Positions 1 through 64,000 of a stretch of 64,000 nt of DNA are shown one piece after another. The notes under the pieces were generated by a model, which was given only the letters and a program-made list of their open reading frames with translations, did not search any database and was not told the origin of the DNA. The position numbers were made by a program, and so were the translations under genes. Source of the DNA: an uncultured bacterium (GTDB taxonomy: Bacteria; Patescibacteriota; JABMPQ01; CAVVCK01); contig CAVVCK010000002.1 of assembly GCA_963746775.1 (NCBI GenBank), positions 431,656 through 495,655 of the forward strand. The letters are read 5' to 3'. Numbering within the stretch: position 1 is the stretch's first letter; each line of letters opens with the position of its first letter.

Positions 1-399
1 TAATTTATCTTGGCTAAATCCAGGAGCTATCAAAAACATCAAATGATCCATAAATATAAAAATCAAACTAGAAATTACCACTGTAACTAAAAGTAAAATA
101 TTTAATAATGAATTAGCAATTTCCCAAGCTTCATTTTTTTTATCTTTAGATAAATACTTAACAAAAACTGGCACAAAGGCAGATGATAGGGCACCTAATA
201 TTAATAGATTAAAGATAAAATCAGGTATACGAAAAGCAGCATAATAAGCATCTAACATATCTCCAGCTCCAAATTTGGCAGCAAAAAGACGATCTCTTAT
301 TAAGCCTAAAAATCTACTCAATAAAGAGGAAATGCCTAAAATAAAAGCGCCACGAGAAATAGCGGATTTTGATGAAAAATTTTTAAAAAATTTAAACAT
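1..399 (-). CDS. murJ: Lipid II flippase MurJ/MviN, N-terminal part (gene runs off the left edge)
   Basis: Own translation of the minus strand from ATG at 399..397 gives MFKFFKNFSSKSAISRGAFILGISSLLSRFLGLIRDRLFAAKFGAGDMLDAYYAAFRIPDFIFNLLILGALSSAFVPVF..., the classical MurJ N-terminus. It is absent from the ORF track because it is truncated. Confidence 0.85.
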   Translation of the reverse strand, partial: MFKFFKNFSSKSAISRGAFILGISSLLSRFLGLIRDRLFAAKFGAGDMLDAYYAAFRIPDFIFNLLILGALSSAFVPVFVKYLSKDKKNEAWEIANSLLNILLLVTVVISSLIFIFMDHLMFLIAPGFSQDKL

Positions 400-417
400 A
401 AATAAAATTATACCTTA

Positions 418-2769
418 TTACTCTTTCTTACCTAACACAAACCCATAAACTTTATCACTGTTTATTTTATCTTCAACCCTAAATGTATTTTGATCTACTT
501 TTAAATTATCTGGATATTGCCAAATTGACTCATAGTCTGAAGGAAATTCTATTTGAGCCTTAAAATTAACCATATTAGGAGTTCCTGGTTGTTTTTGGAC
601 TAATAAACTATGTTTTTCAGCTAATTTACTTCCTAATGATATTTTAAAAGGCAGCTTATATTTTAACACTATTTCTTTTTCTTCTCCTACCTCTAACCCA
701 GAAAAGTTCCCAAAAACTGTCTTACCACTTTCTTCCGTTATACGAGTCTGAGATGGCTCATGAATCACTGTACTATCCTCAATCTCTTTTATTAAAGAGT
801 CGTCCTTTGCATTTCCATCTGCAGGCATTAAAACATTATAAAATTGATTATCAAAGCCAGAAGCATCTATTAAAATACTTCCTTTGGGTACATAGAGCCT
901 GAGATAAGAAACATTCTTAGTTCTAGTCCAAAAATCATTTTTATCACCATTGTGTTTTCTTTTTATTTTAACAGTATTTATGATTGACCCATCTGACTGT
1001 ATCTCGGAATTATAATCTATTCCTTGATCTATCACCTGATCTGTTTTACCTCCTCCAATATTACTTGCTACTAAAGATAAATAGTCTCCTTCTGTCTCCT
1101 TAACTTCCCCTCCCCAACCAAAATCTTTAATTAAATTTTCTAACTCTTCATCGGAAAAGTAAATTAAAATATCTTTCTTATAAAAACTATTTATAAATGC
1201 ATCCAGAACTTCTGGCCACTTATCTTTGTCGACATTAGATATTTTTTCAAAAAATTTTGGAAATAAATCAGCAATAAATTTTTTAGGTTTATTTAATTGC
1301 TTATCGTAATCTATCTCGACTTCTTTTTGAGCTTCGTTGAAAAAATTTTCGGAGGTAACTGTAACATTATAATCAGGCATTTCAATCGGTCCAGTTACTT
1401 TTAATAAATCTTCAAAAACAGAAGCTGTGAAAGTAACTACACCATCAACAGTTGGTCCACCTGCTTTCTCTTGCATTATATTAACTTTTTCAGCTGATGT
1501 TGGAAAATCTAGAAACCAATTAGCATCACGCATATATAACCTGGTTTGTATTAAGCGCATAGCTTCAGGAGCTTTTACATTATCTGTCAGCTGGCCATCA
1601 ATATTATAGGGTCCCTCTATTTTTAAATTGTTAATTTTACCCTCATCCATATCAAAAATACCATAAGTACCAATAAATCCTCCTGTAGCTCTTAACTCAC
1701 GATTGTTTTGAAAAAGTAATAAATATTTACGAGGCTGATTATGACCCAATAACTTTAATATTAAATCTACGTGAGCTGAAAAATATTCTAAGCCTTTTTC
1801 TAATTTAGGAATGCTTGATTTAAGTATTATCACTTGTGATTTATACTCTTCGGGAAAATCTTCTGCTTTTACATCTTCTAAATCAAGATTTGCTTGTTTA
1901 ATATTTTTTTGAGCTAATAAAATGTTTTCATAAGAAGAAGCCAGAGCAGTAGTAAATGATATTTTATTGTAAGAGGGTACTTTTTCGTTATTTTCTCCCT
2001 TAAATTCTGAAAATATATCTTCGGTTTTTGAAAAAGGTTCAAAAGCCTGAGTTAAACATTTAGAAGCATAGGAAACATTGGCACCAGCCTCTAATAATTT
2101 TTCTCCAGAATAAATACTTGATCCGCCAGGTACTTCTCTTAATAAACGAGCTATTATCTCACCTGTTCTGCCTAATTCTGATCCAGCCGCTTCAAAACGC
2201 TCAGCCGCTACATTAAACTTATAAGAAGCGAGATTATAGTCTTTTTCCATTATCGATCCTTCACCTGACATTAAATATTGATAAGCCACATTTGTATCAT
2301 CTAATATTTTGCCTTTTGTCTTAGATAAATTATTATCAACAAAAGCAAACCCTTTAATTGAAGATGTAAAAAATAAAGCAATTATTATAAAGGCAGTAAA
2401 TGATTTTTTTAAAAACAATAGCTTTTTAAATGAAATAAGCCCATTAGTCACTTGGTTAAAATTAAAATTTTTAACCACTGATTTTATAGTATTTAGCAAA
2501 TATTTCAATACTTTATCGTTCTTTCCCTTAAAACTTAAAATACTACTATTTTCTAAGTTTTGATTGGTCGCTCTTTCTGTCCCCTGTAACCTTAAATTAG
2601 ACTGAGTCGATTCATTAAATATTTTGTTTTGCTTATTTATATCAATGCTTCTTTTCTTATATACTTTATTTTTTTGGTCACCAAAATATTCCTGTTTTCT
2701 TTTTATCACTAAAACAGGTTTGATATCTGAGTAAAACCTTTTTTTATTTTTATTTGATTTTTCCTCCAT
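418..2769 (-). CDS. DUF4012-type membrane-anchored extracytoplasmic protein (783 aa)
   Basis: One N-proximal TM segment (FTAFIIIALFFTSSIKGFAF) precedes a large domain containing LLLFQNNRELRATGGFIGTYGIFDMDEGKI, which I recognise as the DUF4012 signature. The gene is co-directional with the glycosyltransferases. Confidence 0.75.
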   Translation of the reverse strand: MEEKSNKNKKRFYSDIKPVLVIKRKQEYFGDQKNKVYKKRSIDINKQNKIFNESTQSNLRLQGTERATNQNLENSSILSFKGKNDKVLKYLLNTIKSVVKNFNFNQVTNGLISFKKLLFLKKSFTAFIIIALFFTSSIKGFAFVDNNLSKTKGKILDDTNVAYQYLMSGEGSIMEKDYNLASYKFNVAAERFEAAGSELGRTGEIIARLLREVPGGSSIYSGEKLLEAGANVSYASKCLTQAFEPFSKTEDIFSEFKGENNEKVPSYNKISFTTALASSYENILLAQKNIKQANLDLEDVKAEDFPEEYKSQVIILKSSIPKLEKGLEYFSAHVDLILKLLGHNQPRKYLLLFQNNRELRATGGFIGTYGIFDMDEGKINNLKIEGPYNIDGQLTDNVKAPEAMRLIQTRLYMRDANWFLDFPTSAEKVNIMQEKAGGPTVDGVVTFTASVFEDLLKVTGPIEMPDYNVTVTSENFFNEAQKEVEIDYDKQLNKPKKFIADLFPKFFEKISNVDKDKWPEVLDAFINSFYKKDILIYFSDEELENLIKDFGWGGEVKETEGDYLSLVASNIGGGKTDQVIDQGIDYNSEIQSDGSIINTVKIKRKHNGDKNDFWTRTKNVSYLRLYVPKGSILIDASGFDNQFYNVLMPADGNAKDDSLIKEIEDSTVIHEPSQTRITEESGKTVFGNFSGLEVGEEKEIVLKYKLPFKISLGSKLAEKHSLLVQKQPGTPNMVNFKAQIEFPSDYESIWQYPDNLKVDQNTFRVEDKINSDKVYGFVLGKKE

Positions 2770-2800
2770 TGTTTTTGTTTTGCTTTTAAAATTATATCAC

Positions 2801-2840
2801 AAATACGTAGGGGTTCAAAATTTTGAACCCCTACGTATTT
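2801..2840. terminator. Perfect 40-nt palindrome (AAATACGTAGGGGTTCAAAA|TTTTGAACCCCTACGTATTT), probable stem-loop terminator
   Basis: Read directly. It sits between the stop of the GT4 gene (2859) and the start of the DUF4012 gene (2769). Confidence 0.55.
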
Positions 2841-2858
2841 GTAAATTATGTTTCATAT

Positions 2859-3995
2859 TTATTTTACATTTTCATAAATTTTTTGTGTCTCCTTCGCACA
2901 ATCTATCCAATTAAACTTTTTTATCTGTCTATAACCGTTATTAATCATATTATTTCTTAGTTGCTTATCTTTTAAAACTTTTTCGATATTTAAAACTATA
3001 TCTTCCCTATCTTTAGAATTAAAATATATTGCCGCCCTACCCAATATTTCAGGTAAAGAAGAAGTATTAGACGATATAACCGGTAAACCAAAACTCATTG
3101 CTTCTAGTCCTGGCAAACCAAAGCCTTCTATAAATGAAGGAAAAATATAAAGACTAGCTTTGGTATATAAATAAGCTAAATCTTTCTGGGAAGCAAAACC
3201 AAAAAATACTATTGAATTATCATGTAAAAGTCCTGTGCTATAAGCATCTTGTTTTAATCTTTTATAAAAATAATCTTCTTTCCCAATTAAAACTAGCTGG
3301 TGTGAAAAATTATTTCTTTTTTTAAATTCTTTGTAGGCCTCAATCATTCCTTCTAAGTTTTTATGAGGATAAGCATTGCCTACATACAAAATATAAGGCT
3401 TGGTTATTTTATGCTTTTCTAAAAATCCCGGCTCCGGAATGGATAACTGCCCACTCTCTACTCCGTCACAAGCCTCATAAGTAACTTCTACTTTATCTGA
3501 TCTTATTTTAAAATAACTTATCAAATCTTTTTTGGTAAATTCCGAAACCGTAATAACCTTTTTCGCTCTTCTAACAGCTGAATTAATAGCTAACTTATAG
3601 CCCAAATATTTAAATTTATACAATAATGGCCCTAAGGTAGTTGCCCTTTTAGTTGGAAATCTTAATAAAATTAAATCATGAATAGTAACTACGAAATCCC
3701 CTCGATATAATACTGGCACATTAAAATGAGGAAAATGCATCAAGTCAATCTTGTGCTCTTTTATCAATTTAGGCATTTTTAATTGTTCATCTAACGAATA
3801 CCATTTTAAATCAGCAACTATCTTTTCAAAATTTTCATTTTCAGGAATATATTCATCAAAATTTTCTTGGCGTAAAAAAATAATATACTGATTTGTTCTA
3901 TCAACTTTTTCTAAATTCTTTATTAATTTTTCTGTATAACGTCCCAGGCCTTTACCTTTAGGGCCGTAAAAGCGAGCATCTATTCCAATACGCAT
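2859..3995 (-). CDS. Glycosyltransferase, GT4 family (GT-B fold)
   Basis: 378 aa. C-terminal motif FPSFIEGFGLPGLEAMSFGLPVISS is typical of glycosyl transferase group 1. Confidence 0.85.
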   Translation of the reverse strand: MRIGIDARFYGPKGKGLGRYTEKLIKNLEKVDRTNQYIIFLRQENFDEYIPENENFEKIVADLKWYSLDEQLKMPKLIKEHKIDLMHFPHFNVPVLYRGDFVVTIHDLILLRFPTKRATTLGPLLYKFKYLGYKLAINSAVRRAKKVITVSEFTKKDLISYFKIRSDKVEVTYEACDGVESGQLSIPEPGFLEKHKITKPYILYVGNAYPHKNLEGMIEAYKEFKKRNNFSHQLVLIGKEDYFYKRLKQDAYSTGLLHDNSIVFFGFASQKDLAYLYTKASLYIFPSFIEGFGLPGLEAMSFGLPVISSNTSSLPEILGRAAIYFNSKDREDIVLNIEKVLKDKQLRNNMINNGYRQIKKFNWIDCAKETQKIYENVK

Positions 3996-4020
3996 AATAG
4001 AATAAATATAATTAGTATCA

Positions 4021-4112
4021 AAATTCCTAATTTCTAATAAAATTTTTAATATCCAATGACAAATTATTTTTGAAATTTGACATTTGGATTTTTATTAGGA
4101 ATTAGAAATTGG
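4021..4112. repeat. Family-A word hairpin (TAGAAAT/GGAAAT words), long imperfect inverted repeat
   Basis: ATTCCTAATTTCTAATAAAA...TTTTATTAGGAATTAGAAATT outer arms and ATCCAATGACAAATT...AAATTTGACATTTGGAT inner arms fill the spacer between two GT4 genes. Confidence 0.6.
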
Positions 4113-4164
4113 TAATTGGAAATTAAAACACTGTATTACATAAAACAATATTAGTATAATCCTA

Positions 4165-5304
4165 TTACTTTTTATCTTCAAGCACACTTAACACGCTCTT
4201 TGCACATTCTTCCCATCTAAACTCCTTCACTCTCCCTAATCCTTTATTAATCAACCTTTGTCGCAAATTTTTATCAACTATTCCATTATAAACACCCAAA
4301 GCCAAATCATCAATATTATAAGGATCAATCAACAAAGCTGCATCTTGACATACTTCCGGTAAAGAAGAAACAAAAGAAGTTACTACCGGCACTCCACAAG
4401 CCATCGCCTCTAGTGCCGGAAAACCAAAGCCTTCATAAAAACTAGGATAAACAAATAATTTGGTTAAATTATATAAATAAGGCTTATCTTCTTCTTCTAT
4501 AAATCCTGGAAAAATTATATCTTTTTTATATTTTGATTTTTCCCAATTTTCAAATATCTTTTTATAGCACCAAGCTTTCTCCCCCGCAATAACTAATTTA
4601 TTATTAATTTTATTCTGGTCTCTTAATTTTTCATAAGCAGATATAAGCCCTACAATATTTTTGCGCGGCTCTATTGATCCTAGTGATAAAATAAAATCTT
4701 TTGGTAAATTATATTTTTTTCTAATTTCTTCCAATTTATTGTCGTTATTACAAACCTTTAAATTCTCATTTATTCCAGAATATATTATCCTGATTTTTTC
4801 TTCCGAAATGCCATATGTTAAAACTAGGTCATCTTTAGTAGCTTCTGATACTGCAATAATGTAATCATTGTCTTTAGCTAATTTCTTGGGGTTTACCACT
4901 CTATGCCAGAGTCTTCTCTTTAATGAGTAGAAATGGGAATAATGAGAAAAGGCTAAATCATGGAAAGTAATAATGTTTTGGCAATTTTTATCTAATGAAT
5001 AAAAAGAAATATTTGGTGCAAAGAATATATCACAATCTAAGATTTTACTTATTTTGGGATAGTTAAATAAAACAAAAGACAAATTTAATAATTTATTAGG
5101 TATTTTTGTTTTTTTTATCTCTACATTAGGAAAATCAAAGGCCTTATCTATATCAAAGGAAGGACCCTTAAATGAATTAAAAAAAAGCTTATATTGATTT
5201 TCTTGATCAATTTTAAAAAGATTAGTTAGAAGATTCAGGGTATAACCCTCTACTCCTGTTCTTTTACCTTCAGATAACATGCGAATATCTATACCTATTT
5301 TCAT
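4165..5304 (-). CDS. Glycosyltransferase, GT4 family
   Basis: 379 aa. YPSFYEGFGFPALEAMACGVPVVTS motif. Confidence 0.85.
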   Translation of the reverse strand: MKIGIDIRMLSEGKRTGVEGYTLNLLTNLFKIDQENQYKLFFNSFKGPSFDIDKAFDFPNVEIKKTKIPNKLLNLSFVLFNYPKISKILDCDIFFAPNISFYSLDKNCQNIITFHDLAFSHYSHFYSLKRRLWHRVVNPKKLAKDNDYIIAVSEATKDDLVLTYGISEEKIRIIYSGINENLKVCNNDNKLEEIRKKYNLPKDFILSLGSIEPRKNIVGLISAYEKLRDQNKINNKLVIAGEKAWCYKKIFENWEKSKYKKDIIFPGFIEEEDKPYLYNLTKLFVYPSFYEGFGFPALEAMACGVPVVTSFVSSLPEVCQDAALLIDPYNIDDLALGVYNGIVDKNLRQRLINKGLGRVKEFRWEECAKSVLSVLEDKK

Positions 5305-5358
5305 TTATTTTTAGCTAATTTATCTTATTATATTAAATAAATATTTTATATTCAACAT

Positions 5359-5390
5359 AAATAGCCTAAATATGAATATTTAGGCTATTT
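5359..5390. terminator. 14-bp perfect stem-loop (AAATAGCCTAAATA tgaa TATTTAGGCTATTT)
   Basis: Read directly. It lies between the structured RNA region and the start of the GT4 gene. Its role (terminator versus spacer hairpin) is uncertain. Confidence 0.4.
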
Positions 5391-5414
5391 TAAACTATTT
5401 TTCACAAAAAAACC

Positions 5415-5443
5415 TTGACATTATTACTATTATGTGTTATCCT
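5415..5443 (+). promoter_or_regulatory. Sigma70-like promoter TTGACA-N17-TATCCT with TGn extended -10
   Basis: TTGACA at 5415-5420, TG at 5435-5436, TATCCT at 5438-5443. It points into the GC-rich structured region. Confidence 0.5.
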
Positions 5444-5449
5444 TTATTG

Positions 5450-6022
5450 TTTGTTCATTTACAAAATTTCCTTTTCTCTTTATAGCCCTAAAATTTAAGG
5501 CTTTAATGAGGAAAGGAGGTAGCATGAGTAGCTACCCGAGTGGGTTTGTCTAACAATAGGCAAAAATGCGAACCAGACCAAGATTCGACGGGGCGTCGAG
5601 GTCTGGTTGAACTTATTTTCCCCGTTAAACCTCTAACTGACAGAAGAAAGGAGGTTAACCCTGATTAAATCAGATTATGGCATGACGGCTTGCCATTTTC
5701 TGAAGAGCAAGAATAACCGTCAAACCCCCTGCATATTAAGGAGGTAAAATGCAGGTACACAAACGCTGGTTAGCAATGCTAACTAGCGCGATCTGAGAAA
5801 ACGCCACTCAGATCGTACAGAGGCGGTTCCCTGGGAGTTACCGCCGGGCGAAAAACTCCCAAACGGCCACGCTCAAGGCCACACCGAGACAGGCGATCTC
5901 GGCATTGAGCACAGGGGGCAAGCACCACATCGATCTTTTGCTTCGCCCCCACCCTTTTCAGAAAATATAATTAAATTGTATTTTGTGAAAATTAAAAAAT
6001 CACGCCTTAGGCGTGATTTTTT
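5450..6022 (+). ncRNA. Unclassified large structured RNA (about 570 nt). Strand is assigned from the promoter/terminator pair and is not certain.
   Basis: 210 of 420 nt are G+C in 5521-5940, against 18-30% in flanking lines. More than 10 directly readable helices, two pseudoknot-type pairings and three AAGGAGGU boxes. No credible ORF. See findings. Confidence 0.6.
5994..6022. terminator. Intrinsic terminator, A6-ATCACGCC-tta-GGCGTGAT-T6 (bidirectional geometry)
   Basis: GC-rich 8-bp stem flanked by an A-run and a T-run. Confidence 0.75.
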
Positions 6023-6048
6023 ATTATCTATTATTTTATTCAAAGTAC

Positions 6049-6069
6049 AGACAGGTTTCAAACCTGTCT
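6049..6069 (-). terminator. Stem-loop AGACAGG tttcaaa CCTGTCT directly after the stop of the Wzz-like gene
   Basis: Read directly. A covarying paralogue lies at 9390-9410. Confidence 0.5.
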
Positions 6070-6073
6070 TACC

Positions 6074-6688
6074 TTATTCTTCTTCCTTCAAATATTCTCT
6101 AAAAAATGCCAACCCCAAACCAATAAATATACCACCCAATAAACCAAACGCACCTACCAAATAAGGGTTATATTTTTTTAAAGTAATAATGGGTTCATCC
6201 GCTTCTACAGAAAACGAACTGTTACCTTCAGCATTTATTTCTAGAGTTTCAACTTTTTTCTTAGTCTCCTCTACTAAGGCTTTAGATAATTTACCCACCA
6301 CATCTCTATTGCTATTATTTAACCTCACGTCTATTAAATGAGAAGATAATTGCTTTGTCTTAACTTTTTTAGCTTCTTGATAAGCATCGCTCATTTTATC
6401 TTCTAAACCTGCTTCTTTGTAAACTAGGATTATAACTTCTGGAGTCTCAAGCCAACCGGTAATAGTATTGCTTAAATATTCAGCTGCCTGAATTGAATAA
6501 TAATTATCATACTGAAAATCTTCTGTTTTTTCTCTTTCAACTCTATGAATAGTCATTAAGATTGAGGCGTCAAAGCTGTCTTTTTGTAAAAACCCTAAAA
6601 TTAAAGATAAAGCTCCACATAAAACCCCTATAATTATAATAAATTTAATTTTTTCTTTTAGCACTTTAAAATAATCCTTTAAGTTCAT
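6074..6688 (-). CDS. Wzz/polysaccharide co-polymerase-like chain-length determinant (short form)
   Basis: 204 aa. N-terminal TM (FIIIIGVLCGALSLILGFL) and C-terminal TM (LVGAFGLLGGIFIGLGLAFF) flank a soluble domain, which is the PCP topology. Lies in the glycan cluster. Confidence 0.65.
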   Translation of the reverse strand: MNLKDYFKVLKEKIKFIIIIGVLCGALSLILGFLQKDSFDASILMTIHRVEREKTEDFQYDNYYSIQAAEYLSNTITGWLETPEVIILVYKEAGLEDKMSDAYQEAKKVKTKQLSSHLIDVRLNNSNRDVVGKLSKALVEETKKKVETLEINAEGNSSFSVEADEPIITLKKYNPYLVGAFGLLGGIFIGLGLAFFREYLKEEE

Positions 6689-6785
6689 AAGTTTATGTTG
6701 TTTAAATATTGTTAATTATAAATTTAGACATTGGACATTTATTCGCCATTCAGATTCCTTAATTCTTAATTTTTAACAAATTACA

Positions 6786-7904
6786 CTAACTATATGTGCT
6801 TCTAATTTTCTCTTGGTATTTACTATACTCTTCTTCCACATAATTCTTAATCTTTTCTTTAAATAATTCAATATCATATTGCTTGGCATGTTCTCTAATC
6901 GCTTCTGGATCATATTTTTCCGCATCAAATTCTCTAATCTTATCAACTAATTTCCAAGGAGTTTGTTCGTCAAAAAATTCTCCTGTTATCCCTTCTTTAA
7001 TAGTCTCCCTGGCTCCGCCTTTGCGTAAAGCTATAACCGGCCTGCCCGATGCCATAGCTTCTACGGCCGATATGCCAAAGTCTTCTTCCTGAGGATATAT
7101 CAAAGCTCGGCAAGATGATAAATATTTGCTTTTTTCCTCATCACTTAATGGTCCTAGAAATTCTATATTTTTCTTGGCTTTTTTCTTTAAATTGTCATAC
7201 TCTTCTCCCGTACCAATTATTTTTAAAGGATATTCTAAGGCGTTAAAAGCTTCGACAGCCAAATCAACACGCTTATATGGCCTAAGCCTGGATACAATTA
7301 AAAAGTAATCCCCCACACTTTTAGAAACATAAAATTTATCCGTTTCAACTGGAGGATAAATAATATCACTTTCTTTCCCATAATATTTTTTAATTCTATG
7401 AGCTACAGTTTTGGAATTAGCAATATATTTGTCTACTCTATCAGCTGCCACCCTATCCCATTGCCTTATTCTATTTAAAACTAAAGGGAGCATTCTTTTA
7501 ATAACTGCCGGCTGTTTTAGTTCTTCTGTATAGCTATGCGTATCATTCCATAAATACCTAGTTGGTGAATGGCAATAACTAATATGTAGCGTATCCGGCT
7601 GTACAATCACGCCCTTCGAATAAGCTGAGCTATCAGATAAAACCACATCATAGCCTGATAGATCTAATCTTTCGATTGCAGCTGGCATTAAACTTAAATA
7701 CCATTTATATTGGCCGGATCCTCCGGGTAATTTTTGAATAAAGGAAGTTCTAATATCCATATCTTCAAAAAGCCCCCTAGTCTCTTTCTTGTCATAAGTT
7801 AGAGTATAGACTGGGGCCTTAGGATATAGCTCGTGGAATATTTCTAAAACTTTTTCTGCTCCACCAACTTGGTTTAGAAAATCATGTACTAAGGCAACCT
7901 TCAT
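6786..7904 (-). CDS. Glycosyltransferase, GT4 family
   Basis: 372 aa. PQEEDFGISAVEAMASGRPVIA motif. Confidence 0.85.
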   Translation of the reverse strand: MKVALVHDFLNQVGGAEKVLEIFHELYPKAPVYTLTYDKKETRGLFEDMDIRTSFIQKLPGGSGQYKWYLSLMPAAIERLDLSGYDVVLSDSSAYSKGVIVQPDTLHISYCHSPTRYLWNDTHSYTEELKQPAVIKRMLPLVLNRIRQWDRVAADRVDKYIANSKTVAHRIKKYYGKESDIIYPPVETDKFYVSKSVGDYFLIVSRLRPYKRVDLAVEAFNALEYPLKIIGTGEEYDNLKKKAKKNIEFLGPLSDEEKSKYLSSCRALIYPQEEDFGISAVEAMASGRPVIALRKGGARETIKEGITGEFFDEQTPWKLVDKIREFDAEKYDPEAIREHAKQYDIELFKEKIKNYVEEEYSKYQEKIRSTYS

Positions 7905-7973
7905 AGGTTAGATATTAGTTAGTAGTTAGTGGTGATTAGTAGATTCTACTCATCACAAACTACTCACTACAAA

Positions 7974-9353
7974 CTAATACGCTGCCCTCCCTATTATCAC
8001 AATCACCAACGTTCTAAAAAATATTTGTAAATCTAATTTTAGTGACCAATTTTCAATATAATAAGTATCTAGTTTTACTTCATCATCAAATTCTAACTCT
8101 GCTCCTCCGCTTACTTGGGCCATACCAGTCATACCAGGTTTAATAGCTAAAACTTTCTTATGCCATTTCTGGTATTGAGCTACTTCTTCTGGCTCATGAG
8201 GACGTGGTCCAACTAAACTCATTTCATTTCTTAATACATTAAAGAATTGTGGTAATTCGTCAATACGAGTTTTTCTTAAAATTCTACCCACTTTGGTAAT
8301 TCTAGGATCATCTTTCATTTTGAATAAAGGCCCTTTACGTTCACTGTATTTTAATAATTTCTTTTTCATTTTGTGGGCATTTTCAACCATGGAACGAAAT
8401 TTATACATCTGAAATTCATTTTTATTACCTACTCTCTTTAGTTTAACAAAAACAGATCCCTTAGAACCAAGCTTGATTACGATTGCTACAATTAGGAAAA
8501 GTGGTGAAAATATTATTATTCCAATTAATGAACCAATAATGTCTAGAGATCTTTTTAAAATTCTTCCCCAACCATCCAATGGTGTTCTTTTAAGCTCGAC
8601 TAAAGGAAATCCAGCTAGAGGCCTGACATCTATATTAGTTGCCTGAGTACCAAAAAAATCAGGAACGTACTTAAAGTCAATCTTTGCCTCATCAGCAAAA
8701 TCTTTTATTTCTAAAGTTTTACTTTTGGATATTTTAGAATCTGTCTGGATAATTTCATCAATTCCTTTACTTTTGCTTATTTTCCCTAAAGAGCCCATAA
8801 CTGAATCATTATACTCTTTGATATGTGCTACAACTATATAGCCTGATAAAGGTTTTTCGAAATTGCGAATTAAGTGTTTGCTAGCTGATCCATTGCCAAT
8901 CAATACTACTCTGTAAACACCAATTCCATATTTATATAATCTTCTTTTTATAACACGAATTATAGACCGACCAAAGATAACAAATATAATTGACAGCAAC
9001 CAAGTCACAATAATTAAAAATCTAGATGAAAAAAGTTCAGCTCTTAAAAATATATAAAAAGAAAAAATAGCTACACAAACAGTAACTCCTATAAAAGCAC
9101 CGTACAAATCATCAATAAATCTCCTTTTGGATATTTTATAAAATCCTAATATAGCAAATACAAGAAGACAAAAAGGTGCAGCAACTAATATTAGCAGTAA
9201 ATATTTTGATAAAGATAAATCAAATAATATTGGTCTGACTTCTGTAAAATAATTGGTAAAACGTAAAAAATAAGAAGCAAGAGCTGCTAATAGTATCATT
9301 AAAAAATCTAACGGTAAAAGCACAACTGTAAAAAATAATTCCGATTTTTTCAT
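7974..9353 (-). CDS. Polyprenyl-phosphate sugar phosphotransferase (WbaP/EpsB-type bacterial sugar transferase)
   Basis: 459 aa with N-terminal TM helices. C-terminal domain reads KRSLDIIGSLIGIIIFSPLFL...YKFRSM...GPLFKMKDDPRITKVGRILRKTRIDELPQFFNVLRNEMSLVGPRP. Confidence 0.9.
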   Translation of the reverse strand: MKKSELFFTVVLLPLDFLMILLAALASYFLRFTNYFTEVRPILFDLSLSKYLLLILVAAPFCLLVFAILGFYKISKRRFIDDLYGAFIGVTVCVAIFSFYIFLRAELFSSRFLIIVTWLLSIIFVIFGRSIIRVIKRRLYKYGIGVYRVVLIGNGSASKHLIRNFEKPLSGYIVVAHIKEYNDSVMGSLGKISKSKGIDEIIQTDSKISKSKTLEIKDFADEAKIDFKYVPDFFGTQATNIDVRPLAGFPLVELKRTPLDGWGRILKRSLDIIGSLIGIIIFSPLFLIVAIVIKLGSKGSVFVKLKRVGNKNEFQMYKFRSMVENAHKMKKKLLKYSERKGPLFKMKDDPRITKVGRILRKTRIDELPQFFNVLRNEMSLVGPRPHEPEEVAQYQKWHKKVLAIKPGMTGMAQVSGGAELEFDDEVKLDTYYIENWSLKLDLQIFFRTLVIVIIGRAAY

Positions 9354-9389
9354 ATATTAAATAATTGACCGCAAACTCTTTATTAGTAC

Positions 9390-9410
9390 AGACAAGTTTA
9401 AAACTTGTTT
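9390..9410. terminator. Stem-loop ACAAGTT taaa ACTTGT downstream of rnpB
   Basis: Related in sequence to 6049-6069 (AGTACAGACARGTTTMAAACYTGTYT). Confidence 0.4.
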
Positions 9411-9427
9411 CTTCATTATTAACTTTA

Positions 9428-9886
9428 AATAGGCAGGCTATAAGCCGAATTCTGTCTCATCCGCCATAGATTAACAGCGAAGGCGGATTGCCTTCATTGA
9501 AAACTACGGCGAATACTATGATCATCTATCTAGCCTTACTATTACTAGCAAGGTCATGCTTTTTATAAATTACACCAGATGGGGTTTACCCTATTATAAT
9601 GTTACCATTATAACCTGTGAGCTCTTACCTCACTCTTTTCACCATTGCCTGCCATAGCCTATAAAGGCGACGGCTGGCTGTATATGTCTCTGTGGCACTT
9701 TCCCTCACCCTATCTAGAAGATAGAGTGCAATTGCCGTTAGCAATCACCTTGTTTCAAAGTCCCAAGGATTAATAGAAAATCCTATGAGGTTTTTCTACT
9801 CTCGAATCCATAAGCTCTGAGGTGTTCGGACTTTCCTCCCCTTATTATTATATAAATAATAAGAAGCGATCATAAACCTGCCTACT
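9428..9886 (-). ncRNA. rnpB: RNase P RNA, bacterial type A
   Basis: The minus strand reads ...TAGGCAGG...GGGGAGGAAAGUCCGAACACC (CR-I), GGUGAAAAGAGUGAGGUAAGAGCUCACAG (CR-II/III region) and GACAGAAUUCGGCUUAUAGCCUGCCUA (CR-V plus the P1 3' strand). Confidence 0.9.
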
Positions 9887-9982
9887 ATAATAATAAAATA
9901 GCAAAGAAATTTATGCTATTATTAAAGTGGATTGGCTTATAACAAGCAATTTAGATAATATGTGAAAATTTTAACTACTCAT

Positions 9983-10010
9983 ATTATACTTATTTTAAGT
10001 CTTTTGTCAA
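9983..10010 (-). promoter_or_regulatory. Consensus promoter TTGACA-N16-TATAAT upstream of rnpB
   Basis: Minus strand has TTGACA at 10010..10005 and TATAAT at 9988..9983. Confidence 0.6.
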
Positions 10011-10931
10011 CTATAACGATCCTTTTTTTCTATATAAATACACAATTGTTACAATCACAGCTAATAGAACACCGAAAATTAACCAAACAATCATAGAATT
10101 ATGAGCAAAAGGAAGACCTTCAATGTTCATGCCGTAAATTCCAGATAAAAGAGTTAGGGGTAGCAAAGATACAGAAATAATTGTTAATAATTTCATTATT
10201 TCGTTAGTCTTCAAGGAAACAATACTTTCATTAGTTTCAAATAAGCCATCTGAAATATTTTTATAATCATCCAAAATAGTCCAAACCTTCTCTAAATAGT
10301 CCCTAATATCATCAAAATATACTATATATTCTCTTCTTAAAATAAAATCTTTCTTAGAATGAGATAAACTATCAATTATAAATTTTTCCATACTCACGGT
10401 TCTCCTTATATCAAGAATTATTCTCCTAGCAAAAGCCAGCTCCTCAATAGTTTCTTTGTCTGCTTTTCTATCATAAATTTCTTCTTCTACGTTTGATACA
10501 AATTTACTTAATGATTTTAAACTTTCTGAATAATATGTTTTAAAAAGTGGGTCTAAAATTTTATAAAGTAAATAGCCTGATCCTCGGTTAGATAATTTCT
10601 TTTTATAATTATCACTTTTAGCAACTTTCAAAAATAAATTTTGGACAATATCAATTTTATTTTTTTGAATAGTTATTAAATAATTCTGTCCTACAAAAAT
10701 ATTTAATTCTAAATTTTTAAGCTTATTTTTTATAATTTGCGGAAAGTTTAAGATTGAAAAAATATAATGCTTATAAACATCAACTTTAGGAGGTTGCTTT
10801 TCTCCTAAAACATCCTGAATATCTAATTGATGAAATTGAAAATTTTCTTCTAGATAGTTAATGTCTTCATCTTGAGGATCAATAATATTTACCCAGTTAA
10901 TATTTCCAATTTTTGTAGATTTTAGAGCCAT
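10011..10931 (-). CDS. corA: CorA-family Mg2+/Co2+ transporter
   Basis: 306 aa. YGMNIEGLP (GMN motif) followed by a terminal TM helix. Confidence 0.85.
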   Translation of the reverse strand: MALKSTKIGNINWVNIIDPQDEDINYLEENFQFHQLDIQDVLGEKQPPKVDVYKHYIFSILNFPQIIKNKLKNLELNIFVGQNYLITIQKNKIDIVQNLFLKVAKSDNYKKKLSNRGSGYLLYKILDPLFKTYYSESLKSLSKFVSNVEEEIYDRKADKETIEELAFARRIILDIRRTVSMEKFIIDSLSHSKKDFILRREYIVYFDDIRDYLEKVWTILDDYKNISDGLFETNESIVSLKTNEIMKLLTIISVSLLPLTLLSGIYGMNIEGLPFAHNSMIVWLIFGVLLAVIVTIVYLYRKKGSL

Positions 10932-10935
10932 ATTT

Positions 10936-11370
10936 TTATTTCTTTAAGGCTTTATCTAAAACTAAATTTACCAGCCTGTCAGCTTCTTTATTTTTTTCTC
11001 TTCTTATATGTTTAAAAGTAACGGATTTAAAGCCCAAAGTCAAATTATGTATTTTGATAAAAAGCGGCTCTAAGTTCTTGTCTTTTACTCTATACTCTCT
11101 GTTCAGTTGTTTTACTACTAATTCACTATCTAAATAGCATAAAACCTCTATGGCTTTAAGCTTCTTTGCTCTTTCTAAACCTAAAATTAAAGCCCTGTAT
11201 TCTGCCTGATTATTTGTATTTATACCAATGTACTGTCCAATTTTAGCAATTATTTTTCTTTTAGAATTATAAACAACCGCCCCACAACCTGCTGGTCCTG
11301 GGTTACCTCTTGATCCTCCGTCTGAAAATATTATTAGTTTTTGGTTTTTCATAAATAAATACACTACCAA
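10936..11370 (-). CDS. RNase H (type 1, RNase HI family). True start is probably the MKNQK Met at 11352.
   Basis: IFSDGGSRGNPGPAGCGAVV...NNQAEYRALILGLE...DSELVVKQL. Confidence 0.8.
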   Translation of the reverse strand: MVVYLFMKNQKLIIFSDGGSRGNPGPAGCGAVVYNSKRKIIAKIGQYIGINTNNQAEYRALILGLERAKKLKAIEVLCYLDSELVVKQLNREYRVKDKNLEPLFIKIHNLTLGFKSVTFKHIRREKNKEADRLVNLVLDKALKK

Positions 11371-11531
11371 CCCTGGATATGATTGGTTTTTTAAATTTTA
11401 TTACTTTTATTTTAACTCAAAATTTATAAACACACAAACTGCTTGACTTGATAATTGAAAGTAATATTATACTAATTAATATCTAACTTTTTTCAGATAT
11501 TTTTTATTTATTTAATTTTAAAAACAAAAGG

Positions 11532-13067
11532 ATGAAAAAACTAAAACAATTAGTAAATCTAGACAATTTCTCTAAATTATGGAGAGGAAAAGTTGCTTTT
11601 CTAATAGTCTTAGCAGCTTTAGTGATTGTTCCTATGGTTTCTGCTTCAAATAATGATGAGGTAGATAAAAATAAAGAAGAAATAACTTCAGAAAAATCTA
11701 CGGAGAACAATAATCAAGAAGTAATAAATGAAGAAAAAAACAATCAAGAAGCTGGTACCAATGAAGGAGAAGAGAGTACTGCTAGTAATACTGCTTCTAC
11801 TTTTCTCTGGATTGCTGTCATCTTGATTGCTGCTAAATTAGCTAGTTTAGTGGAAAGATTTGGCCAACCCTCTGTTTTAGGTGAACTTGTTATTGGCGTA
11901 GTTTTAGGTAATTTAGTTCTTTTGGGTTTAAATATCTTCGAACCTATTAAAGAAAATGAAATTATAGCTTTCTTAGGCGAACTTGGTGTAGTAATTTTGC
12001 TGTTCCAGATAGGACTAGAATCAAATATTCAGAAAATGAAACAAGTAGGATTTCGTGCTTTCCTAGTAGCAGTCGTTGGTGTAGTATTACCCTTTGTAAT
12101 GGGTTATTTTATAGGACCAATACTTTTACCTGGTTTAACTAATAATGCTTACTTATTTTTAGGTGCTGCCCTAACCGCTACTTCAGTTGGTATTACTGCT
12201 CGTGTCTTTCAAGATTTAGGTAAATTAAAAATTCCCGAAGCACAAATTGTGCTTGGTGCGGCCGTTATTGATGATGTCTTGGGTTTAATTATACTTGCCG
12301 TAGTATCAGCCATGGCAACATTGGGTGCTGTGAGTATAGGTATGATATCCTGGATTGCAGCCAAGGCTGTTTTATTCTTAGTCGGCGCTATTGTTTTAGG
12401 TCAGCTACTTGCACCTAGAGTTGGAAAATTATTTTCCAAAATACATACCGGAGTAGGTATGAAATTCACCTTAGCCATTTCTTTCGGCTTAATCTTCGCC
12501 TACTTAGCTCAGGAAATTGGCTTAGCTCCTATAGTTGGTGCTTTTGCTGCAGGTTTAGTACTTGATCCTGTCCACTTTAAATATTTTAAAGATCCTAAAG
12601 TTGTTACTGATGTTAAAAAATGTGTTGAAAGCTGTGATGCTAGCTTAAAAGAAAAAGTATTGAAAACAATTGAACCACATGCTCATCGTCATATAGAGGA
12701 TATTATTGAACCCGTTGGTTTTTTATTAATCCCTATCTTTTTCGTCATGACTGGCATGGCTGTAAAAATTGAAACTTTATTCAATTTGCCGGTATTATTA
12801 GTAGCCTTAGGAATCACCGTTGTTGCTTTTGTAGGTAAAATTTGTGCTGGCTTAGCCGCTGGTAAGGTAAATAAAGCCTTAGTCGGCTTTGGTATGATAC
12901 CTCGAGGAGAAGTTGGACTTATTTTTGCTGCCATTGGTAAATCTATTGGCGTAGTTAATGATGAAGTATATTCAGTTATTGTTATTATGGTTATCTTTTC
13001 TACCTTATTTACTCCTCCCATTCTTACCTATCTCTTAAAGAAATATAAAGAACCAAAAGAAGCTTAA
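11532..13067 (+). CDS. Cation:proton antiporter (CPA2/Kef-NhaP type) with an acidic low-complexity N-terminal extension
   Basis: 511 aa, polytopic. QPSVLGELVIGVVLGNLVLLGL matches the Na_H_exchanger family pattern. Confidence 0.8.
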   Translation: MKKLKQLVNLDNFSKLWRGKVAFLIVLAALVIVPMVSASNNDEVDKNKEEITSEKSTENNNQEVINEEKNNQEAGTNEGEESTASNTASTFLWIAVILIAAKLASLVERFGQPSVLGELVIGVVLGNLVLLGLNIFEPIKENEIIAFLGELGVVILLFQIGLESNIQKMKQVGFRAFLVAVVGVVLPFVMGYFIGPILLPGLTNNAYLFLGAALTATSVGITARVFQDLGKLKIPEAQIVLGAAVIDDVLGLIILAVVSAMATLGAVSIGMISWIAAKAVLFLVGAIVLGQLLAPRVGKLFSKIHTGVGMKFTLAISFGLIFAYLAQEIGLAPIVGAFAAGLVLDPVHFKYFKDPKVVTDVKKCVESCDASLKEKVLKTIEPHAHRHIEDIIEPVGFLLIPIFFVMTGMAVKIETLFNLPVLLVALGITVVAFVGKICAGLAAGKVNKALVGFGMIPRGEVGLIFAAIGKSIGVVNDEVYSVIVIMVIFSTLFTPPILTYLLKKYKEPKEA

Positions 13068-13084
13068 ATAAAATTAATTATCAT

Positions 13085-13115
13085 AAAAGCCCAGCATTTT
13101 GTAGCTGGGCTTTTT
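13085..13115. terminator. Bidirectional intrinsic terminator AAAAGCCCAGC-loop-GCTGGGCTTTTT between convergent genes
   Basis: Read directly. Confidence 0.8.
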
Positions 13116-13137
13116 AAATTATTTTATTATCATTATT

Positions 13138-13827
13138 TTATATCTCTATTACTGCCACTGGGTTCCCTTCTTTCTCTTCTATTGTAACTTTCTTAATAAT
13201 AACATCATTAACAGGTTTATCATTGCTATTAGTTGGAGTCTCTGAAATTGCTTCAACTACATCCATTCCTTCAATTACTTTACCAAAAACAGCATGCTTA
13301 CCATCAAGCCAAGGTGTACCTTCCTTGGCATCTATTATAAAAAATTGGCTACCGCCAGTATTAGGTCCGGCATTGGCCATCGAAATTGATCCATATTCAT
13401 TAATCAAACTCTCATCAAATTCATCTGGAATGACCCAAGTACTCTCATCATTAGGGTCACCATAACTTTCGTGATATTTGGCGGCATGTCCACCCGTACC
13501 ATTTTTATTAGTAAAATCTCCTCCTTGAATCATAAAATCATTAATTATTCTGTGGAAAGGTGCACTATTGTATTTTCCAGCGCGAGCGAGATCTATAAAA
13601 TTTTGGGATGTTACAGGAGCCTTATCTTTATATAATTCAAGCTTTATCGTGCCAGCGATTTTATTTACCTCTTTTTCTGTTTCCATGTTATTTTCTTTTA
13701 AATTATTATTTATGTTTTTTGTACCCCCTACTACTTCCCCACTTATATTATTGTCACTACCACATCCAGCCGTAATTAAAGCAAATGAAAATAATAGAAT
13801 AATACTAAAAATTAATTTCTTTTTCAT
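13138..13827 (-). CDS. Cyclophilin-type peptidyl-prolyl isomerase, lipoprotein
   Basis: Signal peptide with lipobox ITAGC. FHRIINDFMIQGGDF, SMANAGPNTGGSQFFI. Confidence 0.9.
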   Translation of the reverse strand: MKKKLIFSIILLFSFALITAGCGSDNNISGEVVGGTKNINNNLKENNMETEKEVNKIAGTIKLELYKDKAPVTSQNFIDLARAGKYNSAPFHRIINDFMIQGGDFTNKNGTGGHAAKYHESYGDPNDESTWVIPDEFDESLINEYGSISMANAGPNTGGSQFFIIDAKEGTPWLDGKHAVFGKVIEGMDVVEAISETPTNSNDKPVNDVIIKKVTIEEKEGNPVAVIEI

Positions 13828-13860
13828 GATTTTTATTACTTAATAATTATTTTATAAAAC

Positions 13861-13940
13861 CATCCGCTTTATCCGCCAAATCCGCTAATCCGTAAACAAT
13901 AGATAACGGATTAGGCGGATTATTGCGGATAAGCGGAAAA
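13861..13940. repeat. Family-B word hairpin (ATCCGC/GCGGAT words), copy B1
   Basis: CATCCGCTTTATCCGCCAAATCCGCTAATCCGT...ACGGATTAGGCGGATTATTGCGGATAAGCGGAAAA. The left arm is nearly identical to copy B2. Confidence 0.75.
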
Positions 13941-13944
13941 TATA

Positions 13945-14484
13945 TCAACGAGTCTTGTAATTCATGTTCATTATTTCTAAAAATTTTATAAATACTTGTG
14001 CTGTTACTTTAACATCACCTAAAGCTCTATGTCTATCTTCTTCTTGTATCCCTACCCCCATTCTCCTCGCTACAACATCCAAGTTGTGGCTCCTCTCATA
14101 GGGAAATAATTTTCTAGACAAATTAAGGGTACATACGAATTTTGGAATTGGCAAATTAATTCCGCAAAGATTAATCTCCGCTTGTAAAAATTTTTTATCA
14201 AAAGAAGCATTGTGGGCAACTAAAGCACTATCTCCAACGAATCGTAAAAACTTAGGTAATACTTTATACATCGTAGGCTTATTCTCAACCATTTCATCAG
14301 TTATACCATTTACTGCTGAAGCACTAAGAGATATAGGCCTTTCCGGATTAACCAGAGCTTCAAATTTTTCATTAGTTATTTTGCCATCAACTATTTTTAT
14401 AGCTGCCATTTCAATGATACGATCTCCTTGATCGGGACTTAAACCCGTGGTCTCTGTATCAAAAATTGTATACATTCTTCTCAT
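13945..14484 (-). CDS. DnaQ-family 3'-5' exonuclease (Pol III epsilon-like)
   Basis: FDTETTGL, HNASFDKKFL and HRALGDV correspond to Exo I-III. Confidence 0.85.
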   Translation of the reverse strand: MRRMYTIFDTETTGLSPDQGDRIIEMAAIKIVDGKITNEKFEALVNPERPISLSASAVNGITDEMVENKPTMYKVLPKFLRFVGDSALVAHNASFDKKFLQAEINLCGINLPIPKFVCTLNLSRKLFPYERSHNLDVVARRMGVGIQEEDRHRALGDVKVTAQVFIKFLEIMNMNYKTR

Positions 14485-14488
14485 TTTT

Positions 14489-15100
14489 TTATTTTTCTTC
14501 TATAAAATATTTCTTTAAGTCTTTTCTACTCTTCATTTCAGGTAGACAATTATCTATGAAGTTTTTGTAAGTATAATTCTTATGTGGGAATTGGCTTAAA
14601 ACTATCTCTTTATTACATAAAGTCCCTGATCTTTGATTTACATAGTCTAGATAGTTAGACCAAGGATATTTATTGAGGTTATGGGTTATTTTGTGTAGTT
14701 TAGGATTTAGATTAATGTAGGCAGAGAGCCAGAGAAGATATTCGTTGGAGTTAATGCGGATGGATTTGAAGCGGTCCTGGAATAATATACCGGATTTATC
14801 ATGTTTTTTATTAAAATAAATGGTATAGCTCGTTCCTAACCTATACATAAATTCTGAAATAGCATTATCTGACGTTTGTTTTAATATGAAATGATAATGA
14901 CTAGGATTTAGGCAGTAGGCTATAAATTCTACTCCCAAAGACTCAGCCTTTTTCAGAAAGGCTGAGTCTTGAGATTTTAAGCTTCTTATGGTTTTAATAA
15001 AGCGAATATAATCTCTTGTTTCTAAAAAAATATTTCTTTTATCTACACCACGGTTGTAGATATGATAATACTCGTTATTAGAAAATATAGTCCTCCTCAT
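14489..15100 (-). CDS. IS200/Y1-transposase-like protein of the REP-associated tyrosine transposase (RAYT) type
   Basis: YHIYNRGVDKRNIF...AYCLNPSHYHFIL (HUH)...FQDRFKS...YINLNPKLHKI...YPWSNY. Confidence 0.75.
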   Translation of the reverse strand: MRRTIFSNNEYYHIYNRGVDKRNIFLETRDYIRFIKTIRSLKSQDSAFLKKAESLGVEFIAYCLNPSHYHFILKQTSDNAISEFMYRLGTSYTIYFNKKHDKSGILFQDRFKSIRINSNEYLLWLSAYINLNPKLHKITHNLNKYPWSNYLDYVNQRSGTLCNKEIVLSQFPHKNYTYKNFIDNCLPEMKSRKDLKKYFIEEK

Positions 15101-15109
15101 GAAGAATTA

Positions 15110-16846
15110 TTACTTAGCCTTCCTAAAATCAACTACCCTAATTTGCAAATTTTTCTTCCCATTCCATTCATTACAATCAATTTCAAAAATAATATCTATT
15201 TCATTGCCAAGCTCTTTTAATTTACCATTTTTAATATTAAAATATACACCTTCAATTTGCCCTTTATTATTTTGATCATTTAAAATTAATTTTAAATGAT
15301 CCCGCCTTTTACCAATTCTATCAAAACTCATTACCAATACTTTATGAGATATAAATAAAGGTTTTTCATTATTAGCACCATATGGCTTTAATTTTTCTAG
15401 CTCATTATAAAAATCCCAATTGATATTTTTTAAATCAATCTCTGCTTCTATATTTATTTTAGGTATTAAATCTTCTTCGCTTAGTTTTTCTTCAGCAATT
15501 TTATTAATTTTTTCAGAAAATTTATCTAAATTTTCATTTTCTAAAGTACAACCAGCCGCTCCTTTATGCCCACCAAACTCTAATAATAAATCCGAGCAAT
15601 CATTTATAGCCTCAATAATATTAAAGCTTGGAATACTACGAGCAGAGCCAGCACTCTCCTTCTCTCCTCGCGTTAAGACAAAACTTGGCCTAAAATATTC
15701 CTCGCAAATCTTAGAAGCTACTATACCCATCACTCCTAATGGCCAACCTTCTTTATTAGCTATTAAAACTTTCTTTGATAAATCTAATTCTTTCTTAATT
15801 TCCCTAAAAATTTGGTCCGTTATTCGCTGTCTTTTCCTATTAGATAATTCTAGTTGATAAGATAGAAGCTTCGCAATGCCATAAGATTCTGTGGCTAATA
15901 ATTTATAGGCAGCATTAGCATGATCTAGACGTCCTGCCGAATTAATACGTGGAGCTAAATAGAAACCTACTCCAAAACTATCAACCTTGAGTAAATCTAC
16001 TTGAGCAGACTTAGCTAGAGCTTGAAATCCCTGCCTTTTGGACTTAGATAATACTTTTAATCCTTCTTGCACTAAAATTCTATTTTCACCTGTCAGAGGC
16101 GAGCAATCAGCTATTGTCCCTACCGCTACTAAATCTAATAAACTTTTTTCAAATTCTTCTTGTAGTTCCTTATTTTCCTTAAATTCTGTATTAGTTTTTT
16201 TAATTATTTCAGACCTAAAAATTGCTTGAGCTAATTTAAAAACAATTCCTACTCCAGATAGTTCTTTATAGGGATATTCATCCTTTCCTTGTTTAGCATT
16301 AACAATTATATAATCATCAGAAAATTCTTCCGACAAATGATGATGATCAAAAACAATTACATCTACTCCCTTTTCTTTAGCATAATCAATTTCGAGCTTA
16401 TTCGCTACCCCACAATCACAAGTAACAATCAATTTTATATCTTTTTTAATTAACCAATCTATCGCTTTTTTATTTAACCCATATCCCTCACGCGCCCTAT
16501 CTGGAATATACAATTGCCCGGATAAACCCAAAACTTTCTTAAATATTTCTGTTAAAACGAGAGAAGAAGTTACTCCATCAGCGTCATAATCGCCATATAT
16601 CCCTACTCTCTCTTTATTATCCATAGCTTTTCCAATTCGCTCCAGGGCCCTATCCATATCTTTAAATAAAAATGGATCATATAAATCAGAATATTTTAAA
16701 TTATAAAACTTATCGATTTTATCTTTTGTATCAATTTTTCTATTAAATAGTAATTGTAAAATAGTAGAATTATATTGAGAAAAGTGAGAAATAAATTCCT
16801 GAGGTGCTTTTTCTAATATATTCCATTTTTTTGAAATTTCAGACAT
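15110..16846 (-). CDS. recJ: Single-stranded-DNA-specific exonuclease RecJ
   Basis: 578 aa. DHH family motifs GDYDADGVTS, DCG, FDHHH. Confidence 0.9.
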   Translation of the reverse strand: MSEISKKWNILEKAPQEFISHFSQYNSTILQLLFNRKIDTKDKIDKFYNLKYSDLYDPFLFKDMDRALERIGKAMDNKERVGIYGDYDADGVTSSLVLTEIFKKVLGLSGQLYIPDRAREGYGLNKKAIDWLIKKDIKLIVTCDCGVANKLEIDYAKEKGVDVIVFDHHHLSEEFSDDYIIVNAKQGKDEYPYKELSGVGIVFKLAQAIFRSEIIKKTNTEFKENKELQEEFEKSLLDLVAVGTIADCSPLTGENRILVQEGLKVLSKSKRQGFQALAKSAQVDLLKVDSFGVGFYLAPRINSAGRLDHANAAYKLLATESYGIAKLLSYQLELSNRKRQRITDQIFREIKKELDLSKKVLIANKEGWPLGVMGIVASKICEEYFRPSFVLTRGEKESAGSARSIPSFNIIEAINDCSDLLLEFGGHKGAAGCTLENENLDKFSEKINKIAEEKLSEEDLIPKINIEAEIDLKNINWDFYNELEKLKPYGANNEKPLFISHKVLVMSFDRIGKRRDHLKLILNDQNNKGQIEGVYFNIKNGKLKELGNEIDIIFEIDCNEWNGKKNLQIRVVDFRKAK

Positions 16847-16896
16847 TCAATATAATTAATAACATGACTCATACTATCATAAATTTCCATATATGC

Positions 16897-16922
16897 AAAA
16901 AAGAGCATCCTGCTCTTTTTTT
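16897..16922. terminator. Intrinsic terminator AAAAAAGAGCA tcc TGCTCTTTTTTT
   Basis: Read directly. Follows the ROK kinase stop. Confidence 0.75.
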
Positions 16923-16932
16923 AAATTTATAC

Positions 16933-17847
16933 CTATCTAGCTAACTCCGCCGCCCCCACAACACCTGCATCTTTACCCAGCTTTGCTTTTTTAATTTCTA
17001 TCTTTCTCTTTTTAAAAAATACATTTTTGGTCGTTTCTTTCTTGGCTAATCTAAAAAGTAATTCAGATTTTCCTAAGCCCCCGCCAATTACTATTAAATC
17101 AGGATCTAAAATATTTACTAAATTAGAAATGCCCACGCCTAGATATTCGCCTGCATTTTGATATATCTTATAAGCTACACTTTTTGTACCTTTATCCATA
17201 GCTTCTTTTTCAATCTCTAAAGCGCTCTTCTTTTGTTTAGTTTTTTTATAATATTCATTTTCAATACTAGTACCAGAAGCATAGGCCTCCAGACAGCCTT
17301 CCTGCCCACAGCTGCATTTCCTACCACCATATTTAACAATCATATGCCCAGGTTCAGAAGCAAAGCCCTGCCCTTGATACATTTGTCCATTCAAAATTAA
17401 TCCTCCGCCCACCCCTGTACCCAAAGTAATCCCCACCACGCTGGAAAAACCCTTGCCTGCTCCATAAGTAGCTTCTGCTAAAGTAAAACAATTAGCATCA
17501 TTAGCTATTTTTACTGTAATTTTTTTACTTTTTTTAAATTCAAAACCAAGCTTGCTTTCTAGTGTCTTGGCTACTGGAATATTTTTCCAGCGGGAAATAT
17601 TGGGTGAATGCACAATTATACCAGTCTTTGAATCTATCTGACCAGCAATACCAACCCCAATTTTTTCTATTTTATCTACCTTTAATTTTTTAAAACCGGC
17701 AATTATTTCATCTAACAAATGCTGAAAACTCTGCGTATTTTCAGTCTGAAATTCCACTTTGGAAACTAATTTACCGCTATTATTAACTAATCCCATAGCC
17801 GTTTTTGTGCCTCCTACATCAATGCCAATTGTATTGTTTTGTATCAT
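16933..17847 (-). CDS. ROK-family glucokinase
   Basis: GIDVGGTK N-terminus and the CSCGQEGCLEAYASG zinc motif. Confidence 0.85.
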   Translation of the reverse strand: MIQNNTIGIDVGGTKTAMGLVNNSGKLVSKVEFQTENTQSFQHLLDEIIAGFKKLKVDKIEKIGVGIAGQIDSKTGIIVHSPNISRWKNIPVAKTLESKLGFEFKKSKKITVKIANDANCFTLAEATYGAGKGFSSVVGITLGTGVGGGLILNGQMYQGQGFASEPGHMIVKYGGRKCSCGQEGCLEAYASGTSIENEYYKKTKQKKSALEIEKEAMDKGTKSVAYKIYQNAGEYLGVGISNLVNILDPDLIVIGGGLGKSELLFRLAKKETTKNVFFKKRKIEIKKAKLGKDAGVVGAAELAR

Positions 17848-18246
17848 TTATATATTGTTTATCGTTTTTTTTAATTCTACTAAAACCTCATCAACTACTT
17901 TTTCTACCTTATTTATATCTTCTCTAGTAGTTTTTGCTTTAAGCCCAAAATCTTTACTTTGAAACTCCTTAGCACATGCCTCAATGTCTGCTTGAATTTC
18001 TTCTGAAATATCTAATTCCCCCCTTTTGGCATAATCTAATATTACAGCCAAACCACCCGTTACAGCAGTAAACCATCCTTTTTGTAATTTGTATCTTGTT
18101 TGAGAAGTATCAGAATGAACAATTTTTCCCGGATCTTCATCGCTCCACATTTTCAACCTTTCTAACATTGGTATAATCTTAGTTCTTATAGCCTCTGGAA
18201 TCTTATTTGATAAATCAGGATTTTCTTCAAATCTTCTCTCGGTCAT
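17848..18246 (-). CDS. Hypothetical protein (132 aa), translationally coupled between ackA and the glucokinase
   Basis: ATGA overlap with the ackA stop, and it abuts the glucokinase start. No family recognised. Confidence 0.6.
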   Translation of the reverse strand: MTERRFEENPDLSNKIPEAIRTKIIPMLERLKMWSDEDPGKIVHSDTSQTRYKLQKGWFTAVTGGLAVILDYAKRGELDISEEIQADIEACAKEFQSKDFGLKAKTTREDINKVEKVVDEVLVELKKTINNI

Positions 18247-19310
18247 TTTATTTTATTAATTATTTGTTTAGCGATTTGTAATTCTTCATCCGTCTCCACC
18301 GCCTCAACCTTAATTCTTCCCAAAAAAGGTAACCCTTCACATATAACTCCCCTCGTTCTTTCATCTCCTGACCCAATAGAGCCCGTAAAAATCAATACAT
18401 CCGATCCGCCCAATTCTGCATAATATGCTCCAATATATTTTTTAACTCGTAGGCAAAACATATCAAAAGCAAGCTTGGCCGTTTTATCTCCTTCTTCTAC
18501 CCTATTTAAAACTTTCAACCAATCTTTCTCGCCACATATCCCATATACTCCACTTTCAAAATTTAACATTTTATCTATTTCATCAACATCCAAATTTTCT
18601 TTTCTTTGTAAATAGGTAATCACCCCCGGATCAATATCTCCTGATCTGCTCATCATCATTAATCCTTCCATAGGTGTAAACCCCATAGAAGTATCTACTG
18701 CCTTGCCACCTAACGATGCCGTTATTGAACATCCCCCACCAAGATGACATGATATAATCTTTAAATCTTCAGCTACTGTTTTGGTCTGTTGATCCTTGAT
18801 CTCTGATCCTTGATTACTCTCAATCATCTTGCTCACCACATAATTATGCGACAACCCATGAAATCCATACCTTCTCACATCAAATCTCCCCGGTATCGCA
18901 TATCTATACACTTTCTCTTCTAAATCTTTATAAAAAGCGGTATCAAAACAGGCATAATTTGAAACATTTGCTAATAAATTTATGGCTGCCTCTATTCCCA
19001 TTAAATTAGCTGGATTATGTAATGGTGCTAATTCATTATATTTTTCTAATTCTTTTAAATTTTCAGCTGTTATTTTAGTAGTTTCTACAAATTCCTCGCC
19101 TCCGTGCACAACACGATGCCCTACTATCTTAATACGCTCCAAATCACCTATCTCTTTCAGGGCAATCTCTAAAGCCTCTTTATGATCCTTAACTTCTTCT
19201 CCAATATTTTGAATATAGCCAAATTTTTCTTCTTTTAAATCTCCACTGTTAAAAAATTTATATTTCAAGGAAGTGGAGCCGGAATTTATAATTAATATTT
19301 TATCTTTCAT
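18243..19310 (-). CDS. ackA: Acetate kinase
   Basis: MKDKILIINSGSTSLKYKFF and FHGLSH motifs. 355 aa. Confidence 0.85.
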   Translation of the reverse strand: MKDKILIINSGSTSLKYKFFNSGDLKEEKFGYIQNIGEEVKDHKEALEIALKEIGDLERIKIVGHRVVHGGEEFVETTKITAENLKELEKYNELAPLHNPANLMGIEAAINLLANVSNYACFDTAFYKDLEEKVYRYAIPGRFDVRRYGFHGLSHNYVVSKMIESNQGSEIKDQQTKTVAEDLKIISCHLGGGCSITASLGGKAVDTSMGFTPMEGLMMMSRSGDIDPGVITYLQRKENLDVDEIDKMLNFESGVYGICGEKDWLKVLNRVEEGDKTAKLAFDMFCLRVKKYIGAYYAELGGSDVLIFTGSIGSGDERTRGVICEGLPFLGRIKVEAVETDEELQIAKQIINKIK

Positions 19311-19447
19311 TTATTTCTTAATTAATCGATTTTTTAATTATAACATAAATCTTGTCTTAAAAAAAGAAAATACCGATATTTTAGCTTAATATAGGCATTT
19401 ATAGTAATATAACTATTATAAAAAATTTATTCCCTAATTTAAAAATT

Positions 19448-19726
19448 CTAAAAACTTCTTTCTTCGAATACTTCTTTTTTCAATTCTTCTATCTGCCTAA
19501 ATAATTCTTTGGCTTCTTCTACTGATAATTCTCCCTTGACCTGCCTTGCAATAATCTTTTGTCTTAAAGAAATAAAATATTCTCTCCCAAAAGCTTCTTT
19601 TCCTTTATTTGGATCTTGTTTTCTAAGTTCTTCTAACACCTTAGACATTTTGTCTTGTGTTTTAGCTCTCTTTAATTTTTCTTCTGCCAAATTTATTACT
19701 TCTGCTCCTTCTGATCTCTCATTCAT
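19448..19726 (-). CDS. Hypothetical helical protein (92 aa)
   Basis: ORF only. Charged, coiled-coil-like composition. Confidence 0.45.
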   Translation of the reverse strand: MNERSEGAEVINLAEEKLKRAKTQDKMSKVLEELRKQDPNKGKEAFGREYFISLRQKIIARQVKGELSVEEAKELFRQIEELKKEVFEERSF

Positions 19727-19730
19727 ATTT

Positions 19731-20312
19731 TTATATTATTAATTTCCCATAATCCCCTAGCCCTACATCAGCTGCATTCCCCTCATCCGTATCCATTTGA
19801 AAAGATAAACTGAATTTAGGGTGAATACGCACAATAACATCTTTAAAAATTAAAGCACGAGAACCAGTTATCTCCACTGATACTCTCTGCTTAGCTTCCA
19901 ATCCAAATTGCTTTGCTTCATCTGGAGATATATGTATATGACGCATAGCACAAATCAATCCTTTATCTAATTTTATTTCTCCTTTTGGACCTTTTACTAA
20001 TATGCCAGGTGTACCAATAATATCACCAGATACTCTGACCGGTGGAATATCGCCTAGTTTTCTGCCATCAGTTATAGAAACTTCTACCTGACTAAATAGA
20101 CGGCAGGGTCCAATCACCCTGACATTTTTAATTTCTCCCTTGGGACCAACTATATCAACTACCTCTTTAGATGCATATTGTCCTGGCTGAGATAATTCTT
20201 TTAGCGGTGATATTTTATATCCTTTGCCAAAAAGCTTCTCAACATTTTCCTGAGTTAAGTGGATATGGCGAGCAGATATTTCGACGGGAACTTTGTTGTA
20301 TGTATTTTTCAT
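19731..20312 (-). CDS. pduL: Phosphate acyltransferase PduL (PTAC family)
   Basis: VPVEISARHIHLTQENVEKLFG...LSQPGQYA...VRVIGP...QVEVSITD...RHIHISPDEA...DTDEGNAA. Confidence 0.85.
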   Translation of the reverse strand: MKNTYNKVPVEISARHIHLTQENVEKLFGKGYKISPLKELSQPGQYASKEVVDIVGPKGEIKNVRVIGPCRLFSQVEVSITDGRKLGDIPPVRVSGDIIGTPGILVKGPKGEIKLDKGLICAMRHIHISPDEAKQFGLEAKQRVSVEITGSRALIFKDVIVRIHPKFSLSFQMDTDEGNAADVGLGDYGKLII

Positions 20313-20355
20313 ATTTTTTTCGTAGGAGCAAAACAGTGTTCTACTCCTACATTAG

Positions 20356-21912
20356 TTATATATATTCTAAAAGATTTGTCCCCGTCATCTCTTCCGGCTT
20401 ATCTAATCCCATCAAACTCAATACGGTAGTCGTCACATCAGTTAAAATCCCAATAGGTAATAATAAACTTAAATCTTCCAACTTGCCTTGCCCTTTTTTA
20501 TTATTTGAAATAGCTATAAAAGGCACCGGATTTACCGTATGCTCTTTATTTATTTCGCCATTTATCAAATTAATCATAATATCAGCATTACCATGATCGG
20601 CAGTAATTATGACATTGCCATCTTTTTCTAAAATTTTTGGCATAACTTTACTCAAACACTTGTCTATCGTCTCTATACCTTTTATGGCTGCCTGTAAATT
20701 TCCGGTATGACCTACCATATCTGAATTAGCATAATTAATTAGGGTAAAATCATGTTCTCCTTTTTCTATATCTTCTAAAACTTTATCCGTTACTTCTAAA
20801 GCACTCATTTCTGGCTTCTTATCATATGAATCTACTTGTGGTGAAGGAATTAACATTCTATCTTCACCCTTAAATGGATCAATACGACCACAGTTAAAAA
20901 AAACAGTTACATGGGCATATTTTTCTGTTTCAGCAATACGTAATTGTTTTAAATTATTTTTACTCACCACTTCACCTAAAACATTATTTATTTTGTTTTC
21001 TGTAAATACAATTTTTACTGGCAAGCCTTCGTCATATTTAGTCATGCAGACAAAATATAGATTAGGGATTAGTTCCCTCTTAAATCCATCAAACTCCGGA
21101 GAAGTTATGGCTCTGGTTATTTGTTTGGCTCTGTCAGACCGGAAATTAAAAAATATTACCGCATCATTAGCTGATATTTTACCGTCAACTCCTTTTATTA
21201 CTACCGGCTCTAGCTCTTCATCATAAATATTTCTTTTATAAGAATCTTCTATGGCTTCTTTAGTGTTTTTACTCTCTCTGCCTTCTCCTAAAACCATAAC
21301 GCGATAAGCTTTCTCTACTCTCTCCCACCTATTATCACGATCTAAAGCATAAAACCTACCAGAAATTGTAGCAATTTTACCAACTCTTAATTTTTTAATT
21401 TTTTGCTCTAGCTCTAAAATAAAATCTTTGGCAGAATCTTTGGGCGTATCACGGCCATCAGTAAAAGCATGAATATAAACGTTCCTAACTTTTTCCTTTT
21501 TTGCTAATTCTAAAAGTGCATATAAATGTCTGCTGTGGCTATGAACCCCGCCAGGACTTACTAATCCCATTAGGTGTAAAGAAGAGTTATTTTTTTTAAC
21601 ATGCTCAATAGCACCTATTAAAGCTTTATTGGTAAAAAAAGACTTATCTTGAATAGCTTTATCTATTTTAGGCAATTCTTGATACATTACCCTACCTGAT
21701 CCCAAGTTCATATGCCCCACTTCCGAATTGCCAAATTCAAATTTAGGCAAGCCTACTTCTTCTCCGGAAGCTTGTAATAAAGCATGTGGGTAATCGCGAA
21801 TCAGGCTATCAAAAAAAGGCTTTTTGGCTCGAGCTACCGCATTTCCTTCGTGCATGGGAGCTATGCCAAAGCCATCTAGAACTATTAAGATTGTAGGTTT
21901 AATATTTGACAA
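20356..21912 (-). CDS. gpmI: 2,3-bisphosphoglycerate-independent phosphoglycerate mutase (TTG start)
   Basis: 518 aa. ILIVLDGFG, NSEVGHMNLGSGR, ADHGNA. Confidence 0.92.
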   Translation of the reverse strand: MSNIKPTILIVLDGFGIAPMHEGNAVARAKKPFFDSLIRDYPHALLQASGEEVGLPKFEFGNSEVGHMNLGSGRVMYQELPKIDKAIQDKSFFTNKALIGAIEHVKKNNSSLHLMGLVSPGGVHSHSRHLYALLELAKKEKVRNVYIHAFTDGRDTPKDSAKDFILELEQKIKKLRVGKIATISGRFYALDRDNRWERVEKAYRVMVLGEGRESKNTKEAIEDSYKRNIYDEELEPVVIKGVDGKISANDAVIFFNFRSDRAKQITRAITSPEFDGFKRELIPNLYFVCMTKYDEGLPVKIVFTENKINNVLGEVVSKNNLKQLRIAETEKYAHVTVFFNCGRIDPFKGEDRMLIPSPQVDSYDKKPEMSALEVTDKVLEDIEKGEHDFTLINYANSDMVGHTGNLQAAIKGIETIDKCLSKVMPKILEKDGNVIITADHGNADIMINLINGEINKEHTVNPVPFIAISNNKKGQGKLEDLSLLLPIGILTDVTTTVLSLMGLDKPEEMTGTNLLEYI

Positions 21913-21953
21913 TATGTTTATTTTATGATTTTATTAAATTACAGGAGGTAAAA

Positions 21954-22079
21954 GTGGCGAAGATATATTACTCAAAACAAAAGGCCGAGAGAAGAGGGGC
22001 TGCTGCTGGATTAGCAATAGGAATTTTTTTCTTTTTATTTTTGTTAATAGCACTAACACCTAACCACTTGTTCTTTTAG
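21954..22079 (+). CDS. Candidate 41-aa single-TM peptide (below the ORF-track threshold)
   Basis: AGGAGG at 21943-21948, 5 nt before the GTG. Peptide is VAKIYYSKQKAERRGAAAGLAIGIFFFLFLLIALTPNHLFF. Followed by hairpins at 22078-22104 and 22143-22168. Confidence 0.35.
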   Translation: MAKIYYSKQKAERRGAAAGLAIGIFFFLFLLIALTPNHLFF

Positions 22080-22142
22080 AGAGTTTGTATGTCAATTACT
22101 CTCTTAAAATCAGAAAACATAATTATTTGTGTTTTGTGGTTT

Positions 22143-22168
22143 ATCCCCCACCATTTATGGTGGGGGAT
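22143..22168. terminator. Intrinsic terminator ATCCCCCACCA ttta TGGTGGGGGAT
   Basis: 11-bp GC-rich stem with T-runs on both sides. Follows the eno stop. Confidence 0.8.
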
Positions 22169-22172
22169 TTTA

Positions 22173-23432
22173 TTATTTTAGCAGATTCTCAATTTCCATT
22201 AACCTATTATACTTAGCAATTCTTTCTCCTCTTGATAATGATCCCGTTTTTATAAATCCTGCTCCGGTACCAACTGCAAGGTCAGATATAAAAGTATCAG
22301 TGGTCTCCCCTGATCTGTGAGATATAATTGCTTTAAAACCAGCATCAAAAGCTTTTTTAATACACTGCAGAGTTTCAGTTACAGATCCAATTTGATTTAA
22401 TTTTATTAAAATAGAATTGGCTAATTTTTTCTCAATTCCCATCTCCAACCTCTTCATATTGGTAACAAATAAATCATCACCAACAATTTGAATTTTGTCA
22501 CCCAATCTTTTCGTCACCTTCTGCCAACCTTCGAAATCATCTTCATCCAAAGGATCTTCTATAGATAAAAATGGATATTTTTCAACCCAATCAGCATACA
22601 TTAAAACTAATTGTTCTGCATCTAGAGTTTTATCTTGAGCTTTAAAGTAATAATTTTTAGACTCCTTCTTATAAAATTCAGAAGCGGCAGCATCTATAGC
22701 TAGCATAATATCACTACCTGCCTTGTATCCTGCTTTTTCAATTGCTTCTATTATATATCCAAGAGCTTGATCATTATTTTCTAGGCTAGGAGCATAACCA
22801 CCTTCATCACCTACAGTTGTAGTATAGCCTGCTTGTTTTAAAATTTTACCTAAACTATGAAATACCTCAGCGCCTTGTCTTAGGCGCTCAGCAAAAGACT
22901 CTGCTTGAGGCATAATCATATATTCCTGAATATCTAAACCTGAATCAGCATGTGCTCCTCCATTAACAATATTCATTTGAGGATAAGGAAGACTATATTC
23001 AGCACTACCACCTATTTTTTCAAAATTCTCTTTTACATATTCATAGGGCTCTAGTCCTTTTGATTTGGCAACTGCATTAAATATAGCTAGCGATACTCCC
23101 AGGATTGCATTGGCGCCTAGCTCGGATTTGTTTTCTGTCCCATCTAAATCTATCATTATTTTATCTACCTGTGCATGATCTGAAACATCTTGGTTTATCA
23201 ATGCTTTTAATATTTTTGTATTTACATTTTCACAAGCTTTAAGTGTTCCCTTGCCACCATATCTATTGGAATCACCATCACGAAGTTCTAGGGCTTCATG
23301 AGTACCCGTAGATGCGCCTGATGGTACTAAACCTAAACCTTCCGTTCCGTCTTCTAGTATAGCTTTTACTTCTACAGTTGGATTGCCGCGTGAATCTAAG
23401 ATTTCACGAGCTTTTAATGTTTTTAATTTCAT
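22173..23432 (-). CDS. eno: Enolase
   Basis: 419 aa. [21 protein letters not shown]. Confidence 0.95.
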
Positions 23433-23452
23433 TATGTTTTATATTAATTTAT

Positions 23453-23513
23453 GTAGTACCAACCCCTCCTGGTTGGTTTTCTAAACATACCAGCCTAAAG
23501 AGGCTGGTACTAC
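23453..23513. terminator. Composite hairpin between pgk and eno: two stem-loops enclosed by an outer helix
   Basis: ACCAACC/GGTTGGT (23458-23477), TACCAGCCT/AGGCTGGTA (23488-23509), outer GTAGTACC/GGTACTAC. Confidence 0.55.
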
Positions 23514-23517
23514 TTTT

Positions 23518-24699
23518 TTATTTATCATTCAAGGCTGCAATTCCTGGTAGTTCCTTCCCTTCCAAAAACTCCAACATCGCTCCGCCACCAGTCGATACAA
23601 AGGTTAATTTTTCCTCTAAACCTAAGCTTCTAACCAAATCAAGTGTCTCCCCCCCACCAATAATACTTTTAGCATTGCTGTTTGCTACAGCCTGGGCTAT
23701 TTCATAAGAACCTTTGGCAAATTCTGGAACTTCAAAAAGCCCCATGGGACCATTCCAAATTACCATATTTGAATAATTTATAATTTCTTTATATTGAGCA
23801 ATGGTCTTTGGTCCAATATCTAGAATCATTTCAAAGTCTTTTAAATCTGTCCCATTTGAAATCCTAGATTTAGCGTTTTCATTTGGACTGCTAGCTACAA
23901 TATAATCTTGAGGCATATATAATTTATTCTCCCCTTCTTCTAGATATGGTAATAATTTTTTTGCCTCAAATGCCATTTCTCTCTCTACTTTAGATTTGCC
24001 AACATTCTGTCCTTTTTCTATAAGAATATTATTAACCAAAGCTCCACCTAATAAAACTTTCTCTGCTAGCTCTAATAATTTTTCAATAACTTTAATTTTA
24101 GTAGAAATTTTAGCTCCACCTATTAAACAAACCAAAGGATGTTCCGGATTTCTTAAAATATTAGATAAATTATTAATTTCTTCTTCCATTAATAATCCGG
24201 CTACAGCTGGTATAAATTTTGTTACTCCTTCAGTTGAAGCATGAGCCCGATGAGCTGTCCCAAAGGCATCATTAACATAAATATCAGCTAAGCTTGCTAG
24301 TTTCTTGGCAAATTCTGGATTATTTTCTTCTTCCTCAGCATGAAATCTTAAATTTTCTAGTAAAACAATGTCTCCTTTCTGCATACCGGCTACCTCAGTT
24401 TCTACTTCTTCTCCGATACAATCACTTAACATTAGAACTGATTCATTTAGTAAGGTTGATAAATATCTGGCTACTGGTTCTAATCTTAATTCTTCTACTA
24501 TTTTTCCTTTTGGTTTTCCTAAATGAGACATTAAAATAATTCTGGCTCCTTGTTCTATTAAATATTTAATAGTAGGTAATGCTTTTACAATTCTAGTATC
24601 ATCACTTACTTTTCCCTCCGAGGTTAGAGGCACATTAAAATCCACACGCATTAATACTTTTTTGCCCCTAATGTCGATGTCTTTTATTGTTTTTTTCAT
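23518..24699 (-). CDS. pgk: Phosphoglycerate kinase
   Basis: 393 aa. RVDFNVP, GGAKISTKI, STGGGA. Confidence 0.95.
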   Translation of the reverse strand: MKKTIKDIDIRGKKVLMRVDFNVPLTSEGKVSDDTRIVKALPTIKYLIEQGARIILMSHLGKPKGKIVEELRLEPVARYLSTLLNESVLMLSDCIGEEVETEVAGMQKGDIVLLENLRFHAEEEENNPEFAKKLASLADIYVNDAFGTAHRAHASTEGVTKFIPAVAGLLMEEEINNLSNILRNPEHPLVCLIGGAKISTKIKVIEKLLELAEKVLLGGALVNNILIEKGQNVGKSKVEREMAFEAKKLLPYLEEGENKLYMPQDYIVASSPNENAKSRISNGTDLKDFEMILDIGPKTIAQYKEIINYSNMVIWNGPMGLFEVPEFAKGSYEIAQAVANSNAKSIIGGGETLDLVRSLGLEEKLTFVSTGGGAMLEFLEGKELPGIAALNDK

Positions 24700-24764
24700 T
24701 TTTTAAAGTTAGAATTTTAAATTTAGAATCTAGCTATTTTATTCTATATTCTACATTATAAATT

Positions 24765-25019
24765 CTACATTCCTTCAATCTCTTTTATTTTAACATAAGG
24801 ACCGCTAATTTGGCTAATTTCTACTTTAGAACCGCTCAAAACTGTCCCTTTACTTAATAATTTAATATTAAATTTCAAATTAGAAGGTAGAATAGTTTCT
24901 CCATGCTCAGAAATTTTTCCCAAGCCAATTTTAATATTAGTAATTTTTTTTAAGCCATTTTTTCTGGCATACTCTTTTATATCCCGAACTATTTTGTCTG
25001 CTGCATGTAGGTCGTGCAT
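24765..25019 (-). CDS. HypA-like nickel metallochaperone lacking the zinc-ribbon domain (84 aa)
   Basis: Starts MHD (compare the MHE Ni site). The alignable HypA core runs up to EISQISG...VKIKEIE. No CxxC pairs anywhere. Confidence 0.6.
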   Translation of the reverse strand: MHDLHAADKIVRDIKEYARKNGLKKITNIKIGLGKISEHGETILPSNLKFNIKLLSKGTVLSGSKVEISQISGPYVKIKEIEGM

Positions 25020-25060
25020 AAAATCAATATAACATTAAAACAATATAATTAAATAACAAT

Positions 25061-25429
25061 TTATTTTTTATTATCTATACTTTTTCCTAAAGTTTTCAGT
25101 TCTGTCCAAAGCATAACACCTATTTCATCGGCTAATTTTAAAGCAATAATGTAATCTTCTTTTTTTATATAATTCTCATTTAAAGAGAAATAGAGAAGGT
25201 ACTTAGACTCTTTTAATGATCCATAAGATATTTCAAGAAAATTCAACTGGACAGCTCTTTTCCTTCTAGCAAAACCTTCAATATAATTAAGTATCACCGA
25301 GAGTAATGATCTTCTTATCTATGAAACAACTCCATATAATTCTGCCTTTGGATATCCCCTGGTTAATTTATACATTGAATGAACATATTCATCCATTTTT
25401 AATTTTAACTCATCTTGAAACTTAGGCAT
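25061..25429 (-). pseudogene. Four-helix-bundle protein gene (23S rRNA IVS / Avd-like family) interrupted by one in-frame TAG at 25319..25321
   Basis: Own translation: MPKFQDELKLKMDEYVHSMYKLTRGYPKAELYGVVS*IRRSLLSVILNYIEGFARRKRAVQLNFLEISYGSLKESKYLL... The track shows only the 78-aa distal part (GTG start). Confidence 0.75.
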
Positions 25430-25432
25430 TTG

Positions 25433-25464
25433 TTATTTTGTTCTTGTGTTATCTTGTTATTTTG
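25433..25464. repeat. 32-nt intergenic motif TTATTTTGTTCTTGTGTTATCTTGTTATTTTG (31/32 identical to 36195-36226)
   Basis: Direct comparison of the two sites. Confidence 0.8.
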
Positions 25465-25466
25465 GC

Positions 25467-26735
25467 TTAATGTACCGAACACGTAATACAAGGATCATAA
25501 GCTCTGATCATCATTTTTATTTTCCTTGTTCTTTCTTCTTCTGTCAAATTTAGAACTCTTGATAAATATTGTTCTAAATCTCTTTCCATATTAGATATTA
25601 GTTGCGCTGTTGGTGTAATAATATTTAGTTTAGTAATCTTTCCCTTGCTACTTATTCCATAGGCATGATAAAGCGTTCCCCGAGGCGCTTCTATCGCTCC
25701 TACTCCGTAGCCTTCTTTCACTTTATAATCTGTAGCTATATTTTTCAAATCTGATTTTAAAACTTTTTCTAATAATTTTATACTTTCTTCAATACTATCA
25801 ATAATTTCAATCATTTGCGCTAAAATATTGTAAAAAGAATTACAAGAAGGCAATATAATACCCGATTTTTTTAATAATTTTTGCGCTTCTCTGTTTAATT
25901 TTTCATGATTAATATTAAGCCGGGCCAGTGCCCCTACCATAATTTCTTTATCGTTTTTCTTAACCCTCTTAACTGCTTCATAGGGCAATTGAATTTCTTC
26001 TATATTATTTTCAAATTTATCTGGTGAAATATTTAATCCTTTCGTTGATACTACGCTACCATCATATATTGAATATTCCTTTTTATTGCTCAAAGCTACA
26101 TATTCCGTCTCCCGACTAAAGCCTGGATATTTTAATTTGCTAAAAAATTCTCCTAGAATTGCAGCTTCTTTTAATATCTGACCACTTTGTTTTAGTAATT
26201 TCTCTACTTTAGATCGATTTGGTGCTACTCTAAAACCTCCTATTTTGCCAGACACAGGATGTATTGATCTTCCACCAAAAACATGAATCAGCTCATTACC
26301 ATATTCTCTAATGGACAAAGCTAGCTTAGTATATTCTGGAAATTGTTTAATTAAAGTAGAAGCTTCTGAAATATCAAAGAAATCTGATAGAGATAAAAAA
26401 TAAATATGCAGTGTATGGCTTTGAATAAATTGGCCCAGCATTAAAATTTTACGCATTATAACTGCATCTTCGGGAATTTTAACGTCTAAAGCTGATTCAA
26501 CGGCTTTTAGCGCAGTTAAGTAGTGAACAACCGGACATACTCCGCAAATACGAGCTGAAATATTAGCTGCTTCTTCAAAATTCCTGCCTACCATTATTCT
26601 CTCAAAAAGCCTAATGCCCATTATTACTTCAAAGCGAGCTTTTTGAACATTACCATTAACAATATCACCAATAAATCCAGCATGGCCTTCAATTTTGTCT
26701 ATTTGATTAATTTTAATTGTTCTTTTATTACTCAT
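25467..26735 (-). CDS. [NiFe]-hydrogenase large subunit, group 3b-like (alpha)
   Basis: 422 aa. N-terminal RICGVCPVVH and C-terminal DPCITCSVH-stop. Confidence 0.9.
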   Translation of the reverse strand: MSNKRTIKINQIDKIEGHAGFIGDIVNGNVQKARFEVIMGIRLFERIMVGRNFEEAANISARICGVCPVVHYLTALKAVESALDVKIPEDAVIMRKILMLGQFIQSHTLHIYFLSLSDFFDISEASTLIKQFPEYTKLALSIREYGNELIHVFGGRSIHPVSGKIGGFRVAPNRSKVEKLLKQSGQILKEAAILGEFFSKLKYPGFSRETEYVALSNKKEYSIYDGSVVSTKGLNISPDKFENNIEEIQLPYEAVKRVKKNDKEIMVGALARLNINHEKLNREAQKLLKKSGIILPSCNSFYNILAQMIEIIDSIEESIKLLEKVLKSDLKNIATDYKVKEGYGVGAIEAPRGTLYHAYGISSKGKITKLNIITPTAQLISNMERDLEQYLSRVLNLTEEERTRKIKMMIRAYDPCITCSVH

Positions 26736-27478
26736 TGTTTTTTTAATTTTTCAATTTTTACTCCATAAACTTCCATCATTTCATAAATCTCTTTCTCACT
26801 CACCCTATCTTTCAATGCTTTAATTATATTTTCCCAGTTAGCCTCTTTCAAAAATCCTCTACAACCATAGCACTCTAACCCACCAGATAAACAAGCAGCA
26901 CCACATCCTCCAGCTGTAGCCGGTCCCAAGCATGGCTTTCCTTCTTGTAATAAGCATTTATAACCATTTATTTGGCACTCATAACAAACTGGCCTTTGGA
27001 TATTCTTAGGATTACGGCCAGCTAGCAGCATATATACTATTCTCAAGAAATCTTTATTATCAATAGGACAGCCCAGCACTTCATAATCAACTTTAACGAC
27101 TTCTTTAACTGATTCTACTTTATAATCTTCCACTTCCTTTGGTCTTTCGTAAACAAATTTAGGCTTCACTAATTTAGGATGATAATTTTTCATTTTCTGC
27201 ACTCCCCCATGAGTAGCGCAAGTACCCAGCGCTATTAAAATCTTACTTCGTCCGCGAATACTTTTTAAAAATTTAAATTGTTCATCTAATAATGGAGTAC
27301 CTTCTACAAAGACAATATCATAGTTGCCTTCCTCGGGTAGTTCTTCAATCAAATGAAATTCTGCCAAATCAATTCTTTTAGTTAATTCTAAAAATTTCTC
27401 ACCTAAATCTAGGATAGCAAATTCACATCCCTCACAGCATGTTAAGCTTACTATCCCTACTTTTGGTTTCTTAGTCAT
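26732..27478 (-). CDS. [NiFe]-hydrogenase small subunit, group 3b-like (delta)
   Basis: 248 aa. VSLTCCEGCEF, GTCATHGG, Cys-rich C-terminus. ATGA overlap with the large subunit. Confidence 0.85.
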   Translation of the reverse strand: MTKKPKVGIVSLTCCEGCEFAILDLGEKFLELTKRIDLAEFHLIEELPEEGNYDIVFVEGTPLLDEQFKFLKSIRGRSKILIALGTCATHGGVQKMKNYHPKLVKPKFVYERPKEVEDYKVESVKEVVKVDYEVLGCPIDNKDFLRIVYMLLAGRNPKNIQRPVCYECQINGYKCLLQEGKPCLGPATAGGCGAACLSGGLECYGCRGFLKEANWENIIKALKDRVSEKEIYEMMEVYGVKIEKLKKQ

Positions 27479-27510
27479 AAAAAGATAAAAATTTTAAAAC
27501 ATTAAAACAA

Positions 27511-27870
27511 TTATTTTGAATCTTTGATATTTTTTATTTCAGTCCAAAGCAGAGCACCTATTTCATCTGCTAATTCCATTCCCTTTTTATATTGATTTTC
27601 GTTAATAAATCCTTCCATTAAAGAAAAATGTAAAAGATATTTAGTTTCTTTCAATAATCCATACGACATCATTGAAAAATTTCTCTGATTACCCTTATTA
27701 AATCTTGCAAAACCTTCTATATAATTAAGTATTACTGACAATGAAACTCGTTTAAGTTAAGAAACTATACCGAATAATTCTTCTTTTGGAAAATTGTATG
27801 ATATCTTATAGCAATAATGAGCATATTGATCCATTTTCTTTTTCAATATTTCTCTATAATTCTCTTTCAT
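27511..27870 (-). pseudogene. Second four-helix-bundle protein gene interrupted by one in-frame TAA at 27757..27759
   Basis: Own translation: MKENYREILKKKMDQYAHYCYKISYNFPKEELFGIVS*LKRVSLSVILNYIEGFARFNKGNQRNF... The track shows only the 76-aa distal part (TTG start). Confidence 0.75.
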
Positions 27871-27905
27871 TAATTTTGTTCTCGTGCTCTAGTGTTTTAA
27901 TGTTT

Positions 27906-28652
27906 TTATAATCCTATATTCGCCAACCCTACACTATACCCATTCCACTTATTCAAATTCATCACTTGCAAATCACTCAACTTATCACAAGCCCAAAACC
28001 AGTGCATGGAGACAAAGTCTCCTATTTTTATATTTTCAATAAACTTCTTATTATTAAATTTAAAATATATATCTTTATTTTCTAAATTTCCAAAGATAAA
28101 CTGATTATCTTTAAATATTAAAGGCCTATATTTTATTTCTAATTTTCCAGATTTTATTTTTAAAACACGTGTAGGCAATATTAAACATTCATTAATAGTC
28201 TCCAAAGTATGCTCTACTGGATAATAACCTGTTCGCTTGGGAATATTCAGCACATGAAAGCTATGATGAGGCTTCGCTCCCATCGGAATCTTACCAATTA
28301 CCTTCTCTGCCATTTTCATTTTAAACTTTTTCTTCAAGTTCTGCTTATCAATCAAATAACTATAGAAATTATTCATAGAAACATTATTCAGAAGATCATT
28401 CCCTATCCAATAAGCTTCACTAACTTTAGAATTAAGTGGATCTGAAATATGACTAGCATCAGCAATTAATTTTAAATAAGGATACATAGTCTGAAATTCA
28501 GCTAAAATCTCTTCTAACCCTTTATCTTGCTGATTCTGAGATACATATTCAAAAAGATTGCTATTCTTATCACCTCCGCAATACTGCAGCTTATTAGGAC
28601 TAAAGGCATAACGAGCTGCAATCAACATTCCATTATACGATAGGTTTTCCAT
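27906..28652 (-). CDS. Hypothetical 248-aa protein with a C-terminal HypC/HupF-like domain
   Basis: Residues about 155-240, ECLILPTRVLKIKSGKLEIKY...IKIGDFVSMHWFWACDKLS, parallel the local HypC MCLTYPAKILKIKGEIALIQ...LKVGDYILHNANLAIKKV. Confidence 0.6.
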   Translation of the reverse strand: MENLSYNGMLIAARYAFSPNKLQYCGGDKNSNLFEYVSQNQQDKGLEEILAEFQTMYPYLKLIADASHISDPLNSKVSEAYWIGNDLLNNVSMNNFYSYLIDKQNLKKKFKMKMAEKVIGKIPMGAKPHHSFHVLNIPKRTGYYPVEHTLETINECLILPTRVLKIKSGKLEIKYRPLIFKDNQFIFGNLENKDIYFKFNNKKFIENIKIGDFVSMHWFWACDKLSDLQVMNLNKWNGYSVGLANIGL

Positions 28653-29553
28653 GTAATTGTTTTTGATCTTCTAGTTTCTCTCTAAATTTCCAAAACAAAA
28701 CTACTCCCACTAAAATTATTAACGCTCCCAATATTTTATCTAACGACAATTTATGAGTTACAAAAGTAGCGTTTAAAAATGTTGTAATTGGTGAAGCTAA
28801 TACTAAAACCGAAGCTGTCACCGTCACTGGCAATTTCTTCAAAGCACTATACCAAGTAATTACATACCCGCCTAAAAATAGTGAGACCAATAATATCCAA
28901 GCCATTTGATTAGAGCTTAAATCTAGCAAACCTCCCATATTCCCTGTAAATAATAAAAATAAAACTAAAATAATTGATCCAAAAAACATTCTGCCCCAAG
29001 CTAGGACCATCGAATCAATATTCTTTAGAGCAATTTTGGCAATAATATTTTCCGCAGCCCATAAAAGCGTGGCTATCAATATTAAAATTTCAGCGTACCC
29101 GAATTTCAGTCCAGAAAAGCCTTCAAAAATTACATTGCCTGTTAATAAAATTCCCAAAGCTATAAATTGCAATTTACTTAGCTTCTCTTTTAAAATCGGA
29201 AAGGCTAGGATAGCCACCCAAATAAATAAAGTTTTATGTATAAATGAGGCAGATACTGGAGAGGTAAGGCTTAAGCCTTGGAAAAACAATAAAAAAGGAA
29301 CGCTGCCACCTATTAAGCCTATTAAGCTTAATTTCAGCCAGTCTTTTTTACTTAATAATTTTAATTTCTTAAAAATAAAAGGAGTTAGAACTATTAATGT
29401 CAAAAATAGAGCAACTACTACATTTTTCAAGGTCGTATATTGAAAAGCATTTTTACCTAAAGCCTGCATGCCAAATTTATTAAAAAAATTGGCTAAGCCA
29501 GAGATGACGGCCGTTGCTAGGACTAAATAGAATCCTTTTTGAATATTGATCAT
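28633..29553 (-). CDS. EamA/DMT-superfamily transporter
   Basis: 306 aa, about 10 TM helices, two-repeat architecture. Confidence 0.7.
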   Translation of the reverse strand: MINIQKGFYLVLATAVISGLANFFNKFGMQALGKNAFQYTTLKNVVVALFLTLIVLTPFIFKKLKLLSKKDWLKLSLIGLIGGSVPFLLFFQGLSLTSPVSASFIHKTLFIWVAILAFPILKEKLSKLQFIALGILLTGNVIFEGFSGLKFGYAEILILIATLLWAAENIIAKIALKNIDSMVLAWGRMFFGSIILVLFLLFTGNMGGLLDLSSNQMAWILLVSLFLGGYVITWYSALKKLPVTVTASVLVLASPITTFLNATFVTHKLSLDKILGALIILVGVVLFWKFREKLEDQKQLHGKPIV

Positions 29554-29599
29554 TTTTTTGTTAATACAAATTACAAATTAAACAATTATCTACACTATT

Positions 29600-29670
29600 C
29601 TGTTTTTGACCTGCTTATCTGTAATATTTAAAAAGCGGACTTAGCGGATTTTAGCAGATACGCGGAAAAA
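29600..29670. repeat. Family-B word hairpin, decayed copy B4
   Basis: The right arm AAGCGGACTTAGCGGATTTTAGCAGATACGCGGAAAAA is intact. The left arm is degenerate (CTGCTTATCTG in place of CCGCTTATCCG). Confidence 0.55.
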
Positions 29671-29729
29671 TATATTATTTAATATTTTTATTTTACTACT
29701 TATAGAGCCTTGGTGCAATGTTGAAAAGT

Positions 29730-29936
29730 TTATTTATTACTAAAAATATCCATAATTTCCTCAGCCTCTTTCCTGAAAACCTTTTTTATAGCCAAATTAG
29801 CATTATGTAAAATGTAATCTCCCACTTTAAGATTTTTTAACATACTAATATTAACTTCTAATTTATTCTTTTTATCTTGAATTAGAGCTATTTCTCCTTT
29901 AATTTTTAATATTTTAGCAGGATAGGTTAGACACAT
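29730..29936 (-). CDS. hypC: Hydrogenase maturation chaperone HypC
   Basis: 68 aa. MCLTYPAKI N-terminus and VGDYIL motif. Confidence 0.85.
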   Translation of the reverse strand: MCLTYPAKILKIKGEIALIQDKKNKLEVNISMLKNLKVGDYILHNANLAIKKVFRKEAEEIMDIFSNK

Positions 29937-29937
29937 T

Positions 29938-32232
29938 TTATTCTTCTTTTAGTTTATATAAGTAATATTCTCCTTCATGGGCTACTAGATCCATGTGTTT
30001 GTTTTTAAATTTTATCACCCTTTTGTAATTATCTAAAGTAAAATTAGCATATTCTTGTGAGCCATTTTCTTGTTTAGCCCACAATATTCTTTCCGAAATA
30101 TTTTCCGTATACCCTCTCCAAATAAAATATCTTATGTTAAAATTTTTTAATACTCGGATAACATGTTCCTCAGTATTATTTTTTAATAAATAACTAATAT
30201 ATAATAAATAATGATCTTGTATATAACGGTTATTAGAGTTATCTATATAATAACCCCTTGCTTGATCTAATCCCCAAATCATTTCTTTATTATCTAAATT
30301 ATTATTTAAATATTCTGACATTAAATACAATTTATCTCTCGATATACTCGGATCTGGTGAATATAGAGACATATAATTTATTCTTTTGTTAAATTGTAAA
30401 TTTCCAATTGTAATTATCCAGATCGATAAGAATGTATATAAAAATAATTTTAGGTATTTATTTCTTGTAAAAAATATTTGACTCAATAAAACAAAAAATA
30501 AAACATACAATGAAATAGCATACCAGATAACAACATGTCCTATATAAACCCAACCGAAATATAGAATAATAGTAGCAAACAATAGTAAAATAAATTCCCT
30601 TTTCAATTTCCTATAAAATATATTCTTTATATAATAAAATATTATAACTGGAGCAAAAAGAATAAATGTAAAACCTATGTTTAACGCATCAGAAATATAT
30701 TTTTTATTTCCTATATAAGTAATATCAAAAGGTATATTTAAAAAATAACTCAAATCCTTTTTTTGTTTATCATCCCATATCAAGTAAGCTTCATTTCTCA
30801 TCTCATTAACTATATATTTTTGTGAATCTCGACCTAAAGTATCATAAAAAGATTGTTTTGAAGCTAACTTCTCACTTAAAATTGGGTCAATCGGGTTACC
30901 GCTAAATTTAATATTTCTGACAAACCATGGCAACATAAAAATAAATATTATTAATCCCCAAATAAAAAAATATTTTACTTTTATTTTATTTCTAATTATT
31001 TGTACTAGAAAAAATATTACCAACGGAACAATATACCATGTTAGAAAAAAATATTTTAACCCGGCCGCGATACCACAGAAAACACTAAAAATAATTAAGT
31101 CTTTTATTTTTCTTTTTTTTAGATAGTTTATAAAAGAACAATAACTGATCAATGTATAAAAAACAAAAATCATTTCTATTTTATGGTCTTCTAAATTTTG
31201 AAAAAATATTACAGGCAATGTTAAATAGGCAATAATAGCATAAACGCCACCCTTTAATTTATTTTTTCTAAAGAAATAATAAATGCATAAAACAATTAAT
31301 AAAGTAAAAATAAAAATAAGCGCTAAAGTTATTTGGAAGTTAAAAAGTAAATATCCTAAAGTAAATAACATTTCTCCATTTTGAGGAAAACCATAATAAA
31401 TCCAATAAGGAAAATTTACTATCCCATGATTCTCAACGAAAATCTTAGGATAAGTTAAATAGGAAATGAAAGCATCAAAACCAGAAGGAAATTGCTGAAA
31501 TATACCCGAAATATCAATTCCTAAAATCACAGGAATAATTAAAAAAATACCTTTTCCAAATAAAGTTAATTTTTTGAGTTCATAAAAATTATTTTTATCT
31601 TTAAAATAAGTCCACAATTCTATAATTTCTTTATAAGTAACAAAGGTTACAATAATCATTAAAACATAAGCAATAATTCTATAATATAAACCAAACATTC
31701 CTAAAAAATACACAATAAACATTAAAGCACCAAATCCTAGAGCACAAGAAAATAAAAACTTTTCTAAAAAAAAGCTAGTTTTATATTTAAATATTTTTAA
31801 TGTTTTACAACCTAAAGAAAAAGATATTAAAAATATCCAGGAAACTAAAATAATAGTAATTATATCATTACCAATAACGCCTAAATTATAAGAAGATCTA
31901 GCATAAATCCAGATAATCCATAAAAATGTAAAAAAATATAAAGACAAAGGCAAATAATATACAGGTATTTTTAAATCATTTATCTTATTTTTAAGTCCTT
32001 TTCTGCTTATTGACATAAAGTCTTTAATTTTTTTGCTTGGCCAAAAAATAATTAAAACTATTTTAAACAAAGCTAAAATATTAGCTATAAGTAAAGCAAA
32101 AGTAACAAACAAAGCTACTGATGATATAAATGCTTCTCCATAGTTAGGAAAACTATAAAAATAATAAACTATTACAACAATTCCCCACATCAGGAATAAT
32201 CCTGCAAAAATTTTTGAATAATATTTTTTCAT
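29938..32232 (-). CDS. Large polytopic membrane protein (764 aa), possibly a GT-C-type glycosyltransferase
   Basis: More than 14 hydrophobic segments followed by a soluble C-terminal domain. The function call is by architecture only. Confidence 0.4.
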   Translation of the reverse strand: MKKYYSKIFAGLFLMWGIVVIVYYFYSFPNYGEAFISSVALFVTFALLIANILALFKIVLIIFWPSKKIKDFMSISRKGLKNKINDLKIPVYYLPLSLYFFTFLWIIWIYARSSYNLGVIGNDIITIILVSWIFLISFSLGCKTLKIFKYKTSFFLEKFLFSCALGFGALMFIVYFLGMFGLYYRIIAYVLMIIVTFVTYKEIIELWTYFKDKNNFYELKKLTLFGKGIFLIIPVILGIDISGIFQQFPSGFDAFISYLTYPKIFVENHGIVNFPYWIYYGFPQNGEMLFTLGYLLFNFQITLALIFIFTLLIVLCIYYFFRKNKLKGGVYAIIAYLTLPVIFFQNLEDHKIEMIFVFYTLISYCSFINYLKKRKIKDLIIFSVFCGIAAGLKYFFLTWYIVPLVIFFLVQIIRNKIKVKYFFIWGLIIFIFMLPWFVRNIKFSGNPIDPILSEKLASKQSFYDTLGRDSQKYIVNEMRNEAYLIWDDKQKKDLSYFLNIPFDITYIGNKKYISDALNIGFTFILFAPVIIFYYIKNIFYRKLKREFILLLFATIILYFGWVYIGHVVIWYAISLYVLFFVLLSQIFFTRNKYLKLFLYTFLSIWIITIGNLQFNKRINYMSLYSPDPSISRDKLYLMSEYLNNNLDNKEMIWGLDQARGYYIDNSNNRYIQDHYLLYISYLLKNNTEEHVIRVLKNFNIRYFIWRGYTENISERILWAKQENGSQEYANFTLDNYKRVIKFKNKHMDLVAHEGEYYLYKLKEE

Positions 32233-32299
32233 AAAACTATAAATAAATAACCCTACTCCTTAAAGCAGGGTCATTTATATTTTAATTATTTTAGTTATA

Positions 32300-33124
32300 T
32301 TAAATCACCCCCTCAATCCCTCTCAACTGCTCCCAACTAAATACCGGCCCATCCTTACAGACATAATAAGGACCAACAGCACAATGTTCACATACCCCAA
32401 TACCACATTCCATACGACGCTCCAGGGATAAATAAATATTTTCATCTTGAAAACCTTTTTCTTTTAATTTATCTATGACAAATTTACACATAATGGGCGG
32501 CCCGCAAACTAAGGCTACACCAGAAGCATCTGTTTCTTGCTGATCAAATAAAGCTGTGATTAAACCTATATTACATTTTACTCCTGAAATATTTTCTTCC
32601 CTACCTTTATCCAAAGTAATACTTATTTCTATATTCTTGCACCAATCATCAATTTCATCTTTAAATATTAATTCCTCCTTATCCCTGGCTCCATAAAATA
32701 CCTGCATATTGCTAGATTTGGCGCTACAATAGGACTTAATTAGGGATCTAAAGGGAATAATGCCAATTCCACCAGCAACAATTAAAACTTTTTTATTATT
32801 AATTTTATCTATTGGCCAACCATTGCCATAAGGTCCTCTAATGCCAACTGTATCACCTACTTTCATAGTGTGCATTCTCTTAGTCAATTCTCCCACTTTA
32901 CGGATACAAATCTCTATATATTTTTTATCATAAATAGATCCACAATAAGCAAAAGGAGCTTCATTAAAACCAGGAATGGATAACTCTAAAATTTGCCCCG
33001 GACTAAACTGAAAATTTTTTCTATATTTTCTATTTTCAAATCTTAATTTATAGAGATTGATAGTATCGTTTTCCTTCTTTATACTTATTATTTTTGCTTT
33101 TTCTGTTTGGTATTGGTTTTGCAT
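32300..33124 (-). CDS. Hydrogenase gamma subunit (FAD/NAD(P)-binding, 2Fe-2S; HydG/AsrB-like)
   Basis: 274 aa. GGIGIIPF and the C-terminal CGIGVCEHCAVG cluster. Confidence 0.8.
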   Translation of the reverse strand: MQNQYQTEKAKIISIKKENDTINLYKLRFENRKYRKNFQFSPGQILELSIPGFNEAPFAYCGSIYDKKYIEICIRKVGELTKRMHTMKVGDTVGIRGPYGNGWPIDKINNKKVLIVAGGIGIIPFRSLIKSYCSAKSSNMQVFYGARDKEELIFKDEIDDWCKNIEISITLDKGREENISGVKCNIGLITALFDQQETDASGVALVCGPPIMCKFVIDKLKEKGFQDENIYLSLERRMECGIGVCEHCAVGPYYVCKDGPVFSWEQLRGIEGVI

Positions 33125-33341
33125 TTTTTAAACTAATTATGAAATTAATGTCCTTGTAGATATTACTTCTAGCTAGATTAATAGCCTCAAATCTACTTCT
33201 TATGTATATTTTTTGATTTTTTTCTAAACGTTTTGAAATGTAATACTTTATATTGAGTTGTTATTTTTTCACTAAGTACCTTTGACTATATTAACATAAT
33301 ATGATATAGATAAACGTCAGACAAAAGAGGAGGACGACGCA

Positions 33342-33623
33342 ATGGCTGCGTTCGAAACTATAAAAGTACCTAGTATCGACCAAATTACAATGGCCTTCGC
33401 AACACGAAAGGAAGAAAAACGCTACGTTTTTTTTCAGGTCCGTAATATTAGAGATATAACAAAAAAAGTAATAGAATTAAGAGTAATAGTTGAAGCCATT
33501 AGCCGCGATAAAACACGGCTGAATCTGGTTATAAAAGGTACTGCTATTATTTATGGCAGAATTCGTAAGGTACTTTGTAGCTTTAACACGCTCTCTCGGA
33601 CAGGTAGCATTGTTACTACATAA
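33342..33623 (+). CDS. Hypothetical basic 93-aa protein on the opposite strand within the hydrogenase locus (alternatively a short sRNA)
   Basis: GAGGAGG sits 8 nt upstream of the ATG. The 5' part is locally GC-enriched. AACGctaCGTT followed by T8 at 33418-33436 could instead end a short transcript. Confidence 0.4.
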   Translation: MAAFETIKVPSIDQITMAFATRKEEKRYVFFQVRNIRDITKKVIELRVIVEAISRDKTRLNLVIKGTAIIYGRIRKVLCSFNTLSRTGSIVTT

Positions 33624-33710
33624 CCCCCTCGTTCTTTCCCTTTCATTTTATATTATTTCCTTCTATATATCCTCAATATAGGACAAAGTTGATTTTAATG
33701 ACCAAAGGAA

Positions 33711-34688
33711 TTATTTATCCTCTAAAATCTCCTTCAAAACCTCGCTTATTTCAATCCCCACCGGACAAACTCTAGAACACCTCCCACAACCCACACAACC
33801 GGAAATACCAAATTTATCAGGAGTTCTGACAAATTTGTGGGTATACCAATAATATATTCTTTCCTCGGTAGAATTTAAAAATTTATGATTACCGGCCACT
33901 TCTGAAAATTCATGATAAAAACAAGCATCCCAACATCGAACTCTCTCACCTTCGTCTTCTTCTAAACTCGGCCTATCATCTATTCTAAAACAATAGCAAG
34001 TAGGACAAGCTAGGGTACATTTACCACATTCTATACATCTCTTACCCAGCTCTTCCCATACTTTCTTATTATATCCTTTTTTCATTTTCTCTCTAATTTT
34101 CAACATTATAGGATCTTGGCCTTCCTCTTTTATTGGTCCTGCAAACTGAATATGATTATAATTCCTATAACCAAATTCTTCTAGTATTCTCTGCCCTTTT
34201 TCTGATCCGGTGAATACTTCATACAAATCTCCATGCTTTTCTAAAAATATATCAAATCGAACATGCTCCAAAATATGTTCTTCAAAATTTTCTAAGAATA
34301 TTTTAAAAGATTTACTATCTTTATTATTTGAACTACCTTGACCAATAACTATAATATTTCTCCTTCTCGTTTGATAATTTAAATCTTTTTCAAAAACATG
34401 GTCATACAAATTTAGAGCTTTTAAATCAAAAATGGTCATACCCAAAGCTATGGTTGGTTTCAGATTAAGTTTACCCTCTTCCAAATTACTACCCTTATAT
34501 TTAAATAAAGTTTCACACGGGGGTAGAAATAATTTTTTAAAATTTTTTCTGGCAACGGCGCCATTTAAAACAATATCTTGATAATCTTTGACATAGCCTA
34601 AGTCAAGGCCATCAGGTGCAAGTGGGGCGTATATTTTATGGGTTTCTAATAAATATTTTATTAGCTCTTTTAATTTTGTTTTTGTCAT
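33711..34688 (-). CDS. Hydrogenase beta subunit (4Fe-4S; HydB/AsrA-like)
   Basis: 325 aa. CIECGKCTLACPTCYC and CVGCGRCSRVCP. Confidence 0.8.
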   Translation of the reverse strand: MTKTKLKELIKYLLETHKIYAPLAPDGLDLGYVKDYQDIVLNGAVARKNFKKLFLPPCETLFKYKGSNLEEGKLNLKPTIALGMTIFDLKALNLYDHVFEKDLNYQTRRRNIIVIGQGSSNNKDSKSFKIFLENFEEHILEHVRFDIFLEKHGDLYEVFTGSEKGQRILEEFGYRNYNHIQFAGPIKEEGQDPIMLKIREKMKKGYNKKVWEELGKRCIECGKCTLACPTCYCFRIDDRPSLEEDEGERVRCWDACFYHEFSEVAGNHKFLNSTEERIYYWYTHKFVRTPDKFGISGCVGCGRCSRVCPVGIEISEVLKEILEDK

Positions 34689-34764
34689 AATATTTTATAA
34701 AGCACCAAACTACAAATAACAAATTCTAAAGTAGTTTTAATTTTTGTAATTTGTGTATTGTTTG

Positions 34765-43615: not shown

Positions 43616-44005
43616 TTAATAAATATAACAAACAACTTCTCCGCCTAAATTATTCTTTTTAGCATTTTTATTAGTCATTAAGCCCTTGGAAGTTGAGATA
43701 ATAGCTACTCCCAAACCATTTAATACATTTGGCAGATTAGCTTTATTTACATAAATTCTTTGTCCTGGTTTGCTTATTTTTCTAATCTTTTGGATTATTG
43801 ATCTTTTTTGTGAATCGTATTTCAATTCTAAAATAATTTCTTTAGGAAATTTATCTTTTACTTTAATAGACTTAATATATCCTTCTTCTTTTAAAATTTT
43901 AGCTAAAGAATTTTTTTCTTTAGACATAGGAATAGAAACCACAGCCAGTTTTGCATTCTGGGCGTTTCTAATTCTGGTTAACATGTCAGATATTGGATCG
44001 GTCAT
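43616..44005 (-). CDS. rpsH: 30S ribosomal protein S8
   Basis: MTDPISDMLTRIRNA. Confidence 0.95.
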   Translation of the reverse strand: MTDPISDMLTRIRNAQNAKLAVVSIPMSKEKNSLAKILKEEGYIKSIKVKDKFPKEIILELKYDSQKRSIIQKIRKISKPGQRIYVNKANLPNVLNGLGVAIISTSKGLMTNKNAKKNNLGGEVVCYIY

Positions 44006-44074
44006 ATTTATTCTTTAAAAACATTAAACTTTAAATATAAAACTATAAGAAAAAACAACTACTATTCTTAACTT

Positions 44075-44266
44075 TTACCAACTAGATTTTTTAACACCAG
44101 GAATTTCTCCGTTTGATGCTAGCTCACGAAAATGAATTCTGCAAACACCATATTTTCTCATATAACCATGAATTCTGCCACAACCAGGAATTTTACACCT
44201 ATTTATTTTTCTAGTGCTAAACTTTGGTTTTTTTTCTGCTTTTGCAATTAATGCTGTTCTAGCCAT
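44075..44266 (-). CDS. rpsN: 30S ribosomal protein S14 (short, type-Z-like)
   Basis: 63 aa ending GVKKSSW. Metal ligands are C-x4-C...C-x2-H. Confidence 0.9.
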
Positions 44267-44277
44267 ATTTTATTTAA

Positions 44278-44820
44278 TTATTCTTTTTTCTTAAATGGAA
44301 ATCCATATAATTCTAATAACTTCTTTACTTCTTCGTCTTTCTTAGCATTGGTTGTTATACATACTTCCAACCCATAAACCCTCTCTACATCGCTTGAACC
44401 TACTTCTGGAAAAACAGTGTGCTCCTTGAATCCTATGGAATAATTGCCAGATCCATCAAAACTTTTAGTAGATATACCTCTAAAATCTCTAACACGAGGA
44501 AATACTACATTGATTAACTTATTCAAAAATTCATACATATATTCTCCGCGCAAAGTTACTTTTAATCCTATTACTTGTCCTTCTCTTATAGAAAAACCAG
44601 ATATAGCTTTTTTTGCTGTAGTTTTAACTGGAGCTTGTCCTGTAATTTTTTTAATAGTCTCAATTACCTCATCAATATATTTAGTTTCTTTTAAAAATGG
44701 TCCAAGTCCAACATTTACAGTTACTTTCTTAATATTAGGTACTTGTAGATTATTTTTAAAACCAAACTTTTCCTTCATTTTCGGTACTATTTCTTTTTTG
44801 TATCTTTCCTTTAATGTCAT
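44278..44820 (-). CDS. rplE: 50S ribosomal protein L5
   Basis: LKERYKKEIVPKMKEKFGFKN. Confidence 0.95.
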   Translation of the reverse strand: MTLKERYKKEIVPKMKEKFGFKNNLQVPNIKKVTVNVGLGPFLKETKYIDEVIETIKKITGQAPVKTTAKKAISGFSIREGQVIGLKVTLRGEYMYEFLNKLINVVFPRVRDFRGISTKSFDGSGNYSIGFKEHTVFPEVGSSDVERVYGLEVCITTNAKKDEEVKKLLELYGFPFKKKE

Positions 44821-44829
44821 AAATATTTA

Positions 44830-45153
44830 CTAAATTACGTTTTTACATTTTTTACAAATTCTTGTCTTCTTTTTATCTTGAATCTTTGTTCCAACTCTTA
44901 CTGGTTTATTGCACTTTGAACAAAATATCATAGCGTTAGAGCTAGATATAGGCGCATTAAATTCAATTCTCTCACCTTTTTCCTTGCCTTTTCTTTGCTT
45001 TAAATGTTTGTACATCTTATTTACACCTTCAACTACAACTTTGTTATTTTCAGAAAATATCTGCAAAACTTTGCCTTTTTTACCTCTATCTTTTCCATTA
45101 ATAACTACTACTATATCGTCTTTTTTTATCTTCATAATATTTATACTTAACAT
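44830..45153 (-). CDS. rplX: 50S ribosomal protein L24 with a C-terminal CxxC...CxxC extension (likely start at 45135)
   Basis: MKIKKDDIVVVINGKDRGKKGKV, then CSKC...CKKC. Confidence 0.9.
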   Translation of the reverse strand: MLSINIMKIKKDDIVVVINGKDRGKKGKVLQIFSENNKVVVEGVNKMYKHLKQRKGKEKGERIEFNAPISSSNAMIFCSKCNKPVRVGTKIQDKKKTRICKKCKNVI

Positions 45154-45172
45154 AAATCATTAACTATGTAAT

Positions 45173-45250
45173 TATCCGCTTTATCCGCCAAATCCGCTAT
45201 ATCCGTAAACTACAAATAGCGGATAAAGCGGATTCTGCGGATAGACGGAA
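45173..45250. repeat. Family-B word hairpin, copy B2, between rplN and rplX
   Basis: ATCCGCTTTATCCGCCAAATCCGCTATATCCGTAAAC...AGCGGATAAAGCGGATTCTGCGGATAGACGGAAAA. Confidence 0.75.
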
Positions 45251-45280
45251 AAAACATACTGATAAATTTTATAATCTACT

Positions 45281-45649
45281 CTATAATACTTCTGGTGCTA
45301 ATGAAATAATTTTCATATAGCCAGCTTTTCTAACTTCACGAGCAATTGGACCAAATATACGACTTCCTTTTGGCTCTTTTCCATCCAATATAACTGCTGC
45401 ATTATCATCAAATCTAACAAAACTACCGTCTGCTCTAGTAAACTCTTTTCTTTGCCTGACAATCACAGCCTTTACTACTTCCTTTTTCTTAACTATACCA
45501 CGAGGTAGAGCTTCTTTTACTGAGGCAACTATAATTTCTCCTATTCCAGCATAAGTTTTTTTATTCCCACCAGGTAGAACTTGAATACACTTAATTACTT
45601 TTGCTCCGGTATTATCAGCTACTATTAGCTTTGTTCCTTTTTGTATCAT
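45281..45649 (-). CDS. rplN: 50S ribosomal protein L14
   Basis: [17 protein letters not shown]. Confidence 0.95.
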
Positions 45650-45658
45650 ATAAATAAA

Positions 45659-45916
45659 TTATTTAACAATTTTTACAACTCTCCATCTTTTATCTCTTGA
45701 TAGGGGCCGACATTCTCTAATTATAACTTTATCTCCTTCATGATATTCATTCTTCTCATCGTGAGCTTTGTATTTTTTAGTTATTTTATATCTTTTCTTG
45801 TATAATCTGTGTGTTTTAAAAGTATCAACTGCTACCACAACAGTTTTATCTGCTTTATCACTTACAATAACACCCGTTAAATTCCTATATATTTTATTAA
45901 CTTTTTTATTATCCAT
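45659..45916 (-). CDS. rpsQ: 30S ribosomal protein S17
   Basis: GVIVSDKADKTVVVAV...KYKAHDE. Confidence 0.93.
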   Translation of the reverse strand: MDNKKVNKIYRNLTGVIVSDKADKTVVVAVDTFKTHRLYKKRYKITKKYKAHDEKNEYHEGDKVIIRECRPLSRDKRWRVVKIVK

Positions 45917-45924
45917 AATTTTAC

Positions 45925-46140
45925 TTATTTACTTTCGTTAGATACTTTTTCTAATAATATCTTTTCTTTCATAATAGTTAAAATTTGACTTATACCTTTC
46001 TTAATTTTATCTACTTTTTTATAATCTTTAACTTGTCTTGAAGCAACTTTAAATCTGACTTCACGCAATTCATTCCTCTGTTCTGCTAAAAGCTTATGTA
46101 ATTCTTTATTAGTCTTTTTTCTTATTTCTTCTACTTTCAT
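45925..46140 (-). CDS. rpmC: 50S ribosomal protein L29
   Basis: Position between S17 and L16. ELREVRFKVASRQ. Confidence 0.9.
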   Translation of the reverse strand: MKVEEIRKKTNKELHKLLAEQRNELREVRFKVASRQVKDYKKVDKIKKGISQILTIMKEKILLEKVSNESK

Positions 46141-46149
46141 TATTTTTAT

Positions 46150-46566
46150 CTATTGTTCTTTTGATACAAACTTAGTTTTAATTGGTAATTTATTGGAAGC
46201 AAGTCTCATTGCTTCTTTAGCAATGTCAAAACTTACACCATCCATTTCAAATACAATTCTGCCCGGTTTTACTGGTACTACATAATGGTCAACTGCGCCC
46301 TTTCCCTTACCCATAGGAACTTCAGCACCTTTCATAGTAACTGGCTTATCTGGAAATATTCTAATCCAGACCTTTCCACCTCTTTGAATAAAACGTGTCA
46401 TTGCTCGCCTAGCTGCCTCAATCTGACGTGAAGTAATCCATTTTTGCTCTAAAGCTTTCAATCCATAAGTTCCAAAATCTAAATTACATCCAGCCTTAGA
46501 TTTACCTTTGGTTCTTCTGGTTCCCTTATGCCATTTTCTATGTTTTACTTTCTTAGGAATTAACAT
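46150..46566 (-). CDS. rplP: 50S ribosomal protein L16
   Basis: [15 protein letters not shown]. Confidence 0.95.
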
Positions 46567-46574
46567 ATATATAA

Positions 46575-47240
46575 TTATTTCTTATCCTTATTTTTACTTT
46601 TATTAAAAATCTCACCTTTATAAATCCAAACTTTAATACCTATAATACCATATGTCGTTAAAGCATTGTACTTAGCAAAGTCTACATTAGCGCGCAGCGT
46701 ATGTAAAGGAATTTTTCCTTCGGCTAACCATTCTCTTCTGGCAATATCAACTCCTCCAAGACGTCCAGCTACCATAATTTTAATTCCTTCTACATCCCTT
46801 GCCTGCATTGATTTTTCTATAGCTTTCTTTAAAGCTTTTCTATATGATATTCTTTTTTCTAACTGTTCAGCAATATTTTGGGCAACCAGATTAGCGTTTT
46901 CTTCTGGGTTCTTTATTTCTTTAATATTTATTTCAACTTTAGATTTTTTTGAAGATATAAGCTTCTTAGCATCTTTCTTTAATTCTTCTACCCCTACACC
47001 CGATCTGCCAATAATTATACCTGGTCTAGAAGAATAAATATTAATTTTTACAACTTGTGGACCTCGTTCTATCTGACAATCAGCAACACCAGCATTTTTT
47101 AATTTTTTATTTATAAAATCCTTTAACTTAAGGTCTTCAAGAAAATAATTTCTATATTTTTTGCCATCAGCAAACCACTTAGAATGCCAAGTCTTATTTA
47201 TACCTAAACGAAAACTAATTGGATTTATTTTGTGTCCCAT
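46575..47240 (-). CDS. rpsC: 30S ribosomal protein S3
   Basis: [24 protein letters not shown]. Confidence 0.95.
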
Positions 47241-47258
47241 AATAAATTTTTAAAATTA

Positions 47259-47798
47259 TTATACGCTCTTACGTCTAAATATTTTCTTTAATACTCCACC
47301 ATTTCTAGATGGTTTAGTATTTCTTTTATTATTTATATCAAATTTATTTTTCTTCTTATCGTTTCTATTATCTTTATTATCCTTATCATCTTTTTCATTT
47401 TTTAGATTAGTCTGAGTTATGGTTTTTTTATCTTTTACTATACTTTTAGCTTTTTTTTTGCCAGCTACCCTTTCATCTAAAACTAAGGTAACATGCGAAG
47501 TTCTTTTTATTATTGGATTAGCCCTGCCAAAAGCTCTTGGTTTCCATCTCTTCAATACAGCACCTCCATCTACAAAAACCTTACTAATATATAGATTGCT
47601 TTTTTCCATACTATAATTATGTTCTGCTGTAGCTACTGCTGAATTTAATAATTTTAAAATTGGTAAAGATGCTTTTTTTCTTAGATTTTTCAATTGCATC
47701 TCACCTTTTTCTACATCTAATCCCCTAATCAAATCAACTACCAAGCGGCATTTCTGAGGAGACATATGTAAATGTTTTGATTTACTAGTTAATTTCAT
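47259..47798 (-). CDS. rplV: 50S ribosomal protein L22 with a roughly 65-aa Lys/Asp-rich C-terminal extension
   Basis: SPQKCRLVVDLIRG. Tail reads KDDKDNKDNRNDKKKNK... Confidence 0.93.
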   Translation of the reverse strand: MKLTSKSKHLHMSPQKCRLVVDLIRGLDVEKGEMQLKNLRKKASLPILKLLNSAVATAEHNYSMEKSNLYISKVFVDGGAVLKRWKPRAFGRANPIIKRTSHVTLVLDERVAGKKKAKSIVKDKKTITQTNLKNEKDDKDNKDNRNDKKKNKFDINNKRNTKPSRNGGVLKKIFRRKSV

Positions 47799-47816
47799 AA
47801 TTATTGAATATCAATA

Positions 47817-48149
47817 TTATTCTTTTTTATCTTTTACTGGAGCAGCAGGTGCTGATTCTTTTACCTTTGCTTCTGCTTCTTCTTCTTTAGCCATTCTGCC
47901 ACCATGTACTACGAATTTCTTAGTAGGTGAAAATTCACCTAATTTATGCCCCACCATTTCTTCTGTTATAAATACAGGAATATGTTCTTTCCCATTATGA
48001 ACACCTAAAGTAAAATTGATCATTTCAGGAAAAATGGTTGATCTTCTAGACCAGGTTTTAATGATTCTTTTATCTCCTGGCTTTAGGTCTTTAATTTTTT
48101 TTAATAACTTAGGATCACAGAATGGTCCTTTTTTAAGTGATCTGGACAT
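47817..48149 (-). CDS. rpsS: 30S ribosomal protein S19
   Basis: [16 protein letters not shown]. Confidence 0.95.
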
Positions 48150-48153
48150 AATA

Positions 48154-48996
48154 TTATTTTCTTCTTTTAATAATCAATTTACTTGATCTCTTTTTCTTAT
48201 TTCTTGTCTTAACACCGATGGCTGGCTTACCCCAAGGTGTTTTAGGATGTTTCATACCTATCGGAGTTGATCCTTCACCACCACCATGCGGATGATCAAC
48301 TGGATTCATTGCTTTACCTCTGACGTGCGGTCTAATACCTTTCCATCTTTTTCTACCTGCTTTACCTATCTCTATATTAATATGTTCTACATTACTTACT
48401 TGGCCAACAGTTGCCATACAACTAGATAATATATTTCTTACCTCACCCGAAGAAAGTTTTACCTGGGCATATTTATTCTCTATAGACATTAACTGAACTT
48501 GTGAACCAGCACTTTTGGCTAACTGTGAACCTCTACCAGGGTAAAGTTCTATTTCAGAAATAAATGTACCTGTTGGAATATATTTCATAGGCATTCTATT
48601 ACCTATATTTGCATCTATTTTCTTTTTAGATGATAAAATTTTGTCTCCTACTTTAATTAATTCAGGAGCAACTATATAACTTTTTTTACCATCTTCATAT
48701 TTAATTAAAGCAATAAAAGCGGTCCTATTTGGATCATACTCTAGGGCAATTACTTCTGTAATCTCATCATATCTACTTCTTTTGAAATCAACTATTCTAT
48801 ATCTTCTACTATTACCACCACCTCTGTGTCTCGAAGTAACTCTACCAGTACTTTTACTTCTGCCAGTTTTTTTTCTGGATTTCAATAATAAAGATTTCTC
48901 CGGTTTTTTCTTTGTTAGAACACTATAATCAACCGTTTTCATATAACGTCTCGATGGGGTTGTTGGTTTGTAAGTTTTTACTGACATATCTAACAA
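48154..48996 (-). CDS. rplB: 50S ribosomal protein L2
   Basis: [22 protein letters not shown]. Confidence 0.95.
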
Positions 48997-49037
48997 TTAA
49001 TAATTGATAATAAATAATGAAAATGAAATTAGTTATT

Positions 49038-49096
49038 TAGAAAATAGAAATTTGTAATAGATATTAGAAACTAGAATTACAAATTTCTATTTTCTA
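49038..49096. repeat. Family-A hairpin A4: perfect 21-bp stem TAGAAAATAGAAATTTGTAAT / ATTACAAATTTCTATTTTCTA with a 17-nt loop, between rplW and rplB
   Basis: Arms at 49038-49058 and 49076-49096 verified base by base. Confidence 0.85.
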
Positions 49097-49181
49097 CTTT
49101 CAATTACCCTTTTCTAGTTTCTGTACATCCAGTTTCATGTAAAATATTTTAAATGTGATCACTTTCAATAACAAATATAAT

Positions 49182-49574
49182 TTATACACCATCATATATC
49201 TGAATCGTCTGTCCTTTAGGTAAAGCTACTATAGCTTTTTTGTAAGTAGATGTCCTGCCTTGTACTTTGCCATATCTTCGCTCTTTTCCACCAACCTTTA
49301 TAGTATTAATACTTATTGGTTTTATTCCATAAACATCTTTAATTGCCTGACTTATTTCTTTTTTATTAGCTTTATTTGATACTATAAAAATATATTTATT
49401 CTCTTCACTTAAATAAGTTGCTTTCTCAGAAATTTGGGGATAAAGTAAAATTTTGTGAGCATTGCTTTCAATTTTAGCTTTCGATTTTTCAACCTTTTTA
49501 GGAGTTTTCTTTTTGCTATCTTTCTTTTTACTATCAACTTTTTCTTCTTTTTTAAATTTATCTAAAATACTCAT
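49182..49574 (-). CDS. rplW: 50S ribosomal protein L23 with a Lys-rich N-terminal extension
   Basis: ILLYPQISEKATYL...IFIVSNKANKKEI. Confidence 0.92.
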   Translation of the reverse strand: MSILDKFKKEEKVDSKKKDSKKKTPKKVEKSKAKIESNAHKILLYPQISEKATYLSEENKYIFIVSNKANKKEISQAIKDVYGIKPISINTIKVGGKERRYGKVQGRTSTYKKAIVALPKGQTIQIYDGV

Positions 49575-49583
49575 TTTATAAAT

Positions 49584-50216
49584 TTATTGTTTATAATTAT
49601 TTTGCAAATTTTCTACAGCCTGAACAGTCATTAAAAGTGAATCATATTTTAAAATATCATATAAATTTAGACTTTCGGTAGTAGTTAATTTCATCTTAGG
49701 AGCATTCTTAATAGACTTTAATATTGTTTTATCTTGTATTCCTAAAACTACTAAAGCATTTTCATTTTTAACTGGTAATTTATTAATACTTTTTACAAAT
49801 TCCTTAGTGCTAATTTTCTTCATTTTTAATTCATCAACTAAAATCAATTTTTTATCATTTACTTTAGAACTCAGAGTCATGAATAAAGCTTTTTTTCTTT
49901 CTTTCTTGTTAATTTTTTTCTTGAAATTAATATTAGAACTTGGTCCAAAAGTAACACCACCACCAACCCAGATAGGAGATCTATTTGATCCATGACGTGC
50001 TCTGCCTGTACCTTTTTGTTTCCATGGTTTTCTACCACCACCTCTTACTTCACTTCTATCTTTTACGTGTGCTACTACGTTTCTTTTATTGGAAAGATGA
50101 GCAACTACAACCTTATGAATAACTTCTTTTTTTACTTCAATATCAAAAATATCCTTATCTAAATCTAGATCTTTTACTTTCTTACCTTCCATATTGTAAA
50201 CTGTAACTTTCGCCAT
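49584..50216 (-). CDS. rplD: 50S ribosomal protein L4
   Basis: RGGGRKPWKQKGTGRARHGS. Confidence 0.95.
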   Translation of the reverse strand: MAKVTVYNMEGKKVKDLDLDKDIFDIEVKKEVIHKVVVAHLSNKRNVVAHVKDRSEVRGGGRKPWKQKGTGRARHGSNRSPIWVGGGVTFGPSSNINFKKKINKKERKKALFMTLSSKVNDKKLILVDELKMKKISTKEFVKSINKLPVKNENALVVLGIQDKTILKSIKNAPKMKLTTTESLNLYDILKYDSLLMTVQAVENLQNNYKQ

Positions 50217-50217
50217 T

Positions 50218-50832
50218 TTATGATTTTATAAAAACTAAACTTTCTCTAGCACCAGGAATACCACCTTTTAAAATAATTAAATTTTTATCAACATCTAAAT
50301 CTATAACTTCAGAATTTAAGGTTACTTTATCTCCGCCCATTCTACCAGCCATCCTTAAACCTTTTATAACATGTTCAGGATAACCAGCACCGATTGAACC
50401 AGGTTTTCTTAAATCATGTTTGTGACCATGTGTTTTTGGAGATCCATGAAATTTATGTCTCTTAACAACTCCAGCGAATCCCATACCTTTTGATTTAGCA
50501 ATAATTTTCACTTTATCCCCTTTTTCGAAAACATCAACTTTTATTTCTTGTCCTTCTTTAACATCATTCAATTCATCTACTCTTAATTCTCTTAGATATC
50601 TTAATTTGTCTTTTCCTTTTAATGCTTTATTCAAATGTCCTGTTCTTGGTTTATTATTTTTTGCAGTTTCGGAAAAACCAATTTGTAAACTATTATATCC
50701 TTCTTTTTCAACTTTTTTTATTTGGGTAACATAACAAGGTCCAGCAGTAACTAAAGTAACAGGAATAGCTTTCCCTTTTTCGTTATAAATTCTGCTCATT
50801 CCAATTTTTTTTCCTATAATTACTTTATACAT
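50218..50832 (-). CDS. rplC: 50S ribosomal protein L3
   Basis: GKKIGMSRIY...FAGVVKRHKFHG. Confidence 0.95.
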   Translation of the reverse strand: MYKVIIGKKIGMSRIYNEKGKAIPVTLVTAGPCYVTQIKKVEKEGYNSLQIGFSETAKNNKPRTGHLNKALKGKDKLRYLRELRVDELNDVKEGQEIKVDVFEKGDKVKIIAKSKGMGFAGVVKRHKFHGSPKTHGHKHDLRKPGSIGAGYPEHVIKGLRMAGRMGGDKVTLNSEVIDLDVDKNLIILKGGIPGARESLVFIKS

Positions 50833-50853
50833 AATAAAATAATATTAAATTAA

Positions 50854-50914
50854 TTCCGCGCTATCCGCAAACTAAGTTATTGCGGATGATACGGATAAAG
50901 CGGATTACGCGGAT
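50854..50914. repeat. Family-B word hairpin, copy B3 (short left arm), in the rpsJ-rplC spacer
   Basis: TTCCGCGCTATCCGCAA...TTGCGGATGATACGGATAAAGCGGATTACGCGGATC. Confidence 0.65.
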
Positions 50915-50951
50915 CAATAAATTACGTAAATTAATATTTACCTATCAAAAA

Positions 50952-51001
50952 CCGGAAATTTAAGAAGCCAGAAAACATACGCCGGCTTCTAAAATTTCCG
51001 G
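50952..51001. repeat. 18-bp stem-loop CCGGAAATTTAAGAAGCC / GGCTTCTAAAATTTCCGG (one mismatch)
   Basis: Read directly. In the rpsJ-rplC spacer. Confidence 0.7.
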
Positions 51002-51072
51002 ACCTTGCTTACTTTAAATTTACTAAATAACAATAAAATAATTATTTAGTAAATTCTTTAGCTTATACTTTT

Positions 51073-51096
51073 AAGTCCCGATTTTAATCGGAACTT
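51073..51096. terminator. Small stem-loop AAGTCCCGAT ttta ATCGGAACTT just after the rpsJ stop
   Basis: Read directly. One C/A mismatch. Confidence 0.4.
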
Positions 51097-51111
51097 TAAT
51101 TATAAACTATC

Positions 51112-51441
51112 CTACATTTTAATCTCAATATCAACTCCAGCTGGTAAATTCAGATTAGTTAATGCTTCAATAGTATCTGGCTTCGGTTTTAAAATATCAA
51201 TCAATCTTTTATGAATTCTCATTTCAAATTGCTCTCTGGCATCTTTATGAACAAAGGTAGATTTATTAACTGTCTCTACTCTTTTCTCTGTAGGCAGAGG
51301 GACTGGCCCGCAAATCTCCGCCCCAGTTCTCTTGGCTGTTTCTACAATTTGAATAACTGCTTGATCAATTATCTTATGATCAAATGCTTTAATTTTTATT
51401 CTTATTCTTTGGGTTATCTCTTCTTCTTGGTTTTTAGACAT
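51112..51441 (-). CDS. rpsJ: 30S ribosomal protein S10
   Basis: [18 protein letters not shown]. Confidence 0.95.
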
Positions 51442-51468
51442 TTTAATTAAAAGGTACTATTCAATTAA

Positions 51469-52659
51469 TTATTTAATAATTTTAGTAACCACACCAGCTC
51501 CAACCGTCTTGCTACCTTCTCGGATAGCAAACTTTTGTTTTTCTTCCATAGCAATTGGTGCTCCAAGCTTTACATTTAAATTAGCTGTATCACCAGGCAT
51601 AACCATTTCTGTACCTGCGGGTAATTCTACTTCTCCTGTTACATCAGTAGTTCTGAAATAAAATTGTGGCTTATATCCTTTAGCGAAAGCTGTATGTCTT
51701 CCACCTTCTTCTTTAGTTAGAGCATAAATTTCTGCTGAAAATTCAGTATGAGGAGTAATTGTCCCCGGTTTAGCTAAAACTTGACCTCGCTCTACATCTT
51801 CTTTCTTTGTTCCACGAAGCAGAATACCTGCGTTATCACCTGCTTGGCCTTCATCTAATTGTTTATTAAACATTTCAATTCCTGTCACAACTGTCTTTGG
51901 AGTATCTTTAAGACCAACTATTTCAACTTCATCATTTAAATTAACTTTTCCTCGCTCAATTCTACCAGTCACAACTGTACCACGTCCTTCAATTGAGAAA
52001 ATGTCTTCGATTGGCATTAAGAAAGGTTGATCAACATCTCTTTTTGGTTCTGGAATATATGAATCTAACTTTTCGAATAATTCTAAAATTGGTTTAGCAT
52101 CATCACCTGTTGGATTTTCTAAAGCTTTTAGAGCCGAACCACGAATGATGGGTATTTCATCGCCAGGATATTCATATTTTTTCAATAAATCTCTTACTTC
52201 CTCTTCAACTAAATCAACTAATTCAGGATCATCAACCTGATCAACTTTATTCAAAAATACAATAATAGAAGGGACACCAATTTGATGAGCTAATAAAATA
52301 TGTTCTCTCGTTTGAGGCATGGGACCATCAGTAGCAGAGACTACTAGAATTGCACCGTCCATTTGAGCAGCACCTGTAATCATATTTTTAATATAATCAG
52401 CATGGCCTGGACAATCAACGTGGGCGTAATGTCTTTTTTCAGTCTCATATTCACAGTGAGCAGTAGCAATAGTAATTCCTCTTTCTCTCTCTTCAGGTGC
52501 GGCGTCAATTTGATCAACTCCTTTTTCCTGAGCTTTTCCTTTACCAGAAGCATTTAAAACTTTAAGCATAGCGGCTGTTAGCGTAGTTTTACCATGGTCA
52601 ACATGACCAATTGTACCAACATTAATGTGAGGTTTTCCTCTTTCAAATTTATCTGCCAT
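51469..52659 (-). CDS. tuf: Elongation factor Tu
   Basis: [22 protein letters not shown]. Confidence 0.98.
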
Positions 52660-52701
52660 TTTTTTATTTTTAGTTAATAGTTATATAAAATATTAGTTTA
52701 T

Positions 52702-52729
52702 ATTATAGCTGTAAATTTACTTATGTCAA
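52702..52729 (-). promoter_or_regulatory. Consensus promoter TTGACA-N16-TATAAT upstream of tuf
   Basis: Minus strand has TTGACA at 52729..52724 and TATAAT at 52707..52702. Confidence 0.6.
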
Positions 52730-52747
52730 ATGTTTTTTGGGCTTTTT

Positions 52748-52856
52748 CACAGTATTAATATACCAATTTATGCGAATTATACGAATAAATACTTGATTAG
52801 TATTATTAATATCAATTAGTATGCTTATCTCGAGTATTTTCGAGAGATTAGCATCG
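52748..52856. repeat. Family-C word element, copy C3
   Basis: AGTATTAATATACCAATTTATGCGAATTATACGAAT...GATTAGTATTATTAAT...GATTAGCATCG. Shares its ends and words with C1 and C2. Confidence 0.55.
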
Positions 52857-52861
52857 AAATA

Positions 52862-53191
52862 TTAGAAATCATCATCTAGATCTTCATATAGATATTGGGT
52901 TTCATTTTTTAAATCTTCATCAGTAGAATCGCCTGTTAAAAAATGATCATCTAGATTTTTTTCCTCTTCATTTTGACTAGCGTGCCAAATAGCTATATCT
53001 TTATTGATTTTCTCTACTAATTCTTCTTTAGACATTTCTCCTATAAAAACATTTTCTGAATTAGAGACTATTTTCTTATATTCCTTAATATCCATTAATA
53101 CATATGAGGGTTTACCTTCTTCTACAATAATATACTTACCACTAGAATTTTTTAATAGATCAATAATTTCGGAAAAATCTTTTGAATTCAT
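52862..53191 (-). CDS. Hypothetical acidic 109-aa protein between fusA and tuf. The N-terminal third resembles Phd/YefM-type antitoxin folds.
   Basis: SGKYIIVEEGKPSYVLMDIKEYKKI, then an acidic tail ending YEDLDDDF. Confidence 0.55.
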   Translation of the reverse strand: MNSKDFSEIIDLLKNSSGKYIIVEEGKPSYVLMDIKEYKKIVSNSENVFIGEMSKEELVEKINKDIAIWHASQNEEEKNLDDHFLTGDSTDEDLKNETQYLYEDLDDDF

Positions 53192-53272
53192 AAAATTATG
53201 TTAAATTATTTATATTATTTCTTTTATTGTAATCTATCAATAAAGACAAATCTAATATAAATATTGAAATAT

Positions 53273-53396
53273 ATAGAAACTTATTGAAATTCACAGAAAT
53301 TAATTGTTGTTTACCATGTACTCAGAAAAACAACAACGAATTTCCTATACTTCGACAAACTCAGCACAAGATTTCTATTAATTTCTAAGTTTCTAT
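53273..53396. repeat. Nested long hairpin downstream of fusA
   Basis: Outer ATAGAAACTTATTGAAATT / AATTTCTAAGTTTCTAT. Inner GAAATTAATTGTTGTTT / AAACAACAACGAATTTC. The right arm overlaps the fusA stop codon. Confidence 0.6.
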
Positions 53397-55498
53397 TTCT
53401 TTTCATCTTCTCCAATAATTTCTTTAGCGACATTGCCTGGAACTTGCTCATATTTCTCGAATTCCATTGTATAATTAGCTCGTCCTTGAGTTAGAGATCG
53501 TAGTGAAGTTGAATATCCGAACATGGAAGCTAAGGGTACAAAAGCTTTGATAACTTTCATATTTGTTCTATCAGTCATTTCTTGAATCTGCGCTCTTTTT
53601 GAATTTAGATCACCTACTACATCACCCATTGATTTTTCTGGAGTAAGTACTTCGACTCTCATTACTGGTTCGAGTAAAACTGGATTAGCTTTTTTAACAC
53701 CACTACGGAAAGCCATAGATCCAGCTATTTTAAAGGCAGCTTCTGAAGAGTCAACATCATGATAAGAACCATCATATAAAGTTACTTTTACATCTATAAC
53801 CGGATAACCAGCTAATACTCCATTATCAGATGCTTCTTTGGCTCCTTTACCAACTGGCTGTATATATTCTTGAGGAATAACTCCTCCTTTTATTTCATTA
53901 ACAAATTCAAAACCCTTACCTCTTTCCTGAGGTTCAAGTCTTAACCAAACATGACCGTATTGTCCACGTCCTCCTGATTGCTTAATATATTTTCCTTCAA
54001 CTTCTGTAGCAATTGTTATTGCTTCTTTATAAGCTACTTGCGGTTTGCCTACTGTTGCTTCTACTTTAAATTCTCTCTTCATGCGATCAACTAAAACATC
54101 TAAATGAAGCTCTCCCATACCAGCTATGATTGTCTGCCCAGTATCCTCATCAGTTTTAACTCGAAAAGTAGGATCTTCTTCAGCTAATTCTCTAAGTGCA
54201 TGAGCCATTTTTTCTTGATCTGCTTTAGTCTTTGGTTCAATAGCAACTGATATAACCGGCTCAGGAAAAGTAATTTTTTCTAATATTATAGGATTATCTT
54301 CATCACATAAAGTATCACCAGTCGTTGTACCTTTTAAACCTACAATAGCAGCAATATCACCAGTATATACTTCTTTAATTTCTTCTCTTTTATTGGCATG
54401 CATACGCACAATTCTACTAACCCTTTCTTTCTTGCCAGTTGAAGCATTAAGGATATATGATCCAGCTTTTAATACTCCCGAATAAACTCTGAAAAATATT
54501 AATTTACCAACAAAAGGATCTGTGGCTACTTTAAAAGCAAGCCCGGCAAATGGTTCGTTATCATCTGTTTTTCTAATTATCTCTTTTTCTTCGTCGTGAA
54601 CATCGCAGCCATGAGCTGGTGGAACATCTAATGGCGAAGGAAGTAAATCAACTACAACATCGAGTAATTTTTTTATAACAGCTTTTCTACCATCACCGCC
54701 AAGTACTGGATAATATTCTCCAGAAATAACACCCTTGCGCATTGCTCTTTTATATTCATCTACGGATATTTCTTGGCCATCTAGAAATTTTTCCATAACC
54801 TTATCATCAGCTTCTACAATTATTTCTAACATTTCATTTCTATATTTCTCACAAATTTCTTTCATATCTTCTGGAATTTCTTTTGCTTCAGATAATTCTA
54901 AACCATCTGTACCTTCAGTATAATAAGCCTTCATTTCTAGTAAATCAACTAAGCCTTTGATATCTTCTCCTTGACCAATCGGTAACATTATAGGAAAAGC
55001 TTTATTGCTTAATCTTTCTTTAATAGAATCTAGAGATCTATAAAAATCTCCACCAACTAAATTCAATTTATTTAAAAAACATATTCTGGGAACTTTATAT
55101 TTATCAGCTTGATGCCAAACTGTTTCCGATTGTGGTTCAACACCCATTTTACCATCAAATATTACTACTGCACCATCTAAAACTCGCAGTGATCTTTCCA
55201 CTTCCACAGTAAAATCAACATGACCTGGTGTATCAATAATATTTATACGATGTTCGTTTTTTTCTTTTAAATTAGTCGGAGACCAAAAACAAGTCGTAGC
55301 TGCCGAAGTGATAGTAATACCTCGCTCTCTTTCTTGTTCCATCCAATCCATAGTAGCTTCACCTTCATGAACTTCACCAATTTTATAAGAAATTCCAGTG
55401 AAATATAAAATACGCTCTGTGACTGTGGTTTTTCCAGCATCAATATGAGCGATTATTCCTATATTTCTTATTTTTTCGAGTGGATATTGTCTTGGCAT
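53393..55498 (-). CDS. fusA: Elongation factor G
   Basis: [17 protein letters not shown]. 701 aa. Confidence 0.98.
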
Positions 55499-55503
55499 AT
55501 TTT

Positions 55504-55585
55504 CGATACTAATATACTAATTTATACGAATTATACTAATACAAAATTATTCGTATTATTAGTATTCATTCGTATATTGGCATCG
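55504..55585. repeat. Family-C word hairpin, copy C2, between rpsG and fusA
   Basis: CGATACTAATATACTAAT...TTAGTATTCATTCGTATATTGGCATCG. Both ends are nearly identical to C1. Confidence 0.7.
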
Positions 55586-55586
55586 A

Positions 55587-56054
55587 TTATCTTGCATAGT
55601 GTGCAAAAGCCTTATTGGCTATAGCCATTCTATGAACATCCTCTTTCTTTTTAACAGCACTACCTAAACCTTTGGAGGCTTCGATAATTTCAGAAGCTAA
55701 TTTTTGAGCCATAGGCTGACCCTTTTTGCCTCTAGCAACTTCAAGCATCCAGCGCATAGCTAGGGTGTTTTTGCGACTACCTCTAACTTCAAAAGGTATT
55801 TGGTAATTAGCTCCACCAATTCTGCGACCTTTAATTTCTAGTGTTGGAGAAACATTTTTCATGGCTTGATTAAAAACTGACATAGGATCTTTTTTGGTTT
55901 TCTCTGCTACAATATCAAAAGCATCATAAATTATAGATACAGCTACTGATTTCTTGCCACCTTTCATAATATGATTAATAAATTTGCCTATTAAAGCATT
56001 TTTATGTTTTGGATCTAGATATTCTTCTCTTTTATATACTTGTTTTTTTCGCAT
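55587..56054 (-). CDS. rpsG: 30S ribosomal protein S7
   Basis: GKKSVAVSIIYDAF...RRIGGANYQIP. Confidence 0.95.
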   Translation of the reverse strand: MRKKQVYKREEYLDPKHKNALIGKFINHIMKGGKKSVAVSIIYDAFDIVAEKTKKDPMSVFNQAMKNVSPTLEIKGRRIGGANYQIPFEVRGSRKNTLAMRWMLEVARGKKGQPMAQKLASEIIEASKGLGSAVKKKEDVHRMAIANKAFAHYAR

Positions 56055-56139
56055 AATATTAGGGTTTAATTATTAAAGAATAGGGTGTAGAATTTTATTA
56101 ATTACTGACTACTAACTATTCTCTATTCCCTTAAAAAAA

Positions 56140-56610
56140 TTATTTACTTTCTTCTTTAGGAACTTCGGCAGGCGCTGCCTTCTTCTTGGCTCCCTTACTG
56201 CTTTTATCTAATTTAGCACCATATAGACTTCTTCCCTGTTTTCTGCCATCTACACCGCCTGTATCAAGCGGTCCACGAACAATATGATATTTAACACCGG
56301 GCAAATCTTTTACTCTACCACCACGGACAAGTACTACAGAGTGTTCTTGTAAATTATGACCTTCTCCTGGAATATAGGCAGTAACTTCCGTACCATTAGT
56401 AAGTCTGACACGAGCAATCTTTCTTAGAGCAGAGTTTGGCTTCTTAGGAGTCATAGTGGTTACTTTCATACAAACTCCTCTTTTGAAAGGATTGCCAGTT
56501 TTTACAAATTTCTTTTTAATTTTATTAAAATCACGCTGCAGTGCAGGTGACTTGGGTTTTCTCTTAACAGTTTTTCTTCTTCTCTTTACTAATTGATTAA
56601 TAGTTGGCAT
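56140..56610 (-). CDS. rpsL: 30S ribosomal protein S12 with a roughly 30-aa C-terminal extension
   Basis: [10 protein letters not shown]...[10 protein letters not shown]...GVKYHIVRG. Confidence 0.95.
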
Positions 56611-56680
56611 TTATAGTTATAAATAAAAAAATATCTATATAAATAGATAGAAATTATATTAATTTCCTTTATCAATACTT

Positions 56681-56708
56681 ATTATAGTAAGCAAAAAAAA
56701 GATGTCAA
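56681..56708 (-). promoter_or_regulatory. Consensus promoter TTGACA-N16-TATAAT upstream of rpsL
   Basis: Minus strand has TTGACA at 56708..56703 and TATAAT at 56686..56681. Confidence 0.65.
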
Positions 56709-56745
56709 ATGAATTTAATAAATTAGTTATTAGGAAATAGATATT

Positions 56746-56782
56746 ATAAGATTATTTATCAAATAAAACCGAATAATCTTAT
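56746..56782. repeat. 11-bp perfect stem-loop ATAAGATTATT / AATAATCTTAT
   Basis: Read directly. Confidence 0.6.
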
Positions 56783-56784
56783 TT

Positions 56785-56948
56785 AAAAAATAGAAACTGG
56801 CTATATAGAAAATAGAAATTGGTAATAGAAATTAGAAAAATTGAAAATAGTTATGATATAATTCAAATGAAACAAAAGCTATTTTCTAATTTCCAATTAC
56901 TATTACTATCTTCCAATTTCTAAATAGCTAATTTCAATTTCATTTTTT
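56785..56948. repeat. Family-A word hairpin, copy A5 (about 65-nt arms)
   Basis: AAAAAATAGAAACTGGCTATATAGAAAATAGAAATTGGTAATAGAAATTAGAAAAATTGAAAATAG...CTATTTTCTAATTTCCAATTACTATTACTATCTTCCAATTTCTAAATAGCTAATTTCAATTTCATTTTTT. Confidence 0.65.
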
Positions 56949-56999
56949 AAAATCTCTGATTTCATATGATATTCAATTATTAGATATTATTTCCCACAT

Positions 57000-57029
57000 T
57001 TGCATTTATTCTTTATTTCGTATTATAAT
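57000..57029 (+). promoter_or_regulatory. Promoter-like TTGCAT-N18-TATAAT placed 6 nt before an ATG (possible leaderless mRNA)
   Basis: TTGCAT at 57000-57005, TATAAT at 57024-57029, ATG at 57036. Confidence 0.4.
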
Positions 57030-57035
57030 TACTCT

Positions 57036-57410
57036 ATGCAAATAAACATCCTAAAAAGCAAAAATCTCCAGCAATCCACATCTGAAATTACTAGAGACAT
57101 TTTTGAAGTATTTTCTATTTTTTATTTAATTTTATTATTAGTAAATCAAATAAAAATAGGCTTTGTGAGTGATTTCTTAAATTTAAATCATATCTTAATA
57201 ATTGTTGTAGTCTCAGGACTTTTATCTCTCTGGAAAGAAAAATTAGAAGTGGGCAATAGAGATTATGTTTTTATTGTAATTTTGGCTCTGCTTGGAGCTA
57301 TGGCTATATTCTATAAAACTTCTATCTTCGGAAATTTTAAAGCTTCTATTTTCGCTTTCTTGAGTTTTGTTTTTATTATTTTAGTTTTATTTTTTTTATT
57401 AAAGAAGTAA
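57036..57410 (+). CDS. Hypothetical 124-aa membrane protein (the track ORF starts earlier at TTG 57000)
   Basis: Four hydrophobic segments. Followed by a terminator. Confidence 0.55.
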   Translation: MQINILKSKNLQQSTSEITRDIFEVFSIFYLILLLVNQIKIGFVSDFLNLNHILIIVVVSGLLSLWKEKLEVGNRDYVFIVILALLGAMAIFYKTSIFGNFKASIFAFLSFVFIILVLFFLLKK

Positions 57411-57423
57411 ATTGTTTTGCATT

Positions 57424-57454
57424 AAAAAAGACTGCACAAGAGCAATCTTTTTTT
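57424..57454. terminator. Bidirectional terminator AAAAAAGACTGC acaaga GCAATCTTTTTTT
   Basis: Between convergent genes. Confidence 0.7.
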
Positions 57455-57463
57455 ATTTATTAT

Positions 57464-58489
57464 TTAATAACCAATAGCTTGCCACTGTATTTCAGCCTCA
57501 GCAGGATAAGTAGAGCTACTCCAGTATACCCTAAAAGTATCACCATCTACTCGACTTATATATAAATTACCCAATTCACTTTCAGTTAATGTAGGATTAT
57601 TTTGACTGGTTGTTACATTATAGCTCGTATTACTTGTAAAAAAATTAGATGGTAATTCAATGGTATCAGAACAGCCCGCGATTACTGGGCAACCTGCTCC
57701 CCCTGAGGCACTAACATTAGCTACTCCGACTATTATTTTACTTGGATAAGGGTTAGGATTAGGCGTAGTTAAATTTGTATCAGAACCACTATCAGTACTA
57801 TAATAAACAGCATTTTCATTAGATACATCCACTCCATCTACATCACCACTCACGGTTAAATTACTTATACTTAAATCATCATCCACCCTCAACGTCACCT
57901 CTCCACTTGTTCCTCCGCCAGATAATCCTGTTCCAGCAGTAATTCCGGTAATATCACCTCCATTTACCCATTCTAAAGCCTCTCCATTATAGGATAGTAC
58001 TTGATTAGTTGAAGCAGCATTAGTAGTAGCTAGGTTATTAGTATGAATTACTCCTGTTCCTAACAAATTACCTACAGTTACCTCACCAGCAAAATAGGCA
58101 TCTTTCCACTGATTATCTTCCGTCCCTATATCGTTAACATTATTTAGAGCAGGCATTAGCGTATCGGCTATCTTTAAAGGCATATCATCAGCTGTTCCTT
58201 TAGAAGGCCCTCTCCAAATCATACCATCTACTCTTAAGTCATCACCCATAGTCAGAGGAACACTACCTGCTGAATTATTAATCATGGTACCATTGAAAAA
58301 AGTTACTCCGCCTTCGCCGGTAGTTTTACCAATGTAAGCAGAATCAAACCTGGCAGTACCATTAACTGTTAGATCCTCGTTGTAGGTAATAGTTTGAGCT
58401 GGTTGAAGATCGGTAGCGGGGGAAGCAGAGGCTAGATCCACCAAAGCGAAGATGCCTAAAATTGTTAGGAAAGGCAATAGTTTTTTCAT
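57464..58489 (-). CDS. Secreted fibre/adhesin-like protein (341 aa), paralogous N-module with the upstream gene
   Basis: Signal peptide MKKLLPFLTILGIFALVDLASA. Module PLTMGDDLRVDGMIWRGPSKG...NDIGTEDNQWKDAYFAGEVTVG... Confidence 0.75.
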   Translation of the reverse strand: MKKLLPFLTILGIFALVDLASASPATDLQPAQTITYNEDLTVNGTARFDSAYIGKTTGEGGVTFFNGTMINNSAGSVPLTMGDDLRVDGMIWRGPSKGTADDMPLKIADTLMPALNNVNDIGTEDNQWKDAYFAGEVTVGNLLGTGVIHTNNLATTNAASTNQVLSYNGEALEWVNGGDITGITAGTGLSGGGTSGEVTLRVDDDLSISNLTVSGDVDGVDVSNENAVYYSTDSGSDTNLTTPNPNPYPSKIIVGVANVSASGGAGCPVIAGCSDTIELPSNFFTSNTSYNVTTSQNNPTLTESELGNLYISRVDGDTFRVYWSSSTYPAEAEIQWQAIGY

Positions 58490-58525
58490 TTTCTAAAGAA
58501 TTATTAATATTTCCTATATTATCAC

Positions 58526-60526
58526 TTATTGCAAACTGAGCAAAGTCATAATTTTACATTCCTCTTGATCACAAGACTCTAACGCTTTACCAAAAATAGA
58601 ATTTCTTCTTTCTTCGTTTTCTTTTAAGATAGATTTTAGCCCATCAAAATCACTAGCCTCATCAGTATCGCGTAAAGTAAATTTCATTGCATATCCTTCT
58701 CGAGAGGAGGTTGTTAATAGATCTCCGATTTCTATATTACCATTTTCGTTGATAACTTTTGTCGGAATTCTACCCGCCAAGGTAATTGGTGCCAAATTTT
58801 CGGGCATTTCATAATCTGCATCTAGACCTCCTAAACTACTAAAATTATTTGATTCTCCATCGAAATTAAAAGAAATGTTAGGAGTAGTACTCACTACGCC
58901 AATTACTCTTTTATCATAAGATGTATTAGTATGACCAACTTTTACATTGTCTACTAAAACAACTACGTCTCCTTTTTCTAGTTTTTTATTCGTAGAAAAT
59001 CCTTCAGCAAGATCATAGGCAGCTCCATCAACCCCGGTATCATATGATATAGTACCGTCGCCAACATCTGGACAACCAGCTCCAGGATTATTGCTTGGAT
59101 CATCTACACAAAGTCCGCCAAAAACTGCAAATACACCTTCTCTATTATTTTCGCATAATGTTGAAGATGGATTACACTTATCTCCACCCCAACTATAACT
59201 TTTATCTCCACTTGTAGTAGCTCCATAGCCAGTTGATATAGCATATTCTCCAGTAGCACTGCCACGACCCAAAACAGCTGAGTAATCACCACTTGCCAAA
59301 GCATCATATCCTAAAGCCATAGAATAATCACCTATATTACTATTATCCCACTGAACACTGTCTACATATCCTGCTCTAAAAGCAGATTTTCTGGGATACC
59401 ATAATAATTTTGTAGCTTCACCAGAAGCTTCCAAGGTTGTAGCTGTACCATAATCACCTTGGGCCACTATCATGCCATCATCATAAATAGTTGTTCCGCC
59501 GTCTGTAGCATCTCCATATCCCCCACCCACAGAAGCAGTTCCAGTTACACCCAGTATTCCACCTAATGAAGTATTTCCACCAGCTAAAAAATTTCCATCT
59601 AAAAACAAGCTCCCGGTATCATAGATAGTAACTCCCGTAGATCCATACCCTCCGCCAACAGTTAAATTGCTAGATGCAATTACGTTACCTGTCAAAGCAC
59701 TTATTCCACCTACTGTCAACATCCCTCCTGTAGTAAGAGAACTTGCCGATAAAGCTCCATTAGCATTGATACCGCCCGTGGTGTCATAAATTGTTACCCC
59801 GCTATCACCAAATCCACCAGCGATATCAATATCAGTTCCATCATTATAAATTAAACTAGAAGCTTCCCAACCATTTGATCCATATCTTATCGTTTGGCCA
59901 GAAGTTCCCGCAGGTAAAATACCTCCGTCACTAGTTCCATCTCCATCTGAAGAACCTGTTATGGGTATCCAGGTAAATTGGCCATTTTGATTATAAGATA
60001 ATACCTGGCCAGCAGTTGCACTATTAGTTACATTAAGATTTTCTTCATTAATAATGTTTGCTCCTTCTAAATCTCCAACTGTTACTGCCCCGGCAAAATA
60101 ACCATTTTTCCATCTATTTGTAGTCGAACCAATATCATTAATATCAGTCATAGTTGGAATCATGGTATCAGATATTTTAAGGGGCATACCATCGGAAATA
60201 CCTTTGGATGTTCCTCTCCATATTTCACCATCAATACGGACATCATCTCCAAACGTTACTGGTATATTACTAATTCCATTATCATCTAAAGAAGAATTGA
60301 CAATTGTATGGTCGGCAAAAATAACACCGCCCAGATGCATGCCCTCGTAAAAATAACTTGCTCTGCCGGCACTTACAGCACTATCGGTTCTTAACCTTTC
60401 TCCGTAAATAACATCTTCGGCCGGTTGAATTTCCTCCGCAGTAGATGCCTTGGAAATATTTATATTGAAAAAGCAAAAAACAATCGCTAGAAATAAAATA
60501 ACTGCAAATTTAGCTATTTTAATCAT
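58526..60526 (-). CDS. Secreted fibre/adhesin-like protein (666 aa) with Gly-rich internal repeats
   Basis: Signal peptide. Shared N-module. Three copies of the GG(F/Y)G..G.TIYD repeat. YadA-head-like YSMALGYDALASGDYSAVLGRGSATGEYAISTGYGATTSG. Beta-rich C-terminal domain. Confidence 0.75.
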   Translation of the reverse strand: MIKIAKFAVILFLAIVFCFFNINISKASTAEEIQPAEDVIYGERLRTDSAVSAGRASYFYEGMHLGGVIFADHTIVNSSLDDNGISNIPVTFGDDVRIDGEIWRGTSKGISDGMPLKISDTMIPTMTDINDIGSTTNRWKNGYFAGAVTVGDLEGANIINEENLNVTNSATAGQVLSYNQNGQFTWIPITGSSDGDGTSDGGILPAGTSGQTIRYGSNGWEASSLIYNDGTDIDIAGGFGDSGVTIYDTTGGINANGALSASSLTTGGMLTVGGISALTGNVIASSNLTVGGGYGSTGVTIYDTGSLFLDGNFLAGGNTSLGGILGVTGTASVGGGYGDATDGGTTIYDDGMIVAQGDYGTATTLEASGEATKLLWYPRKSAFRAGYVDSVQWDNSNIGDYSMALGYDALASGDYSAVLGRGSATGEYAISTGYGATTSGDKSYSWGGDKCNPSSTLCENNREGVFAVFGGLCVDDPSNNPGAGCPDVGDGTISYDTGVDGAAYDLAEGFSTNKKLEKGDVVVLVDNVKVGHTNTSYDKRVIGVVSTTPNISFNFDGESNNFSSLGGLDADYEMPENLAPITLAGRIPTKVINENGNIEIGDLLTTSSREGYAMKFTLRDTDEASDFDGLKSILKENEERRNSIFGKALESCDQEECKIMTLLSLQ

Positions 60527-60584
60527 TTTTTTTATTTTTATTTTTGTTTTAAATATTTTTAAAGATATTTATACTCTTGCTTAT

Positions 60585-60613
60585 ATTATAGCAAATTATA
60601 GCCTTGCGGTCAA
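60585..60613 (-). promoter_or_regulatory. Promoter TTGACC-N17-TATAAT upstream of the fibre-protein genes
   Basis: Minus strand has TTGACC at 60613..60608 and TATAAT at 60590..60585. Confidence 0.55.
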
Positions 60614-60628
60614 TATACAAACCAAAAG

Positions 60629-61628
60629 TTATCCCCTGTTATCTTTATACCACCTAACAAATCTTTCTATCCCTTTTTCTATACTAACCTTTCGGTCTAT
60701 ATCCTAATAATCTCCTTGATTTACTTATATCGGCATAAGTTTTTCCCACATCACCTGGTTGCATAAGCATTTTTTTAATTTTAGCTGATTTCCCTACTGC
60801 CTTCTCTATTACTTCTATAAAATATTTTAACTTAACTGTTTTGGAATTACCTAAATTAAATATTTCATAAGTACTCTTATTTTCCCCTACATAATTCATG
60901 GCTAAAATAATGCCACTTACAATATCATCTACATAAGTATAATCTCTAAAAGTATTTCCATCTCCATACATCTGTATCTCTTTGCCCTCAGAAATTAATT
61001 TGGTAAATTTATAAGGAGCCATATCCGGCCGACCACAAGGTCCGTAAACTGTAAAAAATCGTAAACAAGCTGTATTAATTTTATATAAATGATGATAAGT
61101 ATAGCATATTAATTCACCTGCCTTTTTAGTAGCGGCATAAGGAGATATGGGTTTATCTACTCTATCACTCTCAGAAAATGGTACTTTGTTATTATTACCA
61201 TAAATAGATGAAGAAGAAGCAAAAATAAAATTTTTAACTTTATATTTTTTAGCTAATTCTAGAAGATTGACAGTTCCTATAATATTTATCTGGTGGTAAA
61301 GCAATGAATTTTCAATAGAAGGTCGCACTCCTGCTCTAGCGGCCAAATGAATAATTATATCTATTTTATTACTTTTGAAAATCTTATCTAAACCTGCTAA
61401 GTTGCATATGTCCTCTTTATATAATATAAAATTTTTATTATCCAAAAATTCTTCAATATTTTCTTTTTTGAATTTTGGGTTATAATAACTATTTCCGCCT
61501 CTTTCGGCAGATGCGCCGCCAGAGGCACAAAAGTCATCCACACAGATGACTTTTTTATTTTGCTTTAATAATTTTTTAATCAAGTGGCTGCCAATAAAAC
61601 CAGCGCCACCAGTAACTAGAATAAACAT
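60629..61628 (-). CDS. NAD-dependent UDP-sugar (UDP-glucuronate-type) 4-epimerase. The 3' end is frameshifted (track ORF ends at 60684).
   Basis: VTGGAGFIGSH and YAATK. After ...LGYRPK the conserved C-terminus VSIEKGIERFVRWYKDNRG-stop is encoded one base out of frame (60688..60629). Confidence 0.8.
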
Positions 61629-61676
61629 ATATAATTATTATTCTAAATTCTAAATACAAGATACTATATACAGATT

Positions 61677-62969
61677 TCAAATTCTTCCTACTCCACTATA
61701 CTTAAACCCTAATTTTCTCATTTTCTCTGGATCCAAAATATTTCTACCATCAATAATATTTGGTTTCTTCATTAATCTTTTAATTTTCTTATAATCAAGT
61801 TTCTGAAATTCTGTCCAATCAGTAGCAATTACTAAGGCTTCAGCTTTTTCGACCGCTTCATAAGGATTCTGACAAAATTTTACATTTTTATCTTTTAAAA
61901 CTACTTGAGAATTTTTAGTTGCTTGAGCATCATAAGTTGAAATAGAAGCTCCAATATCAGACAGCATTTTAATAATATCAATCGCCGCTGATTCTCTAAT
62001 ATCATCAGTGTCTTTTTTAAAAGCAAGACCTAGTACACATACCTTTCTTTCTTTTAAATTATTGAAAAGATCTTCTAATTTATCAATAATTAAAGTTCTT
62101 TGTCTATTGTTTACTTCAATTACTGATTTTATAAGTTTAAAATCATAGCCATTTGTGCCGGCAATTTGATTGAGAGCATTTACATCCTTGGGGAAACAAG
62201 AACCGCCATAACCAATACCAGCTTTCAGAAAATCCATGCCAATTCGCTTATCCATTCCCATACCGCGAGCTACATCTTCTACATCAGCTCCAACCTTTTC
62301 ACAAATATTAGCAATTTCATTAATGAATGAAATCTTTGTAGCTAAAAAAGCATTTGAGGCATATTTAGTCATTTCAGACGATTCAACTGTAGTCGTTACT
62401 TTTGGATAATCAATAGGTTCATACACTCCCAGCATTATATCTCGAGCTTTATTTGTTCTAGTGCCAAAAACTATTCTGTCAGGTTTTAGAAAATCTTTGA
62501 CAGCCGAACCTTCTCTTAGAAACTCTGGATTAGAAACAACATCAAATTTACCTTTGTAATATTTGGAAATTATCTTTTCTATTTTTTGAGCTGTTCCAAC
62601 TGGCACAGTGCTTTTATTTACAATCACTTTATAATTATTCATATTCTTGGCAATTTCTTTGGCAGCCGCTTCTACATAAGTTAAATCTGCCCTACCATCT
62701 TTCCTGGAAGGAGTACCAACGGCAATAAAAATAACTTCACTATTTGGAATAGTATTTTTATATGAAGTTGAAAAAGATAGTCTTTTATTTTTCTGCTCTT
62801 CTAAAATTAATTTTCCTAGTCCTGGCTCATAAATAGGAACCTTGCCGCTTTTATATAAATCTATTTTTTCTTGATCTATATCGAGATTAATAACCTTGTG
62901 GCCTATTTTAGCTAGACAAGCTCCAGTAACTGAGCCAACGTAGCCGGTACCTATGATTGCGATGTTCAT
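61677..62969 (-). CDS. ugd: UDP-glucose 6-dehydrogenase
   Basis: MNIAIIGTGYVG, GGSCFPKD. Confidence 0.93.
   Translation of the reverse strand: MNIAIIGTGYVGSVTGACLAKIGHKVINLDIDQEKIDLYKSGKVPIYEPGLGKLILEEQKNKRLSFSTSYKNTIPNSEVIFIAVGTPSRKDGRADLTYVEAAAKEIAKNMNNYKVIVNKSTVPVGTAQKIEKIISKYYKGKFDVVSNPEFLREGSAVKDFLKPDRIVFGTRTNKARDIMLGVYEPIDYPKVTTTVESSEMTKYASNAFLATKISFINEIANICEKVGADVEDVARGMGMDKRIGMDFLKAGIGYGGSCFPKDVNALNQIAGTNGYDFKLIKSVIEVNNRQRTLIIDKLEDLFNNLKERKVCVLGLAFKKDTDDIRESAAIDIIKMLSDIGASISTYDAQATKNSQVVLKDKNVKFCQNPYEAVEKAEALVIATDWTEFQKLDYKKIKRLMKKPNIIDGRNILDPEKMRKLGFKYSGVGRI

Positions 62970-64000: not shown

What the first reader, a model, noticed from the sequence alone, without database searches (positions are those of the whole stretch)
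56785..56948. Family A: very long word hairpins (TAGAAAT / TGGAAAT / TTGAAAA heptamers) recurring in at least six spacers, two with homologous arms
Copies lie at 4021-4112, 35581-35666, 39150-39263, 49038-49096, 56785-56948 and 63027-63160.

A5 and A6 share a collinear left arm (TGGCT[A/G]TATAGAAA..TAGA..ATTGGTAATA.AAA). A2 and A5 share AATAGAAAC(T)TGG. Arms reach about 65 nt.

Together with families B and C and several singletons (7905-7973, 24700-24764, 34689-34764, 36973-37073, 37490-37644, 53273-53396), nearly every spacer longer than 60 bp in this window is one long imperfect inverted repeat assembled from short tandem words. I do not know of a described mechanism or function for this architecture. 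Candidates are mirrored iteron-like protein-binding arrays, RNA hairpins, or products of a hairpin-generating mobile element.
Basis: seen in the sequence. Interest (0 to 1): 0.55.

Follow-up and report, generated by a model that had tools for sequence, protein, structure and literature searches.

The report
Heptad-word foldback repeats in a CPR genome
The long AT-rich hairpins are real copies of a dispersed, apparently undescribed family of small palindromic repeat elements whose arms are arrays of a 7-base word; they have inserted between genes, even inside ribosomal-protein operons, of a tiny Patescibacteria genome and occur in many other uncultivated bacteria.

Summary
The window comes from a Patescibacteria (CPR) genome of about 31% G+C. 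All six listed sites are long imperfect palindromes. Arm symmetry, 7-nt word periodicity and inter-copy similarity all far exceed dinucleotide-shuffled controls.

Family A splits into two polarity subfamilies. A-RY (A2, A4, A5, A6) has RGAAAWT words in the 5' arm. A-YR (A1, A3) has the complementary words first.

The flagged copy, A5, lies between two divergent promoters. It is missing from the orthologous spacer in three relatives.

A more distant relative has 2-32 nt spacers in its ribosomal-protein operons where this genome carries 103-216 nt hairpin spacers. The hairpins are therefore insertions.

The same roughly 130-nt element occurs in at least 28 other contigs (G+C 0.33-0.53). It is always intergenic, in either orientation, and beside unrelated housekeeping genes.

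Each arm is conserved as sequence. There is no compensatory covariation, no strand bias in wobble pairs, and usually no T-run.

Best reading: a MITE/REPIN-like foldback repeat family. Its mobilising enzyme is unknown; a RAYT-like gene is present but not linked to it. "Nearly every spacer" is overstated: 17 of 38 carry a word hairpin.

The parts
56785..56948 (.). A5: family-A (A-RY) foldback element. The left arm holds RGAAAWT words and the right arm holds AWTTTCY words.
   Evidence: Hairpin. Arm symmetry z=11.5. Profile hit 56789-56939, E=2.5e-24. Absent from the orthologous spacers of L001, L009 and L010.
63023..63163 (.). A6: family-A (A-RY) element in the MetK|UDP-glucose dehydrogenase spacer.
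   Evidence: E=1.2e-24. The L001 orthologous spacer has the same length but carries an A-YR element of different sequence.
35557..35684 (.). A2: family-A (A-RY) element. It aligns best in reverse orientation.
   Evidence: E=2.9e-23. The same spacer in L143 carries a family-C hairpin instead.
49023..49139 (.). A4: family-A (A-RY) element in the L23|L2 spacer of the S10 operon. Its core is a perfect 21-bp stem at 49038-49096.
   Evidence: E=1.9e-19. The L143 orthologous spacer is only 14 nt.
4021..4112 (.). A1: A-YR subfamily element, with pyrimidine-type words in the 5' arm.
   Evidence: It is collinear with L001 2170-2310 at a non-orthologous site (z=17.4).
39150..39263 (.). A3: A-YR subfamily element in the SecY|Adk spacer.
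   Evidence: The L143 orthologous spacer is 32 nt.
53265..53396 (.). Hairpin in the EF-G|109-aa spacer that uses family-A-like words. Family membership is doubtful: similarity to A5 is only marginally above shuffled controls.
   Evidence: Similarity to A5 is z=3.5, with 3 of 200 shuffles scoring as well. The L001 ortholog is 96 nt and lacks it.
56681..56708 (-). rpsL promoter (TTGACA-16-TATAAT). This is context: A5 lies upstream of it.
   Evidence: 12/12 consensus match. Conserved in L001, L003 and L009.
57010..57410 (+). Divergent small membrane-protein gene (ATG at 57036) with its TTGCAT...TATAAT promoter. This is context: A5 lies upstream of it too.
   Evidence: The ORF and promoter are conserved in L001, L009 and L010.
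14489..15100 (-). RAYT-like HUH/Y1 transposase homologue. It is a candidate, but unproven, mobilising enzyme.
   Evidence: PF01797 E=8e-9. NF047646 scores 39 bits, below its cutoff of 80. HUH (SHYHF) and Tyr (YINLNP) motifs are present. No family-A element flanks it.
13860..13940 (.). B1: period-9 word hairpin (ATCCGC words), a sister family with the same architecture. It lies just downstream of the RecJ-RAYT-exonuclease operon.
   Evidence: The whole spacer is 110/117 identical to L140, while the flanking genes are about 80% identical.
45170..45250 (.). B2: family-B hairpin inserted in the L14|L24 spacer.
   Evidence: B1-B2 z=31. Orthologous spacers are 10 nt in L141 and L143, and 48 nt without the hairpin in L142.
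42965..43058 (.). C1: period-9 word hairpin (ATACGAAT/ATACTAAT words) in the L6|L18 spacer.
   Evidence: C1-C2 z=24.8. The L143 ortholog is 20 nt.
55499..55586 (.). C2: family-C hairpin filling the S7|EF-G spacer.
   Evidence: L001 and L009 carry an unrelated G+C-rich triple hairpin there.

Best explanation
Family A is a family of small (about 120-165 bp), non-autonomous interspersed repeats of the foldback type. The whole element is an imperfect palindrome with terminal inverted repeats (GAAATTAGTTRT ... ACAACTAATTTC). Each arm is a tandem array of a degenerate heptamer: RGAAAWT in one arm and its complement in the other.

Shown:
- Copies descend from a common sequence.
- They sit only between genes.
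- They are insertions relative to the compact ancestral operon spacers.
- They differ in presence between close relatives.
- They occur in many unrelated genomic contexts in other uncultivated bacteria.
- The arms gain and lose whole words.

Inferred:
- The elements move as DNA, probably as single-strand hairpins handled by an HUH/Y1-type enzyme or another transposase supplied in trans. This would leave no recognisable target duplication.
- Word arrays arise and are kept homogeneous by replication slippage between the tandem words.
- When an element lands in an operon it is co-transcribed. It then forms a long A-U-rich RNA hairpin that is tolerated because it lacks a U-tract and does not terminate. 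It may secondarily serve as a processing or stability signal.

Families B, C and the singletons are sister families with the same architecture but different words.
For: Real and non-random.

Common descent and dispersal:
- A5/A6/A2/A4 are collinear.
- A1/A3 are collinear with an element at a different locus in relative L001.
- A pattern scan of 185,579 species genomes found true copies in 4 MAGs.
- The metagenome scan found 24 true copies among 120 hits.
- A profile search found 32 distinct elements, including extra copies not selected by the pattern, such as 3 in 6.5 kb of L061.
- One copy sits next to an L5 gene only 46% identical to this genome's L5.

Insertion:
- A5 is absent from orthologous spacers: 425 nt here against 190 in L001 and 137 in L010; the 290-nt spacer of L009 also lacks it.
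- L143 has spacers of 14, 10, 20, 32, 2 and 4 nt where the window has 185, 127, 103, 216, 166 and 117 nt.
- L141 and L142 lack B2.

DNA-level rather than RNA-level conservation:
- The RNAalifold consensus is -4.6 kcal/mol with a covariation term near zero.
- An element's own arms fit each other no better than arms from other copies do (39.2 versus 47.7).
- G.T mismatches number 39 on one strand and 38 on the other, with 118 non-wobble mismatches.
- Orientation relative to transcription is 7 sense and 7 antisense.
- A5 is outside any mapped transcription unit.

Other support:
- Word slippage: the closely similar, apparently orthologous copies L014 and L029 differ by a 21-nt (three-word) indel.
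- Nested insertions occur in the loops of L057, L085 and L097.
- Every copy is intergenic.
- A RAYT-like gene is present and widespread in the phylum.
Against: - No transposase partner and no autonomous element was found. Genes lying between pairs of copies are housekeeping genes.
- No target-site duplication or conserved target could be defined.
- The RAYT-like gene is not flanked by family A. Relatives with the same RecJ-RAYT-exonuclease operon (L140) show few word hairpins.
- Copies within this genome are no more alike than copies from different genomes (0.70 versus 0.70). This is unlike REPIN populations, and it fits constraint toward a universal consensus as well as it fits repeated transfer.
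- GAAA...T positions are conserved while W/R positions vary. One sister-family copy (B1) is 94% conserved at an orthologous site where third codon positions are 60-65% identical. Both hint at sequence-specific function.
- The same spacers are occupied by different families in different genomes. This could reflect selection for a hairpin rather than mere permissiveness.
Confidence: 0.6

Rival explanations
1. The hairpins are host-functional punctuation elements placed between genes, such as bidirectional terminators, attenuators, RNase III processing or mRNA-stability signals, or DNA insulators. A conserved protein would recognise them by reading the heptad words in single-stranded RNA/DNA or in the duplex. 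Sequence conservation would then reflect that recognition rather than recent transposition.
For: - Copies are always intergenic and often fill the whole spacer.
- Four copies lie between convergent genes, against one or two between divergent genes.
- The same spacers host a hairpin of some family in different genomes: MetK|UGDH, S7|EF-G, L23|L2 and 167aa|TIM.
- The B1 spacer is 94% identical to L140, against 60-65% at third codon positions.
- Conservation within the words is periodic.
- There is no genome-specific clustering.
- The elements are retained in a streamlined genome whose only recorded contig is 547 kb.
Against: - A5 lies upstream of both flanking promoters.
- Only 5 of 32 copies have a T-run at the right end, and only 2 have runs at both ends.
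- Ordinary G+C-stem/T-run terminators exist separately in the same window.
- Elements sit inside the S10/spc operons, where relatives have 10-20 nt spacers and evidently need nothing there.
- There is no covariation and no wobble strand bias.
- Several families with unrelated words and two different periods would each need their own reader protein in a very small genome.
Confidence: 0.22
2. The hairpins are REPINs in the strict sense: doublets of REP sequences mobilised by the genome's single-copy RAYT (window 14489-15100), vertically inherited with it.
For: - A RAYT-like gene with HUH and Tyr motifs is present.
- The family is widespread in Patescibacteria, and JGI names it "REP element-mobilizing transposase RayT".
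- Its synteny is conserved, as expected for a domesticated single-copy gene.
- A strongly conserved word hairpin (B1) lies at the end of the RAYT operon in two genomes.
- Long hairpin doublets in spacers match REPIN shape.
- A GTAG-tagged short palindrome also exists in this window and in L009.
Against: - The NCBIfam RAYT model score is 39, against a cutoff of 80.
- The gene abuts its neighbours (4 and 9 nt gaps) and is not flanked by repeats.
- Family A has no GTAG/CGTC tag, and its arms are tandem heptads rather than short palindromes.
- L140 and L139 carry RAYT homologues but few word hairpins.
- Family A shows no genome-specific clustering.
- It occurs beside an L5 gene only 46% identical to this genome's, which argues against purely vertical inheritance.
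Confidence: 0.12
3. The hairpins arise in place, with no mobility. Replication slippage would make tandem words in AT-rich spacers, and template switching at quasi-palindromes would mirror them. Family resemblance would be convergence driven by base composition.
For: - The arms are tandem arrays with whole-word indels.
- Different hairpins use different words and periods.
- Mismatches look like DNA-level decay.
Against: - Collinear non-word landmarks (TGGYTRTATAG, TTGGTAAT, ACAACTAATTTC) are shared by copies in unrelated contexts and in genomes of G+C 0.33-0.53.
- The asymmetry between left and right arms is conserved across copies.
- Inter-copy z-scores reach 10-30.
Confidence: 0.04

Closest known systems
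REP / BIME / REPIN elements with RAYT transposases (Escherichia, Pseudomonas)
   Same: - Intergenic, multi-copy palindromic repeats.
- Inverted doublets forming hairpins of about 100 nt.
- Tolerated inside operons.
- A single-copy RAYT-like HUH/Y1 gene in the genome.
- At least one orthologous copy (B1) retained and conserved.
   Different: - No GTAG/CGTC tag.
- AT-rich arms made of tandem heptamers rather than short G+C-rich palindromes.
- The RAYT gene is not flanked by the repeats.
- No genome-specific sequence cluster.
- The family is shared across deeply diverged genomes.
Whole-length palindromic MITEs of bacteria (ERIC/IRU of enterobacteria, Correia/NEMIS of Neisseria, RUP/BOX of Streptococcus, RPE of Rickettsia)
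   Same: - About 100-170 bp imperfect palindromes with terminal inverted repeats.
- Located in spacers and co-transcribed regions.
- Presence/absence differences between related genomes.
- Nested insertions.
- Occurrence in reduced genomes (RPE).
   Different: - No target-site duplication and no parent insertion sequence identified.
- Internal 7- or 9-nt tandem periodicity along the whole arm.
- Two subfamilies of opposite word polarity.
- Not seen inside genes.
Foldback (FB) transposable elements of Drosophila and other eukaryotes
   Same: - The inverted arms are internally made of short tandem subrepeats.
- The arms vary in repeat number between copies.
- The element snaps back into a hairpin.
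   Different: FB elements are eukaryotic and kilobase-sized, with 10/20/31-bp subrepeats, and some carry coding loops. This comparison rests on my own knowledge, not on a test made here.
Repetitive hairpin-forming elements of compact organelle genomes (sponge mitochondrial RHE, PMC2800124; fungal double-hairpin elements)
   Same: Families of short hairpin repeats that invade the spacers of very compact genomes repeatedly and independently.
   Different: - Organellar.
- Usually G+C-rich relative to the genome.
- No heptad word arrays.
Intrinsic terminators, including hairpin clusters (PMC8355165)
   Same: A hairpin downstream of genes; some copies (A5, L015, L032) have flanking A/T runs.
   Different: - Stems are 40-65 bp and A-T-rich.
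- 27 of 32 copies lack a T-run.
- Orientation is random.
- Copies occur inside obligatory operons and in a promoter-upstream region.

Membership tests
REPIN/REP-RAYT system | REP unit is a short (20-40 nt) imperfect palindrome carrying a conserved terminal GTAG or CGTC tetranucleotide | tested here: not met
   Family-A arms are arrays of RGAAAWT heptamers of about 50-65 nt with no GTAG/CGTC tag. A separate GTAG...CTAC palindrome does exist at 2807-2834.
REPIN/REP-RAYT system | Two inverted repeat units form one long hairpin that is the repeated unit | tested here: met
REPIN/REP-RAYT system | RAYT gene present as a single copy and flanked by its cognate repeats | tested here: not met
   A RAYT-like gene is present. 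It lies 4 and 9 nt from its neighbouring genes. The nearest word hairpin is family B, one gene away. Copy number in the whole genome could not be checked.
REPIN/REP-RAYT system | Copies within a genome form a genome-specific sequence population that is inherited vertically | tested here: not met
   Within-window identity is 0.70, equal to window-versus-other-genome identity of 0.70. An element occurs beside an L5 gene only 46% identical to this genome's.
MITE (miniature inverted-repeat transposable element) | Terminal inverted repeats | tested here: met
   The ends GAAATTAGTTRT and ACAACTAATTTC match in 11 of 12 positions in the consensus alignment.
MITE (miniature inverted-repeat transposable element) | Insertion polymorphism: filled versus empty sites in related genomes | tested here: met
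MITE (miniature inverted-repeat transposable element) | Target-site duplication flanking each copy | tested here: inconclusive
   The flanks of 32 copies show no common direct repeat. AT-rich flanks, ragged word ends and the lack of a near-identical empty site prevent a firm call.
MITE (miniature inverted-repeat transposable element) | A related autonomous element with the same ends that encodes a transposase | tested here: not met
   Genes lying between pairs of copies are FtsH, PolX, S4 and S13. There were no phage or plasmid matches. Only the fetched loci could be examined.
Intrinsic (Rho-independent) terminator | Short G+C-rich stem followed directly by a U-tract on the transcribed strand | tested here: not met
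   Stems are A-T-rich and 40-65 bp long. Five of 32 copies have a T-run of at least 5. The consensus scan reports none at family-A sites.
Structured RNA family | Base pairs maintained by compensatory changes across homologues | tested here: not met
   Covariation term 0.08, and 2 of 13 pairs have any double change. An element's own arms fit each other no better than arms from other copies do. There is no Rfam match.
TIGR-Tas guide arrays (PMC12045711) | Tandem array of 36-nt dual-spacer units with box C/D motifs next to a Nop-domain Tas gene | tested here: not met
   The elements are single and dispersed between housekeeping genes.
Iteron arrays of a replication origin | One locus per replicon, next to a replication initiator gene | tested here: not met
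   At least six dispersed copies lie in 64 kb beside unrelated genes.

The most novel reading that the evidence does not exclude
The heptad (family A) and nonamer (families B, C) word arrays are not by-products. They would be the functional core of an unrecognised system in Patescibacteria.

Either possibility remains open:
1. A conserved factor binds single-stranded nucleic acid and reads GAAA every 7 nt, as ring proteins such as HutP read UAG every 7 nt. The hairpins would then be protein-controlled punctuation of operons across the genome.
2. The elements are a new kind of foldback replicator that grows and copies itself by hairpin-primed synthesis, without a conventional transposase.

The periodic conservation, the lack of genome-specific clustering, the strongly conserved B1 copy and the recurrent occupation of the same spacers are not excluded by, and are not well explained by, plain selfish MITE behaviour.
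Probability: 0.15. Interest if true: 0.8.

Novelty: new variant of a known kind. Interest (0 to 1): 0.55.

Why it matters
Patescibacteria have some of the smallest and most gene-dense bacterial genomes, and they are usually described as streamlined. Here, by a rough estimate from summed element lengths, about a quarter of the intergenic DNA in the window consists of hairpin repeats. These have been inserted even between genes of the universally conserved S10/spc ribosomal-protein operons. The same element also turns up in many other uncultivated lineages.

Five full-text searches found no paper describing interspersed palindromic repeats in this phylum. If this holds up, the family matters in several ways:
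- It is a marker of recent genome dynamics and possibly of horizontal exchange in CPR bacteria.
- It is a likely cause of assembly breaks and mis-binning. Contigs carrying it are labelled Gammaproteobacteria and Methylomirabilis; that these labels are mis-binning was not tested.
- It is a natural test case for how long A-U hairpins inside essential operons are tolerated.
- Through the word architecture, it offers a link between tandem-repeat slippage and palindrome growth.

Tried and rejected
- **Plastid or organelle origin.** Considered at first because of low G+C, rnpB and r-protein clusters. Rejected: S12, L5 and RAYT homologues are Patescibacteria.
- **Retrieving the source genome.** The exact-protein look-ups failed. 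The first genome scan, with a lineage-specific ORF, found nothing.
- **TIGR-Tas arrays.** Rejected after reading the array anatomy.
- **Known RNA families.** Only RNase P RNA reaches threshold. Permissive scans of A5 gave chance-level hits.
- **Terminator reading.** T-run counts and the consensus scan do not support it.
- **RNA-structure reading.** Covariation and wobble-bias tests were negative.
- **RAYT association.** RAYT homologue contexts L139 and L140 show few word hairpins. PDB sequence search gave no significant hit.
- **Phage or plasmid vector.** No BLAST match, though the low-complexity filter may hide matches. None of 30 viral pattern hits is real.
- **Autonomous partner.** Genes between paired copies are housekeeping genes.
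- **Target-site duplication.** Not definable.
- **DNA-uptake-sequence idea.** The words are 3-7 times enriched in spacers and not in genes, unlike uptake sequences.
- **DnaA-box resemblance of family-B words** (TTATCCGCA versus TTATCCACA). Noted from memory only and not pursued.
Full report
**Origin of the window.**
- The window is about 31% G+C, and nearly all genes are on the minus strand.
- It carries a bacterial RNase P RNA and no tRNA.
- It also carries the str/S10/spc ribosomal-protein clusters.
- The S12, L5 and RAYT-like proteins have their best matches in Patescibacteria/CPR MAGs. An identical copy of each is recorded on a single 547,535-bp contig.
- That genome could not be fetched. 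I therefore used the window, syntenic contigs of relatives, and pattern scans of public collections.

- All six intervals fold into long imperfect hairpins.
- For A5, the left arm aligns to the reverse complement of the right arm over 64 positions with 50 identities. This gives z=11.5, and none of 500 dinucleotide shuffles is as good.
- A4 has a perfect 21-bp stem. A1, A3 and A6 are significant. A2 is the weakest (3/500).
- The arms are periodic. Family A has a lag-7 autocorrelation of 0.56 against 0.35 in shuffles (z=10.1). TRF agrees.
- Copies resemble each other far more than shuffles do: A5-A6 z=21.7, A2-A5 z=12.3, A4-A5 z=10.9, B1-B2 z=31, C1-C2 z=25.
- The family words are 3-7 times over-represented in spacers but not in genes.

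- Family A is two subfamilies. A-RY (A2, A4, A5, A6) has RGAAAWT words in the 5' arm. A-YR (A1, A3) has the complementary words first and a different inner palindrome.
- "Nearly every spacer" is too strong. Of 38 spacers over 60 nt, 20 fold with z<=-3 and 17 carry a word hairpin. The same window also holds ordinary terminators with G+C-rich stems and T-runs, for example in the spacers 13068-13137, 16847-16932, 38392-38432 and 57411-57463.

**Where A5 sits.**
- rpsL has a perfect TTGACA-16-TATAAT promoter at 56708-56681. The promoter and its leader are conserved in relatives.
- On the other side, a small membrane-protein gene starts at 57036 with its own conserved promoter.
- A5 lies between these two divergent promoters, so no mapped transcript covers it.
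- The orthologous spacer is 190 nt in L001 and 137 nt in L010, against 425 nt here. The L009 spacer is 290 nt. All three relatives lack the hairpin.

**The hairpins are insertions.** Contigs covering the r-protein clusters of three further relatives were obtained. In L143 (L5 78% identical, 1.05-Mb contig) the spacers are compact where the window carries hairpins:

| Spacer | L143 (nt) | Window (nt) | Element in window |
|---|---|---|---|
| L23\|L2 | 14 | 185 | A4 |
| L14\|L24 | 10 | 127 | B2 |
| L6\|L18 | 20 | 103 | C1 |
| SecY\|Adk | 32 | 216 | A3 |
| Map\|RuvX | 2 | 166 | hairpin with ACAAAC-type words (singleton 37490-37644) |
| RuvX\|GT2 | 4 | 117 | G+C-rich hairpin |

- L141 and L142 lack B2. 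L142 has other hairpins at L23|L2, L16|L29 and S17|L14.
- Some spacers hold a hairpin in several genomes but of different families. MetK|UGDH has A-RY here and A-YR in L001. S7|EF-G has family C here and a G+C-rich triple hairpin in L001 and L009. The 167aa|TIM spacer has family A here and family C in L143.

**The family is widespread.**
- A scan of species-representative genomes with a 19-nt left-arm core plus a right-arm word returned seven hits. Four were true elements with complete, collinear arms, in MAGs of G+C 0.37-0.43.
It gave 24 true elements among 120 hits, in contigs of G+C 0.33-0.53.
- A profile built from 21 copies then found 32 distinct elements, including copies not selected by the pattern. 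There are three in 6.5 kb of L061 and two each in L052, L073 and L097. It found essentially nothing in the roughly 95 chance-hit contigs.
- None of 30 viral-contig hits is real. There is no phage or plasmid BLAST match.
- All copies are intergenic. Twelve or thirteen lie between co-directional genes, four between convergent genes and one or two between divergent genes. Orientation relative to transcription is 7 sense and 7 antisense.
- Neighbouring genes are housekeeping: YebC, RuvC, L9, FtsK, FtsH, PolX, S4, S13.
- One copy follows an L5 gene only 46% identical to this genome's L5.

**What is conserved.**
- Each arm is conserved as sequence and in a collinear way. This includes non-word landmarks (TGGYTRTATAG, TTGGTAAT, ACAACTAATTTC) and the asymmetry between the arms.
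- The consensus structure is weak (-4.6 kcal/mol, covariation term 0.08).
- A copy's own right arm fits its left arm no better than other copies' right arms do (39.2 versus 47.7).
- Across 20 hairpins in the window, G.T-type mismatches are equal on the two strands (39 and 38). They are outnumbered by non-wobble mismatches (118).
- Only 5 of 32 elements have a T-run at the right end, and only 2 have runs at both ends.
- The closely similar, apparently orthologous copies L014 and L029 differ by a 21-nt, three-word indel. Some loops carry nested G+C-rich hairpins.
- These are properties of a DNA repeat family descended from a master sequence. They are not properties of an RNA maintained by pairing or of a terminator class.

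**Best explanation.** Family A is a MITE/REPIN-like foldback repeat whose arms are heptamer arrays. Families B, C and the singletons share the architecture with other words.
- Shown: common descent, intergenic insertion, polymorphism between relatives, wide distribution, and word-number change.
- Inferred: movement as DNA by an enzyme supplied in trans, slippage as the source of the word arrays, and passive tolerance of the co-transcribed A-U hairpins.
- I put this at 0.6.

**The RAYT lead.**
- Window 14489-15100 encodes a Y1/HUH protein (PF01797 E=8e-9). Its best NCBIfam hit is the REP-associated tyrosine transposase model, at 39 bits against a cutoff of 80. The HUH and Tyr motifs are present.
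- It sits tightly between RecJ and a DnaQ-like exonuclease. L140 shares this arrangement. The family has over 2,000 homologues, mostly in Patescibacteria.
- No family-A copy flanks it. L139 and L140 have RAYT homologues but few word hairpins. The link is therefore unproven.
- One observation cuts the other way. The spacer just after this operon, which carries family-B hairpin B1, is 110/117 identical between the window and L140. The flanking genes are about 80% identical, and third codon positions only 60-65%.

**What remains unexplained.**
- Within the words, GAAA and T are nearly invariant while the W and R positions vary.
- Copies in this genome are no closer to each other than to copies elsewhere (0.70 versus 0.70).
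- B1 is strongly conserved.
- The same spacers are reoccupied by different families.

These points keep alive a functional reading: protein-read punctuation elements. I put that at about 0.2, and it is not exclusive of mobility. Against it:
- A5 lies outside any transcript.
- Elements sit in operon spacers that relatives keep at 10-20 nt.
- Orientation is random.
- T-runs are absent.
- Several families with unrelated words would each need a separate reader.

Purely in-situ generation is disfavoured by the cross-genome collinear homology.

**Comparison with known systems.**
- The closest known kinds are REP/BIME/REPIN elements, whole-length palindromic MITEs (ERIC, Correia, RPE), eukaryotic foldback elements and organellar hairpin repeats.
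- Membership in REPIN proper fails on the REP tag, on RAYT flanking and on genome-specific clustering.
- Membership in MITEs is met for terminal inverted repeats and insertion polymorphism. It is inconclusive for target duplication and not met for an autonomous partner.
- Five literature searches found no description of such repeats in Patescibacteria. TIGR arrays, which do occur in CPR, have a different anatomy.
- I rate it a new variant of a known kind, of moderate interest.

Noticed in passing
window 13945-16846 (-): A RecJ / RAYT-like Y1 transposase homologue / DnaQ-like DEDD exonuclease operon with 4- and 9-nt gene gaps. The same order occurs in relative L140. The Y1 gene looks like a domesticated, vertically inherited gene embedded among ssDNA-processing enzymes.
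   Followed up: partly
window 13828-13944; L140 8020-8136: The exonuclease|PPIase spacer, with family-B hairpin B1, is 94% identical between two genomes. Their flanking genes are about 80% identical and third codon positions 60-65%. It is far more conserved than other spacers, for example ROK|RecJ.
   Followed up: partly
window 2788-2853; L009 1224-1251: A GTAG-tagged short palindrome (GTAGGGGTTCAAAATTTTGAACCCCTAC) resembling a classical REP is shared by two genomes at different loci. In L009 it lies upstream of the rpsL promoter.
   Followed up: partly
window 5305-5872: A 568-nt non-coding stretch with higher G+C (0.38) and very stable predicted structure (z about -8.7 on both strands). No Rfam match and no tmRNA call. 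It could be an unannotated structured RNA or a cluster of G+C-rich hairpin elements.
   Followed up: partly
window 50930-51111 (-); L001 15263-15623; L007 9131-9409; L143 4179-4357: The S10|L3 spacer holds two hairpins conserved across relatives. One is GTTTATAATTAAAGTTCCGAT...ATCGGGACTT...TATAAGC. The other is a long G+C-rich stem ending in CCGGTTTTTGAT. Their position and terminator-like end suggest a ribosomal-protein leader or attenuator. No Rfam match.
   Followed up: partly
window 36960-37076; L001 10945-11063 and 4700-5198; L009 2425-2541: A G+C-rich composite hairpin element (CCCCTCC...GGAGGGG arms around a GGTTTCGTG...CACGAAACC core) is another dispersed repeat family. It is shared between relatives at different loci.
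   Followed up: no
window 56140-56610 (-): Ribosomal protein S12 carries an internal insertion of about 15-25 residues ([15 protein letters not shown]) and a lysine-rich C-terminal extension. The full 156-residue length is matched by the closest homologues (89-90% identical over the whole query); whether they carry the same insertion was not inspected.
   Followed up: no
L110 2540-2720: A long array of family-A-type purine words (about 14 heptamers) has no complementary arm nearby. It could be a solo arm or an expanded half-element.
   Followed up: no
L073 5010-5119 and 9060-9176; L107 6238-6355: Family-A elements are embedded between identical G+C-rich flanks (CCCCGCCCTACTTGTGTTA ... TCTCTCRTRGCGGGG). 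This suggests nesting inside, or co-mobilisation with, a second palindromic repeat.
   Followed up: no
L014 (labelled Gammaproteobacteria), L016 (labelled Candidatus Methylomirabilis): Short contigs carrying the element are binned to phyla where it is otherwise not seen. This may be mis-binning of CPR contigs. Taxonomy was not verified.
   Followed up: no
window 1-64000: No tRNA gene is called in 64 kb (ARAGORN), and almost all genes are co-oriented with strong G/C skew.
   Followed up: no
window 57010-57040 (+): The -10 hexamer of the small membrane-protein gene ends only about 6 nt before its ATG, here and in L001. This suggests a leaderless mRNA.
   Followed up: no

What the first reader, a model, noticed from the sequence alone, without database searches (positions are those of the whole stretch)
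57464..60526. Tandem secreted fibre/adhesin-like paralogues sharing a ~140-aa N-module, next to UDP-uronic-acid genes
Both proteins have signal peptides and an alignable module, identical at roughly half of positions by eye:
- 666-aa protein: P(V/L)T(F/M)GDD(V/L)R(I/V)DG.IWRG.SKG...MPLKI.DT..P....(I/V)NDIG...N.WK..YFAG.VTVG.L...NL..TN.A...QVLSYN.
- DNA coordinates are about 59957-60409 and 57965-58387.

The NDIGsttNrWk..Yf motif recalls phage tail-fibre and collar repeats.

The longer protein adds three features:
- three GG(Y/F)G..G.TIYD repeats
- a YadA-head-like segment (YSMALGYDALASGDYSAVLGRGSATGEYAISTGYGATTSG)
- a beta-rich C-terminal domain (VIGVVSTTPN...LAGRIPTKVINENGNIEIGDLLTTSSREGYAMK)

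The pair has its own promoter (60585-60613) and a shared terminator. In an episymbiotic CPR cell such fibres are candidates for host attachment.
Basis: partly seen in the sequence, partly recalled or inferred. Interest (0 to 1): 0.6.

Follow-up and report, generated by a model that had tools for sequence, protein, structure and literature searches.

The report
Secreted phage-tail-fibre-like fibres in CPR bacterium
Two neighbouring genes of a tiny-genome CPR (Patescibacteria) bacterium encode exported, phage-tail-fibre-like proteins that share a lineage-specific N-terminal module but carry different, swappable outer ends, which makes them good but untested candidates for how these bacteria recognise the cells they live on.

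Summary
Genes A (58526-60526, 666 aa) and B (57464-58489, 341 aa) are tandem paralogues, 44% identical over 171 aa (E = 5e-44), and both have signal-peptide-like leaders.

- **Shared N-module.** It defines an unannotated family (no Pfam or NCBIfam model) that is almost confined to Patescibacteria. Single MAGs carry up to 10 loci, often in tandem arrays. The module always follows the leader. Its second half is a phage tail-spike/fibre unit (PDB 6eu4, 8i4m; Pfam End_tail_spike stalk).
- **Gene B.** It ends in a small tip that weakly resembles pyocin/phage fibre tips and lectins.
- **Tip exchange.** In a near-identical sister genome, B's orthologue is 100% identical for 205 residues and then unrelated. 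Across 252 family members the tips fall into at least 39 types.
- **Not a prophage.** The flanks are housekeeping genes with conserved synteny, and the N-module is absent from IMG/VR viral contigs.

Best reading: trimeric, modular surface fibres with a conserved proximal anchor and exchangeable distal binding tips. Attachment to a host is inferred, not shown.

The parts
60585..60613 (-). Promoter-like site upstream of gene A (TTGACC, 17-nt spacer with TG, TATAAT)
   Evidence: (11 of 12 consensus matches) and the sequence. This is a consensus match only. It lies in the 157-nt gap after the epimerase gene.
58526..60526 (-). Gene A: 666-aa exported fibre protein (leader, N-module, shaft, YadA-like head, Cys-rich neck, G2-type autochaperone)
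60443..60526 (-). A residues 1-28: signal-peptide-like leader (MIKIAKFAVILFLAIVFCFFNINISKA|ST)
   Evidence: Sequence features. The leader is modelled as a helix (residues 2-21). The same features are conserved across the family.
60047..60430 (-). A residues 33-160: family-defining N-module (QPA..., GGVIF, TFGDDVRIDGEIWRG, PLKISDT..P, NDIGSTTNRWKNGYF). Residues ~101-160 form the phage tail-spike-type repeat unit
   Evidence: Alignment A3, profile searches and 71%/62% identity to orthologue P0002.
59477..59836 (-). A residues 231-350: Gly-rich shaft with three GG(Y/F)G..G.TIYD repeats (237-248, 292-303, 335-349)
   Evidence: pLDDT is low in the monomer model. The same repeat occurs in P0003, P0012 and P0049.
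59177..59476 (-). A residues 351-450: YadA-like beta-roll head
59015..59176 (-). A residues 451-504: Cys-rich neck (C451, C458, C473, C485). It would become the distal end of the mature fibre if the chaperone is cleaved off. It is the least conserved segment (35% identity to P0002)
58529..59014 (-). A residues 505-666: phi29-gp12-type (Peptidase_G2-like) C-terminal intramolecular chaperone. It begins with the invariant D505-L-A-E508, and the predicted auto-cleavage lies before D505
57464..58489 (-). Gene B: 341-aa exported fibre protein (leader, N-module, phage-like linker, small tip)
58424..58489 (-). B residues 1-22: signal-peptide-like leader (MKKLLPFLTILGIFALVDLASA|SP)
   Evidence: Sequence features and family conservation.
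58040..58411 (-). B residues 27-150: N-module
   Evidence: B scores 210.9 bits against the family profile.
57875..58039 (-). B residues 151-205: linker ...QVLSYNGEALEWVNGGDITGITAGTGLSGGGTSGEVTLRVDDD, shared with phage tail fibres. The strain-level recombination breakpoint lies at its end, after residue 205
   Evidence: PHROG 38058 tail fibre, E = 5.7e-7. Phage proteins P0100-P0147 match it.
57467..57874 (-). B residues 206-341: distal tip domain (beta-sandwich, C267/C273, ends ..WQAIGY)
   Evidence: Weak Pfam Gp53-like_C hit, E = 0.016, below the cut-off. Foldseek hits to R-pyocin fibre tips, tail-spike receptor-binding domains and H-type lectins at E ~0.1. It is 71% identical to the tip of syntenic orthologue P0035. 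Its tip cluster has 16 members.
57421..57456 (.). Hairpin AAAAAAGATTGC-tcttgt-GCAGTCTTTTTT directly after B's stop: a possible bidirectional terminator
   Evidence: The stem is weak and low in GC, and the stricter scan did not call it.

Best explanation
A and B are cellular (not viral) extracellular fibre proteins, probably homotrimeric and exported by the Sec pathway. They are built from phage-tail-fibre parts.

**Proposed assembly and function**
1. After export, the chains trimerise from the C-terminal end.
2. In A, this is nucleated by a phi29-gp12-type intramolecular chaperone (residues 505-666). The chaperone is then predicted to cut itself off in front of Asp505. That would expose a YadA-like head and a Cys-rich neck as the distal end.
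3. B has no such chaperone and ends in a small lectin-like or fibre-tip-like domain.
4. The conserved N-terminal module holds the base of the fibre at the cell surface. This could be by docking onto a common envelope structure, or together with an uncleaved leader.
5. The variable C-terminal parts bind external ligands.

The module comprises an invariant QPA shortly after the leader, GGVTFFNG and FGDD.RIDG motifs, and then a tail-spike-type unit.

**The wider family.** The family behaves like a set of phage receptor-binding proteins: one constant 'adaptor' end, many interchangeable 'tips', several paralogues per genome, and tip replacement by recombination at a conserved linker. In an episymbiotic CPR bacterium the most likely ligands are surface structures of the host cell.

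**Shown versus inferred**
- Shown: paralogy, domain identities, family distribution, modularity and the strain-level swap.
- Inferred: trimer state, cleavage, surface anchoring and the host-binding role.
For: **Paralogy and operon-like layout:**

**Export:** a leader with a K/R n-region, a hydrophobic core and a small-x-small site is present in A, B and about 176 of 178 family members. The module always starts at residue ~20-55 in 109 ORFs from 81 loci. Paired cysteines also fit an extracellular protein.

**Phage-fibre parts**
- The N-module's second half matches the AS12 tail spike (6eu4, E = 3.6e-4) and a cyanophage fibre (8i4m).
- The same unit is repeated 9-33 times in giant proteins that hit the stalk end of Pfam End_tail_spike.
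- B residues 103-202 match ~547-aa proteins that sit after SU10 portal/adaptor genes on phage contigs and hit six PHROG tail-fibre families.

**Chaperone**
- The profile alignment begins at gp12 fragment residue 1, DFAEYF, opposite the invariant D-x-A-E.
- Seven of 20 relatives hit Peptidase_G2.
- Mature gp12* ends at residue 691 (PMC6542822). The gp12 C-domain is an autochaperone needed for trimer folding and is cleaved afterwards (PMC3357383, PMC4690869).
- Family paralogues use the other known fibre chaperone, Peptidase_S74, in the same position.

**Trimer-type folds:** the YadA-like head and the gp12 C-domain/capsid-decoration fold.

**Constant anchor, variable tip**
- Against orthologue P0002 the N-module head is the most conserved segment (71%) and the neck the least (35%).
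- 252 unique members have tips in at least 39 clusters.
- P0031 is 100% identical to B for 205 residues and then unrelated. Its tip is 81% identical to that of a different lineage's member, while B's tip matches the syntenic orthologue.

**Cellular, CPR-specific**
- 132 loci were found in one-genome-per-species bacteria and archaea, nearly all in Patescibacteria, with up to 10 per MAG.
- Synteny metK-ugd-epimerase-[fibres]-rpsL is conserved in a genome whose orthologue is only 52% identical.
- There is no relative in IMG/VR or in INPHARED phage genomes.
Against: - No experiment or multimer model supports trimerisation, cleavage or surface localisation.
- Both AF2 monomer models have mean pLDDT of only 65-67. 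The shaft is below 50 and the N-module is 54-85.
- A itself gives no Pfam Peptidase_G2 hit at E <= 1. The sequence-level links to gp12 are weak (E = 0.35; best 3e-4 among relatives).
- The residue before the predicted cleavage site is not conserved (Y in A), whereas phi29 has Ser691.
- From my memory of Xiang et al. 2009 (paper not held), release of the gp12 chaperone is ATP-dependent. That could not apply outside the cell.
- No conserved neighbouring gene that could encode an anchoring partner was found.
- B's tip matches are all at E ~0.1 on a domain with pLDDT 45-70.
- Nothing links either protein to a host cell, and the organism's lifestyle is unknown.
Confidence: 0.62

Rival explanations
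1. The genes are prophage or phage-remnant tail-fibre genes, or fibres of a tailocin or contractile injection system. They would assemble onto a virus-like particle in the cytoplasm.
For: Several modules have phage tail-fibre/spike relatives. NCBI names some homologues 'tail fiber domain-containing protein'.
Against: - Both proteins and about 176 of 178 relatives carry signal-peptide-like leaders. That does not fit proteins that assemble onto particles in the cytoplasm (inference from general knowledge).
- The flanks are metK, ugd and an epimerase on one side and rpsL-rpsG-fusA on the other. The same synteny holds in a genome with only 52% protein identity.
- No capsid, portal, terminase, sheath or baseplate genes lie nearby.
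- The N-module is absent from 2.9 million IMG/VR contigs. A and B have no match in 50,697 phage genomes.
- Up to 10 dispersed loci occur per MAG.
Confidence: 0.05
2. They are released, not anchored. They would be soluble secreted lectin-like or bacteriocin-like fibres, or decoys that bind phages or competitors away from the cell. The N-module would then be only a trimerisation or stability element.
For: No anchoring motif was found: no LPXTG, no lipobox and no C-terminal anchor. No conserved partner gene was found either. A conserved small-x-small site suggests that the leader is cleaved.
Against: The N-module head is the most conserved part of the protein between orthologues (71%). It is invariant at several positions across about 250 members despite unrelated tips. 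That fits a shared binding partner better than simple trimerisation, which the repeat unit and the chaperones already provide. There is no PADLOC hit. The evidence is indirect either way.
Confidence: 0.15
3. They are structural envelope components, such as S-layer-associated or cell-wall-associated fibres or glycocalyx scaffolds linked to the adjacent nucleotide-sugar genes. The tip diversity would reflect immune or phage evasion rather than host binding.
For: The linkage to a UDP-glucose dehydrogenase-family gene and an epimerase is conserved in two genomes. The proteins are extracellular fibrous architectures. Surface variation driven by phage pressure is common (general knowledge).
Against: The linkage was seen only at this one locus. 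Other family loci sit next to unrelated genes such as groES/EL and M23 peptidase. Lectin-like and fibre-tip-like ends and a YadA-like head are typical of binding proteins, not scaffolds. This rival overlaps with the best explanation rather than excluding it.
Confidence: 0.13

Closest known systems
Bacillus phage phi29 gp12 pre-neck appendage (tail spike) with its C-terminal autochaperone; Pfam PF11962 Peptidase_G2; PDB 3suc, 3gqh, 3gq7
   Different: - A is a cellular protein with a signal peptide and would fold outside the cytoplasm.
- The residue before the D is Tyr, not Ser.
- A has a helical insertion (~617-641) in the chaperone.
- A does not reach any Pfam Peptidase_G2 score.
Phage endosialidase / T5 pb1-type tail spikes and fibres with a Peptidase_S74 intramolecular chaperone (Pfam PF13884, PF12219; PDB 1v0e, 3gw6)
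   Same: The ND.G...W..Y unit of the N-module corresponds to the stalk end of End_tail_spike and to solved tail-spike/fibre segments. Sixteen family members, including paralogue P0045 of the same organism, end in Peptidase_S74.
   Different: Neither A nor B has an S74 domain. There is no catalytic sialidase domain. The proteins are exported cellular products.
Trimeric autotransporter adhesins (YadA, UspA1, BoaA, AtaA, CbpF)
   Different: - There is no YadA_anchor beta-barrel and no coiled-coil stalk.
- The polarity is opposite: TAAs are anchored by the C-terminus, whereas here the conserved end is N-terminal.
- The organism is presumably monoderm (general knowledge about CPR; not tested here).
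Bacterial 'tail fiber domain-containing proteins' of Bacteroidota and others (for example P0008, P0015, P0016): secreted proteins with YadA_head-like repeats plus an S74 or G2-like C-terminus
   Same: They share A's head motif (..WYP.K.AFRAG...W...N.G..S.A.G..) and, in P0016, A's exact chaperone subtype (41% identity over 165 aa, including the helical insertion).
   Different: They lack the CPR N-module and the GG(Y/F)G shaft. As far as I could find they are uncharacterised.
R-type pyocin and phage tail-fibre tips; Pfam PF21882 Gp53-like_C; H-type lectins
   Same: B's last ~90-110 residues give their best fold matches to these receptor-binding tips and a sub-threshold Gp53-like_C hit.
   Different: All matches are weak (E ~0.1; 16 bits against a cut-off of 24.9) on a medium-confidence model, so membership is not established.

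Membership tests
Peptidase_G2 / phi29 gp12-type intramolecular chaperone (A residues 505-666) | Fold of the gp12 C-terminal autochaperone fragment | tested here: met
Peptidase_G2 / phi29 gp12-type intramolecular chaperone (A residues 505-666) | Located at the extreme C-terminus, directly after a fibrous or beta-helical passenger | tested here: met
   In A and in all 19 relatives of alignment A1 the domain ends the protein and follows Gly-rich or YadA-like repeats.
Peptidase_G2 / phi29 gp12-type intramolecular chaperone (A residues 505-666) | Conserved acidic residues at the domain's N-terminal boundary, equivalent to gp12 D692 and E695 | tested here: met
   D, A and E of D-x-A-E are at least 90% conserved in A1 (A: D505, A507, E508). 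They align with DFAE at residues 1-4 of chain 3gqh. Mature gp12* ends at residue 691 (PMC6542822). That these residues are catalytic is from my memory only.
Peptidase_G2 / phi29 gp12-type intramolecular chaperone (A residues 505-666) | Significant match to Pfam PF11962 | tested here: inconclusive
   A has no hit at E <= 1. Seven of 20 relatives hit it, the best at E = 3e-4.
Peptidase_G2 / phi29 gp12-type intramolecular chaperone (A residues 505-666) | Autoproteolytic release after trimerisation | not testable with these tools
   This needs expression, mass spectrometry and site-directed mutants.
Trimeric autotransporter adhesin (YadA family) | YadA_head beta-roll repeats | tested here: met
Trimeric autotransporter adhesin (YadA family) | C-terminal YadA_anchor outer-membrane beta-barrel | tested here: not met
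   No such Pfam hit at E <= 1. The C-terminus is the gp12-type domain instead. A is therefore not a TAA.
Trimeric autotransporter adhesin (YadA family) | Coiled-coil stalk | tested here: not met
   The model has no long helices apart from the leader and one 15-residue helix inside the chaperone.
Peptidase_S74 fibre/spike proteins | C-terminal PF13884 domain | tested here: not met
   It is absent from A and B. It is present in paralogues and relatives P0007, P0009, P0010, P0013, P0037, P0038, P0045 and P0047.
Virion tail fibre (phage or prophage gene) | Encoded in a phage structural module, with no export signal | tested here: not met
   The flanks are housekeeping genes with conserved synteny. 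Leaders are present. The N-module is absent from IMG/VR, and there is no match in phage genomes.
Patescibacteria N-module fibre family (unnamed; defined here) | Leader, then Q-P-A about 6-12 residues after the h-region, then GGV(T/I)(F/Y)(F/A), (T)(F/I/M)(G/A)D..R(I/V)DG, K..D...P and ND.G...W..Y | tested here: met
   A and B are rows of alignment A3 and carry all the invariant positions. B scores 210.9 bits against the profile. 227 representatives score at E <= 1e-30.
Gp53-like_C tail-fibre tip (B residues 275-341) | Match to PF21882 above the gathering score | tested here: not met
   B scores 16.1 bits against a cut-off of 24.9, and P0035 scores 15.2 bits. There is only a fold-level resemblance to fibre tips.

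The most novel reading that the evidence does not exclude
The conserved N-module is a docking adaptor. It plugs a repertoire of interchangeable, phage-derived receptor-binding fibres into one conserved surface structure of Patescibacteria. These fibres would then be the host-range determinants of episymbiotic CPR cells, a cellular counterpart of phage receptor-binding proteins. Tip swapping between strains, as seen for B against P0031, would retarget the symbiont to new hosts.
Probability: 0.3. Interest if true: 0.8.

Novelty: new variant of a known kind. Interest (0 to 1): 0.6.

Why it matters
How ultrasmall CPR/Patescibacteria find and hold on to their host cells is described as largely unknown (PMC12206443 abstract). 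The one genetic screen available points to pili, a T4SS and 'multiple adhesins' (PMC10633639). This locus exposes an unannotated, lineage-specific and strongly expanded family. It has the design of phage receptor-binding proteins: a constant base, exchangeable tips and self-cleaving folding chaperones. There is also direct evidence of recent tip exchange between near-identical strains. That yields concrete candidates for host-specificity determinants, a sequence profile with which to find them in any CPR genome, and testable predictions (trimerisation, cleavage before D505, binding of recombinant tips to host cells). It also shows that both known classes of tail-fibre intramolecular chaperone (S74 and G2) have been recruited for proteins that fold outside the cell.

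Tried and rejected
- **PDB sequence searches.** Single-sequence searches with A and B found nothing. Only profiles gave leads.
- **NCBIfam and PADLOC.** No hits, so there is no curated name and no defence-system membership.
- **Phage genome collection.** tblastn with A and B found no match.
- **IMG/VR scan with the N-module.** 106 pattern matches, none confirmed. The prophage/phage idea was rejected.
- **Conserved partner or anchor gene.** Clustering 832 neighbouring ORFs from 81 loci turned up nothing universal. The best candidate is an NHL-repeat-like secreted protein near 8 loci.
- **Intragenomic gene conversion as the source of the strain-level tip swap.** Rejected: the same-organism paralogue P0043's tip is only 36% identical to P0031's, against 81% for a foreign member. 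There is no silent cassette in the window.
- **Sister strain's DNA, or contigs encoding B.** Not on record, so the breakpoint could be examined only at protein level.
- **Names for the proteins.** The NCBI records carry none.
- **Primary phi29 gp12 paper (Xiang et al. 2009).** Not held. Its statements on catalytic residues and ATP-dependent release are from memory only.
- **Pfam/PHROG scans of the common tip types.** Essentially nothing.
- **Literature on tail-fibre-like proteins in CPR.** None found.


Full report
**1. The observation**

BLASTP gives 44% identity over 171 aa (A 9-179, B 4-168), E = 5e-44. There is no third copy in the 64-kb window.

- Three GG(Y/F)G..G.TIYD repeats lie at A residues 237-248, 292-303 and 335-349.
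- A has a YadA_head match above Pfam's cut-off (30.2 against 25 bits).
- The C-terminal domain is confidently modelled and beta-rich.
- The promoter-like site at 60613-60585 matches 11 of 12 consensus positions and has an extended -10 TG.
- The A-B gap is 36 nt, and a hairpin with flanking A- and T-tracts lies right after B's stop (57421-57456).
- The upstream genes are a UDP-glucose/GDP-mannose dehydrogenase-family gene and an NAD-dependent epimerase/dehydratase.

The leaders look like Sec signal peptides, and the same features recur in about 176 of 178 relatives. No dedicated signal-peptide predictor was available.

**2. Context**

The window is ~31% GC, and almost all its genes are on the minus strand. 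The pair lies between metK-ugd-epimerase and rpsL-rpsG-fusA. The same order is found in a related 1.05-Mb contig whose A orthologue (P0002) is only 52% identical. That contig carries three tandem family genes: P0002, P0003 and P0035.

Three things fit a CPR/Patescibacteria organism, though they do not prove it:
- The source contig is ~547 kb.
- S5 is followed directly by L15 with no L30 gene. By my own recollection, loss of L30 is a CPR trait.
- Named homologues are Patescibacteria/Parcubacteria.

**3. The N-module is a family signature**

A search with B returned 171 proteins. About 85 of them share residues 1-150 but have unrelated C-terminal parts.

A clean alignment (A3) shows:
- an invariant Q-P-A a few residues after the predicted signal-peptidase site;
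- then GGV(T/I)F, (T)FGDD.R(I/V)DG and K..D...P;
- then ND.G...W..Y.

An exhaustive profile search of 1.84 billion representatives found 3,353 hits at E <= 1e-3 and 227 at E <= 1e-30. The strongest are giant proteins in which only profile positions ~85-135 recur 9-33 times. Those giants hit the stalk end of Pfam End_tail_spike.

The same positions match solved phage proteins: AS12 tail spike 6eu4 (residues 570-602, E = 3.6e-4) and cyanophage fibre 8i4m. So the second half of the module is a standard tail-spike/fibre unit. The first half (QPA...RIDG) has no known relative.

A scan of one genome per bacterial and archaeal species found 132 loci. Nearly all are in Patescibacteria MAGs, with 8-10 loci in single MAGs. 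In 109 ORFs from 81 loci the module always begins at residue ~20-55, and arrays of three to six genes occur. Paralogues of the same organism lie elsewhere: P0045, with Peptidase_S74, next to groES/EL, and P0043 next to an M23/FG-GAP protein.

**4. Gene A, domain by domain**

The AF2 model has mean pLDDT 67. Residues 350-450 and 505-666 are above 85-95, and the shaft is below 50.

At sequence level:
- The domain family (A1) has a D-x-A-E that is at least 90% conserved at its start, followed by invariant DLLTTS, G.AM and GKA motifs.
- Its profile aligns to 3gqh from chain residue 1 (DFAEYF...).
- Seven of 20 members hit Pfam Peptidase_G2.

Mature gp12* ends at residue 691 (PMC6542822). The gp12 C-domain is an autochaperone that is required for trimer folding and is then cleaved off (PMC3357383, PMC4690869). 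I therefore predict that A folds from this domain and is cut before Asp505. That would leave the YadA-like head and the four-Cys neck (451-504) as the distal end.

Against orthologue P0002, identity falls from 71% in the N-module head to 35% in the neck, while the chaperone is 60%. This is the pattern expected for a conserved base, a variable tip and a conserved folding device.

**5. Gene B**

After the N-module comes the linker ..QVLSYNGEALEWVNGGDITGITAGTGLSGGGTSGEVTLRVDDD. It matches PHROG 38058 'tail fiber protein' (E = 5.7e-7). It also matches ~547-aa proteins encoded after SU10_portal/SU10_adaptor genes on phage contigs. One of those proteins hits six PHROG tail-fibre families.

The tip (206-341) is modelled at medium confidence. 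Its matches are weak but thematically consistent: R-pyocin fibre tips, tail-spike receptor-binding ends and H-type lectins (E ~0.1), plus a sub-threshold Gp53-like_C hit.

**6. Modularity and exchange**

P0031, from a 547,309-bp sister contig, is identical to B at all of the first 205 residues, ending ...TLRVDDD, and unrelated afterwards.
- B's tip is 71% identical to the tip of the syntenic orthologue P0035, so it is the resident tip at this locus.
- P0031's tip is 81% identical to a member from another lineage (P0040), but only 36% identical to the same-organism paralogue P0043.
- This argues for import of a foreign cassette rather than internal gene conversion.

Among 252 unique members (median length 316 aa) the tips form at least 39 clusters, with sizes 81, 38, 26, 16, 16 and smaller. 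Sixteen members end in Peptidase_S74. Only A and P0002 have the G2 type.

**7. Rivals**

- **Prophage or tailocin origin.** Contradicted by the leaders, the housekeeping flanks and synteny, and the absence of the module from IMG/VR and of A and B from phage genomes.
- **Freely released fibres.** Cannot be excluded. There is no anchoring motif and no conserved partner gene. However, the N-module head is the best-conserved part, which argues for a shared binding partner.
- **A purely structural or glycocalyx role.** This rests only on the neighbouring sugar genes, a linkage not seen at other family loci.

**8. Comparison with known systems and novelty**

Functionally, A works like a tail spike with an intramolecular chaperone combined with a YadA-like head.
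- It is not a trimeric autotransporter: there is no anchor barrel and no coiled coil, and the polarity is opposite.
- It is not an S74 protein.
- It is not a virion component.
- The closest cellular relatives are uncharacterised 'tail fiber domain-containing proteins' of Bacteroidota-like organisms. These share the head and, in P0016, the same chaperone subtype.

What appears to be new is the Patescibacteria-specific N-module family and its phage-RBP-like organisation. I found no paper describing it. I rate it a new variant of a known kind, with interest 0.6.

**9. Limits**

- Trimer state, cleavage, anchoring and ligand are all inferred.
- The models are monomeric and of medium overall confidence.
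- The catalytic role of D and E and the ATP-dependent release of the gp12 chaperone come from my memory of Xiang et al. 2009, which could not be read here.

Noticed in passing
window 40664-41377 (-), between rplO (41439-41930) and secY (39324-40604): A 237-aa ORF with no Pfam hit is inserted inside the otherwise canonical spc ribosomal-protein operon. S5 (41957-42562) is followed directly by L15, so there is no L30 gene.
   Followed up: partly
window 57000-57410 (+): A 136-aa very hydrophobic ORF (TTG start, 3-4 membrane-helix-like segments, no Pfam hit) runs convergently with gene B. The hairpin at 57421-57456 lies between the two stop codons and could terminate both. It is one of very few plus-strand ORFs in the window.
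   Followed up: partly
window 29938-32232 (-): A 764-aa PMT_2-family (protein mannosyltransferase-like) membrane glycosyltransferase lies in the lowest-GC stretch of the window, 22.8% GC at 30-32 kb.
   Followed up: no
window 418-2769 (-): A 783-aa protein carries a DUF4012 domain.
   Followed up: no
L002 (Logan contig from ERR11571143), end of contig: The public contig that carries gene A stops 63 nt after A's stop codon, exactly where B begins. Neither B nor the sister-strain variant P0031 is in the contig index. This could be an assembly break caused by coexisting tip variants.
   Followed up: partly
L012:3782-12020 (Parcubacteria MAG bin.624): Six N-module genes lie in a row on one strand, with different tips.
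   Followed up: partly
A residues ~617-641 (window ~58604-58678); also P0002 and P0016: A's chaperone domain has a helical insertion (SDFDGLKSILKENEERRNS). It is shared only with its orthologue and with a 962-aa YadA_head protein (P0016) that lacks the CPR N-module and resembles the Bacteroidota-named proteins in architecture; its own organism is not known. This suggests that the head-plus-chaperone cassette has moved between unrelated lineages.
   Followed up: partly
L050:2787-5840 and 7 other family loci: A large secreted NHL-repeat-like protein lies at a median of ~340 nt from the family gene in 8 of ~80 loci. It is the most frequent close neighbour, but it is far from universal.
   Followed up: no
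P0169-P0177 and others (representative library): Giant proteins of 1,190-5,302 aa consist largely of 9-33 tandem copies of the ND.G...W..Y tail-spike unit. Several hit the stalk end of End_tail_spike. Their origin and context are unknown because that library carries no annotation.
   Followed up: partly
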